Assembly (NCBI GenBank): GCA_963717525.1
Contig: OY970343.1
Coordinates: forward strand, 160,001 to 224,000
Length of the DNA stretch: 64,000 bases
Reading direction: 5' to 3'
DNA from: an uncultured Methanoregulaceae archaeon
GTDB lineage: Archaea; Halobacteriota; Methanomicrobia; Methanomicrobiales; Methanospirillaceae
Shown here: positions 1-64,000 of the stretch, in pieces
How the letters are laid out: every line of letters starts with the position of its first letter
Position numbering within the stretch: the stretch's first letter is position 1
Made by a program: the position numbers and the translations under genes
Notes under the pieces: model-generated
What the model was told of the DNA's origin: nothing
Database searches by the model: none
Seen by the model: the letters and a program-made list of their open reading frames with translations, nothing else

Positions 1-954
1 ATAAAAGGCGTTGCGTACGCCAACCGGAAGCGGGGCAACCATATCATCACCACAAAGATCGAGCACCATGCCGTCCTCCATACCTGCCAGTTCCTCGAAA
101 AAGAGGGATTTATCGTAACGTACCTCCCGGTGGACCAGTACGGTCGTGTCGATCCGGCAGACCTTGAAAAAGCCATCACCGATAAGACGATCCTCGTCTC
201 GATCATGTACGCGAACAACGAGATTGGCACTATCGAACCGATCCGCGAACTCGCGGCGATCGCACAGAAGCACAAGGTGTACTTCCACACCGACGCGGTC
301 CAGGCGATCGGGAATGTCCCTATTGACGTGAAGGCGCAGAATATCGACCTGCTCTCACTTTCTGCCCACAAGTTCTATGGCCCCAAGGGGGTCGGGGCGC
401 TCTATATCAGGAACGGCGTCCGTATCGAGAACCTGATCCACGGCGGTGGCCAGGAACGGAAGAAGCGGGCCGGTACCGAGAACATTGCCGGGATTGTCGG
501 GTGCGGGAAGGCTATCGAACTTGCTACGGCCGATATTGAGGGCCATAATGCCCGGATCCGGGCGATGCGCGACCGGCTCTTAAAAGGCGTTCTTGCGAAG
601 ATCCCGAATGCCCGTCTCAACGGCCACCCGACAGAACGTCTGGCAGGGAACTTCAACGTCAGTTTCGAATTCATTGAAGGGGAATCGATGCTCCTGTGGC
701 TGGATGACGAGGGTATCTGCGCTTCGACCGGCAGCGCCTGCACGTCCGGTTCGCTCGAACCTTCGCACGTGCTGCTCGCTACCGGCCTTCCCGTGGAGAT
801 CTCGCACGGCTCGCTGCGGCTGACGCTCGGCGATGCCAACACCGACGAGGATGTCGATATCGTGCTTGAGGTACTGCCGAAAGTGGTATCCCGCCTGCGG
901 GATATGTCTCCCCTGTACCAGAAAGCAGCAAAGGATGGAGGATGCAATGTATAG
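1..954 (+). CDS. nifS: Cysteine desulfurase NifS/IscS (5' end outside window)
   Basis: Frame open from base 1 (IKGVAYANRKRGNHIITTKIEHHAV). HTDAVQ, SAHKFYGPKG (PLP Lys) and STGSACTSGSLEPSHVL (catalytic Cys) motifs. Confidence 0.95.
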   Translation: MKGVAYANRKRGNHIITTKIEHHAVLHTCQFLEKEGFIVTYLPVDQYGRVDPADLEKAITDKTILVSIMYANNEIGTIEPIRELAAIAQKHKVYFHTDAVQAIGNVPIDVKAQNIDLLSLSAHKFYGPKGVGALYIRNGVRIENLIHGGGQERKKRAGTENIAGIVGCGKAIELATADIEGHNARIRAMRDRLLKGVLAKIPNARLNGHPTERLAGNFNVSFEFIEGESMLLWLDDEGICASTGSACTSGSLEPSHVLLATGLPVEISHGSLRLTLGDANTDEDVDIVLEVLPKVVSRLRDMSPLYQKAAKDGGCNV

Positions 955-1381
955 CGAAACCGTGATGGATCACTTCAAAAACCCGCGCAACGTAGGGGAG
1001 ATCGAGAACCCGGATGGCGTCGGCGAAGTCGGGAACCCGGTCTGCGGCGATATCATGAAGATCTTTTTGAAGATCGAGAACAACATTGTTGTCGATGCGA
1101 AGTTCAAGACCTTTGGCTGCGGGGCGGCAATTGCATCGAGCAGCATGGCCACCGAACTGGTGCGGGGAAAGAGTCTTGAAGAGGCATGGCAGCTCTCCAA
1201 CAAGGCAGTGGCCGAGGCGCTCGACGGCCTGCCCCCGATAAAAATGCACTGCTCGGTGCTTGCAGAAGAGGGCATCCATAAGGCAATCAACGATTACCGC
1301 ATCAGGCACGGCCTCGAACCGTGGCAGGAAACATCCGCCCATTCCCACGATCACGGTGAAGAAACTGAGTGCCAGCAGTAG
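947..1381 (+). CDS. nifU: Fe-S cluster scaffold NifU/IscU
   Basis: MYSETVMDHFKNPRNVG, GNPVCGD, FGCGAAIAS, KMHCS. Overlaps nifS stop and has a GGAGG RBS. Confidence 0.95.
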   Translation: MYSETVMDHFKNPRNVGEIENPDGVGEVGNPVCGDIMKIFLKIENNIVVDAKFKTFGCGAAIASSSMATELVRGKSLEEAWQLSNKAVAEALDGLPPIKMHCSVLAEEGIHKAINDYRIRHGLEPWQETSAHSHDHGEETECQQ

Positions 1382-1424
1382 GGTGACATCCATCGTATCA
1401 GATCCGGTCAGCCAGGTGAAACAG

Positions 1425-2210
1425 ATGCTTTCTGAACGCGAACGAGAACGATATAAACGCCAGATGATGCTCTTTGGCGACGAAGGGCAGGAACGTCTTA
1501 AAAAGGCCCATATCTTTATTGCCGGGGCCGGGGGGCTTGGCTCGCCGGTCTCGATCTACCTTGCGGTCGCCGGAGTGGGCACCCTCACGGTGGTGGACAA
1601 GGATGTCGTGGAACTGACCAATCTCAACCGGCAGATCCTGCACTACGACCGGGATATCGGCCGGAAGAAGACCGCATCGGCTGAAGAAAAACTCAGGGCG
1701 ATCAATCCTGATATTATCGTTAAGGTGATCGACACCACTATCGAAGAATCCAATGGTGCACAGCTCGTGGGCAGTGCGGATGGTATTGTCGATGCGATGG
1801 ACAACTACCCGACCCGGTACCTCCTCAACGATATCGCACAGGAAAAGAAGATCCCGCTCTTCCATGGCGCGATACGGGGGTTCTACGGTCAGGCAACGAC
1901 TATCCTCCCGGAAAAGACCGCGTGCCTGCGCTGTATCTTTCCCTGTGCCCCCCCGAAAGAAGTGTTCCCCGTGGTCGGGGTGACACCGGGATTCATCGGG
2001 ATGATCCAGGTAAATGAAGTGCTCAAGTACCTGCTTGGTACAGGGGATCTCCTTGCAAATCGTCTCCTGATCTGGGATGGGATGACAGCGCACGCGGAAG
2101 AAATTGCTGTGATAAAAAACCCGGCCTGCATATCATGCGGAACAGGGCATGCGTCAAAGAATGCATCTGCGGTAAAAGCAAAGAATGTGCACGAGAGGAA
2201 GAAAAAATGA
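1425..2210 (+). CDS. ThiF/MoeB/HesA family E1-like adenylyltransferase (UbaA-like)
   Basis: RYKRQ, GAGGLG, NLNRQ, DN..TR, CLRC and C-terminal CxxC. No rhodanese domain. Confidence 0.9.
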   Translation: MLSERERERYKRQMMLFGDEGQERLKKAHIFIAGAGGLGSPVSIYLAVAGVGTLTVVDKDVVELTNLNRQILHYDRDIGRKKTASAEEKLRAINPDIIVKVIDTTIEESNGAQLVGSADGIVDAMDNYPTRYLLNDIAQEKKIPLFHGAIRGFYGQATTILPEKTACLRCIFPCAPPKEVFPVVGVTPGFIGMIQVNEVLKYLLGTGDLLANRLLIWDGMTAHAEEIAVIKNPACISCGTGHASKNASAVKAKNVHERKKK

Positions 2211-2485
2211 CGGTCAGGATACGGTTTTTCGCCCGGTTCCGGGAACTGCTCGGGACAGATATCGTGGTCGATGCGAAGGAAGGTACGGTGCTCTCCGGGC
2301 TGGTAAAGGATGTGGCCGGAAAGAACAAGGAAGGGTACGATGCGATCTTCGATGAGAAAGGCATCTTCCGCGAGTTTGTCATCATAATGCAGAATGGCAA
2401 GCGGGTGGAAACGACCGCTGCGGGGACGACCCGGGTTGCAGACGGCGACGAGATCGCGGTATTCCCCCCGGTTGCGGGCGGGTAA
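2207..2485 (+). CDS. moaD: MoaD/ThiS ubiquitin-like sulfur carrier (SAMP-type)
   Basis: RFFARFRE start and C-terminal FPPVAGG di-glycine. Confidence 0.9.
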   Translation: MTVRIRFFARFRELLGTDIVVDAKEGTVLSGLVKDVAGKNKEGYDAIFDEKGIFREFVIIMQNGKRVETTAAGTTRVADGDEIAVFPPVAGG

Positions 2486-2502
2486 AACGCAGTGGTGCGG
2501 CC

Positions 2503-2947
2503 ATGATTGCGATCCAAACGGAAGACGTTGATATCGGGAAACTGATAACCGGGGCAAAGAAGCAGGGAACCGGTGCGATCGTTGTCTTTGACGGGATCGT
2601 CAGGGACGATGATATCCGCGAGATGGAACTGGAGGCGTACGGTGAGGTTGCAGTGCCCGAACTTGAGAAGATTGCATCAGAGGCAAAAGAGACCTACAAC
2701 CTCCTCTCCGTCGATATCATCCACCGGATCGGCCGCCTTGCCATCGGAGAGAACATCCTTGTCATCGTCGTGAGCGCAGGGCACCGCACAGGAGGCGTAC
2801 GAAGGCTCACGGTTTATCATCGAGGCGATCAAGGCCGGTGTCCCGATCTGGAAAAAGGAGCTGCGCCGGGACGGGGATCGCTGGGTGCCCGGCGAGCACC
2901 GGCACGGGTCCGGACACGAAAAGCTGACCGGTGTGGCCCCTGTGTAA
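2503..2947 (+). CDS. moaE: Molybdopterin synthase catalytic subunit MoaE (apparent +1 frameshift near 2788)
   Basis: GAIVVFDGIVR, HRIGRL, SAGHR. The shifted frame continues EAYEGSRFIIEAIKAGVPIWKKE...W to TAA at 2945-2947. Confidence 0.85.
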
Positions 2948-2960
2948 ATCCTGTTTTTTG

Positions 2961-3197
2961 TCAGGCCACTCTCTTTTCCGTGAGTTTCCGGTACATCTCC
3001 TCGCCCACGCATTCCCGGGCATGTTTGCACCACTGCACGCACGATGCGATATCGTTGTAGATCACAAACCCGCACTTACTGCATTTTACCGAAATGTCGT
3101 TGGAAAAGATCTCGACTTCCTCACCGCACTGCGGGCACTTCTTGATCGCAAGCGTTGGTGTCCGTACATTGGCCGCGCCGGGACAGTGATCGAACAT
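2961..3197 (-). CDS. Small Cys-rich (8 Cys) zinc-ribbon/Fe-S-type protein
   Basis: CPG...CPQCGEEVEIFS...CSKCG...CVQWCKHAREC. Confidence 0.75.
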   Translation of the reverse strand: MFDHCPGAANVRTPTLAIKKCPQCGEEVEIFSNDISVKCSKCGFVIYNDIASCVQWCKHARECVGEEMYRKLTEKRVA

Positions 3198-3380
3198 GGT
3201 ACACTTCCTCTGACATATGTTGTTTTCCCGGCACATGAACCGGATGGATCAGACAATGGCCTGGACCGGAACGTCAGTGCGATAAGCAGCATCGTGGAAT
3301 CTCTGCTCCTCCGGCAGTAACACGGAATCATGTGCCATCCAAAGATGTATGAGCGCCTGCGGCAAAGATTCCGGCAGATT

Positions 3381-4886
3381 ATGGCCGCAAAGCAGTTTCT
3401 TTCAACGGTAAAATACGTGGCCGGCACAAAACCATCCTTCCTGCTTTCCGAGATTGCGGCCTACCTCGACGAACCATTGACCGTGGGGCAGATGTACGCG
3501 GCGCTCCGGCCGCATCTTGCCGGGCTCGGGCTTACCGTACAAAAGACCGGTGAAGACTACACGATCTCGCGGCTGCTGCCATCCCCTCCCTATATCCTGA
3601 ACCCTGCCGAGGAAAAGCGCATTGATGCATACCTTTCCCTCGACTCCATGCCCTCGGTTCTTGAAACGGCCATCGAGCAGTATATCACCCGAAAAACCGG
3701 CAAAGACTGGTCTGATCCGGTCATCCTCGAACGGCTCCGCCGTGCGATCGTCGCCCAGAAGGATGATTACTGGAAACCGGCGGGCAAACGGTCGCTCCAG
3801 TACACGAAAGGCTATTCGGTTCTCGGCTACCTTGCGTACCATTTCCCGGTCTACTTCATGCAGACCCGGCACCTGCTTGCGCAGCTCGCCCGTGACGGCC
3901 TGCTGAAACAGGAGATGACGATCCTCGATCTCGGCACCGGGCCGGGTGTCATCCCCCTTGCCATTGAGGATTTCTGGATGTGCCTGGACACGGCAAAGGC
4001 CACAGTCTGTTCGGTAGAACGCTCAAAAGAGCACATCGAGGCGTTTGGTGCTCTTGCCACGAGCATCGCCACAACTAATAACCAGGTGACAATAGAGCCC
4101 CCGCGGGAAGCGGATATCACCTCACCCCGGGACGTGCCGCTCCCTGACAGCGTCGACCTGATGATCTTCTCCAACATGCTCAACGAACTGGCCGGCCTGC
4201 CGGTCGCGGCTCGTGCGGATATCGTCATGGAATATGTAAAACGGCTCGCACCTGACGGCACGGTCCTCATCATCGAACCCGCGGAAGAGGCGACTTCCAC
4301 CGGCCTGCGTGTCCTTGCCCTTGCGTTAAAGAAGCGGGGACTCTCGATCTATGCGCCCTGCACATTTGTCTGGGGCACGAACTGCACGCCGGACCGGTGC
4401 TGGAGTTTCCAGACTGCCCCCTCCCTCCGGCCCACCCGGATCATGAACACGCTTGCAGCATGCAATGAGCCGTTCCGGTACGTGAACACCGATATCAAGT
4501 ACAGTTACGTGATGCTGCGGAAGGACGGGGAGGTACGTACCTCCTGCACCATCCCAAAGGATATGAAAGCACTGCGGCTTTCCAAAGTACACCTCAACGT
4601 GGGAAAACGGATCACGGTGGTGGCAGCGAAGATGTCCGAGGATCTTGGCGATAAGGAGACCCATATATTCAGGCTCTGCGACGGTTCGGCGGAAAAGCCG
4701 GTGTATGCGGTGCTGCCCGCGTTCCATATTATGCCGTCCAACCGGGAGCTGGGATCTTCGCCGTACGGGACCGTGCTTGAGATCCGGAACGTGCTGGTGC
4801 GGTATAACCCGGCGCACGATGCGTATAACCTGCTGGTGAACCGGGATTCGGGGGTAACCCCCTTCCCTCTGAGTAGGGAGATCTGA
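3381..4886 (+). CDS. Class I SAM-dependent methyltransferase, Rsm22/METTL17-like
   Basis: YLAYHFP, ILDLGTGPG, FSNMLNEL, LIIEP, YAPC...C...CWSF, YSYVMLRK. Extra N- and C-terminal domains. Confidence 0.75.
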   Translation: MAAKQFLSTVKYVAGTKPSFLLSEIAAYLDEPLTVGQMYAALRPHLAGLGLTVQKTGEDYTISRLLPSPPYILNPAEEKRIDAYLSLDSMPSVLETAIEQYITRKTGKDWSDPVILERLRRAIVAQKDDYWKPAGKRSLQYTKGYSVLGYLAYHFPVYFMQTRHLLAQLARDGLLKQEMTILDLGTGPGVIPLAIEDFWMCLDTAKATVCSVERSKEHIEAFGALATSIATTNNQVTIEPPREADITSPRDVPLPDSVDLMIFSNMLNELAGLPVAARADIVMEYVKRLAPDGTVLIIEPAEEATSTGLRVLALALKKRGLSIYAPCTFVWGTNCTPDRCWSFQTAPSLRPTRIMNTLAACNEPFRYVNTDIKYSYVMLRKDGEVRTSCTIPKDMKALRLSKVHLNVGKRITVVAAKMSEDLGDKETHIFRLCDGSAEKPVYAVLPAFHIMPSNRELGSSPYGTVLEIRNVLVRYNPAHDAYNLLVNRDSGVTPFPLSREI

Positions 4887-5037
4887 TAAAAAAATAAGAT
4901 GATTCGGAAGGACAAGGACTGTCCCTTCGATCAAAAGATGTTTTTCAATTGGCTAAAAACAATTGTTTTCACTAGGGTCGACGGCAGTCTGTGGCTGAAA
5001 TTTTCTTTCTGCTATATCAACCGGCCACTATCTGAGA

Positions 5038-7677
5038 TTAATAATATTTGAGGATGACAATACCGGAGCCGCCAGTTGCCCCTCTAACGGACGTCGCCCC
5101 ACTACCGCCACCGCCGCCACCCGTGTTTGTTGTGCCGGGAGTTGGTGTAGCAGTATTAAGAGCACCTGCGCCACCGCCACCGGAACCTCCAGAGCCGCCA
5201 GATCCTCCACCCGAAGCAGCTCCACCACCGCCTCCACCACCATACGTCACCGATGAACCGGATATATTCGATGAGACGCCGGCGCCACCAGATCCGGCAG
5301 TAGTACCGCTGCGAGTACCACCAGTACCTCCAGCTCCTCCACCACCGCCGCCATAAGTGCGCGAGCTGTATGATCCCAAACCACCATTATTTCCTTGACC
5401 AGCGGTGCCCGAGCCGACAGTACCTGCAGTATGCGCACCATTGGATAATGTGGAGGAACCGCCACCGGAACCTCCAGTTACTCCGTTCGTTGTGGCGGCA
5501 GTGGTACTAGAGGTACCGCCGCCACCGCCGCCGGTTGCTGTAATAGATGCAAATACAGAGTTGCCTCCACTTGAACCTTGAGCGGTTGTCCCCCCTGCTC
5601 CACCGGCACCAACAGTTACCGCATAAGAACTGGATAATCCTGTTAATGTGCTGGTGAGGACTCCGCCAGCGCCTCCGCCTCCACCTAAACCCCCTCCACC
5701 ACCGCCTCCTGCTACTACAAGATATTGGACGGTAGTGGCACCTGAGGGTACTGTCGATGTGCCTGATGAGGTGAACGTCTGGATGATATAGTAATCGTAT
5801 ACGTTAGTCCCGGTAGCGCTGCCACCAGCGGTGGTAATAACAACGTTTGCTAACCCGGCTGAACCTGATGGCGAAGACGCCGGAGTTACCGCAGTGAGTG
5901 TCGTACTGCTACTTACAGAGACACTGGTTGCCGCTGTACCATCAATGGTTACAGTGGTCGCTCCGGTAACAAAGTTTGTCCCGGTGATCGTTACGCTTGT
6001 TCCACCTGATGAAGGGCCGGTTGCGGGTGAGATACTGACGAATGTCGGGGCGACCACGTAGGTGTATGCTCCTGTCCCGGTAGCGCTGCCACCGGCGGTA
6101 GTTACGACAACGTTAACGACCCCGGCCGAACCTGATGGAGTGATCGCGGTGAGTGTAGTACTACTGCTTACGGAGATGCTGGTCGCGGCGTTACCTCCAA
6201 TGGAAACACTGGTTGCCCCGATAACGAAGTTCGTCCCGGTGATAGTTACTGACTGGCCTCCTGCCAAAGGACCGGCCGCCGGTAAGATGCTGACGAAGGT
6301 CGGGGCTACGATGTAGGTGTATGCGTTGGTACCGGTTGCGCTTCCTCCGGGAGTGGTAACAACAACGTTAACAACCCCGGCCCCATGGGCTGGTGTGGTT
6401 GCTGTGATTGAAGTGTCATTGTTTACTGTGAATGACGCTGATGTACCCCCAATGGTCACTACTGTGGCACCTGTAAAGGCTGTCCCGGTGATCGTTACAG
6501 CTTGGCCGCCTGCTAACGGACCGGCTGAAGGAGTGATGCTGGTAAAGGTCGGGACGATAACTGCAAAGGAAGCAGAGATGTTATGTACTGCCTGGACGTT
6601 CGTGAACGTATAACTCGTTATCGCTCCCTGTGACACCAAATCGACGGAAACACCGGAAATGGAATATCCGGTATTCGGGGTAATATTAAAGGTCTGGTTG
6701 CCGCCAAAGGCCACATTCACAGAACCGTTCGGGGTGATCGTACCACCGGTTCCCGCCGATGCTGTGATCGTGTAGGTGTTGATCGCAAAGGAAGCGGCAA
6801 TGGTATGATTTGCTGTTATATTTGTGAATGTATACGTTGAGACGCTGCCCACAGAAGAATTATCGACCAGTACACTGGTAATGGAGTACCCTAAATTCGG
6901 TGTAATAGTGAAGGTCTGATTACTGCCATAATTCACGTTCACAGATCCTGACGGGGATATTGAGCCATCGATTCCCGCGGATGCCGTAATCGTGTAGGTA
7001 TTGATAGCAAAGGATGCAGAGATGTTATGTGCTGCCTGAACGTTCGTGAACGTATACGATGAAACGCTGCCCACTGAAAAACCATCGACAAGGACACCAG
7101 CTATAGAATATCCATAGTTCGGTGTAATGGTAAACGGCTGGCTGGCCCCGCTCATAACGGAGACTGTGCCAGACGGGGAGATACCACCGCCAGCCGACGC
7201 AGATGCATTTATATTGTAATATATTGTCGGTGTGGGAGTGGGGGTAACAGTAATGCTTCCAATAGCGGAGAGCATCCCGAAATAGGAAGCTGCAATAACA
7301 ACCGGTGAACCCCCACCAGTATAAACGATCTGTACACTTGAAGGGGGGGTAGTTCCGGGTTTGGTATACGTAATGAGGTCACCAATCGACCATGCGGAAG
7401 GGGAACCTGTTTTATTGATACCTGATGTCACATCAGTACCGTCGACCAGGATCTCATACGTCCCGTTTGATAGCGCATCCCCTCCGTTATGCTTGATGTA
7501 CACAATCTGGCTCTGGTTTGAGATGAGGGCACTGAGTGCCGGGATCTTCTGCGCCTGGGGATGGGACAGGACGGCAACGGCAATAATCGATCCCGCAAGG
7601 ACGACGATCGAGATCAAGAGGACGGTTCCGATGACTTCGGACGCCGCGTGTTCCCGGTTCCTGCCCAAACTTCTCAT
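5038..7677 (-). CDS. Large archaeal type IV pilin-like adhesin: pilin N-domain, 3 beta-rich ~75-aa repeats, 3 IPT/TIG repeats, C-terminal glycine-rich domain
   Basis: Class III signal-like REHA|ASEVIG plus hydrophobic helix and HNGGD motif. Repeats YTITASAG..GxIxPxG and PTFxSIxPxxGP..VTITGT. Ends GGSGIVILKYY. Confidence 0.85.
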   Translation of the reverse strand: MRSLGRNREHAASEVIGTVLLISIVVLAGSIIAVAVLSHPQAQKIPALSALISNQSQIVYIKHNGGDALSNGTYEILVDGTDVTSGINKTGSPSAWSIGDLITYTKPGTTPPSSVQIVYTGGGSPVVIAASYFGMLSAIGSITVTPTPTPTIYYNINASASAGGGISPSGTVSVMSGASQPFTITPNYGYSIAGVLVDGFSVGSVSSYTFTNVQAAHNISASFAINTYTITASAGIDGSISPSGSVNVNYGSNQTFTITPNLGYSITSVLVDNSSVGSVSTYTFTNITANHTIAASFAINTYTITASAGTGGTITPNGSVNVAFGGNQTFNITPNTGYSISGVSVDLVSQGAITSYTFTNVQAVHNISASFAVIVPTFTSITPSAGPLAGGQAVTITGTAFTGATVVTIGGTSASFTVNNDTSITATTPAHGAGVVNVVVTTPGGSATGTNAYTYIVAPTFVSILPAAGPLAGGQSVTITGTNFVIGATSVSIGGNAATSISVSSSTTLTAITPSGSAGVVNVVVTTAGGSATGTGAYTYVVAPTFVSISPATGPSSGGTSVTITGTNFVTGATTVTIDGTAATSVSVSSSTTLTAVTPASSPSGSAGLANVVITTAGGSATGTNVYDYYIIQTFTSSGTSTVPSGATTVQYLVVAGGGGGGGLGGGGGAGGVLTSTLTGLSSSYAVTVGAGGAGGTTAQGSSGGNSVFASITATGGGGGGTSSTTAATTNGVTGGSGGGSSTLSNGAHTAGTVGSGTAGQGNNGGLGSYSSRTYGGGGGGAGGTGGTRSGTTAGSGGAGVSSNISGSSVTYGGGGGGGAASGGGSGGSGGSGGGGAGALNTATPTPGTTNTGGGGGGSGATSVRGATGGSGIVILKYY

Positions 7678-9092
7678 GTACTCCCCAGACTCTGCACACT
7701 GACCGAAAGATTCGCTGTTTTTCCGGAGAGGGTAATGTGCGGGTTACCATCGTTTACCCCGTATAAATAAATATAACTCCCGGTCGTGGTATTGCCTGCA
7801 GTATAATATGTGGTCGGGATCCCCCCCGTCTGGTTTGCCGCCGCGTTCAGGTAGGCTGCCCACATGATGGCAGCATTCGGGTCCGATGTGGTGATATTGA
7901 TGCTTGCATTCCAGGTATTGGGATTTACCGGTGCATAGGGGAGACTGCCTGCATCGGGTTTCAGGGAGGTTGATACCTGCGCCGGGCTGCTGCCACCAAG
8001 TACACCCGAATCTGAGGGGTCGTATGCGATCGCTACAATATTTACGGTAATGTTTCCATTCCCATTGTTCGCAAAGGTTATCTCCGGCGGGAGTTTGTAC
8101 GTGATCCCGTCAATCTGGGAGAGGAACACCCCCCCCATCTGGTAATAATATGACTGGGGAATCCAGTAATTGTTATTGGTGCTGTATTCAAGCGAACCGA
8201 GGGGTACAGAATAGGTGTAGTTTGACTGGAACTGATAGGCATACTGGGCGGTTATAGTTGGAGAAGTAAGTGTCCCGTTTGTCAAAAAGGTCATTTTTGA
8301 AGGATACGTCATGAACGATTGTAATCCATAAGCCGAATCAAGGAGGTTGACAGAATAGGCTGTATTTGGATTAATATTGGAATAAACAACAGCCCGGTTC
8401 AGGGTTGTAACGCCATTTTTCACCACGGTGACCGTAATATCTGATCCAGAACAACCGGGTATAAATGACGAATTTACGTAACCTCCTGTATTTATATTGC
8501 TCAGGCAATCGGCAATATCCGGGGTAACATTGACAGTGGTGTTCCAACCACTTCCCATGATTTGGACACTCCCTGGAGTTTGGTAATTCCAGGATGCATT
8601 TGTAGTTGAGATATTTATCAACAGGCTCGATGGAGCATTGGAATAAGTCTGCGTTGTGGGAATCGGTATTGGGCCAACCGATGTCATCGAAGTCGAGTTG
8701 CTGATATAAGAGTTCGACGAGACCGTGAAAATTTCCGGTGTTATTGTTCGCTGGTTGATTACGAGTGCTCCGCTTGACCCGACTGGCTGTAGGACCGGAA
8801 TGATACTGGTGCTTCCCTGCGCAGTCTGGCCGGCGGTGCCAAGCGGGAAGGTGGTACTTATCGAGAGCCCGGTCTGCTGGTTTGTCACGAGCGAATCGAT
8901 ACCGATCTTGTAACTGACAAACTGATCGTTAATGGCACTCATATGATTGATCTCGTTTTCGCGGCCCTGTACCGGTACGCCATAGACCAGGTACAGGGAG
9001 AATGCAACCATAATGATCCCGATGATAAGGACAAACCCGATTACTTCAGAAAGAGCCTGTTCCCTGCAGGACCCCGCAGTACCACGTCTCAT
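7674..9092 (-). CDS. Pilin-like protein with class III signal peptide
   Basis: REQA|LSEVIG plus hydrophobic helix; GSLEYSTNNNYWIPQSYYYQMGGVFLSQ motif seen in archaeal pilin-like proteins. 4-bp overlap with the downstream pilin. Confidence 0.8.
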   Translation of the reverse strand: MRRGTAGSCREQALSEVIGFVLIIGIIMVAFSLYLVYGVPVQGRENEINHMSAINDQFVSYKIGIDSLVTNQQTGLSISTTFPLGTAGQTAQGSTSIIPVLQPVGSSGALVINQRTITPEIFTVSSNSYISNSTSMTSVGPIPIPTTQTYSNAPSSLLINISTTNASWNYQTPGSVQIMGSGWNTTVNVTPDIADCLSNINTGGYVNSSFIPGCSGSDITVTVVKNGVTTLNRAVVYSNINPNTAYSVNLLDSAYGLQSFMTYPSKMTFLTNGTLTSPTITAQYAYQFQSNYTYSVPLGSLEYSTNNNYWIPQSYYYQMGGVFLSQIDGITYKLPPEITFANNGNGNITVNIVAIAYDPSDSGVLGGSSPAQVSTSLKPDAGSLPYAPVNPNTWNASINITTSDPNAAIMWAAYLNAAANQTGGIPTTYYTAGNTTTGSYIYLYGVNDGNPHITLSGKTANLSVSVQSLGST

Positions 9093-9118
9093 GTTCAGAT
9101 TATCCGTTTATGGCTTGG

Positions 9119-9126
9119 TTTATAAA
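9119..9126 (-). promoter_or_regulatory. TATA box for pilin operon (probably leaderless transcript)
   Basis: TTTATAAA ending 27 bp upstream of the ATG at 9092. Confidence 0.55.
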
Positions 9127-9256
9127 GTTGTTAGTGTCCGTTTTTTGCGCTGCGTTGTAATATCAGGAATAATTCCTGAGAAATCCGTAGCCTCCGGACC
9201 GTGAGGTATCAGGTTGTTATGATCTCTCTACCATGATGGCCCGAACCGGCCCGGGA

Positions 9257-9367
9257 CCTGAGGGGGAGGGGGGTGACCCCCCTGTTGGCCCGGCACATGG
9301 GAGGAGGGTACCCCCCCACGTGAAAAAAAGAAGGGAGGGGGGTAGGGATCACCCCCCTCCCCCCAGG
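9257..9367. repeat. 111-bp G/C-tract element with ~23-bp terminal inverted repeats
   Basis: CCTGAGGGGGAGGGGGGTGACCCC (9257-9280) versus GGGATCACCCCCCTCCCCCCAGG (9345-9367): one indel and one mismatch. Confidence 0.7.
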
Positions 9368-9513
9368 CGCCGGAAAACTCAGGTTCCTGCATGGGGTCGA
9401 CCGGCATTTCGCGTGGAATTATCGTCACGCGTTACTTTCACTCTGCCCGCACCCGCACCTTTAAGGAAGTTCCCGTAAACGGTATGGAGCACAAAAAAAG
9501 GAAGTGAAAACGC

Positions 9514-9915
9514 ATGAATGCGCAAAGAATCGAGTCCGGTACACCCGAAGGGGAGGCGCTGGGGTTTGTCGAATCCCTCTATTCCGGCTGGCTTGAACTG
9601 AGGGAGAACCACCGGCTCTACCTTCATTTCATCATTTCCCGGAACAAAAACGGCGGTAATACCCAGGCTTTGATCCGGCAGTGGCTTGTGCAGGGGTATG
9701 ATGTACGGGTAGTGATGCCCCGGCCCATCATGCAGCACATCCTCGATAAATTACATTTTGTCCCGGCGGTGGAGTCCCTGCCTGAATGGTATGACGAAAT
9801 TGTTGAATGCTGGCGCAGGCCAAAGGCGTGGCTGCTGCCCGCCTTGCCTGATGAGGAGGCAGGCGCAGGAAACCGGATAAAGGCCCCTGGGAATGCTGAC
9901 GGGCGCAGGGGATAA
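9514..9915 (+). CDS. Hypothetical protein, possibly degenerate GNAT-like fold
   Basis: 133-aa ORF with upstream purine-rich RBS-like sequence. LYLHFIISRNKNGGNTQALI resembles GNAT motif A (weak). Confidence 0.5.
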   Translation: MNAQRIESGTPEGEALGFVESLYSGWLELRENHRLYLHFIISRNKNGGNTQALIRQWLVQGYDVRVVMPRPIMQHILDKLHFVPAVESLPEWYDEIVECWRRPKAWLLPALPDEEAGAGNRIKAPGNADGRRG

Positions 9916-10155
9916 CGAGCCGTGCGAGATAAGAGCCGGTGATTTTTTCCGCCCTTACAGAAGTGCCGGGTCCAGCGCTCCCCTCCCCTCATCCATGAAT
10001 CCGGGAAAAAACAAGTATAAGAAGTTTATAAAGGGAAGATCAGATTTACTCAGCAGGATATTGACATGGCAAAAACCGCAAAAAAAGGTTCCGATACTGC
10101 ACGGGATGCCTCCCATGAAGATGTCTTCAGGAACTTTGAGAAGATGAAAAACCCG

Positions 10156-11079
10156 TCACTCCCCGATCAGCGTCTTTGATACGATATATTCCCCTTTTGC
10201 CTCGCGGGTCGTCCCGACAATGAGCCAGCGTTCTGTTCCGTGCTGCTCTATGACGCCGCAGGCTTCGATCGTCTCCCCTGCAAGAGCCTGACCGCTGTAC
10301 GTATGGGTAAACGAGAGGACCCTGCTCACCGATTCGTGTTCCACGTTATACACCGCCGGGTTGTCAAACGCACGTGAGGCATCGGTCACCTTTGCGACGA
10401 TCGTTTCCTTCCCGAGGATCTCTCCTCTGCCGGCAGGGACTCCCTCAAGGTTATCGTAGGATCGCGTGTATAGGATATCAAAATAGGTGCCCTCGATCTG
10501 GCCCCGATTCCCTTTCCGCTGTTCGTGGAGCACAAAGACTTCATACGGGATACCGGGTTTGCGTTTCTCGTACACCTTGCGCCACATCTCCGGGGACATG
10601 CCCTCGATTTTACCCCCGGCAATACCCTTCCTGACGAGCTCCTGCGCGGCAAACCAGTGCCTGCCGTATATTACCACGTCGATATCCGAACTCTCGTTTT
10701 CAAGCCCGCAAAGGAGCGACCCGGTGCAGCCGACCGCACCCGGCGGCAGCCGGAACAGGTCGAGCAGCCGTCTGACCCGGTCGTGCGATGCTGCGATGCG
10801 GGAGATCTCCTGATCCGGTTTTAGGACCCGGCGCACATCTCCGACGGGAATGCGCTGGACAAGTCCTGCATAGGCCGGTTTTTCGCGTGCAATCCGCGCA
10901 TAGGCCTCCTCGAAATCGTATTTACGGTACCGCTGGCCGGACCGGCCGATCCGCTCCCCCCCGGTCTCCGGGACATAGCGGAGCACGCACCCGACATTTC
11001 GTTCGTTGTCGTAGGCAGAGACCGCATAGATCCACCCATCGGGGTCTGCAACAAAATCGCGGAGGCGGATCGGGAGCAT
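10156..11079 (-). CDS. Pol-beta-type nucleotidyltransferase domain protein
   Basis: GCTGSLLCGLENESSDIDVVIYG (GS...DxD motif) and OB-like C-terminus. Confidence 0.8.
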   Translation of the reverse strand: MLPIRLRDFVADPDGWIYAVSAYDNERNVGCVLRYVPETGGERIGRSGQRYRKYDFEEAYARIAREKPAYAGLVQRIPVGDVRRVLKPDQEISRIAASHDRVRRLLDLFRLPPGAVGCTGSLLCGLENESSDIDVVIYGRHWFAAQELVRKGIAGGKIEGMSPEMWRKVYEKRKPGIPYEVFVLHEQRKGNRGQIEGTYFDILYTRSYDNLEGVPAGRGEILGKETIVAKVTDASRAFDNPAVYNVEHESVSRVLSFTHTYSGQALAGETIEACGVIEQHGTERWLIVGTTREAKGEYIVSKTLIGE

Positions 11080-11095
11080 GAAGACGACCTCGGTA

Positions 11096-11668
11096 TCAGC
11101 AGGACCGGAGAAATGCCTCGATAGCTTCTGCATCTGTGCCGCGGCGGATAATGGATTTTTGGGTAAGATCGATGACCGTGCTGGGTGTCCCGGCAAGCCT
11201 CCCCCCATCGATGAGAAGATCGCGGGGCACCGTGCACTCTTCCGGGGTCTGTGGATCTTTTCCTCCCGAGAGGTTCGCGCTCGTGGCGGTTATGGGTGCA
11301 TCAAATCGTTCGATGATCTGGAGGGCCACCCCGTGGGCCGGGATGCGGATGCCGATCATTCCTGTACCCCCGGTCAGGATCCCCGGGATCGTCCTCCGTG
11401 CCGGCACCACCACCGTCACCGGCCCGGGCAGGAATTTTTCAATAAACTCCTCCATCGCGCTGTCGATGTGGGAGACTGCAGCAAGCATCTCGAAATCAGA
11501 GACAGCAATGGAGATCGGCTTTGCGAGATCCCGCTTCTTTGCCTCGTAGACTTTCTCTATGGCCTCGTCAGAAAAGGCGTCGGCCCCAATGCCATAGAGC
11601 GTATCGGTCGGATAGACAATAAGGCCGTCATGCATCAGCACCGAGACGGCCCTCTCGATAATATCCAT
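11096..11668 (-). CDS. tsaC: L-threonylcarbamoyladenylate synthase (short TsaC/YrdC form)
   Basis: YPTDTLYGIG, KKR..KP, LPGPVT, GIRIP, ATSANLSG, PSTVID. Confidence 0.92.
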   Translation of the reverse strand: MDIIERAVSVLMHDGLIVYPTDTLYGIGADAFSDEAIEKVYEAKKRDLAKPISIAVSDFEMLAAVSHIDSAMEEFIEKFLPGPVTVVVPARRTIPGILTGGTGMIGIRIPAHGVALQIIERFDAPITATSANLSGGKDPQTPEECTVPRDLLIDGGRLAGTPSTVIDLTQKSIIRRGTDAEAIEAFLRSC

Positions 11669-12345
11669 TAAAATTCCCTGCCGCGGATCCGGTTTATATC
11701 GAATACCGCTTTGCTGCTCACCTGCATGACAGCAAACACTCCCGCCTGGATCGGGTCGGTGACAACCAGATCTGCGTGCTCGGGTACGGTGCCCACCATC
11801 TTGAGCGCGATGACCGGGATACCGGCCTCACGGACACGGTCGACCGCGTTTGAGATCTCACCTCCCATGATTGACCCGGCAAGCACAAGGATAGACGCAC
11901 GGGGGAGACGCGAGACGGCATCGACCGCGAGGGCCAGCGTCCTTTCGCCGACAAGGGGGATGGTATCAACAGAGATCCGCTCGCCGCGGATATTGTGCCG
12001 GTCGGCTTCGTTGACGGCGCCAAGCGCTACCTGGGCAACCTGTGCCCCGCCTCCGATGATGATCACCCGTGAACCGAAGATATCCCCAAAAGGCTGGAAG
12101 TTTTTCACGTCCCGGACAGACTTTATCGCTTCAAGATCGCGCACCAGCTGTTCGCGGTCGGGGCCCGGTTCGTATTCAATGTAGAGTTCTCCCATCCCTG
12201 CATAAGGGCCGGAATCGAAGATCTCTTGGTTAACCATGAGGATGTTTGCCCCGTGTTCGGCAATCACCGTCGCGATATCCCGCAGAACGCCTCGGGTGTT
12301 CTCTGCTATGATCCGCATCGCACAGCGTTCGGTTTCTGTTTCCAT
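11668..12345 (-). CDS. ACT domain protein (DUF5612/COG2150-like)
   Basis: N-terminal ACT (NTRGVLRDI..GANI) and GGGAQVAQVALGAVNEADRHNIRGERISVDTIPLVGE. Confidence 0.8.
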   Translation of the reverse strand: METETERCAMRIIAENTRGVLRDIATVIAEHGANILMVNQEIFDSGPYAGMGELYIEYEPGPDREQLVRDLEAIKSVRDVKNFQPFGDIFGSRVIIIGGGAQVAQVALGAVNEADRHNIRGERISVDTIPLVGERTLALAVDAVSRLPRASILVLAGSIMGGEISNAVDRVREAGIPVIALKMVGTVPEHADLVVTDPIQAGVFAVMQVSSKAVFDINRIRGREF

Positions 12346-12354
12346 AACACCGGA

Positions 12355-12425
12355 TGCGATAGCCGGGGATCGAACCCGGGTTAGAAGCTTGGGAAGCTCC
12401 TGTCCTGCCGCTAGACTACTATCGC
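12355..12425 (-). tRNA. tRNA-Gly (CCC)
   Basis: GCGATAG acceptor stem, anticodon loop TT-CCC-AA, GGTTCGATCCC T-arm. CCA not encoded. Confidence 0.95.
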
Positions 12426-12635
12426 TTGTAAATACCGCTCTATGATATTGCCTTATTTCGAAGATAAATATAGTGTTCCCTCAAAAGCCGGGCTGGTTTC
12501 TGGTCGATATTTTTATGAACGGCGGTGGAGCATACTATGAATACATTGCATGTGAATGTTTTCGCACCGGTTCCTGTAACAGGGCAAACATCCTCATAAT
12601 CAGAACTACATAATCACTCACCGGAGATAAAATCC

Positions 12636-13557
12636 ATGAAACCACAATGTATTTTCCTGACACTTATGCTGGCTGTGGCAGTCATCATCCTGGCGTGCCC
12701 GGCACAGGCGGATTCAGGGACACCAGGAGTACTCTACCAGAGTAATTTTGTCACCGATCCCCACTGGACGACCAACAACCCCTCGTCAGATTACTGGGAT
12801 CCGACCGAGGAAATGTACCATTTCGCTATTCAGCCCAGTACCGGGAATTATGCGTACTCATCTCCCATCAACTACAACGGCGGATCGTTCACCCTGGAAT
12901 ATGATGTCATCATTGAGCAGATGGATCCTGGCGCAACATTCCGGATGGGCTTTACCAGTGACAATATGGACTTCAACAAAGGCCCCAACGTGATAACTGC
13001 GTTCACTAACTCAAAGTATGGCATGATCATGATCCTTCATACCGTCACCCAGAGTGCCATTCAAACAGAGGTTACCAGTGATACGTCCTCATATGGGGGA
13101 CCGACGGTCACGTACCAGTCTGAATACCACCTATCATGTCAAAGCTGATTACAACAACGATACGAATATCGTCACCGAAACCGTCACCAACAAACAGACC
13201 GGTCAGCTGCTCTGGAGTTACTATACGCCCTCCCCGTCCCCTCTCAAGGGTATGAACCGGGTCTATCTCGGCAATGTCGGCGATTATGGCACGATGGGCA
13301 TATATGCCGTCGGGTGGATCGATAACGTTCAGCTCATGGTACCGGCCTCCGCGACCCCGGCAACCCCGACCCCGCTGCCCATCTCGTCCCAACCTACGTA
13401 TGCCATTAACCAGACAACAATGGTGAGCACGCTTGCGACCTATACTCCCATCCCGACCGTTACCCATAAATCCCCGTTGTCCGAAATGATCGCGTTTGCG
13501 GCGCTTGGGATCATCGGAGTCATTGTTGTCGCGCGTTCTGCGAATAAGAAGAGATGA
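12636..13557 (+). CDS. Secreted, C-terminally anchored surface protein, lectin-like beta domain (apparent +1 frameshift at ~13119)
   Basis: Signal peptide. Two ORFs join as TY-Q-LNTTYHVK. Pro/Thr linker, then KSPL + TM + KKR tail resembling an archaeal sorting signal. Confidence 0.7.
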
Positions 13558-14006
13558 AGATGGTTCATGAGGTGCTCTGGCAACAACCAGCGCCTCCCCC
13601 GTAATTTTCTTTTTCCGTATCATTGGTCCGTATGATCCGGTTTTCCCGGAATAATATTGATGGCAGGATCTGTTACCTGAGCCACCGCATCGGGCAATTT
13701 TATTTTAGTAAAAAGGCGGGCTCGCTGATTGTTCCGTATGGTACCAGAACTTCGTTTTGAGATCCAAAATGCGATGGGGATCCTTAACTCCCTCATCCGG
13801 CACAGACCGGCTCAGGAAAGTTCACTGGTGAGCTTGTGAATCGCGATCGGTGTCTGGTGATTTTTACGGGAACCAAAAAAAAAAGAGTATGGGGTGGTTT
13901 TCCTAATGAAGCCTGGAGGATGTGCATCAGGGTTTTCCCGGCCGGATGGCTGCATGCTTTTTGCGCCTCTTCCGGGCATGTGTGGATATTTCTGCTCAAA
14001 TGCCTG

Positions 14007-14291
14007 TCAGACCGTCCGTTCCGCTCTCCATGGGTGGTTTACCGGATATCCGGAAATGGTTGCAGGTGTTGTGGTCAGTCGTTCGTACGGGTGCGTGGCG
14101 GGGCCGGATGCAAGGCCCGGTTGCGCAAGGTATGCGTCACTGCCAGCCGGGGCCTGCCCTGAGCCTCCGCCGGCAGTTACCTGCCCAACCGGGATCATGT
14201 CACCGGTTTTTGCAGCACCCACAGGATGTACCAGGAGGCCGATCATGAGCAGGAGCATTGCCGTTCCCATCAGGATCTTTCCGGTATCCAT
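14007..14291 (-). CDS. Small putative secreted protein
   Basis: Signal peptide MDTGKILMGTAMLLLMIGLLVHPVGA and GGAGG RBS. Divergent from the FHA/kinase cluster. Confidence 0.55.
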   Translation of the reverse strand: MDTGKILMGTAMLLLMIGLLVHPVGAAKTGDMIPVGQVTAGGGSGQAPAGSDAYLAQPGLASGPATHPYERLTTTPATISGYPVNHPWRAERTV

Positions 14292-14365
14292 GCGAGTGCC
14301 TCCGTTTTGTTCTGTTCATGGGTCGGTGACACGCCGAAATGCTTCCCGGGTATCACCTGATCTCA

Positions 14366-14445
14366 TAGTTACATGCAGAGCCACATATATTGCCCCCATG
14401 ATGACGGTTAGTCAATTGAACCTGCTGGTTACATGGTAGTTACGA
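14366..14445. promoter_or_regulatory. Direct repeats T(A/G)GTTAC, candidate operator
   Basis: TAGTTACATG 14366, TGGTTACATG 14426, TAGTTACGA 14437 in the divergent promoter region. Confidence 0.35.
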
Positions 14446-14534
14446 AAAGTACAGCCCTTACAGAGGCATGTGATTGCATGCAGTACGTGCATAGGGTTAT
14501 AGGACGGCAAAGCGACGTACCTCTCAGGAAGAAT

Positions 14535-15320
14535 ATGGACCCTGCAGACAAATCTCCTACCATTGTCGTTGAGGATACGGAGGATTCTCTTGATGAACTC
14601 TCAGAATACCTGGACGTGCTTTCCAGCAGCGCCCGGCTCAGGATTGTGAAATTCCTCGAAAAGAAGCCCCGCGACGCGCGGGCGATCTCCCACGAGATCG
14701 AGACCAGCTACGAAAATACCAAAAAGCACCTTGACAAGCTCATGAGCATCGGGGTGATAAAAAAAGAGGCGGGCCTCGGGTCCCCCACATCCAAAGGAAT
14801 TCATCCGGTCTGGCAGTATTCCCTTGTCCCGGGGGGCCTGGAATCCATCATACGGAACCTCGGGCTTTTCTCCAACACACGGGTTCAGATCATCGGTGGG
14901 GAGATCTCACGGAGACTGGAATCGGTCAAAAACACGCTCTCCAAGGAAGTCCTCGGGAACGTTCCTGCCGTCATTGTCCTTGGCGGGTATGATGATGGCA
15001 GGACATTCCTGTTGAGGAATGACGGTGTGCGGGTTGGACGCAGCGATCCGGAGCGTCCTGCAGGTGCGACCGGAGACGGGGATGTCGAGATCTCCGGGAC
15101 GTATACTGCGGTAACCCGGATCTCAAAACCACATGGAAAATTTATCCAGAAAAAAGACGGGTGGTATTATGAAGACGCCGGGAGTACTGGCGGATCGGTA
15201 CTGAACAACGCGCGGCTGGAACGCAACGTGCCCACCGCTGTCCACGATGGCGATCTGCTCGAGCTTGCCAAAGGAGCGGGCGGGGCAAGGCTTCTGTTAA
15301 TTATCCCAAAAAACCCATAA
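14535..15320 (+). CDS. ArsR-type winged-HTH / FHA domain fusion regulator
   Basis: N-terminal LDVLSSSARLRIVKFL...SYENTKKHLDKLMSIGVI. C-terminal FHA with VGR, SKPH, EDAGSTGG, HDGDLLEL. Confidence 0.85.
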   Translation: MDPADKSPTIVVEDTEDSLDELSEYLDVLSSSARLRIVKFLEKKPRDARAISHEIETSYENTKKHLDKLMSIGVIKKEAGLGSPTSKGIHPVWQYSLVPGGLESIIRNLGLFSNTRVQIIGGEISRRLESVKNTLSKEVLGNVPAVIVLGGYDDGRTFLLRNDGVRVGRSDPERPAGATGDGDVEISGTYTAVTRISKPHGKFIQKKDGWYYEDAGSTGGSVLNNARLERNVPTAVHDGDLLELAKGAGGARLLLIIPKNP

Positions 15321-15379
15321 CCTCTGTAATCATGGTGAGCGGGCATGCCGGTGCTTCCTTTTGCCCCTTGCCATAACAG

Positions 15380-17500
15380 ATGAATACGAATATGATCCAG
15401 AAAACCGTTACCCCGATCATGATGCGCCCTTCGGCCCTGGCCTTTTTCTGCTGTGCAACCGTGCTGCTCATGAGTGCGGCCTGCGTGCCTCCGGTATCCG
15501 GGGCACAATATGTCGTTGCACCCTCGGGGGGAAGTTTTACCAGCATCCAGAATGCGGTCACGTGGGCCTCCCCTCTTGATACTATTATCGTGTGGAGCGG
15601 GACGTACCCGGGCACGGTCAAAATTGACAAGAAGATCACGCTTCTCGGTCTGGACACCGGCGCGGGGGCGCCGGTCATTGACCCGGGAAATAAGGGGGCA
15701 GCTCTCGAAATTGATGCTGATGGGTGTACAGTCGAGGGTTTTACTATCCAGAACAGTGCGACAGCAAGCGGGATTCTTGTCACTTCTAACGGAAATACGA
15801 TCGAAAATAATACGCTCACCGGCAACGCGGTGGGAATCCAGATCTCTTCTTCAGACAGCAATTCCATTACCGGTAACAGCATCACGGGCAGCAGTCGTGC
15901 AGGCATTGTGCTCAGGAATGCAAAAAATAACCTGATAGAAGGAAACCGGGTGACACAAAACACCCTTGGGATATCGATCGACGACCTCTCTACCGCCAAC
16001 ACGATAACTTACAACACATTCTCCAATACCGAGAACGTCCTTTCGCGGGGTTCCGATCAGCAATGGGAATCGCCGTCTTTTCTCTCCTATGTCTATATGG
16101 GGCGGTCCTTTACCGGAAGGCTGGGAAATTACTGGAGCGATTACCGGGGCAGTGACCAGAACTCCGATGGTATCGGGGATACACCATATGTGGTGAGATC
16201 AGGGTTAATCCCCACGTCTGGAACTGCGGTCATCCCGAATGAGGTCGACCCTGCACCCCTGATGGATCCCATTGATTATTATCTGCAGATCCGGCCTGCG
16301 GTGTCAGGAACAGGCACAACACCTGTCCCGACCCCTCTCCCGGTGACAGCCCCGACCGGGCAGGGAACGTCACCTGCGGGTGCCGGATCCCCGGCCACAG
16401 GCGAGCGGGGACTGGTCACGCTTGTGGTGCTGATCCTGCTGATCTGTATCATCGGTGCTGGTGGGGTGCTCTTTATCCGGTCCCGTACAAACCGCGAGGG
16501 GCAGGTTCCTGACGCTCTGTCAGCGTCCGGAGATACGAACCCTCGTCCGGTGCCGGACCTGCGTGAAAAAGAAAAATCGCCGGGGAATAATCAGCAGTCT
16601 CAGGAGATCAGTGCAGAGGTAACCTCCCCCACCCTTGAGACCGAAATAGTTCCCGCACCAAGGGAAACTCCGCCGGCAGCAGGGCCCAAATGTTATTTTC
16701 CTCCCGAGCTCGAGAGCCGGTACGGGGATATCAGGCATATCGGCCGCGGGGGGGTGGCGCATGTCTTTGCCGCACACCGCAAATCGGATAACCTGCTGGT
16801 CGCCGTCAAGATCCCCATCAGTTTTGACGAAGTGACCGGCAAATGTTTCTTAAACGAGATCGCCGCATGGCAGACGCTCCGGCACAAAAATATCGTCGAG
16901 GTGCTCGAGGTTAACATCCTCCCCGTTCCCTATGTCGAGATGGAGTACGTGCCTGGATCGCTTGAATCGGTGGCAAAACCCCTGCCGGTTTGGAAGGCTG
17001 TGCACCTGGTGCACGGTATCGCAGACGGCCTCGCGTACGCCCATGCCCATGGCATCATCCACCGCGACATCAAGCCGCACAACATCCTCGTAACCGGTGA
17101 TTTTGTCCCGAAGATTACGGACTGGGGCATGAGCAAGGTTATCGCCACCACGATGGAGAAATCAAGCGTCGCCGGGTTTTCCCTCTCGTATGCCGCACCG
17201 GAGCAGGTGTCACCGGCCGAGTTCGGGAGGACGGACGTCCGTACCGATATCTACCAGCTGGGGGCACTCTTTTACGAACTGGTCACCGGATCGATACCGT
17301 TTGGAGGGGAGAGTATTGTGGAGGTCGGAAATGCGATTGTCAGGGAAGAACCGATACCCCCGACCGAATATAATCCCGATGCGGAGGCCGTTGAGAAGAT
17401 CATCCTGAAATGCCTCGCCAAGAATCCCGCGGACCGATACCAGACTGCCGGCGAGCTGCTGGATGCGCTGTCCCGCTATCTCGATGAGGATGATGAGTAA
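15380..17500 (+). CDS. Single-pass receptor Hanks-type Ser/Thr kinase with extracellular NosD-like beta-helix
   Basis: Signal peptide, SIQNAV..GTYPG, Asn-ladder repeats, GNYWSDY..DGIGDTPY, TM at ~16409-16477. Kinase motifs GRGGVAHV, VAVK, HRDIKPHN, DWG, YAAPEQ, DIYQLG. True start may be a downstream Met. Confidence 0.92.
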   Translation: MNTNMIQKTVTPIMMRPSALAFFCCATVLLMSAACVPPVSGAQYVVAPSGGSFTSIQNAVTWASPLDTIIVWSGTYPGTVKIDKKITLLGLDTGAGAPVIDPGNKGAALEIDADGCTVEGFTIQNSATASGILVTSNGNTIENNTLTGNAVGIQISSSDSNSITGNSITGSSRAGIVLRNAKNNLIEGNRVTQNTLGISIDDLSTANTITYNTFSNTENVLSRGSDQQWESPSFLSYVYMGRSFTGRLGNYWSDYRGSDQNSDGIGDTPYVVRSGLIPTSGTAVIPNEVDPAPLMDPIDYYLQIRPAVSGTGTTPVPTPLPVTAPTGQGTSPAGAGSPATGERGLVTLVVLILLICIIGAGGVLFIRSRTNREGQVPDALSASGDTNPRPVPDLREKEKSPGNNQQSQEISAEVTSPTLETEIVPAPRETPPAAGPKCYFPPELESRYGDIRHIGRGGVAHVFAAHRKSDNLLVAVKIPISFDEVTGKCFLNEIAAWQTLRHKNIVEVLEVNILPVPYVEMEYVPGSLESVAKPLPVWKAVHLVHGIADGLAYAHAHGIIHRDIKPHNILVTGDFVPKITDWGMSKVIATTMEKSSVAGFSLSYAAPEQVSPAEFGRTDVRTDIYQLGALFYELVTGSIPFGGESIVEVGNAIVREEPIPPTEYNPDAEAVEKIILKCLAKNPADRYQTAGELLDALSRYLDEDDE

Positions 17501-17520
17501 GGAATTACGGTTGGTTTAGT

Positions 17521-17712
17521 ATGGCGGATAAACCAAAAACCTATGAACCTGCGACCTGCGGTCATTGCGGCGGAATCGGGTGCACCTACTGCAACAAAAC
17601 GGGAACCGTTCTCGTGCAGTCGCCCAAAAAGGCCTGTCCTGAGTGCGAAGGGGTCGGCTGTCTCTACTGCGGGTTTACCGGGTGGTCACACCCGAAAGGC
17701 AAGTACGACTAA
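17521..17712 (+). CDS. Small DnaJ-type zinc-finger protein (2x CxxCxGxGCxxC)
   Basis: CGHCGGIGCTYCNKTG and CPECEGVGCLYCGFTG. Starts 20 bp after the kinase stop. Confidence 0.75.
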   Translation: MADKPKTYEPATCGHCGGIGCTYCNKTGTVLVQSPKKACPECEGVGCLYCGFTGWSHPKGKYD

Positions 17713-17719
17713 TACAGAC

Positions 17720-18901
17720 TCACCGGAAGGCTCCCTCGATCCGGTGAGGAAGCACGCATTCCTCAAAACGTTTCAGGAAATACCGGTCGGTCATGCCGGC
17801 AACAAAATCCCGGGCAAGCCCGGCCGGAGAAGTTTCACGCAGGTAGTCCCGGCTGACCCAGGGAGCCTCGGTAAAGTCCGTAAAAATTTTCGAGCTGTGC
17901 CGGTCTGCTTCAATATCGGCGAGATAGGTCGAAAACAGGACGCGGTACATGGTCCTGATCTTCTCCCGCTCCGCGGTCAGTTTCGGGTTGTTGTAAATAT
18001 GGTCCCGCGAGAATGCGCGGAGGGTGGCAAGCGCGTGTTCGACCTCGCTGCTATAAGAAACAAAACATTCGTTGTCCGCATCGCTGTTGTCCAGCAGGTC
18101 ATGGATTAGGGTATCGATGATAGTACGGTTGTCGGCCCCGAGGACCTTCCGGCATTCACGGGGTATCTCTGCCAGACCTTTGATAAGGCCTACCTCCTGC
18201 GCGTCCTGGAGATCGCGCCCGATGAAGGCGATCGTGTCAGCGAATTTCACGATGCACCCTTCCAGGGTCATGGGAGGCCCGGCCCGATTCCCTTTCTCGT
18301 TTGCCCCGATTTTCCGGTCAAACGCCGGCCAGTCCGGACAGGGTTCCGGGGAGATACGGAGATCATCGGCCTCGCCGTTGTGGCAGAGGATCCCGTCCAG
18401 CACCTGCATGGTCAGGTCCTGGTCCTCGATCCGGTCAAGGGACCTTACGCTCTGAACGTTATGGAAAAATTTCCCGAGGCCGTGTTCTTCGCAGAGATCC
18501 GAGAGGCAGGATTCGCCGAAGTGGCCGTACGGGATGTGGCCGATGTCGTGCCCGAGCGCGATCGCCTCAATCAGGTCCTCGTTGAGGCGCAGGCACCGGC
18601 CGATTGTGCGTGCGATCTTCGAGACGAGCTGGACATGAATCACCCGGTGGGTGATGTGATCGTTCTCCACAAGGTAAAAGACCTGGGTCTTGTCGATGTA
18701 CCGTGTGTATGCCCGCGTATGGATGATCCGGTCCGCATCCCGTGAATACGGTGTGCGGATATCTGCCGGTTTCCGGTTCTTCCGCCGCAGTGCCTGGTCG
18801 GTCCGTGATGCATGGGAGGATAGCAGGGCTTCGCGTTCGCGGGTATACCGGTGGATCGCCGGGTTGCGGCGCTCTTCACGGTGCTCACCCTGTCGTACCA
18901 T
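17720..18901 (-). CDS. HD-domain dNTP triphosphohydrolase (dGTPase-like)
   Basis: RTPYSRDADRII, KTQVF, HDIGHIPYGHFGE, ADTIAF, DFVAGMTDRY. Confidence 0.88.
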   Translation of the reverse strand: MVRQGEHREERRNPAIHRYTREREALLSSHASRTDQALRRKNRKPADIRTPYSRDADRIIHTRAYTRYIDKTQVFYLVENDHITHRVIHVQLVSKIARTIGRCLRLNEDLIEAIALGHDIGHIPYGHFGESCLSDLCEEHGLGKFFHNVQSVRSLDRIEDQDLTMQVLDGILCHNGEADDLRISPEPCPDWPAFDRKIGANEKGNRAGPPMTLEGCIVKFADTIAFIGRDLQDAQEVGLIKGLAEIPRECRKVLGADNRTIIDTLIHDLLDNSDADNECFVSYSSEVEHALATLRAFSRDHIYNNPKLTAEREKIRTMYRVLFSTYLADIEADRHSSKIFTDFTEAPWVSRDYLRETSPAGLARDFVAGMTDRYFLKRFEECVLPHRIEGAFR

Positions 18902-18959
18902 ACACATTGTCAATTCTTTGGAGGGGGGCGGCATTAAGGCTGACGACCCGTTTGTGCAT

Positions 18960-19421
18960 TTATCTCCCGTAGGTCACAAAGGTCTCGCCGAACTGGACAA
19001 CATGCCCGCCCATGGCCTGTACCATCTGCGCTTTTGTGGCACCGGGTGCGAGATCGATTTCGGTGTCCAGCCCGTAGATCTTGAAGAAATACCGGTGTGT
19101 CTGCCCGTGGGGAGGGCAGGGACCGGAATACCCGATCGTCCCGAAACTGTTGGTCCCCTGGACTGCCCGGATCGGAAAGGTGACCTCAGGATCTTTTGGT
19201 ATCTTTTCGGGTATGAATCTGACCAGTTCTATATTCCACGCAATCCAGTGGACAAATCCTCCGCCACCCGGTGCATCAGGATCGGTGCAGATGATGGCAA
19301 GACATTTCGAGCGCCCGACGTTCACTCCCCCAACCTCAATCTCGGGCGATTTGTCCTCACCATCACAGGTGTATGCGCTCGGCAGGTCCTTGACAGAGAT
19401 CCGTATGCTTAATGATTCCAT
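18960..19421 (-). CDS. YbhB/YbcL family PEBP (Raf kinase inhibitor-like) protein
   Basis: YTCDGEDKSP, DPDAPGG.FVHW, GYSGPCPP..HRYFF. Confidence 0.9.
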   Translation of the reverse strand: MESLSIRISVKDLPSAYTCDGEDKSPEIEVGGVNVGRSKCLAIICTDPDAPGGGGFVHWIAWNIELVRFIPEKIPKDPEVTFPIRAVQGTNSFGTIGYSGPCPPHGQTHRYFFKIYGLDTEIDLAPGATKAQMVQAMGGHVVQFGETFVTYGR

Positions 19422-19652
19422 ATGCTCTTCACATCCCTGCATGCATCATGAACGGCGCGACTCATAAAAATTCTGTTCATACCTACCTGTGGTGAACATT
19501 ATAGTTTACAAGGACGTTCCGGCCTTCCTTGTATGAAGTGCCGGATTACCCCTGCCTCCTGTACCCGTGCTGTTGCCTGCTCCACATATTTATTGTCTCA
19601 CAAGGAGAATGTTAGAGGAAAGAAGTACCTTTACGTACTCCAGAGGCAACCC

Positions 19653-20546
19653 ATGGAAAAGAAACCTGCCGGCACCCTGCCGGAGAAACCTACCAAAGAA
19701 TCCTGCTCCCACGAATGCTCCAGCTGTGCAACGGCGGGAACCTGTTCTGACGTGAAAGCCGGCCTCCCGCCCAAGGCGGACATTGACGTAAAGCACGTTA
19801 TTTTAGTCCTCTCGGGAAAAGGGGGGGTGGGAAAATCGACCGTATCCGTGAACCTTGCGTACGCGCTCTCCAGCCACGGCTACAAAGTCGGGCTCCTGGA
19901 CCTTGATATGCATGGTCCCAACATTCCCAAGATGCTCGGGATCGAGGATCACAAGCTCTCCACGATCGGGAACATGATAGAACCGGTCCATGTCACCGGG
20001 GCGCTCTCGGTGATATCCATGGCCTTCCTCCTGCCCGACACGAGCACGCCGATCATCTGGCGTGGACCCATGAAGATGGCAGCGATCAACCAGTTCCTCA
20101 CCGAAGTCAACTGGGGATCCCTGGACTATCTTGTCGTGGATCTCCCCCCGGGTACCGGTGACGAGGCACTCACGATTGCACAACTCGCACCCAATGTGCG
20201 TGGTGCCGTTATCGTAACTACTCCCCAGGATGTTGCCACGCTGGACTCGAAAAAGGCCATAAAATTTGTGGAAAAACTCGGCCTGCCGGTCCTCGGCGTC
20301 ATCGAGAACATGAGCGGGATGATCTGCCCCCACTGCGGACAGGAGATCGATCTTTTCGGCAAAGGCGGAGGCAGAAAGATTGCTGATGAGCTCTCGGTAC
20401 CGTTCCTTGGAGCCATTCCCATCGATATAGATATGCGCAAGGCCGGCGATGAAGGCCGCCCGTTCATCATCCGGCGGGGTGACAGTCCAACATGGGCGAG
20501 CGTGGACAAAATCATGGAAGAGCTCATAAAAGTCGTCGAGGGATAA
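19653..20546 (+). CDS. Mrp/ApbC/NBP35 Fe-S carrier ATPase
   Basis: SGKGGVGKST, WRGPMK, DLPPGTGD, ENMS..CPHCG, and N-terminal CxxxCxxC...C. Confidence 0.93.
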   Translation: MEKKPAGTLPEKPTKESCSHECSSCATAGTCSDVKAGLPPKADIDVKHVILVLSGKGGVGKSTVSVNLAYALSSHGYKVGLLDLDMHGPNIPKMLGIEDHKLSTIGNMIEPVHVTGALSVISMAFLLPDTSTPIIWRGPMKMAAINQFLTEVNWGSLDYLVVDLPPGTGDEALTIAQLAPNVRGAVIVTTPQDVATLDSKKAIKFVEKLGLPVLGVIENMSGMICPHCGQEIDLFGKGGGRKIADELSVPFLGAIPIDIDMRKAGDEGRPFIIRRGDSPTWASVDKIMEELIKVVEG

Positions 20547-20552
20547 GCCGGT

Positions 20553-20861
20553 ATGGACTACCTGCGGATCCTCTCCGGAAAAGCCGCACCTCTCCCCATC
20601 TATGAGCCGGTCATCGCCTGCCTGGAAAACCCCCAGGCATTTCCCGATCTTCTGGAACCCGTATACCGGCAGGCGATGAAACTCGACGATGAAACGCTCG
20701 ACCAGTTCCGTTTTGCGCTCCTTCGCCTCCAGCTCTATGCGGACATCCACAGGAACGAGGATCTGGAGAAAGCCATGCATATCCGTTACGTATCGCAGGT
20801 GCTTGAGAAGGTCATCTTCGGTACCCTGGTCATGGAACCGCAGGAACCCGAAGCCTCCTGA
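20553..20861 (+). CDS. Hypothetical helical protein
   Basis: 102-aa ORF 6 bp after mrp, with normal codon usage. Confidence 0.7.
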   Translation: MDYLRILSGKAAPLPIYEPVIACLENPQAFPDLLEPVYRQAMKLDDETLDQFRFALLRLQLYADIHRNEDLEKAMHIRYVSQVLEKVIFGTLVMEPQEPEAS

Positions 20862-21023
20862 TCATTTCCCGTACCACAAAGCTCTTATCGGCGTGAATGT
20901 GTACGGATGATACCTATAAGTGCCCCTCCGGCACATGTATAATCCAGCAAACAACAGAACCCTACAATCTTCTTTCTTCTTTCAGGTTGAATGCGCGAAG
21001 AGAACAAAAACGAAAAGATACCC

Positions 21024-21479
21024 ATGACATCACGCATGCATGCCCCCCACACCACCTGCCCGGGCTGTCAGGAAGAGGTTTTTCTTGATGAGTTAGTGGG
21101 CGGCAAATGCCCGCTGTGCGGCTGTTCACTGGAAGAATTCGAAGAGTCCATCGGCGAGTACGAGGGCATTCTCGATCGCTCCGACCTTTCATGGCTGATT
21201 TTCAATTATTTTGTCTTCAAAAAATTCGTCGATCTGGGTGTTCCGCCCTCGCAGATCATGGATTTTATCTCCAGTTACGAGGAGAACGCAGAGAAACCCC
21301 GGGAAGAGTGGACCAAAACGGAGTTCTCCCTGGAACTCCCGATGGGGATACCCGACAGGATCCGACCCAAGCGGTGCGCAAAATGCAACCGGCTCTTTGT
21401 GAGGGGCGGACGAAAGCAGATTATTGGTGATATGCGCTCCACCTTAGTGCATATCCAGTATGTATGCAACCGCTGCTGA
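21024..21479 (+). CDS. Hypothetical zinc-finger protein
   Basis: CPGC..CPLC at the N-terminus and CAKC..CNRC at the C-terminus. Followed by a T-tract. Confidence 0.7.
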   Translation: MTSRMHAPHTTCPGCQEEVFLDELVGGKCPLCGCSLEEFEESIGEYEGILDRSDLSWLIFNYFVFKKFVDLGVPPSQIMDFISSYEENAEKPREEWTKTEFSLELPMGIPDRIRPKRCAKCNRLFVRGGRKQIIGDMRSTLVHIQYVCNRC

Positions 21480-21607
21480 TATCCCGCACCTCTTTTTTAT
21501 TTCATTCATCATCCGGTTTTATTCAGTGACCGGTGGTCTGGAAGTTCCCGCACGGGACGCATACGGGTTATAACAGGATATAATCCAGTATGGGGATATA
21601 CTAACGC

Positions 21608-22570
21608 TCATTTCCGCAACGAGACCAGCATGATGATCCCGATAATTGCAAGAGCGGCACCGCTGATGAGCAGGGGGAGGAGGACACCATAGGGAGTCAT
21701 CCCGGCCGGCAGCTCAGGCTGAGGGATAAACGTGGAGTTGCCCGCAATCAGGTATTCCCGAACCGTGAGTTGTGCGGATGCACTGCCTTGCGTGGTGTAT
21801 TTTTGCTCTCCAACCGTCACGTTATATATCCCCGCTGGCAGGCCGGGTTCCTCGAGCGAATAGGTCCACTGGTTGGAATTGGAGCCTTCCACCACCGGGA
21901 TGGTTTGTGAGGTTATCAGATCGCCGGATGTCGCATTTCTGACAGAAACCTGAAGCTGATCTTCGGGCCCGACGTTTGTGGTCCCGGTGATCAGCAGAGA
22001 CTCACCGGTTGTCTGGTCGGGCAGGTTACCGGCGTCGTTCACCCGATTGAAATGCACGGCCGGCTCCTCAACGTAAAAATAATATGGGGTAAAGATATCG
22101 TCAACGTCAGGCCGTACCGAAGCATTGAGAATGATGGCGGCTACCGGGCTGATGTCCACGGGAAAAGATGATATTGCGCCGATGTTGGCAATGACTTTTC
22201 CCCGATCGGTAATGCGCATGCTGCCATCGTTCCAGAGCAGCGGGCCGATCTCAAAACTCCTGTCCGAACCCGGATCCTGGATCAGGAATGCATACTCTCC
22301 CGCGGAAAACCGCGTCGTCTCTTCCGGTTTGATAATGAAGGTATAATTTCCCTTTTTATCCGGGGCGATCGTTTTTGTTGCAAAATAGTTCTGCCCGAGT
22401 ATCCAGAGGGTTATCGAACCATTCACTGCACCTGTACCCGAGAGAGTTACGGTATCCGCCTTCACAATAGTACCGGGACCACTGGTCACGGCAGTAAGCG
22501 CGGCAGATGCCGGCAGACCCAGCACTACCAACAGTACAAGCAGGGTTACGACCGTGGTTCCTGGTTTCAT
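21608..22570 (-). CDS. Secreted, membrane-anchored surface protein (Ig-like repeats)
   Basis: Signal peptide MKPGTTVVTLLVLLVVLGLPASA, ITGTTNV motif and C-terminal TM + RK. Confidence 0.75.
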   Translation of the reverse strand: MKPGTTVVTLLVLLVVLGLPASAALTAVTSGPGTIVKADTVTLSGTGAVNGSITLWILGQNYFATKTIAPDKKGNYTFIIKPEETTRFSAGEYAFLIQDPGSDRSFEIGPLLWNDGSMRITDRGKVIANIGAISSFPVDISPVAAIILNASVRPDVDDIFTPYYFYVEEPAVHFNRVNDAGNLPDQTTGESLLITGTTNVGPEDQLQVSVRNATSGDLITSQTIPVVEGSNSNQWTYSLEEPGLPAGIYNVTVGEQKYTTQGSASAQLTVREYLIAGNSTFIPQPELPAGMTPYGVLLPLLISGAALAIIGIIMLVSLRK

Positions 22571-22721
22571 ATATGCCTCTGGTACTTCCGGGATGTGCCA
22601 CCCGGTATTTTGATCGCTTGTGTAAATAGGGGAGTATTCTCTTTTAACATTAACGCCCGGAGCCCCTCTGAACGCTTCGGGAGTTTCCCTGTGATCCCTC
22701 GCCGAAAGGCGTAAAAATAGT

Positions 22722-24158
22722 TTAGTATGTCCTGCCAACAAGGGTTGCCTTGCCCGGCTTGTTACAGATAATGCAGGGTCCGTCTGTGGCTTCGATGTAG
22801 TCAGACCGTACCTCGGTTCCAAGAAGGCTCGAGTTCGCTTTCTCCTCGATGGCATCCCCGCACGCCCGATCCCGGCACCAGTGGACAACCGCAACTTTCC
22901 CGTCATTAAGGGCTGCGTTCAGGGCATCAACAGAATGTACCGTACAAAGGCGGGATTTCATGTGCTCCTCGGCTTTTGCCTGGATCTCCCCGGTAATATC
23001 TCCAAGTACCCGTATGACATCACCGGCCGCAGTTGCAAGGGATATCGCGGTCTTCTCCCTGGTTCGTTTGACTGCCATCGCTTTTCCGGCATCGAGATCC
23101 CGTGGCCCCAGCTCAAGCCTGAGCGGTACGCCCCGGAGTTCCCACCAGTAGTATTTTGCTCCGGGGCGCATGTCCCGGCTATCCATCATCACCCGGAAGC
23201 CAGCCGCCTCAAGGTCCGTTTTGAGTTTTTCTGCGGCTGCGAGTACGTCATCACGGCGTTTCCCGATGGTGATCGGAACAATAACAGCCTGGAATGTTGC
23301 GACAGCAGGAGGGAGGATCAGGCCCTTATCATCTCCATGAACGGAAATCAGCGCTGCGATACAGCGCTCCGAGATCCCGTAACAGGTCTGGTACGCAACT
23401 TTCTGCTCCCCGTTTTTATCCTCGTACAGGATTGCAAACGTGCGGGAGAAGTGGTCGCCGAGATGGTGGACGGTGCCGATCTGGAGGGTTTTACCGTTCG
23501 GCATGATCGTGTCAACCGCGATCGTATAATCAGCCCCGGGAAACTTGTCCCAGTCGGGGCGTTTCGAGATGATGATCGGGATGCAGAGGCTCCGGTAAAA
23601 TTCGCGGGTGAGCGCGATCTCGGATTCCACCTGTGCTTCGGCCTCGTCCCAGCTCGCGTGGACGGTGTGCGATTCCATGAACGAGGTGATCTCGCGGAGA
23701 CGGATCAGCGGCCGGGTCTGCTTGGTTTCGTACCGGAAGGTATTCACAACCTGGTAGATCTTTATGGGGAGATCGGCATGGGAACGTACCCAGAGGGCAA
23801 ACATCGGGTAGATTGCCGTTTCGCTTGTGGGCCGAAGCGCCAGTTTCACATCAAGCGGCGTCGTGCCCCCGTGGGTGACCCAGTAGACCTCGTTCTCGAA
23901 CCCCTTGATATGCTCGGCCTCTTTCATGAACTCCTGTTCCGGGATCAACAGGGGGAATAGTGTTTCCTTGTGATCCCGGTCGAGCAGTTCGCGCAGGAGC
24001 TGGTACACAAATTTGCGGATCGCAAACCCGTACGGGAACCAGACATAGAGCCCTTTTACCGGATAGCGGACGTCCATGATCTCCGCACGCCATAAAAGTT
24101 CGTTGTACCATTCGGAAAAATCCGCTTTTTTTGGCAGGGCGCCCGCATCCTCGTCCAT
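22722..24158 (-). CDS. proS: Proline--tRNA ligase (archaeal type)
   Basis: [39 protein letters not shown]. Confidence 0.97.
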
Positions 24159-24167
24159 AAAAACCCC

Positions 24168-24761
24168 TTAAGCTACTATCTGTATGATTGCCGGCGTAAT
24201 AAATGACTCGACCACTGCTGCGACGGCGATCAGGGGAAGCACGTACAGGAGAAAGAGCCGGGCCAGGCGCCCCGCATCGGCCGCGGTATCAGCTGCCCCG
24301 TACCATTCTGCGATCAGTGACTGCGCCATGCAGAACCCGAGCGCAGAGGCGATAATGAAGGCAGGTACTTCAAAGATCCCGTGGGGGACAATGGCGGCGG
24401 CAATAAAAAGTGCGGAATGTCCCTTGCTGATGATCTCGGTGACCGCACCGATCACAATCCCGTTCAGGCTCAGGATAACCAGCGTCAGTATGCCAAAGGT
24501 GGCCCCCCCGAGGAAGAGCAGGATACAGGCTTCAAGGTTGTTTGCGAAGATCTTCAGGCACATATCAACAGGATTTTGAATGGTGATCTGTCCGGCGATC
24601 TCTTTCTGGAACAGGGAGAGCAACTCGTTACCGATCGCGGGATTGTGTACCGTCCCGATCCACCCTACGATCATGGAGATGATAAAAAGGAGGATCGTGA
24701 CCGTGGTGGTCGTGCCAAGCAGGGAACGCTCAGAAAGTGGCGATACACCCGGATCAGACAT
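24168..24761 (-). CDS. SpoIIM/DUF95 family membrane protein
   Basis: IFANN, NG, PHGIFEVPA, AAVVESFITP. Confidence 0.85.
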   Translation of the reverse strand: MSDPGVSPLSERSLLGTTTTVTILLFIISMIVGWIGTVHNPAIGNELLSLFQKEIAGQITIQNPVDMCLKIFANNLEACILLFLGGATFGILTLVILSLNGIVIGAVTEIISKGHSALFIAAAIVPHGIFEVPAFIIASALGFCMAQSLIAEWYGAADTAADAGRLARLFLLYVLPLIAVAAVVESFITPAIIQIVA

Positions 24762-25620
24762 AAAGGACCATCCGGATCATGTCGCGCACACCCGGGGCAA
24801 GGCCGACCACGATCATCGCCAGAAGCACCAGGTGCCAGAAGGCCGGGTTGGCCTCCTTGCGGTAGAGCTGCATGATATAGATGGCCGGGAAGAGGATGAC
24901 CAGCTTGAGCGGGTACATGACAAATGCGGTACCGGTCATCGCGATCAGGTTTGACCCTACCACGTGCTGCTCTATGTAATGAACGGCAGGGTGAAAGGTA
25001 AGCCCGTAACTGGTGGCACTGGCGTCCAGCATCTGCCCGAAGATGAGCGCAATATAGAGCGGATCCCGCACATATTCCCAGGAGAGGACATACCTCATGC
25101 AGCCCCAGACCAGCACCGAAGCAGTGACCGCCATGAGCAGGATCACCGCAAGGATGAAGAGATCGACATGGCCGTGGGCCATCCCCCAGGAAAGCAGGAT
25201 AAGCGAAACGACAAAGACCGCCATGCAGCCGATGAATGCATAGAATGACAGGAAGTCTTTTATAAGCCCATTTTTCTTCAGGGTGCCCCCGATAAAGATC
25301 ATCCCGAGCGTAAAGAAGAACAGTACGAAATAGATGGGAGGGGTGACAATCAGGTACTGCCAGTCGCCTGTCACCATGCCGGCATCCTGGATCACCCGGA
25401 GCACGCCGCCGAGCACTACGTAAGGCAGCGTGGCAAGAAGAAACGAGGAATCAAGTTTTATCCCGTGCTCTGAAAGCCATGTAGAATTCGAGAACCACCG
25501 GTATAACAAATAAACGCCGATAATGAGAATGACCGCATAGGTGAGTGTCTCGACAATATTGTAGGGCTCGCCATACTTCACGGGATCGATGTAGTATTTG
25601 TATATGAAATCACTAATCAT
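24754..25620 (-). CDS. DUF63 family membrane protein
   Basis: YNIVETLTYA, GGVLRVIQD, ASATSYG..YIEQHV, GLAPGVRD. Multiple TMs. Confidence 0.8.
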   Translation of the reverse strand: MISDFIYKYYIDPVKYGEPYNIVETLTYAVILIIGVYLLYRWFSNSTWLSEHGIKLDSSFLLATLPYVVLGGVLRVIQDAGMVTGDWQYLIVTPPIYFVLFFFTLGMIFIGGTLKKNGLIKDFLSFYAFIGCMAVFVVSLILLSWGMAHGHVDLFILAVILLMAVTASVLVWGCMRYVLSWEYVRDPLYIALIFGQMLDASATSYGLTFHPAVHYIEQHVVGSNLIAMTGTAFVMYPLKLVILFPAIYIMQLYRKEANPAFWHLVLLAMIVVGLAPGVRDMIRMVLYV

Positions 25621-25631
25621 TCATAATCCGG

Positions 25632-26711
25632 ATGAGCCCAAATACTATAAAATTACTTAAAGAGAAGGTCTTTGACAAGTCCAAATGGATGCAGTTACCC
25701 CGGGATGTGGTGATCGGCCACGATGTCCTTGGCCAGATTATACCGGTCTGCACAGATCTCAAAATGGGCAGGTCAGCCCTCCTGATCTCTGGTAAAAATA
25801 CGATGGAGCGTGCCGGAAAAACCGTCCGGGACCTGCTCCTTCAATCGGGAACTGTGAATGTTTTTATTGCAGAGGAGATCAGCCCGGAGATCATTGCGAA
25901 AGCGGAGCGGATCGCAGAGGGAATGGACTTTGTGGTCGGTGTCGGCGGAGGGCGTGTGATCGATACGGCAAAGATTGTGTCATACAACGTCGACCGCCAG
26001 TTTATTTCTGTACCGACCGCTGCATCCCATGATGGCATCGCGTCGGCCCGGGCGTCAGTTCCCACAGGGGAGGGTAATGTCTCGCTTGAAGCACATCCGC
26101 CATCAGCTATTATTGCGGACACAGGCATCATCGCATCCGCGCCACACCGGCTTCTTGCCGCAGGCTGTGCAGATGTGATCTCCAATTATACAGCGATCCT
26201 TGACTGGGAGATGGCCCACCGGATCAAGGGCGAACCCATGAGTGAATACGCGGTTGCGCTTTCGAAGATGACCGCTGAAATCCTTGTCAGGAATGCCGAT
26301 CTCATAAAACCGAACCAGGAACAGTCGGCATGGTTTGTGACAAAAGCGCTTGTATCGAGCGGTGTCGCAATGAGCATCGCGGGTTCGTCGCGGCCTGCAA
26401 GCGGCGGGGAGCACAAGTTCTCCCATGCCATTGACCGGCTTGCCCCGGGGAAAGCGCTGCATGGGGAGAGCTGTGGGATCGGTACGATCATCTCGATGTA
26501 CCTCCATGGCGGCGACTGGCGGGGGATCCGTGAATCGCTCCGGACGATTGGTGCCCCGGTGACACCGGCGGATGTGGGCATCCCTGACGAGATCGCGGTT
26601 GAGGCGCTTTTGATGGCAAAGACTATCCGCCCGGAACGCTTTACCATCTTTGATATGGGCATCACAAAAGAATCTGCAGAAAAGCTCGTCCAGATGCTCT
26701 ACGTGGAATGA
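25632..26711 (+). CDS. egsA: sn-glycerol-1-phosphate dehydrogenase
   Basis: GGGRVIDTAK, PTAASHDGIAS, SRPASGGEHKFSHA, LHGESCG. Confidence 0.95.
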   Translation: MSPNTIKLLKEKVFDKSKWMQLPRDVVIGHDVLGQIIPVCTDLKMGRSALLISGKNTMERAGKTVRDLLLQSGTVNVFIAEEISPEIIAKAERIAEGMDFVVGVGGGRVIDTAKIVSYNVDRQFISVPTAASHDGIASARASVPTGEGNVSLEAHPPSAIIADTGIIASAPHRLLAAGCADVISNYTAILDWEMAHRIKGEPMSEYAVALSKMTAEILVRNADLIKPNQEQSAWFVTKALVSSGVAMSIAGSSRPASGGEHKFSHAIDRLAPGKALHGESCGIGTIISMYLHGGDWRGIRESLRTIGAPVTPADVGIPDEIAVEALLMAKTIRPERFTIFDMGITKESAEKLVQMLYVE

Positions 26712-26748
26712 TCCAGAATAATCACATGAAACGTGCAGGAATGGAGCC

Positions 26749-27195
26749 ATGGCTGAGACAAAAACCAAAGTGACCCTCGTGGGAACGGTGCTTGCAAAAC
26801 CCGGCATCGAGTTCGTCTATGAAGGAGAATCCCCCGGGTGCGAAACATGCAAGGTCAAAAAAGCGTGCAACAATCTGAACAGGGGCCACCGGTACCGGAT
26901 CGTTACGGTCCGAAGCACACACCACGAATGTGCGGTTCACCTCAATGGGGCGACGGCAGTCGAGGTAATGGAGGCACCGGTAACCATGCTCATTTCTGCC
27001 GACATGGCGATGGTTAACTCGAAGATAAAAGTGGAATTCTCCTGCAACAAGACGGACTGCAGGAGTTATCCTCTCTGCCGACCGGACGGTGTGGTCGAGG
27101 GAGAAAAATATGTCATCGCCGATGTGCTGGGCAATGCGTCCGATATCTGCGGTAAAGGCCGTGCACTGAAGCTTGTCGAGATCAGACCCGCGTAA
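26749..27195 (+). CDS. UPF0179 family protein
   Basis: VTLVG..LAKPG, CxxC...C, HECAVH. Adjacent to egsA. Confidence 0.8.
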   Translation: MAETKTKVTLVGTVLAKPGIEFVYEGESPGCETCKVKKACNNLNRGHRYRIVTVRSTHHECAVHLNGATAVEVMEAPVTMLISADMAMVNSKIKVEFSCNKTDCRSYPLCRPDGVVEGEKYVIADVLGNASDICGKGRALKLVEIRPA

Positions 27196-27216
27196 GTGAT
27201 CGGCCGGATTTTCCCG

Positions 27217-28120
27217 TCAGCTATACGCCTGTTTTTTATCAAGCCGCACATCCCAGAGTGCATCCGCAAGCCGGAGAAGATCCTCCCTGTCTTCGAGTAC
27301 CTGTAGTCCACCGCTCCGGGGCGGTATCGATCCCCCAGCACGATCCTGCAAGCGCACCGCAGCACGCCCCGACCGTGTCCGCATCCCCCCCAAGATTTAC
27401 TGCCGAAAGGAGTGCATTTTCAAACGTGCGGGCGGTCATGAAACAATAAAGGGCCGCATGCGAACACTGCACCGCATCAAGCGAGGGAACGGGCCTGTAC
27501 CGTTCATAACTCCCCAGCACCGCGAGCACCTCTACGTCCTGACACCGCGAGCGGGCATGTACGAATGCCCGTTTCCTTGTGGCACCCCGGCACAGGTCGG
27601 CTGCCATCATGGTCATCCACGCGGAGCAATGGGCGGCGACCGTATCGTAATGGGTGAGCCGGGAACATTCCATGCTGATCCCGTAGGCTATATCAGCTGG
27701 ATAATAAATGCCAATGGGGAAGCCCCGCATCACGCTCCCATTCGTCCGGCTTCCGTGATGGCGCCGGTGAACGAGCCATGCAGCCCGGTGCGGTGGGGTG
27801 CCGGAACTGATCAGGCTGAAGAATGCAGAAGATGTCGGGCCGTACCATTCCGGCCGCTCCCGGTACCCGGAAAGAAATCTCGTTACGATGTCGGATGGCT
27901 GAAAACCCCTGCATGCAAGAAGGGATTCTGCGACCGCACGTGCCTGCAGGGTATCATCCGTGTACTGGCCGGCCTTCCGGAAATGGCGCCCTCCGGGCCG
28001 CATATTTGTCACCCAGACTTCAGGCTGGGGAGATCCTTCCAAGGGCGCACCCAACGCGTCCCCAATTGCGAGTCCAGCAAGCAATCCCCTTGGGTGAATG
28101 TATTCTCTTATAAATCTCAC
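27217..28120 (-). CDS. ADP-ribosylglycohydrolase (DraG/ARH) family protein (apparent +1 frameshift at ~27307)
   Basis: AIGDALGAPLE, YTDDT, NGSVMR, LTH, GGDADTVGA. Shifted frame continues LQVLEDREDLLRLADAL. Confidence 0.85.
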
Positions 28121-28174
28121 CAAAAAGGTATATCTGTCGTACAGAAAAATTAACTTTTCAGAGAAGGCGATAGT

Positions 28175-28453
28175 GTGCAAAAAGAAGAGTTACTGCATCT
28201 CCATATGCTGATGGTACACATCAGGAAGTATTACGAGAACACCACGAACGAAGAAATAGAAACCGAACGCTATGATGCGCTCGAAATATCGCCAGTCCAT
28301 ATTCACAAAGATAAAAAAGCCCATAAAGATGCTCTTCTCACCCTGGGTGAAGAGGTCGTGACCCATATAAGCGGACACCACCGCGTTCATGTGGTGAACT
28401 ATTCTCCTGAGACTGCAACTGCCCCTACTCAGCAAGTCGCAGTCGAACATTAA
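28175..28453 (+). CDS. UPF0058 family protein
   Basis: KEELLHLH..Y..LEISPVHIHKDKKAHK. Confidence 0.8.
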   Translation: MQKEELLHLHMLMVHIRKYYENTTNEEIETERYDALEISPVHIHKDKKAHKDALLTLGEEVVTHISGHHRVHVVNYSPETATAPTQQVAVEH

Positions 28454-28456
28454 GTC

Positions 28457-30038
28457 ATGGATGAGGCTCTTGCAATCCGGGAGATCATCTCCCGCATCCT
28501 CTCCCTGCCGCCCGGTAACAGCGGGATTGCAGCAGTAAAGGTTGAGATCTGCCGGAGGTACCGGCTGGGTGCTGTTCCCAAGAATTCAGCGATACTTGCC
28601 GCTGCCACCCCGGAAGAACGGGAATCCCTGCGCCGTGCCCTGCTGGTCAAGCCCACCCGTACTCTTTCTGGTGTCGCGCCGGTCGCGGTCATGACCTCGC
28701 CCTATCCATGCCCGCACGGCAAGTGCCTGCCCTGCCCGGGCGGGCCTTCCCACCCGTTCAGCTCGCCGCAGAGTTACACAGGTGAGGAACCGGCGGCAAA
28801 GCGGGCCCGGGAGCATGGCTACGATCCATTCGCCCAGGTCCACGCCCGGCTCGGGCAGTTCGAGACGCTGGGGCACCGGGTCGAGAAGGTGGAACTGATC
28901 GTGATGGGCGGAACGATGACTGCCCGCCCGATCGAGTACCAGTATGAGTTTGTTGCCCGGTGCATTGAAGCGATGAATGTGTACCCGGAAGATACACCGG
29001 CAGCAGCAGTGCCTTCCGTTGAGGCGGTCGAAGCCGCAAATGAAACTGCGGATGTCCGGTGCGTCGGGATCACGTTTGAGACGCGCCCGGACTGGTGCAG
29101 GAAAGAGCACATCGACCGGATGCTCGATCTCAGGTGTCACCAAGGTGGAGCTGGGCGTCCAGCACCTTGACGATGCGATCCTTGCCTTTAATCGCCGGGG
29201 GTGCACCGTTGCAGATACTGTCGAGGCAAACCGGCTCCTGCGGGACGCCGGGATCAAGGTCGGGTTCCACATGATGCCCAACCTGCCGCATTCGACTATC
29301 GCAGCGGATAAGGAGATGTTTGAAACCCTCTTTTCCGATCCCCGGTTCAAACCGGATTTTTTAAAGATCTACCCGACGCTTGTCACCCCGGGCTCCGAGA
29401 TCGAGGAACTCTGGGAACTCAGGAGGTATGCTCCGTACGATGAGGAGGATCTCATCGATCTTATAGCGTACGTAAAAACACTTATACCGGAGTACACGCG
29501 GCTCTCGCGGGTGCAGCGCGACATCCCGGCCAAACTGATCGTGGCCGGGTCCCGGCATTCCAACTTCCGGCAGCTGGCCCAGAACCGGCTTGCCGCGCAG
29601 GGCCGGCACTGCCGATGCATCCGGTGCCGGGAGATTGGCCGGCTCCCCTCGGCAATCGAAGCGGAGATGCGGGTGACCACGTACGAGTGCTGCGGCGGCA
29701 TGGAACATTTCATATCCGCAGTCTCGGGAGACTCGCTGATCGGGTTTGCCCGGCTCCGGTTCCCCTCGTCCGAATTCCGTCCCGAGATATCCGGTGCCGC
29801 CCTTCTTCGCGAGCTCCATGTCTACGGGAGCCTTGTCCCGGTGGGTCTTGATGCTGCACAGCAGGAGGAGTGGCAGCACCGGAATTTCGGGAAAATACTC
29901 CTCTCACGTGCCGAGGAGATCGCAAAAGCATCAGGGTTCAGGCGCATGGCGATCATGAGCGGCATCGGTGTCCGCCCCTACTACCGGAGACAGGGATATG
30001 AGCGCAGGGGCCCCTATATGGTAAAGGAGATGCCATGA
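28457..30038 (+). CDS. elp3: Elp3 tRNA U34 carboxymethyltransferase (radical SAM + GNAT; apparent +1 frameshift at ~29132)
   Basis: RTLSGVAPVAVM, CPHGKCLPCPGG, ETRPDW. Shifted frame: GVTKVELGVQ, KIYPTLV, RELHVYG, SGIGVRPYY. Confidence 0.93.
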
Positions 30039-31160
30039 ACCCGGCAACCACGGAGTTTGTACGGCAGCGGTTTACGGACTATTACCGGAAGGCATTGCTT
30101 GTCTCCCCGTCATCGCTTGCGCAGCGGGAATGGGGTTTTGTCCTTTTTAACCCGGGAGCTGCCGAGATGAGGATGCGCCGGCATATCGCATTCTCCGAAC
30201 GCGCGGAGCTCTTCGATTACATCAAAAATCTCGTCCCCTCGCATATCTATTACTCGAGCGCATACTACGAGAAACCGGATGCACCCACCATGGCTGAAAA
30301 GGGCTGGTGCGGCGCCGATCTGATCTTCGATCTCGACGCGGATCATATCGTCAAAGGGCCTTACGACCAGATGCTCTCCCGAGTCAAGATCGAGACAGAG
30401 AAACTGCTTGCCATGCTCACCGAAGAACTGGGGATCGATCCAAAACAGATTGAGCTGGTCTTTTCCGGTGGGCGTGGATACCATGTGCATGTACGGGATC
30501 TCGCTTTCCGCGGGTGGGGGAGCGCTGAGCGGCGGGAACTGATCGATTACATCTGCGGCATCGGGATCGATCCCGCCGTATTGCTGAACGGATCATCATC
30601 GCCCGGGTGGCCTGCCAGGTTCCGCAGCGCGCTGACCGGGTATATGACATGGCTGGGGAGCCTTAGCGAGGAAGAGGCAATGACCTATCTTACTTCCCTT
30701 GAGGGGGTGGGAAAAGAATCGGCGGCCGGGTTTTTGAAAAAGCGCGAGGAGATGATCGCCGGCCTCCACGGGGAGGTTGACCCGACTTTGCTCAAGGACC
30801 GGGTCATAAAGGCGGTGGTGAACGAGACCCAAGGCGAGTTCCGGAAGCGGCTCAATGAAGAGGCTGCGCTTGCAGATGAGCCGGTCACTACGGACATCAA
30901 GCGCCTGATCCGGATGCCAACATCCCTCCATGGCGGCAGTGGGATGCGGGTGCAGTCACTTGAGATGCGGGATCTTCCCGGTTTTGACCCGCTGGTGGAT
31001 GCTGTGGTCTTTTCATCCCGTGATGTGCGGGTGGACGCCCGGTTCCCGCTTGCCATGCCAATGCTGGGAAGCACTTATCAGATCCAAAAAGGGATCTCTA
31101 CAGTACCCTGAGGCCGTGGCAGTCTTCCTCTGCTGCCGCGGCATCGCGGAAATTGTATAA
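30035..31160 (+). CDS. priS: DNA primase small subunit (apparent +1 frameshift at ~31107)
   Basis: REWGF, FDLDAD, FSGGRGYH, DEPVTTDIKRLIRMPTSLHG. Tail EAVAVFLCCRGIAEIV lies in the shifted frame. Confidence 0.93.
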
Positions 31161-31187
31161 AACTATCCCTTACCTCGAGTGCCTGCC

Positions 31188-31871
31188 ATGGGATTTGATG
31201 ATCTGCGCAGCATCCTGCTCACCGAACGCGAAACCGGCAAACTGGTCCAGATATCCCCGGATATTTTCGACCGCACCCATGTAGAGATCGCAGCACTTCT
31301 CAAGAAGGTCTATGCGGTTGAGGACCCGCTCTCCGATGAGGCCCGGGCGCTCATCGAAGAAACGATCGCGATGAAAGAGACAATGCACGAGCTCTTCTCT
31401 ATCCGCTCACGCAAGATCCTCGCTCTCGCCCTCATGCATGCGGAGGGTAATTACTATGACCGGGAGGAGGTCAAGAGGATGCTGCCGGCCGAGCACGGGA
31501 TGTTTGACCGAGTGGCGGCCGGCCTCCTTGAATGCCAGGATACCCTGCTCCACAACGCAAAACAGCCCCTTGTGCCTTCACCAAAGGCAGCCCCTGCAGT
31601 CATCGAGGTAGCAGAAAATGACGGGGAAGTACATGATGAAGAATATCTGTCCGGTGAGGAGCAGTCAGTCTCCCAATCTCCCGCCGCACCCACTCTCACC
31701 CCGCCTTACCTGCTGGTGCGGGTGCTTGAGGGGATGGATACGTTCATGGGTGTTGATGGGAGGATCTATGGGCTTGCCAAAGGGGACATCGTCACGCTTC
31801 CCGAGCGAAACGCATCTGTCCTTTCCGACCGGAACCTTGTCTGTCCCGTCTCCCTCCCGACCGGAAAATAA
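31188..31871 (+). CDS. GINS complex subunit (Gins15/51-like)
   Basis: Directly after priS. Helical A-domain (RSRKI) plus B-domain FMGVDGRIYGLAKGDIVTLPERNA. Confidence 0.8.
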   Translation: MGFDDLRSILLTERETGKLVQISPDIFDRTHVEIAALLKKVYAVEDPLSDEARALIEETIAMKETMHELFSIRSRKILALALMHAEGNYYDREEVKRMLPAEHGMFDRVAAGLLECQDTLLHNAKQPLVPSPKAAPAVIEVAENDGEVHDEEYLSGEEQSVSQSPAAPTLTPPYLLVRVLEGMDTFMGVDGRIYGLAKGDIVTLPERNASVLSDRNLVCPVSLPTGK

Positions 31872-32142
31872 CCGGAATTTTTTTTAGATACTCTGCCCCA
31901 AAATCCCGAACGGCCGGCATAAGTGTCTGGAATTTCTTGTTCGGATCTTTCAGGAAGGCCGGCCTATCCTAATCTTTTTAACATCCCGGCACCAAAACCT
32001 AAACACTCTTCGCCACGATGAGAATTGCAACACGATTTGGACAACGGCGACAATCCTGTACTGCCGGTGAACCCATATCTTAAATATGAACCTTAGCCAA
32101 TAATATTGGGATTCAATATCCAGTACATTCGGTGAAAACATC

Positions 32143-32421
32143 ATGAAGATGCCAGTGAAATTCAAAACCTACTGTCCTTTTTGCAGGAATCACCAGATCC
32201 ATGAGGTGGAGAAGGTCAAGAAAAGCAAGACAACCGGCCTCCACTGGATCGACCGCCAGAAGGAACGCAGAGGAAAAGTGGGCAACATGGGCAAGTTCTC
32301 GAAAGTCCCTGGTGGCGACAAGCCCACAAAGAAGATTAACGTCAGGTACCGCTGCACAACGTGTGGGAAAGCACACCTGCGCAAAGGCTACCGGGTCGCG
32401 AAGTTTGAGTTGACGGAGTGA
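32143..32421 (+). CDS. rpl44e: 50S ribosomal protein L44e
   Basis: [27 protein letters not shown]. Confidence 0.95.
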
Positions 32422-32426
32422 GAAAC

Positions 32427-32615
32427 ATGGTACGTGAAGCACGAGCGAACCGGAGCAGTTTTTTAAAGGTAAAGTGCCCGGACTGCGATAACGAGCAGAC
32501 GGTCTTTTCTAAGGCGAGCACGACCGTAAAATGTGTTGTCTGCGGACGCGATCTCGCGACACCGGCGGGCGGAAAAGCGAACTTAAAGGCTGAGATCATC
32601 TCAGAGTTCAAGTGA
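32427..32615 (+). CDS. rps27e: 30S ribosomal protein S27e
   Basis: FLKVKCPDCDNEQTVF..VKCVVCG..PAGGKA. Confidence 0.95.
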   Translation: MVREARANRSSFLKVKCPDCDNEQTVFSKASTTVKCVVCGRDLATPAGGKANLKAEIISEFK

Positions 32616-32623
32616 GCCATCAC

Positions 32624-33422
32624 ATGCCGGACAGGGACAGGGAATGGCCACAGGAATCGGAACTGGTAGTTTGTACCGTAGAAAACGTCAAGGATTTTGT
32701 CGCGTTCGTATCGCTTGACGAATACGGTGGCAGGCAGGGACTCATCCCCATCTCTGAAATTGCAACCGGGTGGATAAAGTATATCCGTGACCACATCCGC
32801 GAGGGCCAGAAAATTGTCTGCAAGGTCCTCAATGTCGACCGGAACCGGGGTCACATCGATCTTTCTTTAAAGGATGTCAACGAGCACCAGCGCCGCGAGA
32901 AGATCCGCGAGTGGAAGAACGAGTCCAAGGCGCGCAAGTGGATCGGCTTTGTCGCAGAGAAGTCCGGTGAACCCGCAACGGCGATAGAAGATGCAATCCT
33001 CGATAAGTATGGCGAGCTGTATGCGGTGTTTGAAGATGTCGTCACCGACAGCGATGCGACGATCAGGAAGCTGGGGCTCTCCAAAAAGGCCGGCGAAGCA
33101 CTGATTCATATCGCTCACGAGAGCGTCAAGATCCCCAAGGTTGAAGTAACCGGCCAGCTGGTCCTGATGTCTGCAGAACCTGACGGAGTTATGGTGATAC
33201 GCAATGCCTTAAAAAAGGCAAGCGAAGCCAAGACTGCCGGAGCAGACATCGAGTCTGCTGTACCTGGGCGCACCGATCTACCGAATCAAGGTGACAGCAT
33301 CCGATTACAAGAAAGCCGAAAAAGCGCTTGAAAAAGCAGCCAACGCCGCTGTTTCTGTCCTTGAAAAGGCAGGCGGCGAAGGCAAACTCATAAAGAAACC
33401 CAAGTCCGGGAAGAGCCAATGA
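32624..33422 (+). CDS. eif2a: Translation initiation factor aIF2 alpha (apparent +1 frameshift at ~33254)
   Basis: S1 domain GLIPISEIATGWIK..GHIDLSLK. Shifted frame continues LYLGAPIYRIKV.ASDYKKAE. Confidence 0.93.
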
Positions 33423-33583
33423 GCGGAAGAATCCGACGCTGCAGCACAGATCATATCTATACCCTTTCTCTGCAGTGTCCCGTGTGCGGTCAGCCAACAT
33501 CAGTCGCCCACCCGGCACGTTTTTCGGTACAGGACCGTTTCGGCAGGTACCGGAGGATAGCAAAGGACAAGGCTGCGCAATGA
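33419..33583 (+). CDS. nop10: H/ACA RNP protein Nop10 (not in ORF track, 54 aa)
   Basis: MSGRIRRC..YTL..CPVCG..HPARFS.QDRFGRYR, in its canonical position after aIF2alpha. Confidence 0.9.
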   Translation: MSGRIRRCSTDHIYTLSLQCPVCGQPTSVAHPARFSVQDRFGRYRRIAKDKAAQ

Positions 33584-34335
33584 TCGACGATATCAGTATC
33601 CGGTACTGCGATACTTTTGATAAGGCCCTTACTGACCCGATCCTGATCGGGGGTCTGCCTGGTATCGGGCAGGTAGGAAAACTTGTTGCAGAGTACATGA
33701 TCCACATGCTCGGCGCGGAAAAAGTCGGGGAGATCCACGCGATCTATCTCCCTCCGCAGGTTATAATTGAGGAAAACGGTGTCGCCAGGCTGCCACGCAA
33801 CGAGATCTACCTTTATAAGGCGGCGAATCGGCATCTTGTTTTTCTGGTCGGCGATTTCCAGAGCACTTCAAACGAGGGGCACTACCTTATGACGGATGCA
33901 TATCTTGATATCGCCGTGGAACTGGGGGTAAAACGCATCTACACGCTCGGGGGGTTTGGCGTCGGCCACCTCGTCTATACACCCCGGGTTTTTGGCGCCA
34001 CGAACCGTGTAGAGCTCAAGGCTGAAATAATGGATGCGGGCGTGACATTTGACCGCGATGAGCCGGGCGGTGGGATCTTAGGCGCGGCCGGTCTCCTCCT
34101 TGGAATGGGGAGCATGAGAGGGATCGATGCCATCTGCCTGATGGGCGAGACGAGCGGGTATGTCGTCGATCCTATGAGCGCCGCAAGCGTTCTTACGGCT
34201 CTCTCAAAACTTATCGCGGTGCCTGTCGATCCCACCCAGCTTAATGACCGTGCAGCTGAGATGGAAAAGGTCGTGCAGAGACTCCTCGAAAACGCACAGA
34301 GCCAGCACGATGAAGAGCTGAGCTATATCGGCTGA
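33580..34335 (+). CDS. Proteasome assembly chaperone (PAC2) family protein
   Basis: GLPGIGQVGKL, IYTLGGF, CLMGETSGY..DP. C-terminus SYIG. Confidence 0.88.
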   Translation: MIDDISIRYCDTFDKALTDPILIGGLPGIGQVGKLVAEYMIHMLGAEKVGEIHAIYLPPQVIIEENGVARLPRNEIYLYKAANRHLVFLVGDFQSTSNEGHYLMTDAYLDIAVELGVKRIYTLGGFGVGHLVYTPRVFGATNRVELKAEIMDAGVTFDRDEPGGGILGAAGLLLGMGSMRGIDAICLMGETSGYVVDPMSAASVLTALSKLIAVPVDPTQLNDRAAEMEKVVQRLLENAQSQHDEELSYIG

Positions 34336-34492
34336 CGATCCTTTTTTGCTCCGTCTGACCGCACCGATCTCTTCTTTCACCGGCACGCGTGCTTATCTTA
34401 CCCTCTCTGCTGCGATTCATATCAGTTTGTTTTATAAACCTATGCTGTCCTGATTATACATTGCATAAATATACTAGCGCTGGTGCCCCCGT

Positions 34493-35881
34493 ATGCTCTC
34501 CGTAATGGTTGTCGATGATGATCCCGCAATCCTTGATGTCACCCGGCTCGTACTGGAGCGTTCGCACGAGATCTCCGTCCGGCCGGTCAGCTCGTCCCGG
34601 GAAGCTCTTGACGTGCTCCAGAAGAGCAGTTTTGATGCTATCGTCCTCGATTACGATCTGCCGGAGATCAACGGCATTGAATTCTTAAAGATCATCCGGG
34701 GCAAAGGGGACGTGACCCCGGTTATTATCTTCACCGGTGTCGGCAGGGAAAATGCCGCAATCGCCGCACTCAACAACGGTGCCAACTTCTTCCTGAAAAA
34801 AGGCGAGAATATGGAGATGCCGTTTATCGAACTGCGACGGATGATCCGGCACGCGGTTGAGCAGCGGTTCATGGGAAAGGCCAAAGGCCTGTCCCGGAAG
34901 ATCGTCTTTGATTTGGTCAACTTCTCTCTTGACGCCGAGTTCGCTATCGATCCCGAGGGAAATGTCCTTGCATGGAACAGGACCATGGAGCAGTTGACCG
35001 GTGTCCCTTCGCAGACGTTACTGGATAAAGGAAATTCCGCCTATGCAGAGCCTTTTTTTGGCAAACGACAGAAAATGCTCATTGACATGGTCTTCTTCTC
35101 TGAGGATGCCATACGGAAAGCCCGGTACATGGTCATCAACAGGGAGAAGAACGGTCCCGCGGTAGCGGTCACCCGGGCACGAAAGGCGGACGGGACGGAA
35201 TGGACGCTCTGGATGAAGGCGACCCCGCTCTTCGATAACCACGGTGAGTTTATCGCAGCTGCATGTATTGTACGGGATGTCACCACCACGTTCAAAGATG
35301 TCAGTATAGAAGAGGAATCGCCGGTCGCGGCCTCCTCGACTCCTTCGGCTGCAGAAGGCGAGGCTGCTTCGTTGGGCGGCAGTTTTATCAACCGGATCCT
35401 TGGCAAAGCGATGGTGCAGTACAAGGAAGGCGTCAACCTCTACGCCCGCAACCGGAATTACCGGGGGGCCATCGAAGCGTTCGAACGGGCGATCGAGATT
35501 GACCCGAAACTCCCCTATGTCTGGAACGACCGGGGTATCTGTATTCGGACGCTGGGGGATTATGATGAGGCGCTCAAGTCGTTCCTGCGTGCGGTGGAAC
35601 TGGCCCCGGGGAATGTCGAGATCCTGTACGAGCTTGGGGAGACTCTCGAACAGATGGGCGTCCTGCAGATGAACAACAAGTATCTTGAAGCGGCAGTGGA
35701 GACCTTCAAGATGGTGGTCAGTCTCCTGCCCAACAACATGGATTCCTGGAACCATATCGGCATCTGCTTAAAGGAACTGGGGAGACCTGAGGAGTCGAAG
35801 TTCTATTTTGACCGGTCCCGGGATATCCGGCTCTGGAAGAAGGATACACCCGTTCCGAGGAAACGAAACGAGTATCTCTGA
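34493..35881 (+). CDS. Response regulator receiver - PAS - TPR protein
   Basis: VVDDD..LDYDLPEINGIEFL..FTG receiver, WNRTMEQLTG PAS domain, three TPR-like repeats. Confidence 0.85.
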   Translation: MLSVMVVDDDPAILDVTRLVLERSHEISVRPVSSSREALDVLQKSSFDAIVLDYDLPEINGIEFLKIIRGKGDVTPVIIFTGVGRENAAIAALNNGANFFLKKGENMEMPFIELRRMIRHAVEQRFMGKAKGLSRKIVFDLVNFSLDAEFAIDPEGNVLAWNRTMEQLTGVPSQTLLDKGNSAYAEPFFGKRQKMLIDMVFFSEDAIRKARYMVINREKNGPAVAVTRARKADGTEWTLWMKATPLFDNHGEFIAAACIVRDVTTTFKDVSIEEESPVAASSTPSAAEGEAASLGGSFINRILGKAMVQYKEGVNLYARNRNYRGAIEAFERAIEIDPKLPYVWNDRGICIRTLGDYDEALKSFLRAVELAPGNVEILYELGETLEQMGVLQMNNKYLEAAVETFKMVVSLLPNNMDSWNHIGICLKELGRPEESKFYFDRSRDIRLWKKDTPVPRKRNEYL

Positions 35882-35970
35882 TTATAAGGTACCTCGGGTG
35901 CGGGAAAATTCCGGGAACCCGGAAGCGCATCCCTCTTATATATTTGCACGGCGTAATCAGGAAGGAAATC

Positions 35971-37092
35971 ATGCTTGCAAATGCCGATTTGCATATCCAT
36001 TCGCCTTTTTCGATGGCAGTCTCCGGCGCGATGCGTCCGGAAAAACTTCTTATCGCGTCTAAAGTCAAAGGCCTGCATGTACTTGGCACCGGTGACGCCA
36101 TGCACCCGGCTTGGCAACAGGAATGGAAACCGTTCCTTGAAAATATGCAGGAGATCTGCGTTGTCCCGACTGGGGAGATCGAGGACGATCACCGGGTCCA
36201 TCATCTGGTCCTTGCCGAGGAGTTCGGCCAATTTGACCAGCTCCGCGATCTTCTTGCGCCAAAAAGCAGGAGTATCGGAACGAACGGCCGCCCCCACGTG
36301 TACCTTTCCGGGGAAATCATCGCAGAGCATGCGCATGAGGTCGGGGCCCTCATCGGCCCGGCCCATGCGTTTACTCCATGGACCGCGCTCTTTGCGTACC
36401 ATGATTCGGTTGCCGGCTGTTATGGCGACGAAAAGATCGACCTTCTCGAACTGGGACTCTCAGCGGACAGCTCCTATGGTGCCAGTATCCCGGATCTATC
36501 GGGAGTCCCTTTTCTCTCAAACTCAGATGCCCACAGCCCGCAGCTGGAGAAGATCGGCCGCGAGTTCAACCGGATACAGGTTTCCGGCCACCTGTCAGTA
36601 CGCAATGTACTTGACTGCATCAGGGCCGGCGAGATCACGATGAATGCCGGTTTTTTCCCGGAAGAAGGGAAGTACAACCGTACTGCCTGCGTCCGCTGTT
36701 TTACCCAGTACTCCCTTGAAGAGGCGCAGCAGCACAACTGGCGCTGCCCCGCCGATGGCGGCCTCATCAAGAAGGGTGTCTCTGACCGGGCCCGTGAACT
36801 TTCACGCGGTACACCCGGGCCGCGCCCGCCCTACCTCCACATCGTCCCGCTCGGGCAGATTATTCAGACCCTTGAAGGCGCCTCGTCTCCCCATACGAAG
36901 AAATGCCGGGCGATCTACGATGCGTTCATCATGGCGTTCGAAAACGAGATTGATATCCTCGTCTCGGCCCCGCTTCCCGAGATCCGGGCAGTTCATCCCG
37001 GGGTCGCAGATGCGATCTCGGCCTTGCGGGAAAACCGCGTGATCCTCCACCCCGGCGGCGGGGGAAAGTTCGGCACGTTCTCTCTTAAATGA
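35971..37092 (+). CDS. PHP-domain endonuclease Q family protein
   Basis: DLHIHS, GTGD..HP, PAHAFTPW, ELGLSAD, SNSDAHS, GREFN, GKY...CVRC. Confidence 0.85.
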   Translation: MLANADLHIHSPFSMAVSGAMRPEKLLIASKVKGLHVLGTGDAMHPAWQQEWKPFLENMQEICVVPTGEIEDDHRVHHLVLAEEFGQFDQLRDLLAPKSRSIGTNGRPHVYLSGEIIAEHAHEVGALIGPAHAFTPWTALFAYHDSVAGCYGDEKIDLLELGLSADSSYGASIPDLSGVPFLSNSDAHSPQLEKIGREFNRIQVSGHLSVRNVLDCIRAGEITMNAGFFPEEGKYNRTACVRCFTQYSLEEAQQHNWRCPADGGLIKKGVSDRARELSRGTPGPRPPYLHIVPLGQIIQTLEGASSPHTKKCRAIYDAFIMAFENEIDILVSAPLPEIRAVHPGVADAISALRENRVILHPGGGGKFGTFSLK

Positions 37093-37157
37093 TTTTTTCA
37101 AATGCGTTCGCCATTCCGCACCGGACGAGAGGGGATCCTGTAAAAAAGATGGTGGGG

Positions 37158-38633
37158 TTACATATCGAAGTAGAGGTGGAACTCCCACGGGTGGGGGCGG
37201 AGACGGATAGCGTCGATCTCTGCCCGTTTGTACTCGATCCAGACATCGATGACATCCGGCGTGAATACGCCGCCTTCGAGCAGGAACTTGTGGTCTGCTT
37301 CCAGGGCATCGATGGCCTGTTCGAGTGAACCAGGTACTGTCGGGATCTTCTTTGCTGCCTTGCTCTCGAGCTCGTAGGTGTTTCCTTCGAACGGCTGGCC
37401 GGGATCGATCTTCTTTTTGACACCATCGATACCTGCCATCAACAGTGCTGAGAACGAAAGGTAAGGGTTACACATCGGATCCGGCGGCCGGAACTCGATC
37501 CGTTTTGACTTAGGGTTCTCCGAGTACATCGGGATACGGACTGCGGCCGACCGGTTCCTCAGGGAGTACACGAGGTTGACCGGCGCCTCGTAGCCTGGCA
37601 CGAGACGCTTGTAGGAGTTGGTGGACGGGGCACAGAACGCCATGAGCGCATTCGCGTGCTTGAGGAGACCGCCGATGTAATGCTTCGCGGTCTGGCTGAT
37701 CATCCCATAGCCCTTCGCATCAAAGAACAGGTTCTTGCCATTCTTCCAGATCGACTGGTGGGTGTGCATACCAGACCCGTTATCGCCAAAGAGCGGCTTT
37801 GGCATAAACGTCGCCACCATGCCGAACTGCAGGGCCATGTTCTTGACGATATATTTGTACATCATACAGTTGTCCGCCATTTTTACGAGCGGGCTGTACC
37901 TCATATCGATCTCATTCTGGCCGGCGGTCGCCACTTCGTGGTGGTGCACCTCGACCGGAATTCCCGTCTCGATCATCTTGTTGATGATGTGGCTCCTGAC
38001 GTCCTGAAGCGAGTCATGCGGGGGCACCGGGAAATAGCCCTCCTTGTGGCGCGGCTTGTATCCGAGATTGGGCTGTTCGTCGCGCCCCGAGTTCCAGATA
38101 CCCTCAACCGAGTCCACCGAGTAGAATCCCTGGTTGACGGTCTGGGAGTACCTGACGTCATCGAAAAGGAAGAACTCGTACTCCGGTCCCCAGAAACTTT
38201 CATCAGCAATGCCGGTCGCTTTGAGGTACTGCTCTGCTTTCTGGGCGATATACCGCGGGTCACGGGTATATGCAACCTTTGTCACCGGGTCAAAGACGTT
38301 GCAGATGATGGAAAGAGTGGGGACTTCACAGACCGGGTCAGCGACTGCTGTCGAAGCGTCCGGATGCAGTATCATGTCCGATTCCTGGATTTTCTGGAAT
38401 CCCCGGATCGATGAACCATCAAATCCGATCCCTTCGGCCCAGATGCCGGCATGAGGATCGGCATCCTTGACGAGCTCTGATGCCGGTATGGAGAAATGCT
38501 GCCAGAGGCCCGGCAGGTCATTGAACTTAAAATCAACGATCCGGATATTCTTCTTTTTGATAAGAGTACTAATCGAGCTGATCTGGTCTTTTGTCACGCC
38601 CGCCATCCTGGTGCTCTTGCTCTTTTGAACCAT
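37158..38633 (-). CDS. glnA: Glutamine synthetase type I
   Basis: FDGSSIRGF, HHHEVATAGQNEI, FMPKP..DNGSGMH, NSYKRLVPGYEAP, RIEFR. Confidence 0.97.
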   Translation of the reverse strand: MVQKSKSTRMAGVTKDQISSISTLIKKKNIRIVDFKFNDLPGLWQHFSIPASELVKDADPHAGIWAEGIGFDGSSIRGFQKIQESDMILHPDASTAVADPVCEVPTLSIICNVFDPVTKVAYTRDPRYIAQKAEQYLKATGIADESFWGPEYEFFLFDDVRYSQTVNQGFYSVDSVEGIWNSGRDEQPNLGYKPRHKEGYFPVPPHDSLQDVRSHIINKMIETGIPVEVHHHEVATAGQNEIDMRYSPLVKMADNCMMYKYIVKNMALQFGMVATFMPKPLFGDNGSGMHTHQSIWKNGKNLFFDAKGYGMISQTAKHYIGGLLKHANALMAFCAPSTNSYKRLVPGYEAPVNLVYSLRNRSAAVRIPMYSENPKSKRIEFRPPDPMCNPYLSFSALLMAGIDGVKKKIDPGQPFEGNTYELESKAAKKIPTVPGSLEQAIDALEADHKFLLEGGVFTPDVIDVWIEYKRAEIDAIRLRPHPWEFHLYFDM

Positions 38634-38722
38634 GTAGTCACCTGTTCCTACCGGCAGGCATGTGCAAGCATGATTGAATAGTCCATACCCTCGTGAGACT
38701 CACGCGCGATACCTGCAGGCAA

Positions 38723-38755
38723 TAGGAAGAGTATTTCCTACTAATAATATTTAAA
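38723..38755 (-). promoter_or_regulatory. glnA promoter: TATA box plus NrpR-type operator GGAA-N6-TTCC
   Basis: Palindrome TAGGAA-GAGTAT-TTCCTA (38723-38740) just downstream of minus-strand TTTAAATATT (38746-38755). Confidence 0.8.
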
Positions 38756-38908
38756 CATAGGTTGTTGTTTTTCCCGCCCGTTCTCCCGGATCCATAAACG
38801 CGATCCTGCCGCCCGATGCCGTCATCGTGGCTCCGGGTACATGCAGTTCGTCCTGCCCGTGGCTGTCCGTAAAGATTAATGAAACCGGCCTCCAACATAT
38901 TCTCCAGA

Positions 38909-39085
38909 ATGCTTAACGTACACCGGGATGTCTGCGGGTATTGCGGATGCTGTGTGTCAGTCTGCCCCGAAGGTGCACTTGAACTGATCGACGCATACCT
39001 TTCTGTTGAAGAGAACTGTACGAGCTGCGGTATCTGCGCCAAGGTCTGTCCTCTTGGTGCGCTGGAGGTCGTGCATGAAAAGTAA
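38909..39085 (+). CDS. 2[4Fe-4S] ferredoxin
   Basis: [12 protein letters not shown] and [12 protein letters not shown]. Overlaps the GGR start. Confidence 0.9.
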
Positions 39086-40271
39086 ATACGAAGTCCTCGT
39101 TGTCGGTGGCGGTCCTGCCGGCGCGCTTGCTGCCCGGACTGCGGCAGAGAAAGGGCTCTCGGTCTGCCTTGTGGAAAAGCGTCCCGCGATCGGTGCTCCC
39201 GTCCGCTGTGCCGAAGGAATTGGTAAGGAGGCACTCGCTGAGTTCATTGCACCCGATCCACGCTGGATCTCCGCAGAGATGACCGGTGCGGGCATTGTTG
39301 CACCCGATGGTTTTGAGATGACGCTTGAGTCCTCCCTGGCCGGCGGTAAAGTCGGGTACATCCTCGACCGCAAGGTCTTTGACCGGGAACTGGTCTGGCA
39401 GGCAGCAGATGCCGGGGCGGATGTCTATGTCAAGACCCGGGCCTCCGCACCGATCATGCACGAGGGCCGGCTCAAGGGAGCGCAGGTCGAGTACTGCGGT
39501 AATTCGGCAAAGGTCATGGCCGATGTCGTGATCGCGGCCGATGGTGTTGAGTCGAAGTTTGGCAAGTGGTGCGGCATCGACACAACCGTCCCGGTAAGAG
39601 AGATCATGAGCTCGGTGCAGTATGTCATGACCGATATCGACATCAACCCGCATGCCACGATCTTCTACCTGGGTAACGAGGTTGCACCCGAAGGGTACCT
39701 CTGGGTCTTCCCCAAGGGAAAACGGGCTGCAAATGTTGGTATCGGCATCTCCGGCAGGAAGAGTGGCAAGGGGCACCGGGCCAAGGACTACCTTGACCGG
39801 TTCGTGAAGCAGAAGTTCCCGCATGGCAAAACTATAGAATGCATCGTTGGCGGGGTCTCGGTCTGCCGGCCACTGGAATGCACGGTCGCAGACCACCTGA
39901 TGCTCGTGGGCGACGCGGCACGGGTGGTTGACCCGCTCACGGGCGGCGGCATTTACAACGCAATGTACACCGGCAGGCTCGCGGCAGAGGTCGCGGCAGA
40001 CTGTATCGCAAAAGGCGACCTGTCCAAGAAAGCGCTGATGGTCTACGACCAGGAATGGCGAGCATCCAAGATGGGAAAGAGCATCGAGCGCAACTACCAT
40101 ATCAAGGAATACCTGATCAAGCAGCCGGATGAAAAACTCAACGCCATCATCCATTCGGTCTCGAAGCTCGACTTAAAAGAGTTCTCGACACTTACATTAA
40201 TAAAAGAGTTATTGAAAGTTAACCCGAAACTGCTCGTGGAGCTCGGGGCGCTTGCCGCCTCACTCCGCTGA
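39075..40271 (+). CDS. Digeranylgeranylglycerophospholipid reductase (GGR family)
   Basis: [41 protein letters not shown]. Confidence 0.9.
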
Positions 40272-40377
40272 TTTTTTCAACTGTTTGTTAAGAAGCCGCT
40301 GGCAGTCCTCCGCTGCTTCTTTCTTTGCCGGTTACCAGCATCGCCATTGAAATAATTTGTGTATAAACCTTTATACT

Positions 40378-41019
40378 GTGATCTGCGGGGTTGACGAAGC
40401 CGGAAAAGGTTCGGTCTTGGGGCCTATGGTGGTTGCTGCGGTAGGAGTTCGATCCGCAGATATTTTTTCCGATCTTGGCGTTAAGGATTCAAAGCAACTT
40501 GCGATACAGGAGAGGGAACGGCTTTTTGTTCTCATCAAAAAACGCTGCAGGGTTGCCACAGTCGTGATTCCTGCTGAGGAGATTGATTCTCTACGGTGCG
40601 AGATGACGATGAACTCCTGTGTCGCCCGGGCCCACGCAGAAGTCATCCAAAAACTTGCCCCCAGAACCGCGTATGTCGATGCCTGCGATGTCAACCCGTT
40701 CCGGTACGCGGAGACGGTCCGAAGCCATCTTATAGTTCCCTGCGAGATCGTATCCGAGCACCACGCTGATAGTACATACCCCGTAGTCTCAGCTGCAAGC
40801 ATCATTGCAAAAGTTACCCGCGACCGGGAGATCGCAAAACTCGCAAAAAAATACGGTACTATCGGGAGCGGTTACCCCTCCGACCCTGTGACCATCGCGT
40901 ACCTTTCCGCGTATATTGACGAGCATCACTCGCCCCCGCCCATTGCCCGGAGAAGCTGGAAGACGGTGAGCGCGATGCTTGCAAAAAAATCTCAGAGCAA
41001 CCTCTCTGCTTTTTTCTAG
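40378..41019 (+). CDS. rnhB: Ribonuclease HII
   Basis: GVDEAGKG, KDSK, VSAASIIAKVTRD, GSGYPSDP, C-terminal PIP box QSNLSAFF. Confidence 0.95.
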   Translation: MICGVDEAGKGSVLGPMVVAAVGVRSADIFSDLGVKDSKQLAIQERERLFVLIKKRCRVATVVIPAEEIDSLRCEMTMNSCVARAHAEVIQKLAPRTAYVDACDVNPFRYAETVRSHLIVPCEIVSEHHADSTYPVVSAASIIAKVTRDREIAKLAKKYGTIGSGYPSDPVTIAYLSAYIDEHHSPPPIARRSWKTVSAMLAKKSQSNLSAFF

Positions 41020-41091
41020 GAACCGTGGTGCAATTTTTCATTGAATGCCTCACCATTGCCTTAATGTGGTTATCCAGTCCATGAAGTACAG

Positions 41092-42387
41092 ATGGACTGG
41101 CTCCTTATCCTGATTGCCCTTGTGGCAATCTACGCCATCTCTGCGTATTTTATCTATAGGAAAAAACTCTGGACCGATCACATTATCTTCTACGGCCCGA
41201 TTATGGCGATCAAGACCGCCCGGGTAAAATTTTTCGATAAATTCACGGCGGTACGGAGCTTTTTTAAGGTCTACGGCACAGTCGGGGTCATCGTAGTTAT
41301 CATTGTCTCGGTCTTCATGACCGTGATGCTTTTTGTCTCGATCCGTTATACACTGATTGTCAGGCCGGAGCCGACCGGGATCTACGAGCCCCAGAATATC
41401 CTTCTGCTCCCGGGGATCAACGACTACGTCCCGTCCACCTTTGCGGTCTGGTTTGCGTTCTTTTTAACAATCGTGGTCCACGAGTTCGGCCATGCGATCC
41501 TCTGCCGGGTGGAAGAGATCAAAGTCAAAGGAATGGGCGTACTCCTTGCCGTGATCCCGATCGGCTTTTTTGTCGAACCTGATGAGGAAGAACTCGAAAA
41601 GACCAAAGGTATGCCCAAGGTGCGGATGTTCGGTGCCGGGATCACCAACAACCTTGTCGTGGGCTTCTCCTGTTTCGTACTGCTGATCCTGCTTTTTGGC
41701 ATAGTAGTGCCGGCTACCCAGCCGGCGATCCATGGGATTTACCAGGGATATCCGGCGGACAATGCAAGTGTACCGCAGGGCTCCGTGGTGACCGCCATCA
41801 ACGGAATTCCGGTTGCAAGCCGGGCAGATGTCTCTACGCTTCTCAATACGACAAAGCCCGGGGATAAGATCACCCTTACTGCGGAGAAAGGCGGGGTGTC
41901 GTCCGATTACACACTCACGCTTGCTCCATGGCCGGCGGAGTATGGTACCAACCAGACGAGCGGGTTCATGGGAGTTGAGTATTATGACGGGGGCGCGGTA
42001 AAGGAGGCCGTCGGGACGATGCTTTCCCCGGTCGGTTTCTTTGAATTTTTGATCGTTCCCTTTGCAAGCGGTGACGGGCTGCAGTACCTGCGCATACTCG
42101 CGTTCGATTCTCCGGACACCACGTACTATCAGGTGCCATTTGCCGGGTTCTGGGACGTGATCCACCTCCTCTTCTGGTGTGCGTGGATCAACATCAACGT
42201 GGGACTCTTCAACGCGATCCCGATGATCCCGCTGGACGGCGGCTACATCCTCAAGGAAGGGGTGGACCGGCTGCTTGACCGGCGTGGGCTTATAAAATAT
42301 TCCGGGTACGTGGTCGGAGCGGTCAGCTACGTGATGATAGTTGTCCTGATATCCCTCATCCTTCTGCCATACCTGCTACACATGTGA
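41092..42387 (+). CDS. Site-2 protease (M50) with PDZ domain
   Basis: HEFGH, GAG, FNAIPMIPLDGG. Multiple TMs. Confidence 0.92.
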   Translation: MDWLLILIALVAIYAISAYFIYRKKLWTDHIIFYGPIMAIKTARVKFFDKFTAVRSFFKVYGTVGVIVVIIVSVFMTVMLFVSIRYTLIVRPEPTGIYEPQNILLLPGINDYVPSTFAVWFAFFLTIVVHEFGHAILCRVEEIKVKGMGVLLAVIPIGFFVEPDEEELEKTKGMPKVRMFGAGITNNLVVGFSCFVLLILLFGIVVPATQPAIHGIYQGYPADNASVPQGSVVTAINGIPVASRADVSTLLNTTKPGDKITLTAEKGGVSSDYTLTLAPWPAEYGTNQTSGFMGVEYYDGGAVKEAVGTMLSPVGFFEFLIVPFASGDGLQYLRILAFDSPDTTYYQVPFAGFWDVIHLLFWCAWININVGLFNAIPMIPLDGGYILKEGVDRLLDRRGLIKYSGYVVGAVSYVMIVVLISLILLPYLLHM

Positions 42388-42732
42388 GTGCCGAAAAAAA
42401 CCGGTCTTATTTTTCCATTGCCTTCCACAATGTCACTCAATGGTCTGCCGGTAACGAAAAACATGTTTAATTTTTTTAATCTCCAAAATGCGCGTTTATA
42501 GTGCTATTTTGATATTTCTTAAAAACAAGTTCAAATGCATTTCCGCGGCAGATCGGTTCAGGGATCGATGATTATCCCTTCCCCTTTTCCGGGTTGGTGG
42601 AGGGCGGCTGATAAGAACTTTTTATACCGGTTAAAATGGGTATTTTTTAAAAATAATCGTTTAAATCCGTGCCAGCTGGTTCGTGAATTGTTCGGTACAG
42701 CAGTATCTCAAAAAAGGCGTTATCTGGCCCTC

Positions 42733-43776
42733 CTAATCACGAATCCCTGCCACCAACTTTGCACGTGCATATTCGGCAGGATCGATCCCCCGGGACTGGT
42801 TTACCACCGATTCTAGGGCCACTGGCGCGATCCGGTTTCCCCGGACTCCGACCATGCAACCGAAGTTTCTGGTGTGGATCTGGTCTACTGCCGCTATCCC
42901 GAGGCGGGTGGCAAGGATCCGGTCCTGGGCAGTCGGGCTCCCCCCCCGTTGGACGTGACCGAGCACGGTCACCCGCGTTTCGATCCCCATCCTCCGTTCC
43001 AGTTCTTTTCCCAGAAAATTTCCGATACCGACAAATTTTTCGTGGCCGCATTCATCCCGGTCGCATTCCGGTATTGTTGTGCCGGCAATATCCTCGTGGC
43101 GCGTCCCCTCGGCCACGACAACAATCGAGAATTTTTTCCCTGCACGATGCCGTGCATCGAGGGACTGGCAGATCTCCTCCATGGATACGCGCACTTCCGG
43201 CACGAGAATCTGATCTGCACCTCCGGCCATGCCGGCCGCAAGCGCGATCCGGCCGGACCTGCGCCCCATCACTTCGAGTACCATGATCCGGTGATGAGAT
43301 TCTGCGGTGGTATGGAGACGGTCGATGGCCTCGGTGACCGTAGAGACCGCCGTGTCAAATCCTATGGTGACATCAGTCCCGAAAATATCGTTATCTATTG
43401 TCTTGGGGATCCCCACCAGAGGGACACCCCGGGATGATACTTCGTGTGCGGCGCGGAGTGTGCCATCGCCTCCGATAACCACGAGGGCATCGATGCCCTG
43501 CGTACTAATCGTACGCTTGAGGGATTTGATATCGTCGGAATTTTTCAACGGGTCGGTGCGGGAGGACCCAAGGATCGTCCCTCCCCACGAGATTATCCCG
43601 GAGATTGCATGATCCGAAAGCGGTACGGTATCGTTTGTGATAAGGCCCTGCCACCCGTTCCGTATCCCAATGACTTTCAATCCGCTTGCGATCCCGCTGC
43701 GCACGACCGCCCGAATTGCCGCATTGAGGCCGGGGCAGTCCCCTCCCCCGGTCAACACGCCGATTTTTCCTGTCAT
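42733..43776 (-). CDS. pfkA: 6-phosphofructokinase, PfkA family
   Basis: TGGGDCPGLNAA, GGTILGSSR, IGGDGT, PKTIDND, EVMGR, LGHVQRGG. Confidence 0.92.
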   Translation of the reverse strand: MTGKIGVLTGGGDCPGLNAAIRAVVRSGIASGLKVIGIRNGWQGLITNDTVPLSDHAISGIISWGGTILGSSRTDPLKNSDDIKSLKRTISTQGIDALVVIGGDGTLRAAHEVSSRGVPLVGIPKTIDNDIFGTDVTIGFDTAVSTVTEAIDRLHTTAESHHRIMVLEVMGRRSGRIALAAGMAGGADQILVPEVRVSMEEICQSLDARHRAGKKFSIVVVAEGTRHEDIAGTTIPECDRDECGHEKFVGIGNFLGKELERRMGIETRVTVLGHVQRGGSPTAQDRILATRLGIAAVDQIHTRNFGCMVGVRGNRIAPVALESVVNQSRGIDPAEYARAKLVAGIRD

Positions 43777-44004
43777 GACCCTCCTCACTGTGCTGGTATG
43801 TGCATTTCGCAGGAGAATATAATGATATTTTGTATACAGCCACAGGCTCCGGCTTGCGGATTATACCGGGAACATCGCGGTTACATGAGTTCCTGATGCA
43901 GGGTCTTCCTATGTAATGAACGACAATGGGGTGCCGTTATTCTTTCAGGGTGGAGAAGGGGGGAAGAAAAGAGCGCCCAGTACCGGTACTCCTTCCCGGT
44001 AATC

Positions 44005-44860
44005 TTATTCCCGGAGCAACGCGATCTTGGACCCGACCGGGACACCGGCTTCATGCGCGACTGGCTGGCATTTTGCCGCCATCAGGAACGCAACGGGAGG
44101 GAGGTCATCCCGTTCAAAAAGAGATTCAAAATTTGCCATTCCTTTTGCGATGACAGACCGTACAGTGTGAAAGGGCGTCTTTGAGGGCGGGCGTTGCCTT
44201 TTCAGGATAGATCCCGATCTCGGCGCTCTCGCAGTTTGTGGTGAGACAATCGACAATACGGTCAAGCCCGAGCATTCTCGCATCATCAAGGGTCGCATCG
44301 TTGAGCGCCGGCCGGGCCTTTACTGCGAGCGTGACATGGGAGCCCCGGGATTTCAGGAACTGGATCAGGAGCCGGTCAAAGACGATCTCCCCGCAGTTGT
44401 CACTGAGGTAGACAACCCTTCCTGTCAGCGGGAGGATCCGTTCAGTGTCATCGATCACCAGCCCTTTTGCGAATTCCTGCCGGAAGAATGTGGAAAAATT
44501 GGTTGTTACCGTATGCCCCTTGACGCCGTAATCAAACGTATTCCCGATCACCGAGGCAAGTACAAAGTCCCGGAAGCTGGAAATGCGGGGCCTGACTTCC
44601 CTGCACACGGCGATTGCTTCTGCATTTCCCTGATCCTTGAGCTCCCGGAACGGATCAGGAGTGTTGAGCATCTCGTACGCTTGACGATGGACGTGGCTTG
44701 CGATCTGGGGATGGCTTAACTGAGTATTTTTCAAAGATAAAAGAAGATGGCGGCAGGAGTCCATGGTCCGTTGTGTCGTCAGGGAATCGGCCCCGGCCAG
44801 CCTGCACTCGAGCTGTACCCGGGAGATAAGGCAATCGATGCATGAGTCCGTAATCTTCAC
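44005..44860 (-). CDS. ARMT1/DUF89 damage-control phosphatase (apparent +1 frameshift at ~44157)
   Basis: CIDC, GNTFDYG, DNCGEIVFD, LNDAT. Shifted frame continues VIAKGMANFES..AKC. Confidence 0.88.
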
Positions 44861-44891
44861 GGTACAACACCACAAAAACAAAGTTTGAAAA

Positions 44892-44965
44892 TGGGGCCAT
44901 CGCGATTTGAACGCGAGTCAGAAGACCCCCAGTCTCCTAGGATGGCCAGGCTACCCTATGGCCCC
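44892..44965 (-). tRNA. tRNA-Pro (GGG)
   Basis: GGGGCCA/TGGCCCC acceptor stem, loop CT-GGG-GG, GTTCAAATC. Confidence 0.95.
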
Positions 44966-45056
44966 GCGGTCTTACTATTCGCTCATATTCCATATCTATC
45001 TTGTTATCCAAGAAAAAGAGAATCATTATTATCCCTTGTGGGGGGGGGGTCGATCC

Positions 45057-45254
45057 TTAGAGGTTGCTGCGCTTGAACTCCTCGACCTTCTGGATCAGGC
45101 TGTCAAGCTCATGATCTGTGATCTTAATCTTTCCTTCGATAGCATTGATCTCGGTCAGGAGCTGCCGGATACGGACATACATCAGGTACATGATGAACTG
45201 CTGGACAACGATCACTGCGCCGAATAATACCACCATGTAACTTTCAAATGCCAT
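45057..45254 (-). CDS. Small membrane-anchored coiled-coil protein
   Basis: N-terminal hydrophobic helix followed by a heptad-like charged segment. Confidence 0.6.
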   Translation of the reverse strand: MAFESYMVVLFGAVIVVQQFIMYLMYVRIRQLLTEINAIEGKIKITDHELDSLIQKVEEFKRSNL

Positions 45255-45680
45255 GTGTTCATTCCCGGCGTCCGGGCCCTTCTGATATACGGCTCTGCAA
45301 TCCGCCTACAACCCGCAGCACGTTCTCCTGTCTTGTAAGGCAGGTACAGTGTTTTTCTTCTTTTCCTATAACAGAATTTCCCTTCACCGGCCCGGATAAT
45401 GAAAAATCCCGGGGCTGTGAAATCCTGCGTGAGGCCATTTGTACGACTGTCCCACCAACTGCGATTATCCCACCCCGCTTACTGGTGTAAAAAAACCGGG
45501 ATTTTTATCGGGCCCGGTTTAATTACGGCAGAAGCGGGGTACACATTCTCCGGAACCAGTAGAGCTGGCGTTACTTTCCCGGTAAAGGGATAAATTGACC
45601 CGAAATAAAAAAGATATGTATATATGGTGTCACCAGTTATTATGAAATACAGCGGATAGTGCGCCACAGGAGCCACGGGC

Positions 45681-46040
45681 ATGCTAAAGGATAAAATTGC
45701 GGCATTTGTCGAAAAAATACGAGCGGTCGAAGGGGTGACCGCATGCGCCCTTGTTTCACGTGATGGCATCATTGCCGGGAAATATTTTGACCGTGATCTT
45801 AACGAACCATGGTTTGGCGCTCTCGCTGCCACTATTCTTGCATCCGCTGAGTCGGCAGGAAATCTTATCGGCATGAAATCCCTCGGGACTGTCTCGATCT
45901 TCGGGGCAGATTCATCCATTCTTATCATGGGCGCAGGGGAGCATTTCCTTGTCGCCGCGCTCATAAAAGGCGGCGCACAGCAAAAAGATGCGTGTTTGCG
46001 GATTCATGCCCTCGCTGCAGAAATTGGGCAGGTGATGTAA
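45681..46040 (+). CDS. Roadblock/LC7 domain protein
   Basis: GVTACALVSRDGIIA..GALAATILASAE. Confidence 0.85.
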   Translation: MLKDKIAAFVEKIRAVEGVTACALVSRDGIIAGKYFDRDLNEPWFGALAATILASAESAGNLIGMKSLGTVSIFGADSSILIMGAGEHFLVAALIKGGAQQKDACLRIHALAAEIGQVM

Positions 46041-46670
46041 TTGTATACAATTCTTGTAGTGGATGACAGTCCCTTTATTGTCGATGTCTTTGTCACGATG
46101 CTTGAACGGGGGGGATACCGCACCGTGGCCGCATATGGCGGTGAGGAGTGTCTGGGGATCCTGAAAACCGTGACTCCGGATCTCATCCTCCTTGATATCA
46201 TGATGGAGCCGATGGACGGATGGGAGACGCTGGAGAAGATCAAGGAGAACCCGGCGACGAAGGATATCCCCGTGCTCATGCTCACGGCAAAACAGCTGAC
46301 CCCAACAGAGGCGGAGGAATATGGAATCTTTATCGAGGATTACGTCCTCAAGCCCATCACTCACCGTGAGCTTTACGATGCGATCGAGCATGTGCTCGGC
46401 CGGCGGCAGACCCTCAGGACCGACATGGACCGGGCCCGGCAATCCGGGGTTGATTTTGATATTGTCAACGAATACGCCCTGCTCTCGAAAAGCATTGATG
46501 TCAATAAACGCCTGATGAAGATCCTCGAAACGACCTACAATTTTAATGATTCAAAAATCCGGATCAGCGATGATATCTCACGGGCGTTAAAAAACATGGA
46601 TACCAACATCAAGTTCCAGGAAGCCCGGCTCCTGCAAATTAAAGGAGAACTGGCCGGGAAGATCCAGTGA
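46041..46670 (+). CDS. Response regulator receiver with C-terminal helical domain
   Basis: VVDDS, LLDIMMEPMDG, LTAK, KP. TTG start abutting the Roadblock stop. Confidence 0.88.
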   Translation: MYTILVVDDSPFIVDVFVTMLERGGYRTVAAYGGEECLGILKTVTPDLILLDIMMEPMDGWETLEKIKENPATKDIPVLMLTAKQLTPTEAEEYGIFIEDYVLKPITHRELYDAIEHVLGRRQTLRTDMDRARQSGVDFDIVNEYALLSKSIDVNKRLMKILETTYNFNDSKIRISDDISRALKNMDTNIKFQEARLLQIKGELAGKIQ

Positions 46671-46814
46671 GGGTTCACGCTGGGGGACAAAGAGCAACAC
46701 CAATAAACATTTGAATAATATTGCCCCCATCTAATAGTTATACGGCATTGGCTCCCTGCGCCTTTGGTAATTGATGTACCCTGCATGTAAATCCACGGAT
46801 GATGGAGATTTTGT

Positions 46815-47462
46815 ATGAATGCGACTATCCTGATTGTTGACGATAGCCCGTTCATCGTGGATGGACTTGCGGCTATTCTTTCCCGTAAAGAGTACACACC
46901 CGTCTGTGCCAATGGTGGGGAAGAATGTCTTTCGATCCTCAAGACCGTGACTCCGGATCTTATCCTCCTTGACATCATGATGGAGCCGATGGACGGGTGG
47001 GAGACCCTTGAAAAGATCCGGGAGAACCCGGCCACAAAAGATATCCCGGTCCTGATGTTCTCGGCAAAGAAGATCACTCCTGCCGAAGCCCGGGAGCACA
47101 GCATGAGCATCGATGACTTTGTCTCAAAACCGGTAAGCCCCTCGCAGCTTCTTGAATCGATCCAACGGATTTTCTCCCGCAGGAACGAACTCCTGCTGGA
47201 ACGGCTTGCTGCACAGGACAAAGGTATTGACGCGGCGATGATCGATGAATATACTGCTCTCCGCAAAAATATCGAGGTCGACCGGAACCTGCTTGCAGTG
47301 CTGCGTGCATCGAGCGGGATGGACGTTCCCGGCCGCAATGTCCCCCATGAGGATGTCGATGCGATCCGGAACCTGGAAGATAAGGTATACAAAGAGAAAC
47401 AGCGGTTGCAAGAGATCCACATCCTGCTCGAAAAAATGCCCGAACTCATGCAGGGAAATTGA
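46815..47462 (+). CDS. Paralogous response regulator receiver with C-terminal helical domain
   Basis: Near-identical receiver core to the upstream gene (GGEECL.ILKTVTPDLILLDIMMEPMDGWETLEKI). Confidence 0.88.
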   Translation: MNATILIVDDSPFIVDGLAAILSRKEYTPVCANGGEECLSILKTVTPDLILLDIMMEPMDGWETLEKIRENPATKDIPVLMFSAKKITPAEAREHSMSIDDFVSKPVSPSQLLESIQRIFSRRNELLLERLAAQDKGIDAAMIDEYTALRKNIEVDRNLLAVLRASSGMDVPGRNVPHEDVDAIRNLEDKVYKEKQRLQEIHILLEKMPELMQGN

Positions 47463-47532
47463 GTCCAGATAATTAGAGGTAACATTTAAATATTTTTCTT
47501 GCATTGTTATAATGCTGTACATCTTATTCCCG

Positions 47533-47606
47533 GGGTTCGTAACTCAGTTCGGTAGAGCGCCTGGCTTTTAACCAGGTGGTCGGGGGTTCAAATCCCTCCG
47601 GGCCCG
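47533..47606 (+). tRNA. tRNA-Lys (TTT)
   Basis: GGGTTCG/CGGGCCC acceptor stem, loop CT-TTT-AA, GGTTCAAATCC. Confidence 0.95.
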
Positions 47607-47682
47607 TTACCACGACCAATCGTGGATTTTTTGCGGTGATGCATCTGAGAGGCAATCGTTTCAACTTTAAGGGGGTTTTTCA

Positions 47683-47934
47683 TTGAGCACCAAACTGAAT
47701 GTGTTGAGCCACGTAATGGTGCCGGATCACCAGCTCATGAGCGAGGAGGAGGTATCAGCGCTGCTCTCCCGTTACCATATTACTACGGAACAATTACCAA
47801 AAATCTACCATGACGATCCTGCTGTAAAAGCGATCGACGCAAAAGTCGATGACGTTATACGGATTATCCGGAAGAGTCATACCGCCGGCAGGGCCGAAGC
47901 GTACCGACTTGTTATCAGGAGACCCAAAAAATAA
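47683..47934 (+). CDS. rpoH: RNA polymerase subunit H (Rpo5)
   Basis: [27 protein letters not shown]. Confidence 0.95.
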
Positions 47935-47943
47935 GGGCCGGGG

Positions 47944-49513
47944 TTGGTCTATCTGATTGACAGAAGCGTTTTATCGAGGGCATACTTTGCACGGGAGCAT
48001 GTTGCGCGCCACCAGCTTGACTCCTTTAATTATTTCCTGACAGAAAATCTTCAGAAAGTGGTCAATGAACAGAAGATCATCGAGACCGACATCGAGAACC
48101 GGGGCAGGAACAATGATCCGGTCTGGGTCGAACTCGGCAATATCGAAGTAAAAAAACCACTCGTGCGTGAGGCAGACGGATCGCAGGGCGAACTGTATCC
48201 GAGCGAAGCGCGCCTGCGCAACCTCACCTATGCGGCTCCGATCCAGCTCGGTTTGACGCTTGTGCATGGGGAGGACCGGCAGGAGCCGATCGTCACGACC
48301 ATCGGGCAGCTGCCCATCATGGTCGGGTCGGTCGCCTGCAATCTGTACGGCATGAGCGATGATGAGCGCGTCTCACACGGGGAGGACGCGTTTGACCCGG
48401 GCGCTTATTTCATTGTGAATGGTACCGAGCGCGTGCTCATGACCCTTGAGGATCTTGCCTCAAACAAGATCATGACCGAGTTCACCGAGCGATACAACGA
48501 GCGTATCTACGTTGCAAAAGTATTCTCGCAGTTCCGGGGATACCGTGCGCTCGTGGTTGTCGAACGCAACAAGAAGAACCTCCTTGAGGTTTCGTTCCCC
48601 TCTGTCGCCGGGCACCTGAAATTCGTCGACCTGATGCGTGCACTGGGCATGACCAACGACCAGGAGGTCGTGAACGCGGTCTCAACAGATGAGGATATCC
48701 TCACCTTCATGATGCAGAACCTCGAAGAGAGCGAATGCGACTCTGTCGAGGGTGGCGTCATGTACGTGGGGAAGAAACTCGCCCCCAACCAGACCAAGGA
48801 TTACCAGAAGAAACGCGCCGAGTTCGTACTTGACAACTACCTGCTCCCGCATCTCAACTATGCGCTGCCCGGCGACCCTCAAGGAAGGCGACGAGGGCTA
48901 TGCTGAGGCAGTCGCCTCTGTCCGGCTCGCAAAGGCCCACTTCCTCGGCCGCATGGCCGAGGCCTGTTTCGATCTTGTCCTGAACAAGCGCAGGATCGAT
49001 GACAAGGATCATTACTCCAACAAGAGGCTCAAGCTTGCGGGCGACCTCATGGAGGATCTCTTCCGTATTTCGCTCAACCGTCTGACCCGGGACATCAAGT
49101 ACCAGCTCGAGCGGGCGAGCATGCGGCACCGCGACCTTTCGATTGCAACGGCAGTGAGGGCCGATGTGCTCACAGAAAGGCTGCTCCACCCGCTTGCCAC
49201 CGGTAACTGGGTGGGCGGGAGGACCGGTGTCTCCCAGCTTCTTGACCGGGTCGATCACATGGCCGTACTCTCGCACCTGCGCCGCGTCATCTCCCCACTC
49301 TCGCGTTCCCAGCCTCATTTCGAGGCCCGTGACCTGCACCCGACCCAGTGGGGCCGGATCTGCCCGAGCGAAACTCCTGAAGGGCCGAACTGCGGCCTCG
49401 TGAAAAACTTCGCGCAGATGGTCGAGATCAGCAAGGGTGTCAACGATGAAGAGGAGATCATGCGCATCCTGCATTCTCTCGATGTCGAGCACATCCGGGG
49501 TGAGGCAAAATGA
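47944..49513 (+). CDS. rpoB2: RNA polymerase subunit B'' (apparent +1 frameshift at ~48869)
   Basis: [27 protein letters not shown]. Shifted frame: [27 protein letters not shown]. Confidence 0.95.
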
Positions 49514-51324
49514 AGAAGTCACGCGTATTCGTTGACGGGGCCCTGATTGGCCTTGTCGACGATCCTAAAACCCTTGTCGATAATATTCGTTCCATGCGCC
49601 GGCAGGGGGCCATCTCGTCCGAGGTCAATGTCTCGTTCAAGGACTTCAACGGCGATGTGGTTCTCCTCACCGACCGCGGCCGTGCACGCCGTCCCCTGAT
49701 CGTCCTCAAAGACGGCAAGACCCTTATCAGTGACGAGGATATCAAGAAACTCGCTAAAGGTGAGATTGACTTCTCACATTTCGTGCAGCGGGGTCTGATC
49801 GAGTTCGTAGATGCCGAGGAAGAAGAAGACCTCTTCATTGCCATGAACCCTGCCAATATCACGCCGGCACACACACACCTCGAGATCGACCCCTCGCTGA
49901 TCCTTGGGATCGGTGCGGCGCACGTCCCGTTCCCGGAGCACAATGCAAGTCCGCGTGTGACGATGGGTGCAGGGATGGTCAAGCAGGCGCTCGGGTTTGG
50001 CGCGGCAAACATGAAGCTCCGTCCCGATACCCGGGGCCACCTGCTTCACTATGTACAAAAGCCGCTCACCCATACCCAGACATCAGAGCTCATCGGGTCG
50101 GACGACAGGCCTGCCGGGCAGAACTTCGTGGTTGCCATCCTCTCGTATGAAGGCTATAACATCGAAGATGCGCTCATCTTCAACAAGGCCTCGATCGACC
50201 GGGGTCTCGGGCGCTCGCACTTTTTCAGGACTTACGAAGGCGAAGAGCGCCGGTACCCGGGCGGCCAGATCGACCGGATAGAAGTGCCGGATGAGGACGT
50301 AAGCGGTGCCCACGGTGCGGAGTCGTACAAGAACCTCGATGAGGACGGCGTGATTAACCCCGAAACGATCGTCGCGGAAAAAGATGTCCTGATAGGGAAG
50401 ACCTCGCCGCCACGTTTTCTCGAAGAACCCTCCGGCGAGCTCATTGCCGTAGAGAAGCGCCGCGACACGTCGGTCACGATGCGCAGTAACGAGCATGGCA
50501 TCGTGGACACGGTCATTATCACCGAAGGCGAGAACAGCTCGCGTCTCGTCAAGGTACGGACCCGCGACCTGCGGGTGCCGGAGATCGGTGACAAGTTCGC
50601 GTCAAGGCACGGGCAGAAAGGGGTCATCGGCCTCATCTCAAACCAGGAGGACATGCCCTTTACCGAGAGCGGGCTCTCGCCCGATCTCGTCATCAACCCC
50701 CACGCGATCCCGAGCCGCATGACCATCGGGCACATGCTCGAGATGATCGGCGGCAAGGTCGGGGCACTCGAAGGCCGGCGCATCAACGGCACCGCATTTT
50801 CCGGCGAGAGCGAGGCCGACCTCCGCGCATCGCTCAAGAGCCTCGGGTACTCGCACACCGGCCGTGAAGTGATGTACGATGGTATCACCGGCAAAGCGTT
50901 CAAGGCTGATATCTACATCGGCGTGATCTACTACCAGAAACTGTACCATATGGTTTCCTCCAAGATGCACGCCCGGTCCCGTGGGCCGGTACAGGTGCTT
51001 ACCCGCCAACCGACCGAAGGCCGTGCCCGTGAAGGAGGTCTTCGGTTCGGTGAGATGGAGCGTGATGTCATGATCGGCCACGGTGCCGCCATGGCCTTGA
51101 AGGAGCGGCTGCTCGACGAATCGGACAAGGTCCAGGAATATGTCTGTGCCCACTGCGGGATGGTGGCGATGCTTGACCGCAAGCGTAACATGACCCGGTG
51201 CCTTGCCTGCGGCAATGAGACCGATATCTACCCGGTCGAGATGAGCTACGCATTCAAGCTCCTGCTGGATGAGATGAAGAGCATGGGGATAGCACCCCGC
51301 CTGAGATTAGAGGACGTCGTATAG
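49510..51324 (+). CDS. rpoB1: RNA polymerase subunit B'
   Basis: [37 protein letters not shown]. Confidence 0.97.
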
Positions 51325-51334
51325 GAGGTGCGTC

Positions 51335-55153
<3,819 letters not shown>

Positions 55154-55197
55154 CGACAAAACCAAAAATAACCAACCAAATTTAAGGAGAATTGCAG

Positions 55198-55491
55198 ATG
55201 GATTTTAATGCTTCATTAAGAAGAGCGATCAAGACCGGAAATGTCATTCTCGGTCAGAACAACACGGAAAAATGCATAAAAGAGGGCAAGGCCCAGATGG
55301 TCGTCGTGGCGGCAAACTGCCCGGAGAACTTTAAAAACCAGCTTGGCAGCTATGAAAACCTCTTCATCCATACGTTTGAGGGTTCAAGCGTGGCGCTCGG
55401 CAAAGCCTGTGGTAAACCGTTCATGGTGAGCACGCTCGCCATTGTCAGCCCCGGCGAGTCAGATATTCTCTCCCTGAAGAGGACGGCATGA
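55198..55491 (+). CDS. rpl30e: 50S ribosomal protein L30e
   Basis: IKTGNVILG, LGKACGKPF..PGESDIL. Confidence 0.95.
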   Translation: MDFNASLRRAIKTGNVILGQNNTEKCIKEGKAQMVVVAANCPENFKNQLGSYENLFIHTFEGSSVALGKACGKPFMVSTLAIVSPGESDILSLKRTA

Positions 55492-55492
55492 T

Positions 55493-55963
55493 ATGGTCGA
55501 AGTCAAGCTGACCGAAGACTGCATGCGCCTGATCTCCCAGTTCGAGTCGCTGACCGGGGCAGGAAGCCGCGACTGTGTCATCGATGAAAGGAACGAGAGA
55601 CTCATCTTTGTCGTCAACCCCGGGGACATGGGGCTTGCGATCGGCAAAAAGGGTGCGTCCATCAAGAAGGCGTCCGAAGTGATGGGAAAGAAGATCGAGG
55701 TTGTTGAGTATAACAGCAACCCCGAGCAGTTCCTGAAAAACTGTTTCCTCCCGGCACAGGTGACCAGTATCGTCTTTACCGGTGAACCGGGTGCACAGGC
55801 AGCCACGGTTGAAGTCCGTGACGAGGACCGGGGCATTGCTATCGGTAAAGATGGCAAGAATATCTTCAAGGCAAAGAAACTGGCCCTGCGTCAGCACAAC
55901 ATCGTGGACGTGCAGATCCTCCAGAAGCCGGCGGACAGCGAAGAATCCGCTGCCATGCAGTAA
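55493..55963 (+). CDS. nusA: Archaeal NusA (two KH domains)
   Basis: GLAIGKKG and GIAIGKDG, in its canonical position. Confidence 0.93.
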   Translation: MVEVKLTEDCMRLISQFESLTGAGSRDCVIDERNERLIFVVNPGDMGLAIGKKGASIKKASEVMGKKIEVVEYNSNPEQFLKNCFLPAQVTSIVFTGEPGAQAATVEVRDEDRGIAIGKDGKNIFKAKKLALRQHNIVDVQILQKPADSEESAAMQ

Positions 55964-56074
55964 CCTCCTTTTTTCGTGGTAACCCGTTTTTCGGTCATAT
56001 CCCCACCAGTCGCTATCGGCTTTGGCCAGTTAAGGATCGTATCCCTTCATTTGTTACGGGGAAAAAGAGAACGA

Positions 56075-56149
56075 CGGGCCTGGGGGGATTTGAACCCCCG
56101 ACATCCGGGTTAGAAGCCCGGCGCTATGTCCAAGCTAAGCCACAAGCCC
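56075..56149 (-). tRNA. tRNA-Arg (TCT)
   Basis: GGGCTTG/CAGGCCC acceptor stem, loop CT-TCT-AA, GGTTCAAATCC. Confidence 0.95.
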
Positions 56150-56312
56150 ACGTGGTGCCTCTTAGATTCGTGTTCCGGGCTAATTAATCTGTGTCATGAC
56201 CCGGTGAGTTTCTGATCACTCCTTATTGCCGGGGCCTGAAGGGCCGCATCCCGCTCAGTCAACGAGTTTGTGTAATAAAAAAGAAAACCGGTGTGAGATA
56301 CCTGCATGACCT

Positions 56313-56711
56313 TCAACCGGCATGATAGCATGAGGACTTGAGCACTTCTACCTGGGTAGGATCACAGAGACCTTTATGGAAAACTCCTTTTACCAACGAC
56401 GAGGAGCAGTATTTCACCTGAACCCGGGCTGACATTCGTTCCCGTTCCTCGTAATAAACGCCCTGTGAGTACTCCACGATCCGTTTCATGGAGATCACTG
56501 ACGAGAGAAGATCGACGCAGATCCCGGTGTCCCCCGGGCCTAGGTCTTCGATATCGGTTGAGGTCATGAAGATACGGACCTTGGGCCCGGGTTCGACACC
56601 GGCGATTGTTACAATGTTATGGGTACTCTGAAGTTCGATGGTGCGGGGTCTCCCCGACCGGAGATCCCGGATCACTTCTGGCGATATTCCGGTTAACGCA
56701 GCGCACTTCAT
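56313..56711 (-). CDS. DUF473-like archaeal protein
   Basis: ALTGIS..RTIELQSTHN..FMT..EERE. Confidence 0.7.
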   Translation of the reverse strand: MKCAALTGISPEVIRDLRSGRPRTIELQSTHNIVTIAGVEPGPKVRIFMTSTDIEDLGPGDTGICVDLLSSVISMKRIVEYSQGVYYEERERMSARVQVKYCSSSLVKGVFHKGLCDPTQVEVLKSSCYHAG

Positions 56712-56715
56712 AAGG

Positions 56716-57447
56716 TCACCCGTACATCGGCAGATCTTTTTTCGGCGTCGTGTCATCTGCGGACTGCTGAACTTCCTCGGAGATCCGGTGCATGCTCTGC
56801 TCGATCTCCTCGGCCTGCTCAAGGAGTGGCTTGACATCGAGACCGAGGTTGTACATCTTGTTGAGCACCTCGATGGTCGCCGCGGACGAGCGCGGATCCG
56901 GAGCGTTTACGGTCTCCCCAAGGAGGCCAAACCCCGGGATGCCCCGGATCTTGCATCCTGTCAGGATACTGGATGCTATACCAGAAATGCTCCCGATGGG
57001 AAGCACGAGCGTATGATCCTGGATCCGCTGGAGTGCATCAGTTGTCGTCGCCACGCCAAACACGCGCTTCTCCGATTCGTTGGTGACGATGCCGGCGATA
57101 GTGAGTACCTCCTTCGGCTTGTACTGGACGAGCCAGTCAAGGATGCCGGTCGAGATCTCGTAGCAGATCATGGGGTGGATAGGGATATCGGCAACGATGG
57201 CGGTGATATCGTTTTTCATGTACAGCCGTACGGGATCGTTTATCACGCCTTTGTTCATCATGGCAAGGGGGGGAAAGTACCGGGAGGTCATGGTGCCAAC
57301 AAGCTCGAACTCGAGCTGGTCGACCATGTACTGGAGCGCAATCGTGCCGACAAGCCCGCTCCCGGGAAACCCCATCAGCACCGCAGCGCCCTCTCCGGGT
57401 GGCGGATTTGCAAAAATCGTGAGGTCATGCGATGAGTCTGTCGTCAT
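56716..57447 (-). CDS. Proteasome assembly chaperone (PAC2) family, second paralog, HbYX tail
   Basis: GFPGSGLVGTIA, PVRLY, PDPRSSA. C-terminus PMYG. Confidence 0.85.
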   Translation of the reverse strand: MTTDSSHDLTIFANPPPGEGAAVLMGFPGSGLVGTIALQYMVDQLEFELVGTMTSRYFPPLAMMNKGVINDPVRLYMKNDITAIVADIPIHPMICYEISTGILDWLVQYKPKEVLTIAGIVTNESEKRVFGVATTTDALQRIQDHTLVLPIGSISGIASSILTGCKIRGIPGFGLLGETVNAPDPRSSAATIEVLNKMYNLGLDVKPLLEQAEEIEQSMHRISEEVQQSADDTTPKKDLPMYG

Positions 57448-57482
57448 TAAGTTAACATACACGCACTACCTAAAAAAATAGT

Positions 57483-57800
57483 ATGCAGGAGTACTCCATC
57501 AAAAGAGGCCTGACAAAAGATCTCGATCAAAGAATTGTCGCTGAACTCAGGAACTGTTTCGAGGTAGAACCGGAAAAAATCGCAAACTCATACCGGATCC
57601 GGTTCGGGGCCCTGAAAAAGCTGGAGGCGACACCCGGTGCCGGGGGAAAGACCCTTCGCGTAAATACCGAGTCTGATACAGCGGCAAGCGACGAGGTCAT
57701 TATCGACACGAATAAAAGATTCAGGAAATTCCTGGACGCGGCGACTGGATTCTCCACCAAGGAACGGGTGAAGCGGGCAAAGAGCGTAGAAGGAGAATAA
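57483..57800 (+). CDS. DUF5611-like conserved archaeal protein
   Basis: EYSIKRG..FGAL..FLDAATGFSTKERVKR. Confidence 0.7.
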   Translation: MQEYSIKRGLTKDLDQRIVAELRNCFEVEPEKIANSYRIRFGALKKLEATPGAGGKTLRVNTESDTAASDEVIIDTNKRFRKFLDAATGFSTKERVKRAKSVEGE

Positions 57801-57854
57801 CCTTCCACCCCCCCGCTTTTTGCTGCCGGAGGTTTCCCGGGTGGCACGTTGCCG

Positions 57855-58370
57855 ATGCGTATGATAACTTTTCTGTGCGATCATTGTGGGAAGTGCTGTA
57901 CCAGTCTTGGGGCATATATCAGGATCGAGCGACAGCTCTCGGAGCAGGATTATTACTGCAAAAATGGCATCACCGGCGAGATATTCCCGGTGCATGTAGC
58001 ACCGGAATTTGCCGGTGAAATCGACGAGGACTTTACATCAGGTACCGCTGGTTCCCGACAGGGCTGCATCTTCCTGCGCAGGAACCCGGCAGGCCCGGGC
58101 TTTGTCTGTGCAATCTACCCGACCCGGCCCCGGCTCTGCCGGGAGTTCCGGTGTTACCACATGGTGATCTTCAATGCCCGGAGCGAGCCAGTGGGCCGGA
58201 TGGTCGGGAGAGCGGATATCCAGACTGCCGATCCCGTGCTTGCCCGGATCTGGAACGATGAGGTCAAACCCCTGCCCAGCCCGGCAACTCCCTGCTGTGA
58301 TCCAGCATGGTTGGAACGGGTCCGCGCGATCCTTACAGCGCATGGGTACCGGGAGGAGCCGGTGGGGTAA
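57855..58370 (+). CDS. YkgJ family Cys-cluster (Zn/Fe-chelating) protein
   Basis: FLCDHCGKCC..CIFL..CAIYPTRPRLCREF. Confidence 0.85.
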   Translation: MRMITFLCDHCGKCCTSLGAYIRIERQLSEQDYYCKNGITGEIFPVHVAPEFAGEIDEDFTSGTAGSRQGCIFLRRNPAGPGFVCAIYPTRPRLCREFRCYHMVIFNARSEPVGRMVGRADIQTADPVLARIWNDEVKPLPSPATPCCDPAWLERVRAILTAHGYREEPVG

Positions 58371-58440
58371 GGTTGGTGAAAAAAGTGTTCACCAGACAGC
58401 TGGCGTAACGGTGGATTCATTTTAAAATTTAATGAGGGCT

Positions 58441-58633
58441 CCCCGCCTCAGGGCCCCTCGCGGGGCACGGCGGGGCGAGGGAGGAGGTCTGCACAATTTT
58501 CCGGGAAAGCAAGAGTGCGAACCGCTTCTGCCCCGCGAAGCGGGGGACCATCACAACCCGCCAAAGCCCCATTTTGCCGACGTGCGGGGCTTGCGATGCG
58601 CCCCGCGGAAGGGCGGCGGTGGTGGCGACGGGC
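58441..58633. other. GC-rich multi-hairpin intergenic element (structured ncRNA or REP/MITE-like)
   Basis: At least four stem-loops, including CCCCGCC/GGCGGGG enclosing GCCCC-TCGC-GGGGC, CCCCGC-GAA-GCGGGG and AAGCCCC/GGGGCTT. Confidence 0.55.
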
Positions 58634-58716
58634 GTTTGTCGGTTTGTGTCAAGGACTTCAGCGAGTGGTTGTCGCCTGCTCCATCGGTCTGGTTAATAGA
58701 GATAAAAAAGAAAAAA

Positions 58717-61498
58717 TTACTCAATCACAATCGCTGGTTTGAACGGCAGGGCTGTTGCTCCCTTGGCGTGCTCGCTCGATTCCGCATCAGCGATATGGAC
58801 CGGCACGCTAAATTCGTGTTCGAGGAAAGCCTGTGCTGCTTCGAAGACCGCACGTTCATTCACCGATTCCTCTGCGAGCGGTGCGACCACCTGCGGGGGC
58901 AGGCGGTGGATGAGGGTGGTACACTGTTTTGCTGCATCAGTGGCCTCTTTGCCCCGCTTCTTCATCTCATCGTCCTTCATGATCTCCTTGATTACGGTAT
59001 TACGGTCGGTCGAACGGGCGATTGTCCTGAAGATCTCGTGCTTCCACTCCGGCGCGAGCACGATGGTGATCGATTTGGGCGTGATCTGGATCAGCTTCCT
59101 GATCGACTCGATGTCCTCCACCGTCCGGGCGAGGAGTTCCTCGGCAAGCTCTATCCTGGTGTTGACCAGTTTCTCATCCGCTACCGGCCACTCTGCAAAC
59201 GAGACCAGGTCCTTGCTGCCCATCTCCTTCCAGAGATGTTCGGCGGTAAAGGGGATAAACGGCGCAAGGAGCCGGGTCCAGACTGAGCAGAGGGTTGCAA
59301 GCTCCCTGCTCCCGTCGCAGCCCTCGGGCAGCCGGCGCCGGTACCATTTCAGGTCGGTCTCGATCCCGAACGAGGCCTCCTGGAGTGCCTGACGGGTCTG
59401 GAAGTTTTCCAGGACCGCGGTCATCTTTGCGATGTGCTCCTGGAGCCGGCTGATCAGCCAGCGGTCGATATCCTGCGGCTCGCCGCCGGCGTCCTGGATC
59501 TCCATGACTGTTGAGTAGAACCGCTCGATCTGCTTTTTCGTGGAGAGCACCAGTTCGTTTCTCCAGTCAAAGTCCTGCCAGGGCTCGGCGCTGCCGGTTA
59601 AAAACATCCTGACCGTGTCGGCGCCGAACTCGCTGACCGCATCTTCAAGGAGGAAGACGTTGCCTTTCGAGGACGACATCTTGGCGCCGTTTAAGAGGCC
59701 CATGCCAAAGACGACCATACCTTTCGGGAGCTTGTCTTTCGGGAAGATGGTGACGTGGTGAAAGATCTGGAAGGTGAGGTGGTTGGAGATGAGGTCCTTT
59801 GCCGAGAACCGGAAGTCGTACGGGTACCAGGTACAGGAACTCTTCCCGCATCGCGTCCAGTTTCTTCTTTTCGGGCAGATCCGGGGACTTCTTCCCGAGG
59901 AATATATAGTCGAAGACTGCAGGGGTGAGGAGTTTCGGGTCGATCTCACGGATTTTGTGGGCAATGGTATAATAAGCCATATAGACCGTCGAGTCGGAGA
60001 GCGGCTCGATCAGCTGGGCCGGGTCCCACGGGAACCGTGTACCAAGGCCGACACGCCGGGTGCAGGCCCAGTCCTTGAGCCAGCCGACCGTCCGGTCGAA
60101 CTCAGCACGGACCTCGGGCGGGACGAGCGCCATGTCTTTGAGGTGGTCACCTGCCTGCTGCTTCCATGCAGGATCGCTGTACTTCAGGAACCACTGGTCG
60201 TGGAGGATCTTGACTTTGACTTTGTTCCCGCACCGGCATATGACCGGACGGGTGTCAAACTCGTACATGACGACCGAATGGTACTTGTCGCACATCTCCT
60301 GCGCAACTTCCTCCCGTGCGACCCTGACGGGCTGTCCGCCATACTTCCCGAAAAGTTTTCCCTTCGAGAACTCTGCTGAGTAGATTTCTTGGGTGAGGGT
60401 GTCCATCCGGCTGTCCATCTGGTGTCGGATGCCGGCGCGCTCGACAGCGTCCTGCGCGGGAACTTCCCCGTACCCTTCGACCTTGATCAGCGGGATCGGT
60501 TTGATCTGCGTGTATTTTCCCTGCTGCTGGAGATCGCGGAGCGCGATGTAATCGAACGGTGCGTGTGCGGGCACACTCATAACCATCCCGGTTGCCATGT
60601 CGGGGTCGACAAAGTCGGCCGGGAGGATCGGGACGGTACCGCAGAGCGGGTGGGTGACGGTCTTGTCTACGAGGTCCTTTCCTTCGATCTCTTCTTGTAC
60701 CTCGACCGTGTGGTCCTGCAGCACGAGTTTTTCTGCTGCTTCCTTCGAGACGATCCATGGCTTTCCGTCAACGAGCGCCCTGACATACGTCACATTCGGG
60801 TTCGCCCAGAGGTTGGTGACCCCGTGGATCGTCTCGGGCCTGAGGGTGGCGGTGGGAATGAACGCGTCACCGTAGTGGAACATGACAAGCGTGAACTTGA
60901 TCACCTCAGCCTTGTCCCCCTCGAGAAGGTCGTGGTCGCCGACCGGGTTGTCATCGACCGTGCAGTACCGGACTGGGTGGGCCCCTTTAATCACGTGACC
61001 GGCCTCGTACAGGTGCTTCCACTGCCACTCGACGAACTTGCTGTAGGTCGGGTCGACCGTGATAAAGCGACGGCGCCAGTCAATCGAGAGACCGCACGAG
61101 GTCATTACGCGCTGGTACTCCGCAGCAAAATGCTTGACGATCGTCAGCGGTTCGGTAAATTCCGCAAGCACGTCCTGCGGGACCTTGTAGAGGTCGCGGT
61201 ACAGGTGGATAGTCTTTGGGTCGTTCCGTGCGATCCTTTTCGAGATGCCGACGACCGGTGCACCCGTGACATGGAATGCCATGGGAAAAAGCACCTGCCT
61301 GCCCCGCATCCGCCAGAACCGTGCGATCACATCGGGGACGATGTAAGTGCGGCCGTGGCCGACATGCATGGCGCCGCTCGGGTACGGGAACGCGACCGTC
61401 AGGTAAAATTTTTCACGATCTGAGGGGTTGGACTCAAACGCTCGTGCCCACTGGTCATGTGCTTCTTTTTCAAACTTGCCCAGGTCAAATTCGCTCAA
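58717..61498 (-). CDS. leuS: Leucine--tRNA ligase, archaeal type (apparent +1 frameshift at ~59830)
   Basis: [38 protein letters not shown]. Shifted frame: [20 protein letters not shown]. Confidence 0.95.
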
Positions 61499-61551
61499 AA
61501 CCCTTCACCTTCTCCTCTCATTATGGGAATTTCTGCATTATATTACTCCGG

Positions 61552-63525
61552 TCATACCGGCCTCAGCTTGATGCTCTCGTTATTCTGGTACCGCCGGATC
61601 ATTTCCTGCGCTATACTTGAGTTCTTGGCAAGGCTGATCTCGCCGTTCTCGTTAACGGTTGCGGTGAAGAGGTACTCCTTGCCGGCAAAGACGTCCACGA
61701 TCTTGCCGCTCTGGTCCGGGGCGATTATCATGAGCTGTTTCTTATCGGTCTGGATTTTGATCCCGCCGCCAAGGGAAATCTCGCCCTCGGTTTTCACCGC
61801 CGGCTGGGCATGCTGCCGTTCAAGATCTGACCGGGGCTTGATGTCGATACCGATGCCGATCTTGTTGACAATGGCCGAGACGTTCTTGCCGCCCTTGCCG
61901 ATAGCTGCCGGGACATCCTTGTCATCGATGTATACAACCGCCTTGGTGTCGCTGATCATTTCGACATCGACGGCACCGTCCGTGTATCTCCCGATCTCGC
62001 GTTGGATCTCTTTCTCGTTAAGTTTCCAGCCGGGGCGATCTTCCGACGGTGCACGGGGGGTTGCGTCGGGGATGGATGCGAGGGAACTGCCCGGTCTGCT
62101 GGCCGGAGAGACCGGCTGGCCGCCGTTTTGGGACAAGGGTGCCTTTGCAACGGGCGCGGCAGGTGCTGCCGGGATACCGGTGAGCACCGGCATGACGATG
62201 GTCTGGCCGTCGTACCTGAAGACATCGAGCACAAGGCTGCCGGTCTCGGAGTCGGTCACGGTGGTCACGGGCCGGATGTGCATCTCGTTTCCCATGCCCT
62301 CGGGTACCTTTATGGTAAAACCGACATCGTAGATCTTCGTGACGACACCTTTTTCCAGGAACACGATGGTGTTGATGATCTGCGAGAGAACGGAGAAGTC
62401 CTCACGGTCGGAGAAGCGCTGGAGTGCGTCTTGGACGCTGTTTGCATGGATGACCCCGACCATGCCAAGGCCGGCAAGCCGCATGTCAGCAAAGACCGTA
62501 AAGTCCTCGTTCTTGCGCAACTCATCGAAGATGACAAAGTCCGGGCGAACCAGCAGGAGTACGTCAGCGGTGTTTGACATGCTGCCATCGAGCGTGGTGT
62601 ACTGCGTGATCTGGTCGGGTACCTGGAGTTCGCGGGGCGCCTCCATGGTCTTGACGACATACCCGCTGTCGGAGAGGTACGTCGCGATTCCCTGGGCAAG
62701 GGTGGTCTTTCCTGCACCGGGAGAGCCGGCGATGATGAGGCCTCTCTGGTTGGAGATAATCCGTTTCTTGATGACATCTGCCTTTGCGTAGTTGTCAAGG
62801 GTCACGTCAACAATGGGGCGGACTGCGGTGATCTCCATGCCGTCCGAGAACGGCCGGCGGGCGATCGCGATGCGCAGGGAACCGATCTGGACGACAGTGA
62901 TCCCGCGTTTCTCGATCTCGATAAATCCGTCGGGATCCCGTTTTGCCCGTTCGAGGATCTCCTGCGCGAGGTTGCGGAGCTCGTACTCGCTGACCGGCTG
63001 GTCGCGGATCTTCACGAGTTTCATGTCGTTGATGGTGCCCTTCTTTGCTGCAGGCGGGACCCGCTCTTTGAGGTAGACGGCGATCGTATGCTCGTCAAAG
63101 AACTGGTCGATCCCAAGAGGGACAAAATCAGTGATCTGGGGTTTGAGGTAGATGACGTCGAGCCCTTTTGCCCGCGCCACCTCGGCCTGCACGTTGTCGC
63201 TGGTGATGAACCGTGCAGCATTCTCAATGGCGATGTTTCGTATCATCGCGTCGATCTCGCCGCCACTTGCGAGCTTGACCTGCTCGAGCGTGGGGCGGAT
63301 GCCGGAGAACTTAAGTTCGATGGTCTTTTCCTCGGCCATCTTGCAGAGCGACTGGAGCTCATTGAGGCCCGAGAACCCGATCTCGCGCCCGTTATTTGCC
63401 TGGGCTTCGAGTTCTGCAATGACTGCCTCGGGGACGATTATTGTGGCTCCTTTGTATTCACCGGCTTTTATCATCGAGGTTATGCGCCCGTCGATGAGGA
63501 CGCTTGTATCTGGTACCAGTATCAT
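61552..63525 (-). CDS. PINA-type protein: PIN domain, P-loop ATPase, KH domain
   Basis: VPDTSVLIDG (PIN), GSPGAGKTT, RPDFVIFDELR, AAIGKGGKNV (KH). Confidence 0.9.
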   Translation of the reverse strand: MILVPDTSVLIDGRITSMIKAGEYKGATIIVPEAVIAELEAQANNGREIGFSGLNELQSLCKMAEEKTIELKFSGIRPTLEQVKLASGGEIDAMIRNIAIENAARFITSDNVQAEVARAKGLDVIYLKPQITDFVPLGIDQFFDEHTIAVYLKERVPPAAKKGTINDMKLVKIRDQPVSEYELRNLAQEILERAKRDPDGFIEIEKRGITVVQIGSLRIAIARRPFSDGMEITAVRPIVDVTLDNYAKADVIKKRIISNQRGLIIAGSPGAGKTTLAQGIATYLSDSGYVVKTMEAPRELQVPDQITQYTTLDGSMSNTADVLLLVRPDFVIFDELRKNEDFTVFADMRLAGLGMVGVIHANSVQDALQRFSDREDFSVLSQIINTIVFLEKGVVTKIYDVGFTIKVPEGMGNEMHIRPVTTVTDSETGSLVLDVFRYDGQTIVMPVLTGIPAAPAAPVAKAPLSQNGGQPVSPASRPGSSLASIPDATPRAPSEDRPGWKLNEKEIQREIGRYTDGAVDVEMISDTKAVVYIDDKDVPAAIGKGGKNVSAIVNKIGIGIDIKPRSDLERQHAQPAVKTEGEISLGGGIKIQTDKKQLMIIAPDQSGKIVDVFAGKEYLFTATVNENGEISLAKNSSIAQEMIRRYQNNESIKLRPV

Positions 63526-64000
63526 AAAATATTCTTCCTCCCATATAGTATGGTGTTGTATACTATTTGTTCAACGAATGGGTACGTTGATAGATAAAGA
63601 TATGCGGCGTTGGGGTTTATAAGGGGTTCGGGGGAGAGGGAAGACAGAATAATCCTCTTGTTCCGGTGAGTCAGGAATACCGTTTCTAAAATATATATTG
63701 AAATTATTTTGACGTTCAGGTTCAAAGTATCTCCGGAATCGTGCATTGCCTCCCGATGCGGAACATTTTCCCAATCGGTATACACGAATGAGCATCATAA
63801 AGTACACCGCCCGACCCCCTCACCCCCTACCCTGCTTTCTGCGCACAACCTGATACCCATTTTAGTCCTTCCGTCTCCACTCTAACGTCACAATGTTTCA
63901 GGAAAAGGATCAGGTCTGTGATCACAAATCATAGCCACATGTGTGATGGTTTCCTATAAGTACACCATCCGACCCCCTCCTATGCCTGAAAAAAATAAGA

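Follow-up and report, generated by a model that had tools for sequence, protein, structure and literature searches.

The window, a stretch of 64,000 nucleotides from an uncultured Methanoregulaceae archaeon, carries a locus that raises the question of how a methanogen might pass an outside signal to a promoter without His kinases. The preliminary description had placed here three close genes on the same strand and a divergent small gene, and had read them as a circuit in which a receptor Ser/Thr kinase acts on a DNA-binding FHA protein. The ORFs, as well as the gaps of 59 and 20 bp between the three on the plus strand, were found as claimed. The upstream-most frame, that of the wHTH-FHA protein, is open from 14433 (14433-15320, plus strand); the regulator itself most likely starts at the ATG at 14535 rather than at 14433, giving a protein of 261 aa (14535..15320) that matches its relatives, and was assigned from Pfam, alignment and a structure model. 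It is followed on the plus strand by a receptor-type Hanks Ser/Thr kinase of 706 aa (15380..17500), assigned from Pfam, relatives, model and catalytic residues, and by a 63-aa protein with a double CxxCxGxGC zinc finger (17521..17712). The divergent gene encodes a small secreted protein of 94 aa (14007..14291, minus strand) with a conserved signal peptide and a hypervariable mature part. The Pfam search gave no match for the 63-aa and 94-aa ORFs.

The regulator and its receptor kinase

The regulator consists of a disordered N-tail, an ArsR-like winged helix, a helical linker and an FHA domain. The proposed fusion of winged HTH and FHA was borne out by Pfam, with FHA above its cut-off (PF00498, 31.1 bits against 20.7) and HTH_5 slightly below (PF01022, 21.1 bits against 22). 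The ArsR profile NF033788 scored 23.4 against a cut-off of 55. An ArsR/SmtB metalloregulator was rejected, since both PF01022 and NF033788 stayed below cut-off and the protein is not a stand-alone wHTH; judged by these profiles, it resembles ArsR/SmtB at the level of fold only. Its FHA is the sole FHA match in the whole genome, and Foldseek aligned it with GarA, OdhI and FhaA at a TM by target of approximately 0.8.

The kinase is built of a signal peptide, a NosD-type beta-helix, a Pro/Thr linker, one TM, a Thr-rich juxtamembrane segment and an RD kinase, and Pfam matched both NosD/beta-helix and Pkinase in the ORF (PF00069, 138 bits). Signal peptide, Pro-Thr linker and single TM were seen in close relatives and in the window protein's own sequence, and the structure model of the ectodomain is a right-handed beta-helix, as had been expected. 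Every catalytic residue of an RD-type Hanks kinase is present in the window protein, i.e., the Gly loop, beta3 Lys, alphaC Glu, HRD-x-K-x-x-N, APE, subdomain IX Asp and XI Arg, with DFG written as DWG, as in all kinases compared, and with Ser for the P+1-loop Thr. The catalytic Lys, Asp and Asn, DWG and the APE Glu are invariant in 71/71 partner kinases, and so are the other Hanks motif residues except for the first Gly (57), the alphaC Glu (68; Asp in 3) and the HRD Arg (64). By motif the kinase is thus an intact Hanks-type enzyme, with activity and Thr specificity as predictions. The glycan ligand suggested on account of the beta-helix was not supported, since the fold matches are generic (pectin methylesterases, Pel9A and NosD, TM by query at most 0.45) and the partner kinases show at least five sensor architectures, the beta-helix being just one and missing from many of them. 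The sensor end is freely exchanged across loci, which settled the question of whether the extracellular domain varies.

The linkage of regulator and kinase is conserved. In Methanomicrobiales the kinase lies immediately downstream of the regulator in 60/60 loci, and among 21 further regulator genes it comes next in 20, the remaining one having PP2C next. A PP2C phosphatase gene is directly adjacent in 11 loci. For 71 pairs, 33 of 41 supported splits in the regulator tree recur in the kinase tree, and 37 of 43 in reverse. Three Methanoregula genomes have neither gene and show a clean absence of the cassette, with the flanking genes joined and the zinc-finger gene kept. The kinase is convergent to the regulator in three metagenome loci, and a non-kinase neighbour stands beside the regulator on four short contigs. 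Long open frames had suggested regulator-kinase fusions in genomes G183 and G131; these were shown not to be fusions. Because of linkage, matching trees, joint loss, adjacent PP2C and the candidate operator described below, we consider it almost certain that the two form a functional pair, and genome comparison identifies the genes for the wHTH-FHA protein and for the membrane Hanks kinase as a two-gene module of Methanomicrobiales. Searches of open-access main texts found no description of the module; comparative-genomics tables in supplements may list it.

The proposed circuit thus stood in its kinase and regulator and fell in its glycan ligand and its third component. The zinc-finger gene adjoins the kinase only in Methanoregula, and in another family four genomes with 2-4 modules each yielded no copy of it. 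Because the three Methanoregula genomes without the pair keep it, we place it outside the module; by its distribution it is a bystander.

A candidate operator and its targets

Between the divergent genes lies a candidate operator pair (14395..14433, unstranded) with a 21-bp period, made up of a degenerate palindrome (14395-14412) and a full AACC-N4-GGTT palindrome (14416-14433), and directly adjoined by the TATA-like box of the divergent promoter (14384..14391, minus strand). The signature, TATA next to two AACC-N4-GGTT palindromes spaced 21 bp, was matched genome-wide 7 times at up to two mismatches (0, 0 and 0 in shuffles) and 9 times at up to three (0, 1 and 0). It occurred in 42/51 regulator-positive genomes, the other 9/51 having no match, versus 1/10 regulator-negative ones, which may reflect few independent losses; in a partly overlapping genome draw the values were 24/41 and 0/12. 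Outside the order it stayed at background (11/247 against 16/247 for the reversed control). Outside Methanoregula, 14 of 33 matches fell within 1.3 kb of a module. With a Methanoregula-trained matrix at a score of at least 17, sites were found at 7/8 and 11/15 module loci of f3 and f4, respectively (f1-f5 are family labels), and in the controls at 1/15 orphan-kinase and 0/9 zinc-finger loci. The signature adjoins modules of two families outside its derivation. No strong site was found beside modules of f5 (0/5) and f2 (0/6), which have the same recognition helix, and strong sites were found beside 1/12 modules from f1 genera other than Methanoregula and beside 0/13 Methanoregula paralogs. In a clade of paralogs whose recognition helix carries an E-to-A change, AAC-N6-GTT was absent in 10 loci, with variants in 1-3. 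The signature is very probably this regulator's site.

Activators bind upstream of BRE, as stated in PMC5512572, and the present sites, upstream of TATA, lie at a distance from it that is constant from family to family. Since they lie upstream of BRE/TATA, the regulator probably activates rather than represses. Genes behind signature promoters encode mostly secreted or surface proteins, and the target set is loose, made up of lipoproteins and of proteins that are secreted or at the surface, together with a structured RNA; in one family the signature precedes the phosphatase-regulator-kinase operon itself. The targets match no known stress family, and the idea that they are Spy/CpxP/ZraP-like had no support from Pfam or Atlas. 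ORF-less signature promoters in f4 shared no common RNA and had no Rfam match. Because of this output, we favour a response to cell-envelope or surface conditions as the biological role, at slightly less than even chances.

The divergent small gene likely belongs to the output of the circuit. The predicted divergent transcript of approximately 490 nt (13874..14360, minus strand), with its start placed by the TATA box and its end by a poly-U run, is a candidate dual-function RNA. On the same strand it contains a conserved 5' hairpin (14325..14357) of ordinary stability (z -1.34) that persists in loci without the ORF, a frame-independent conserved nucleotide element (14080..14099) that lies within the ORF here and past the stop in other loci, and a conserved C-rich 3' element with a CUCCAG core (13912..13922), anti-Shine-Dalgarno-like and preceding the poly-U run.

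The proposed relay and its alternatives

The explanation that we favour, at somewhat better than even chances for the whole of it, begins with an outside signal that is predicted to trigger autophosphorylation of the membrane kinase. A juxtamembrane phosphothreonine of the kinase would then likely dock the FHA of the regulator, the docked regulator would be phosphorylated by the kinase, and in that form it would likely activate promoters carrying the paired palindromes beside TATA. Small secreted proteins and the structured RNA next door would be switched on, and in one family the operon, as its own target, would provide feedback. Docking on the Thr-hydrophobic-hydrophobic motif of the kinase is reasonably probable. 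The juxtamembrane form T-[ILVM]-[ILVMF] occurs in 49/72 partner kinases (shuffle mean 6.8), the Ser version in 8/72 (shuffle mean 7.4), and in orphan kinases the Thr motif is found in 0/15; in the window's own clade the strict motif is not enriched (4/13, shuffle mean 2.0), and the window kinase has the form T-x-hydrophobic-hydrophobic. In the N-tail of the regulator, with pLDDT below 50, Thr9 is found in 60/61 rows (one fragment), and chances are even that it acts as a switch, bound by the FHA of the same protein in the manner of GarA/OdhI; the alternative switch residue would be Thr85 of the wing.

A first alternative, unlikely in our judgement, is peptide signalling resembling agr of Staphylococcus aureus (AgrC/AgrA, P2/P3 and RNAIII), in which the hypervariable product of the divergent transcript would be the ligand of the ectodomain, with strain-specific positive feedback, and the C-rich 3' RNA would block ribosome-binding sites. 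The 3' hairpin of the transcript covaries and the CUCC core is conserved, which favours an agr-like system. So do the constraint on the signal peptide (third-position bias 441:189:119) beside a fast-changing mature part, and the small secreted, often Cys-rich ORFs behind signature promoters adjoining modules in Methanoregula (approximately 51 loci), f3 and f4. The layout is similar to agr P2/P3 and RNAIII, with divergent promoters and a divergent RNA of approximately 500 nt in which a small ORF for a secreted product is accompanied by C-rich motifs that can pair with Shine-Dalgarno sequences, as far as described in PMC3861533. However, approximately 20 loci retain receptor, operators and RNA and have no small secreted ORF, processing or export genes were not seen nearby, and the mature part is possibly just unconstrained. 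The sole "conserved" peptide motif was rejected as such, being an RNA-level element, and in pairing with the 3' element the RBS of the regulator at the same locus has no advantage over those at other loci (-9.8 versus -9.7 kcal/mol). The two systems differ also in having no homology and in the His-Asp chemistry of agr; the present locus has no autoinducer maturation gene, and its RNA function is a prediction. Profile searches of the locus found no His kinase, LytTR regulator or AgrB/AgrD, and Rfam 15 gave nothing at gathering score for the RNA, with one chance-level match (20.5 bits against 120.4). A modelled complex of ectodomain and small secreted protein scored 0.00 and carries no weight either way.

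Decidedly unlikely is that the regulator is a repressor or roadblock at the same sites, released by phosphorylation, e.g., of the wing Thr, or that the signature is the site of a different factor with a matching distribution. The ArsR-like fold would suit repression, the ArsR class being known mostly for repressors, as would the wing Thr conserved in 58/61 regulators and the degenerate site adjoining the BRE position, and some module clades have no adjacent sites; but the fixed spacing in several families suits activators, and the sites follow the presence of the regulator and adjoin its genes in unrelated contexts. Very unlikely is that the pair is functional with an FHA serving phospho-independent docking or oligomerisation, as the GarA FHA does towards its enzyme targets. 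In the beta6-beta7 loop the canonical Asn, which PMC10470591 lists among three residues that recognise pThr, is replaced by Gly in the window protein and in 58/61 rows overall, with Asn in 2, a one-residue insertion precedes the S-x-x-H motif, and 11/70 kinase activation loops have no Thr. Against this, in the register of the GarA alignment the pocket Arg and His are invariant (61/61 each), Ser/Thr is kept in 58/61, another invariant Arg lies in the same loop of the 61-row alignment, the kinase motif is Thr-specific and confined to partner kinases, and PP2C is linked. Several diverged homologs carry the pocket Asn. That the two genes are passive neighbours with no shared function is extremely improbable. 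Within Methanoregula the whole region is syntenic, housekeeping genes included, which would suit this reading, but the pair is kept in unrelated contexts, in paralogs and in five families, and where it is lost both genes go together.

Relation to known systems and significance

As in PknH-EmbR of M. tuberculosis, the favoured relay pairs a receptor Ser/Thr kinase with a DNA-binding protein whose FHA is C-terminal; there, according to PMC4601284, the FHA is required for EmbR phosphorylation, which raises promoter binding and is reversed by a phosphatase. EmbR matches the regulator through the FHA alone, being a SARP with OmpR-type DNA-binding and BTA domains, whereas the regulator has an ArsR-like wHTH, a short helical linker and a non-canonical FHA. 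Membership in EmbR/SARP was rejected, as the 261-aa protein has no OmpR-type or BTA Pfam match. Unlike PknH-EmbR, the present pair has been duplicated whole while its sensors were exchanged, as in two-component systems; by analogy, it would work like PknH-EmbR without belonging to that family. In Sulfolobales, ArnA/ArnB with the kinases ArnC/ArnD, and ST0829, likewise connect an archaeal FHA protein and Ser/Thr signalling to transcription in the accounts of PMC6509490 and PMC10470591. ArnA has a Zn ribbon fused to FHA, a vWA protein partner and no wHTH, whereas here the zinc finger has a gene of its own, which is unlinked, and a transmembrane kinase that is linked takes the place of the partner; an ArnA family assignment was rejected, the finger not travelling with the module. 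With the tail-FHA switches GarA/OdhI and DgcB the regulator shares a disordered N-tail that bears a conserved Thr, and GarA/OdhI are among its best FHA fold matches; those proteins act on enzymes, not DNA, and tail binding here is predicted. In the envelope systems CpxP-CpxRA and ZraP-ZraSR a small secreted-protein gene is divergent from the regulator-kinase operon. The layout is the same here, but the chemistry differs and the targets have no Pfam match to such proteins.

A paper of 2019 counted just two archaeal FHA proteins as studied, both from Thermoprotei (PMC6509490). The paired-palindrome promoter signature is, on present genome comparisons, new here, and the divergent transcript adds a new candidate to the regulatory RNAs of archaea. 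The proposal can be tested at once, since it comes with an operator, a list of targets, candidate phosphosites in regulator and kinase alike, and strains that have naturally lost the pair. It is unlikely, yet worth stating, that Methanomicrobiales possess a two-component-like family of eukaryote-type parts (swappable-sensor receptor Ser/Thr kinases, pThr-FHA docking, an own activator and PP2C reset) with an agr-like output in Methanoregula, i.e., a dual-function RNA, a strain-variable secreted peptide feeding back on the receptor and an anti-Shine-Dalgarno effector element; if true, this would be the first archaeal peptide-receptor-kinase communication system. Signal-to-promoter transfer without His kinases is largely open in archaea, and the relay that we propose, from a dedicated membrane Ser/Thr kinase to a transcription factor, would belong to an abundant order of methanogens.

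Architecture and distribution of the regulator-kinase pair

ORF and domain analysis of the locus agreed with the preliminary description in reading frames, gaps and domains. The first gene of the pair (14535..15320, plus strand) encodes a wHTH-FHA regulator; 14535 is the most likely start, giving 261 aa, since relatives have 260-262 aa. In its predicted structure a disordered tail (residues 1-14) leads into a winged helix, and two linker helices join this to an FHA sandwich with the fold of GarA, OdhI, FhaA and EmbR. No other FHA match was found in the window genome. The closest homologs of the locus are in Methanoregula and other Methanoregulaceae, order Methanomicrobiales. The regulator was present in 51 of 61 related genomes, in up to four copies each. 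In a draw across the phylum, 41 of the 53 members of the order had it at full length, versus none of 247 other genomes, which gave weak HTH matches only. Diverged homologs have records naming Bathyarchaeota and Methanobrevibacter as their source; the Bathyarchaeota protein P0147 carries a C-terminal fusion to a domain its source names DUF4263. At two metagenome loci of a diverged type a kinase lies roughly 2 kb off, at one of them together with PP2C.

The second gene (15380..17500, plus strand) encodes a receptor-type Hanks Ser/Thr kinase of 706 aa. Its linkage to the regulator is conserved among relatives: at all 60 loci on longer contigs, out of approximately 75 matched places, a Hanks kinase lies directly 3' of the regulator on the same strand (two are frameshifted). 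Twenty further loci held 21 regulator genes; a kinase came next after 20 of these and a PP2C phosphatase gene after the remaining one. Exceptions were one clade with convergent kinases and short metagenome contigs on which the regulator adjoins a gene other than a kinase. PP2C genes directly adjoin the module in 11 loci and lie 2-4 kb off in two. One locus (L173:5001-11485) has two regulators 3 kb apart, the first paired with PP2C and the second, whose HTH is diverged, with a kinase. Midpoint-rooted FastTree trees were compared for 71 pairs: of 41 splits supported for the regulator, 33 recurred for the kinase, and of 43 supported for the kinase, 37 recurred for the regulator (Spearman 0.73); as linked genes share their history, this agreement shows co-inheritance, not interaction. 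Three genomes (G006, G023 and G035) lack both genes, and in them about 60 bp separate the upstream secreted-protein gene and the Zn-finger gene; all three may reflect one single loss.

The 63-aa Zn finger (17521..17712, plus strand), previously proposed as a third component, was ruled out as such by its independent distribution and is regarded as a bystander. Its gene is single-copy, adjoins the kinase in Methanoregula only, is kept in five genomes that lack the regulator, and was not found in four genomes of family f4 carrying two to four modules. Look-alikes in the Atlas were unnamed or DnaJ-type fingers (<0.9).

Kinase inputs and proposed phosphorylation

The partner kinases were membrane-anchored in all cases. 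Their input part, for which variation had been an early question, does differ among loci: NosD with one TM, NosD or PEGA with four to five TM, TM-only, or a short ectodomain. A search for Hanks kinases gave two full-length matches in the window genome. The second (L205:3619-7058; genome 1015618-1019057) has an N-terminal kinase domain, a C-terminal TM and a PP2C gene 1.5 kb away. Related kinases with no regulator found nearby form a separate class. Hanks kinases of a second class in Methanomicrobiales (L195-L204), without the regulator, are 669-1930 aa long; their inputs are beta-propeller, PEGA, Kelch, NHL, TPR or Zn-ribbon domains, they end in a C-terminal extension of about 90 aa, and their genes are often clustered and have PP2C alongside. 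A four-TM Hanks kinase at L191:5360-7429, with no regulator nearby, is fused to a C-terminal His-kinase-like ATPase domain (HATPase_c).

The catalytic residues of the window kinase are intact. Judged against published FHA pockets (PMC3146460; PMC10470591), the regulator retains the Arg, Ser/Thr and His residues and has one further invariant Arg, but Gly takes the place of the canonical Asn in 58 of the 61 sequences; pThr binding is therefore plausible rather than given. The motif T-[ILVM]-[ILVMF] occurred in the juxtamembrane segment of 49 of 72 partner kinases versus 6.8 in shuffles (none of 1000 as high), a motif picked after viewing the sequences and counted in related, non-independent kinases. 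It was absent from all 15 orphan kinases, its Ser version was not enriched in partner kinases, and it is weak in the clade of the window kinase (4/13). In the tail of the regulator, a near-invariant Thr precedes hydrophobic residues. On the model of PknH-EmbR and tail-FHA switches (PMC4601284), the FHA domain would dock on the juxtamembrane pThr, and the kinase would then phosphorylate the tail.

Candidate operator and its outputs

An unbiased search of 161 upstream regions, mostly from Methanoregula, gave AACC-N4-GGTT and GGTT-N9-AACC as top dyads. In an anchored alignment, palindromes with a 21-bp period sit between two divergent TATA boxes; the window copy lies at 14395..14433. The signature TATA-N6-AAT-N6-GGTT-N9-AACY-N4-RGTT had seven matches in the window genome at up to two mismatches (shuffles 0, 0, 0) and nine at up to three (shuffles 0, 1, 0). 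Among the 61 genomes it was found in 42 of 51 with the regulator versus one of 10 without, the latter 64% complete (reversed control 0). A partly overlapping draw gave 24 of 41 versus 0 of 12, with background level outside the order. Sites away from the module were present in 26 of 33 regulator-positive Methanoregula, and four Methanoregula genomes without the regulator, 87-98% complete, gave no site. Of 33 matches in genomes other than Methanoregula, 14 lay within 1.3 kb of a module. A Methanoregula-trained matrix gave strong sites at module loci of families f3 (7/8) and f4 (11/15), at one of 12 other f1 loci, and at none of f5 (0/5), f2 (0/6) or the paralogs (0/13); controls were 1/15 for orphan-kinase and 0/9 for Zn-finger loci. 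The nearly invariant recognition helix fits one shared motif but does not account for the f5 and f2 blanks. The site lies upstream of BRE/TATA, which is the position of activators (PMC5512572). Near a lipoprotein gene at L279 (genome 2133202-2133240), a pair of strong palindromes spaced 21 bp apart lacks the TATA geometry of the pattern.

Among the best ten sites of the window genome, six lie ahead of genes for secreted or membrane-anchored proteins (94, 258, 211, 329, 190 and 47 aa) and two ahead of short cytosolic ORFs; the other two are ambiguous. Module-side promoters of f3 and f4 head genes for secreted proteins of 62-143 aa, often Cys/Gly/His-rich, a lipoprotein of about 125 aa, and apparently ORF-less transcripts; in three f4 loci one precedes a PP2C gene at the module head. 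Of 28 targets scanned, five matched Pfam (DUF4405, DUF11, CAP, HEAT and a marginal DsbC_N), and no small secreted target had a family over the cut-off. Three tandem signature promoters 320-370 bp apart at L252:1033-1725, with near-identical 5' ends, no clear ORF and no Rfam match, are possibly a small-RNA array. Cytosolic ORFs of only 48-93 aa, related to one another, recur after signature promoters (L274:443-721, L275:537-680, L265:1076-1219), and an ORF of about 58 aa is divergent to paralog modules (L077, L078, L190); feedback inhibitors are a possible role for these. Two overlapping ORFs at window 12636-13557 correspond to one secreted protein of about 305 aa in relatives, and the frameshift is judged an assembly error because base 13119 is absent from contigs of three runs.

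Predicted divergent transcript and relation to known systems

The predicted divergent transcript (13874..14360, minus strand) has a conserved hairpin at its 5' start in Methanoregula. Its small secreted ORF (14007..14291, minus strand; 94 aa) occurs at approximately 51 Methanoregula loci, with a signal peptide under coding constraint and a fast-changing mature part, a contrast inflated by the ungapped comparison. About 20 loci without the ORF still keep a predicted transcript of about 150 nt. A middle element is conserved whatever the frame. One pattern detected a 3' element (CUCCAG core, hairpin, AUCAUAC, poly-U) at 53 of 73 loci; the window clade has a hairpin-less form in the 15 loci listed. 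Double changes occurred at all six hairpin pairs (covariation score 0.51 versus 0.26 shuffled and at most 0.26 slid), with 33 of 46 sequences used and the structure picked from the alignment itself. The strict 3' element is single-copy, confined to the module locus and present in 14 of 61 genomes. No Rfam match was found for the transcript. Its features suggest a dual-function RNA with a predicted anti-Shine-Dalgarno motif, in which it recalls RNAIII (PMC3861533); with agr the locus has the layout alone in common.

The module resembles PknH-EmbR in its likely way of working, but the regulator gave no match to the OmpR-type DNA-binding and BTA domains of SARP proteins such as EmbR, and the module is not ArnA. 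We found no description of it in the open-access literature, the scope of our search, and a 2016 review names one single study of Ser/Thr/Tyr phosphorylation in methanogens (PMC5007285). Judged by comparative sequence analysis, we consider the locus a real two-gene signalling module, for which an operator, a regulon and an RNA output are predicted.
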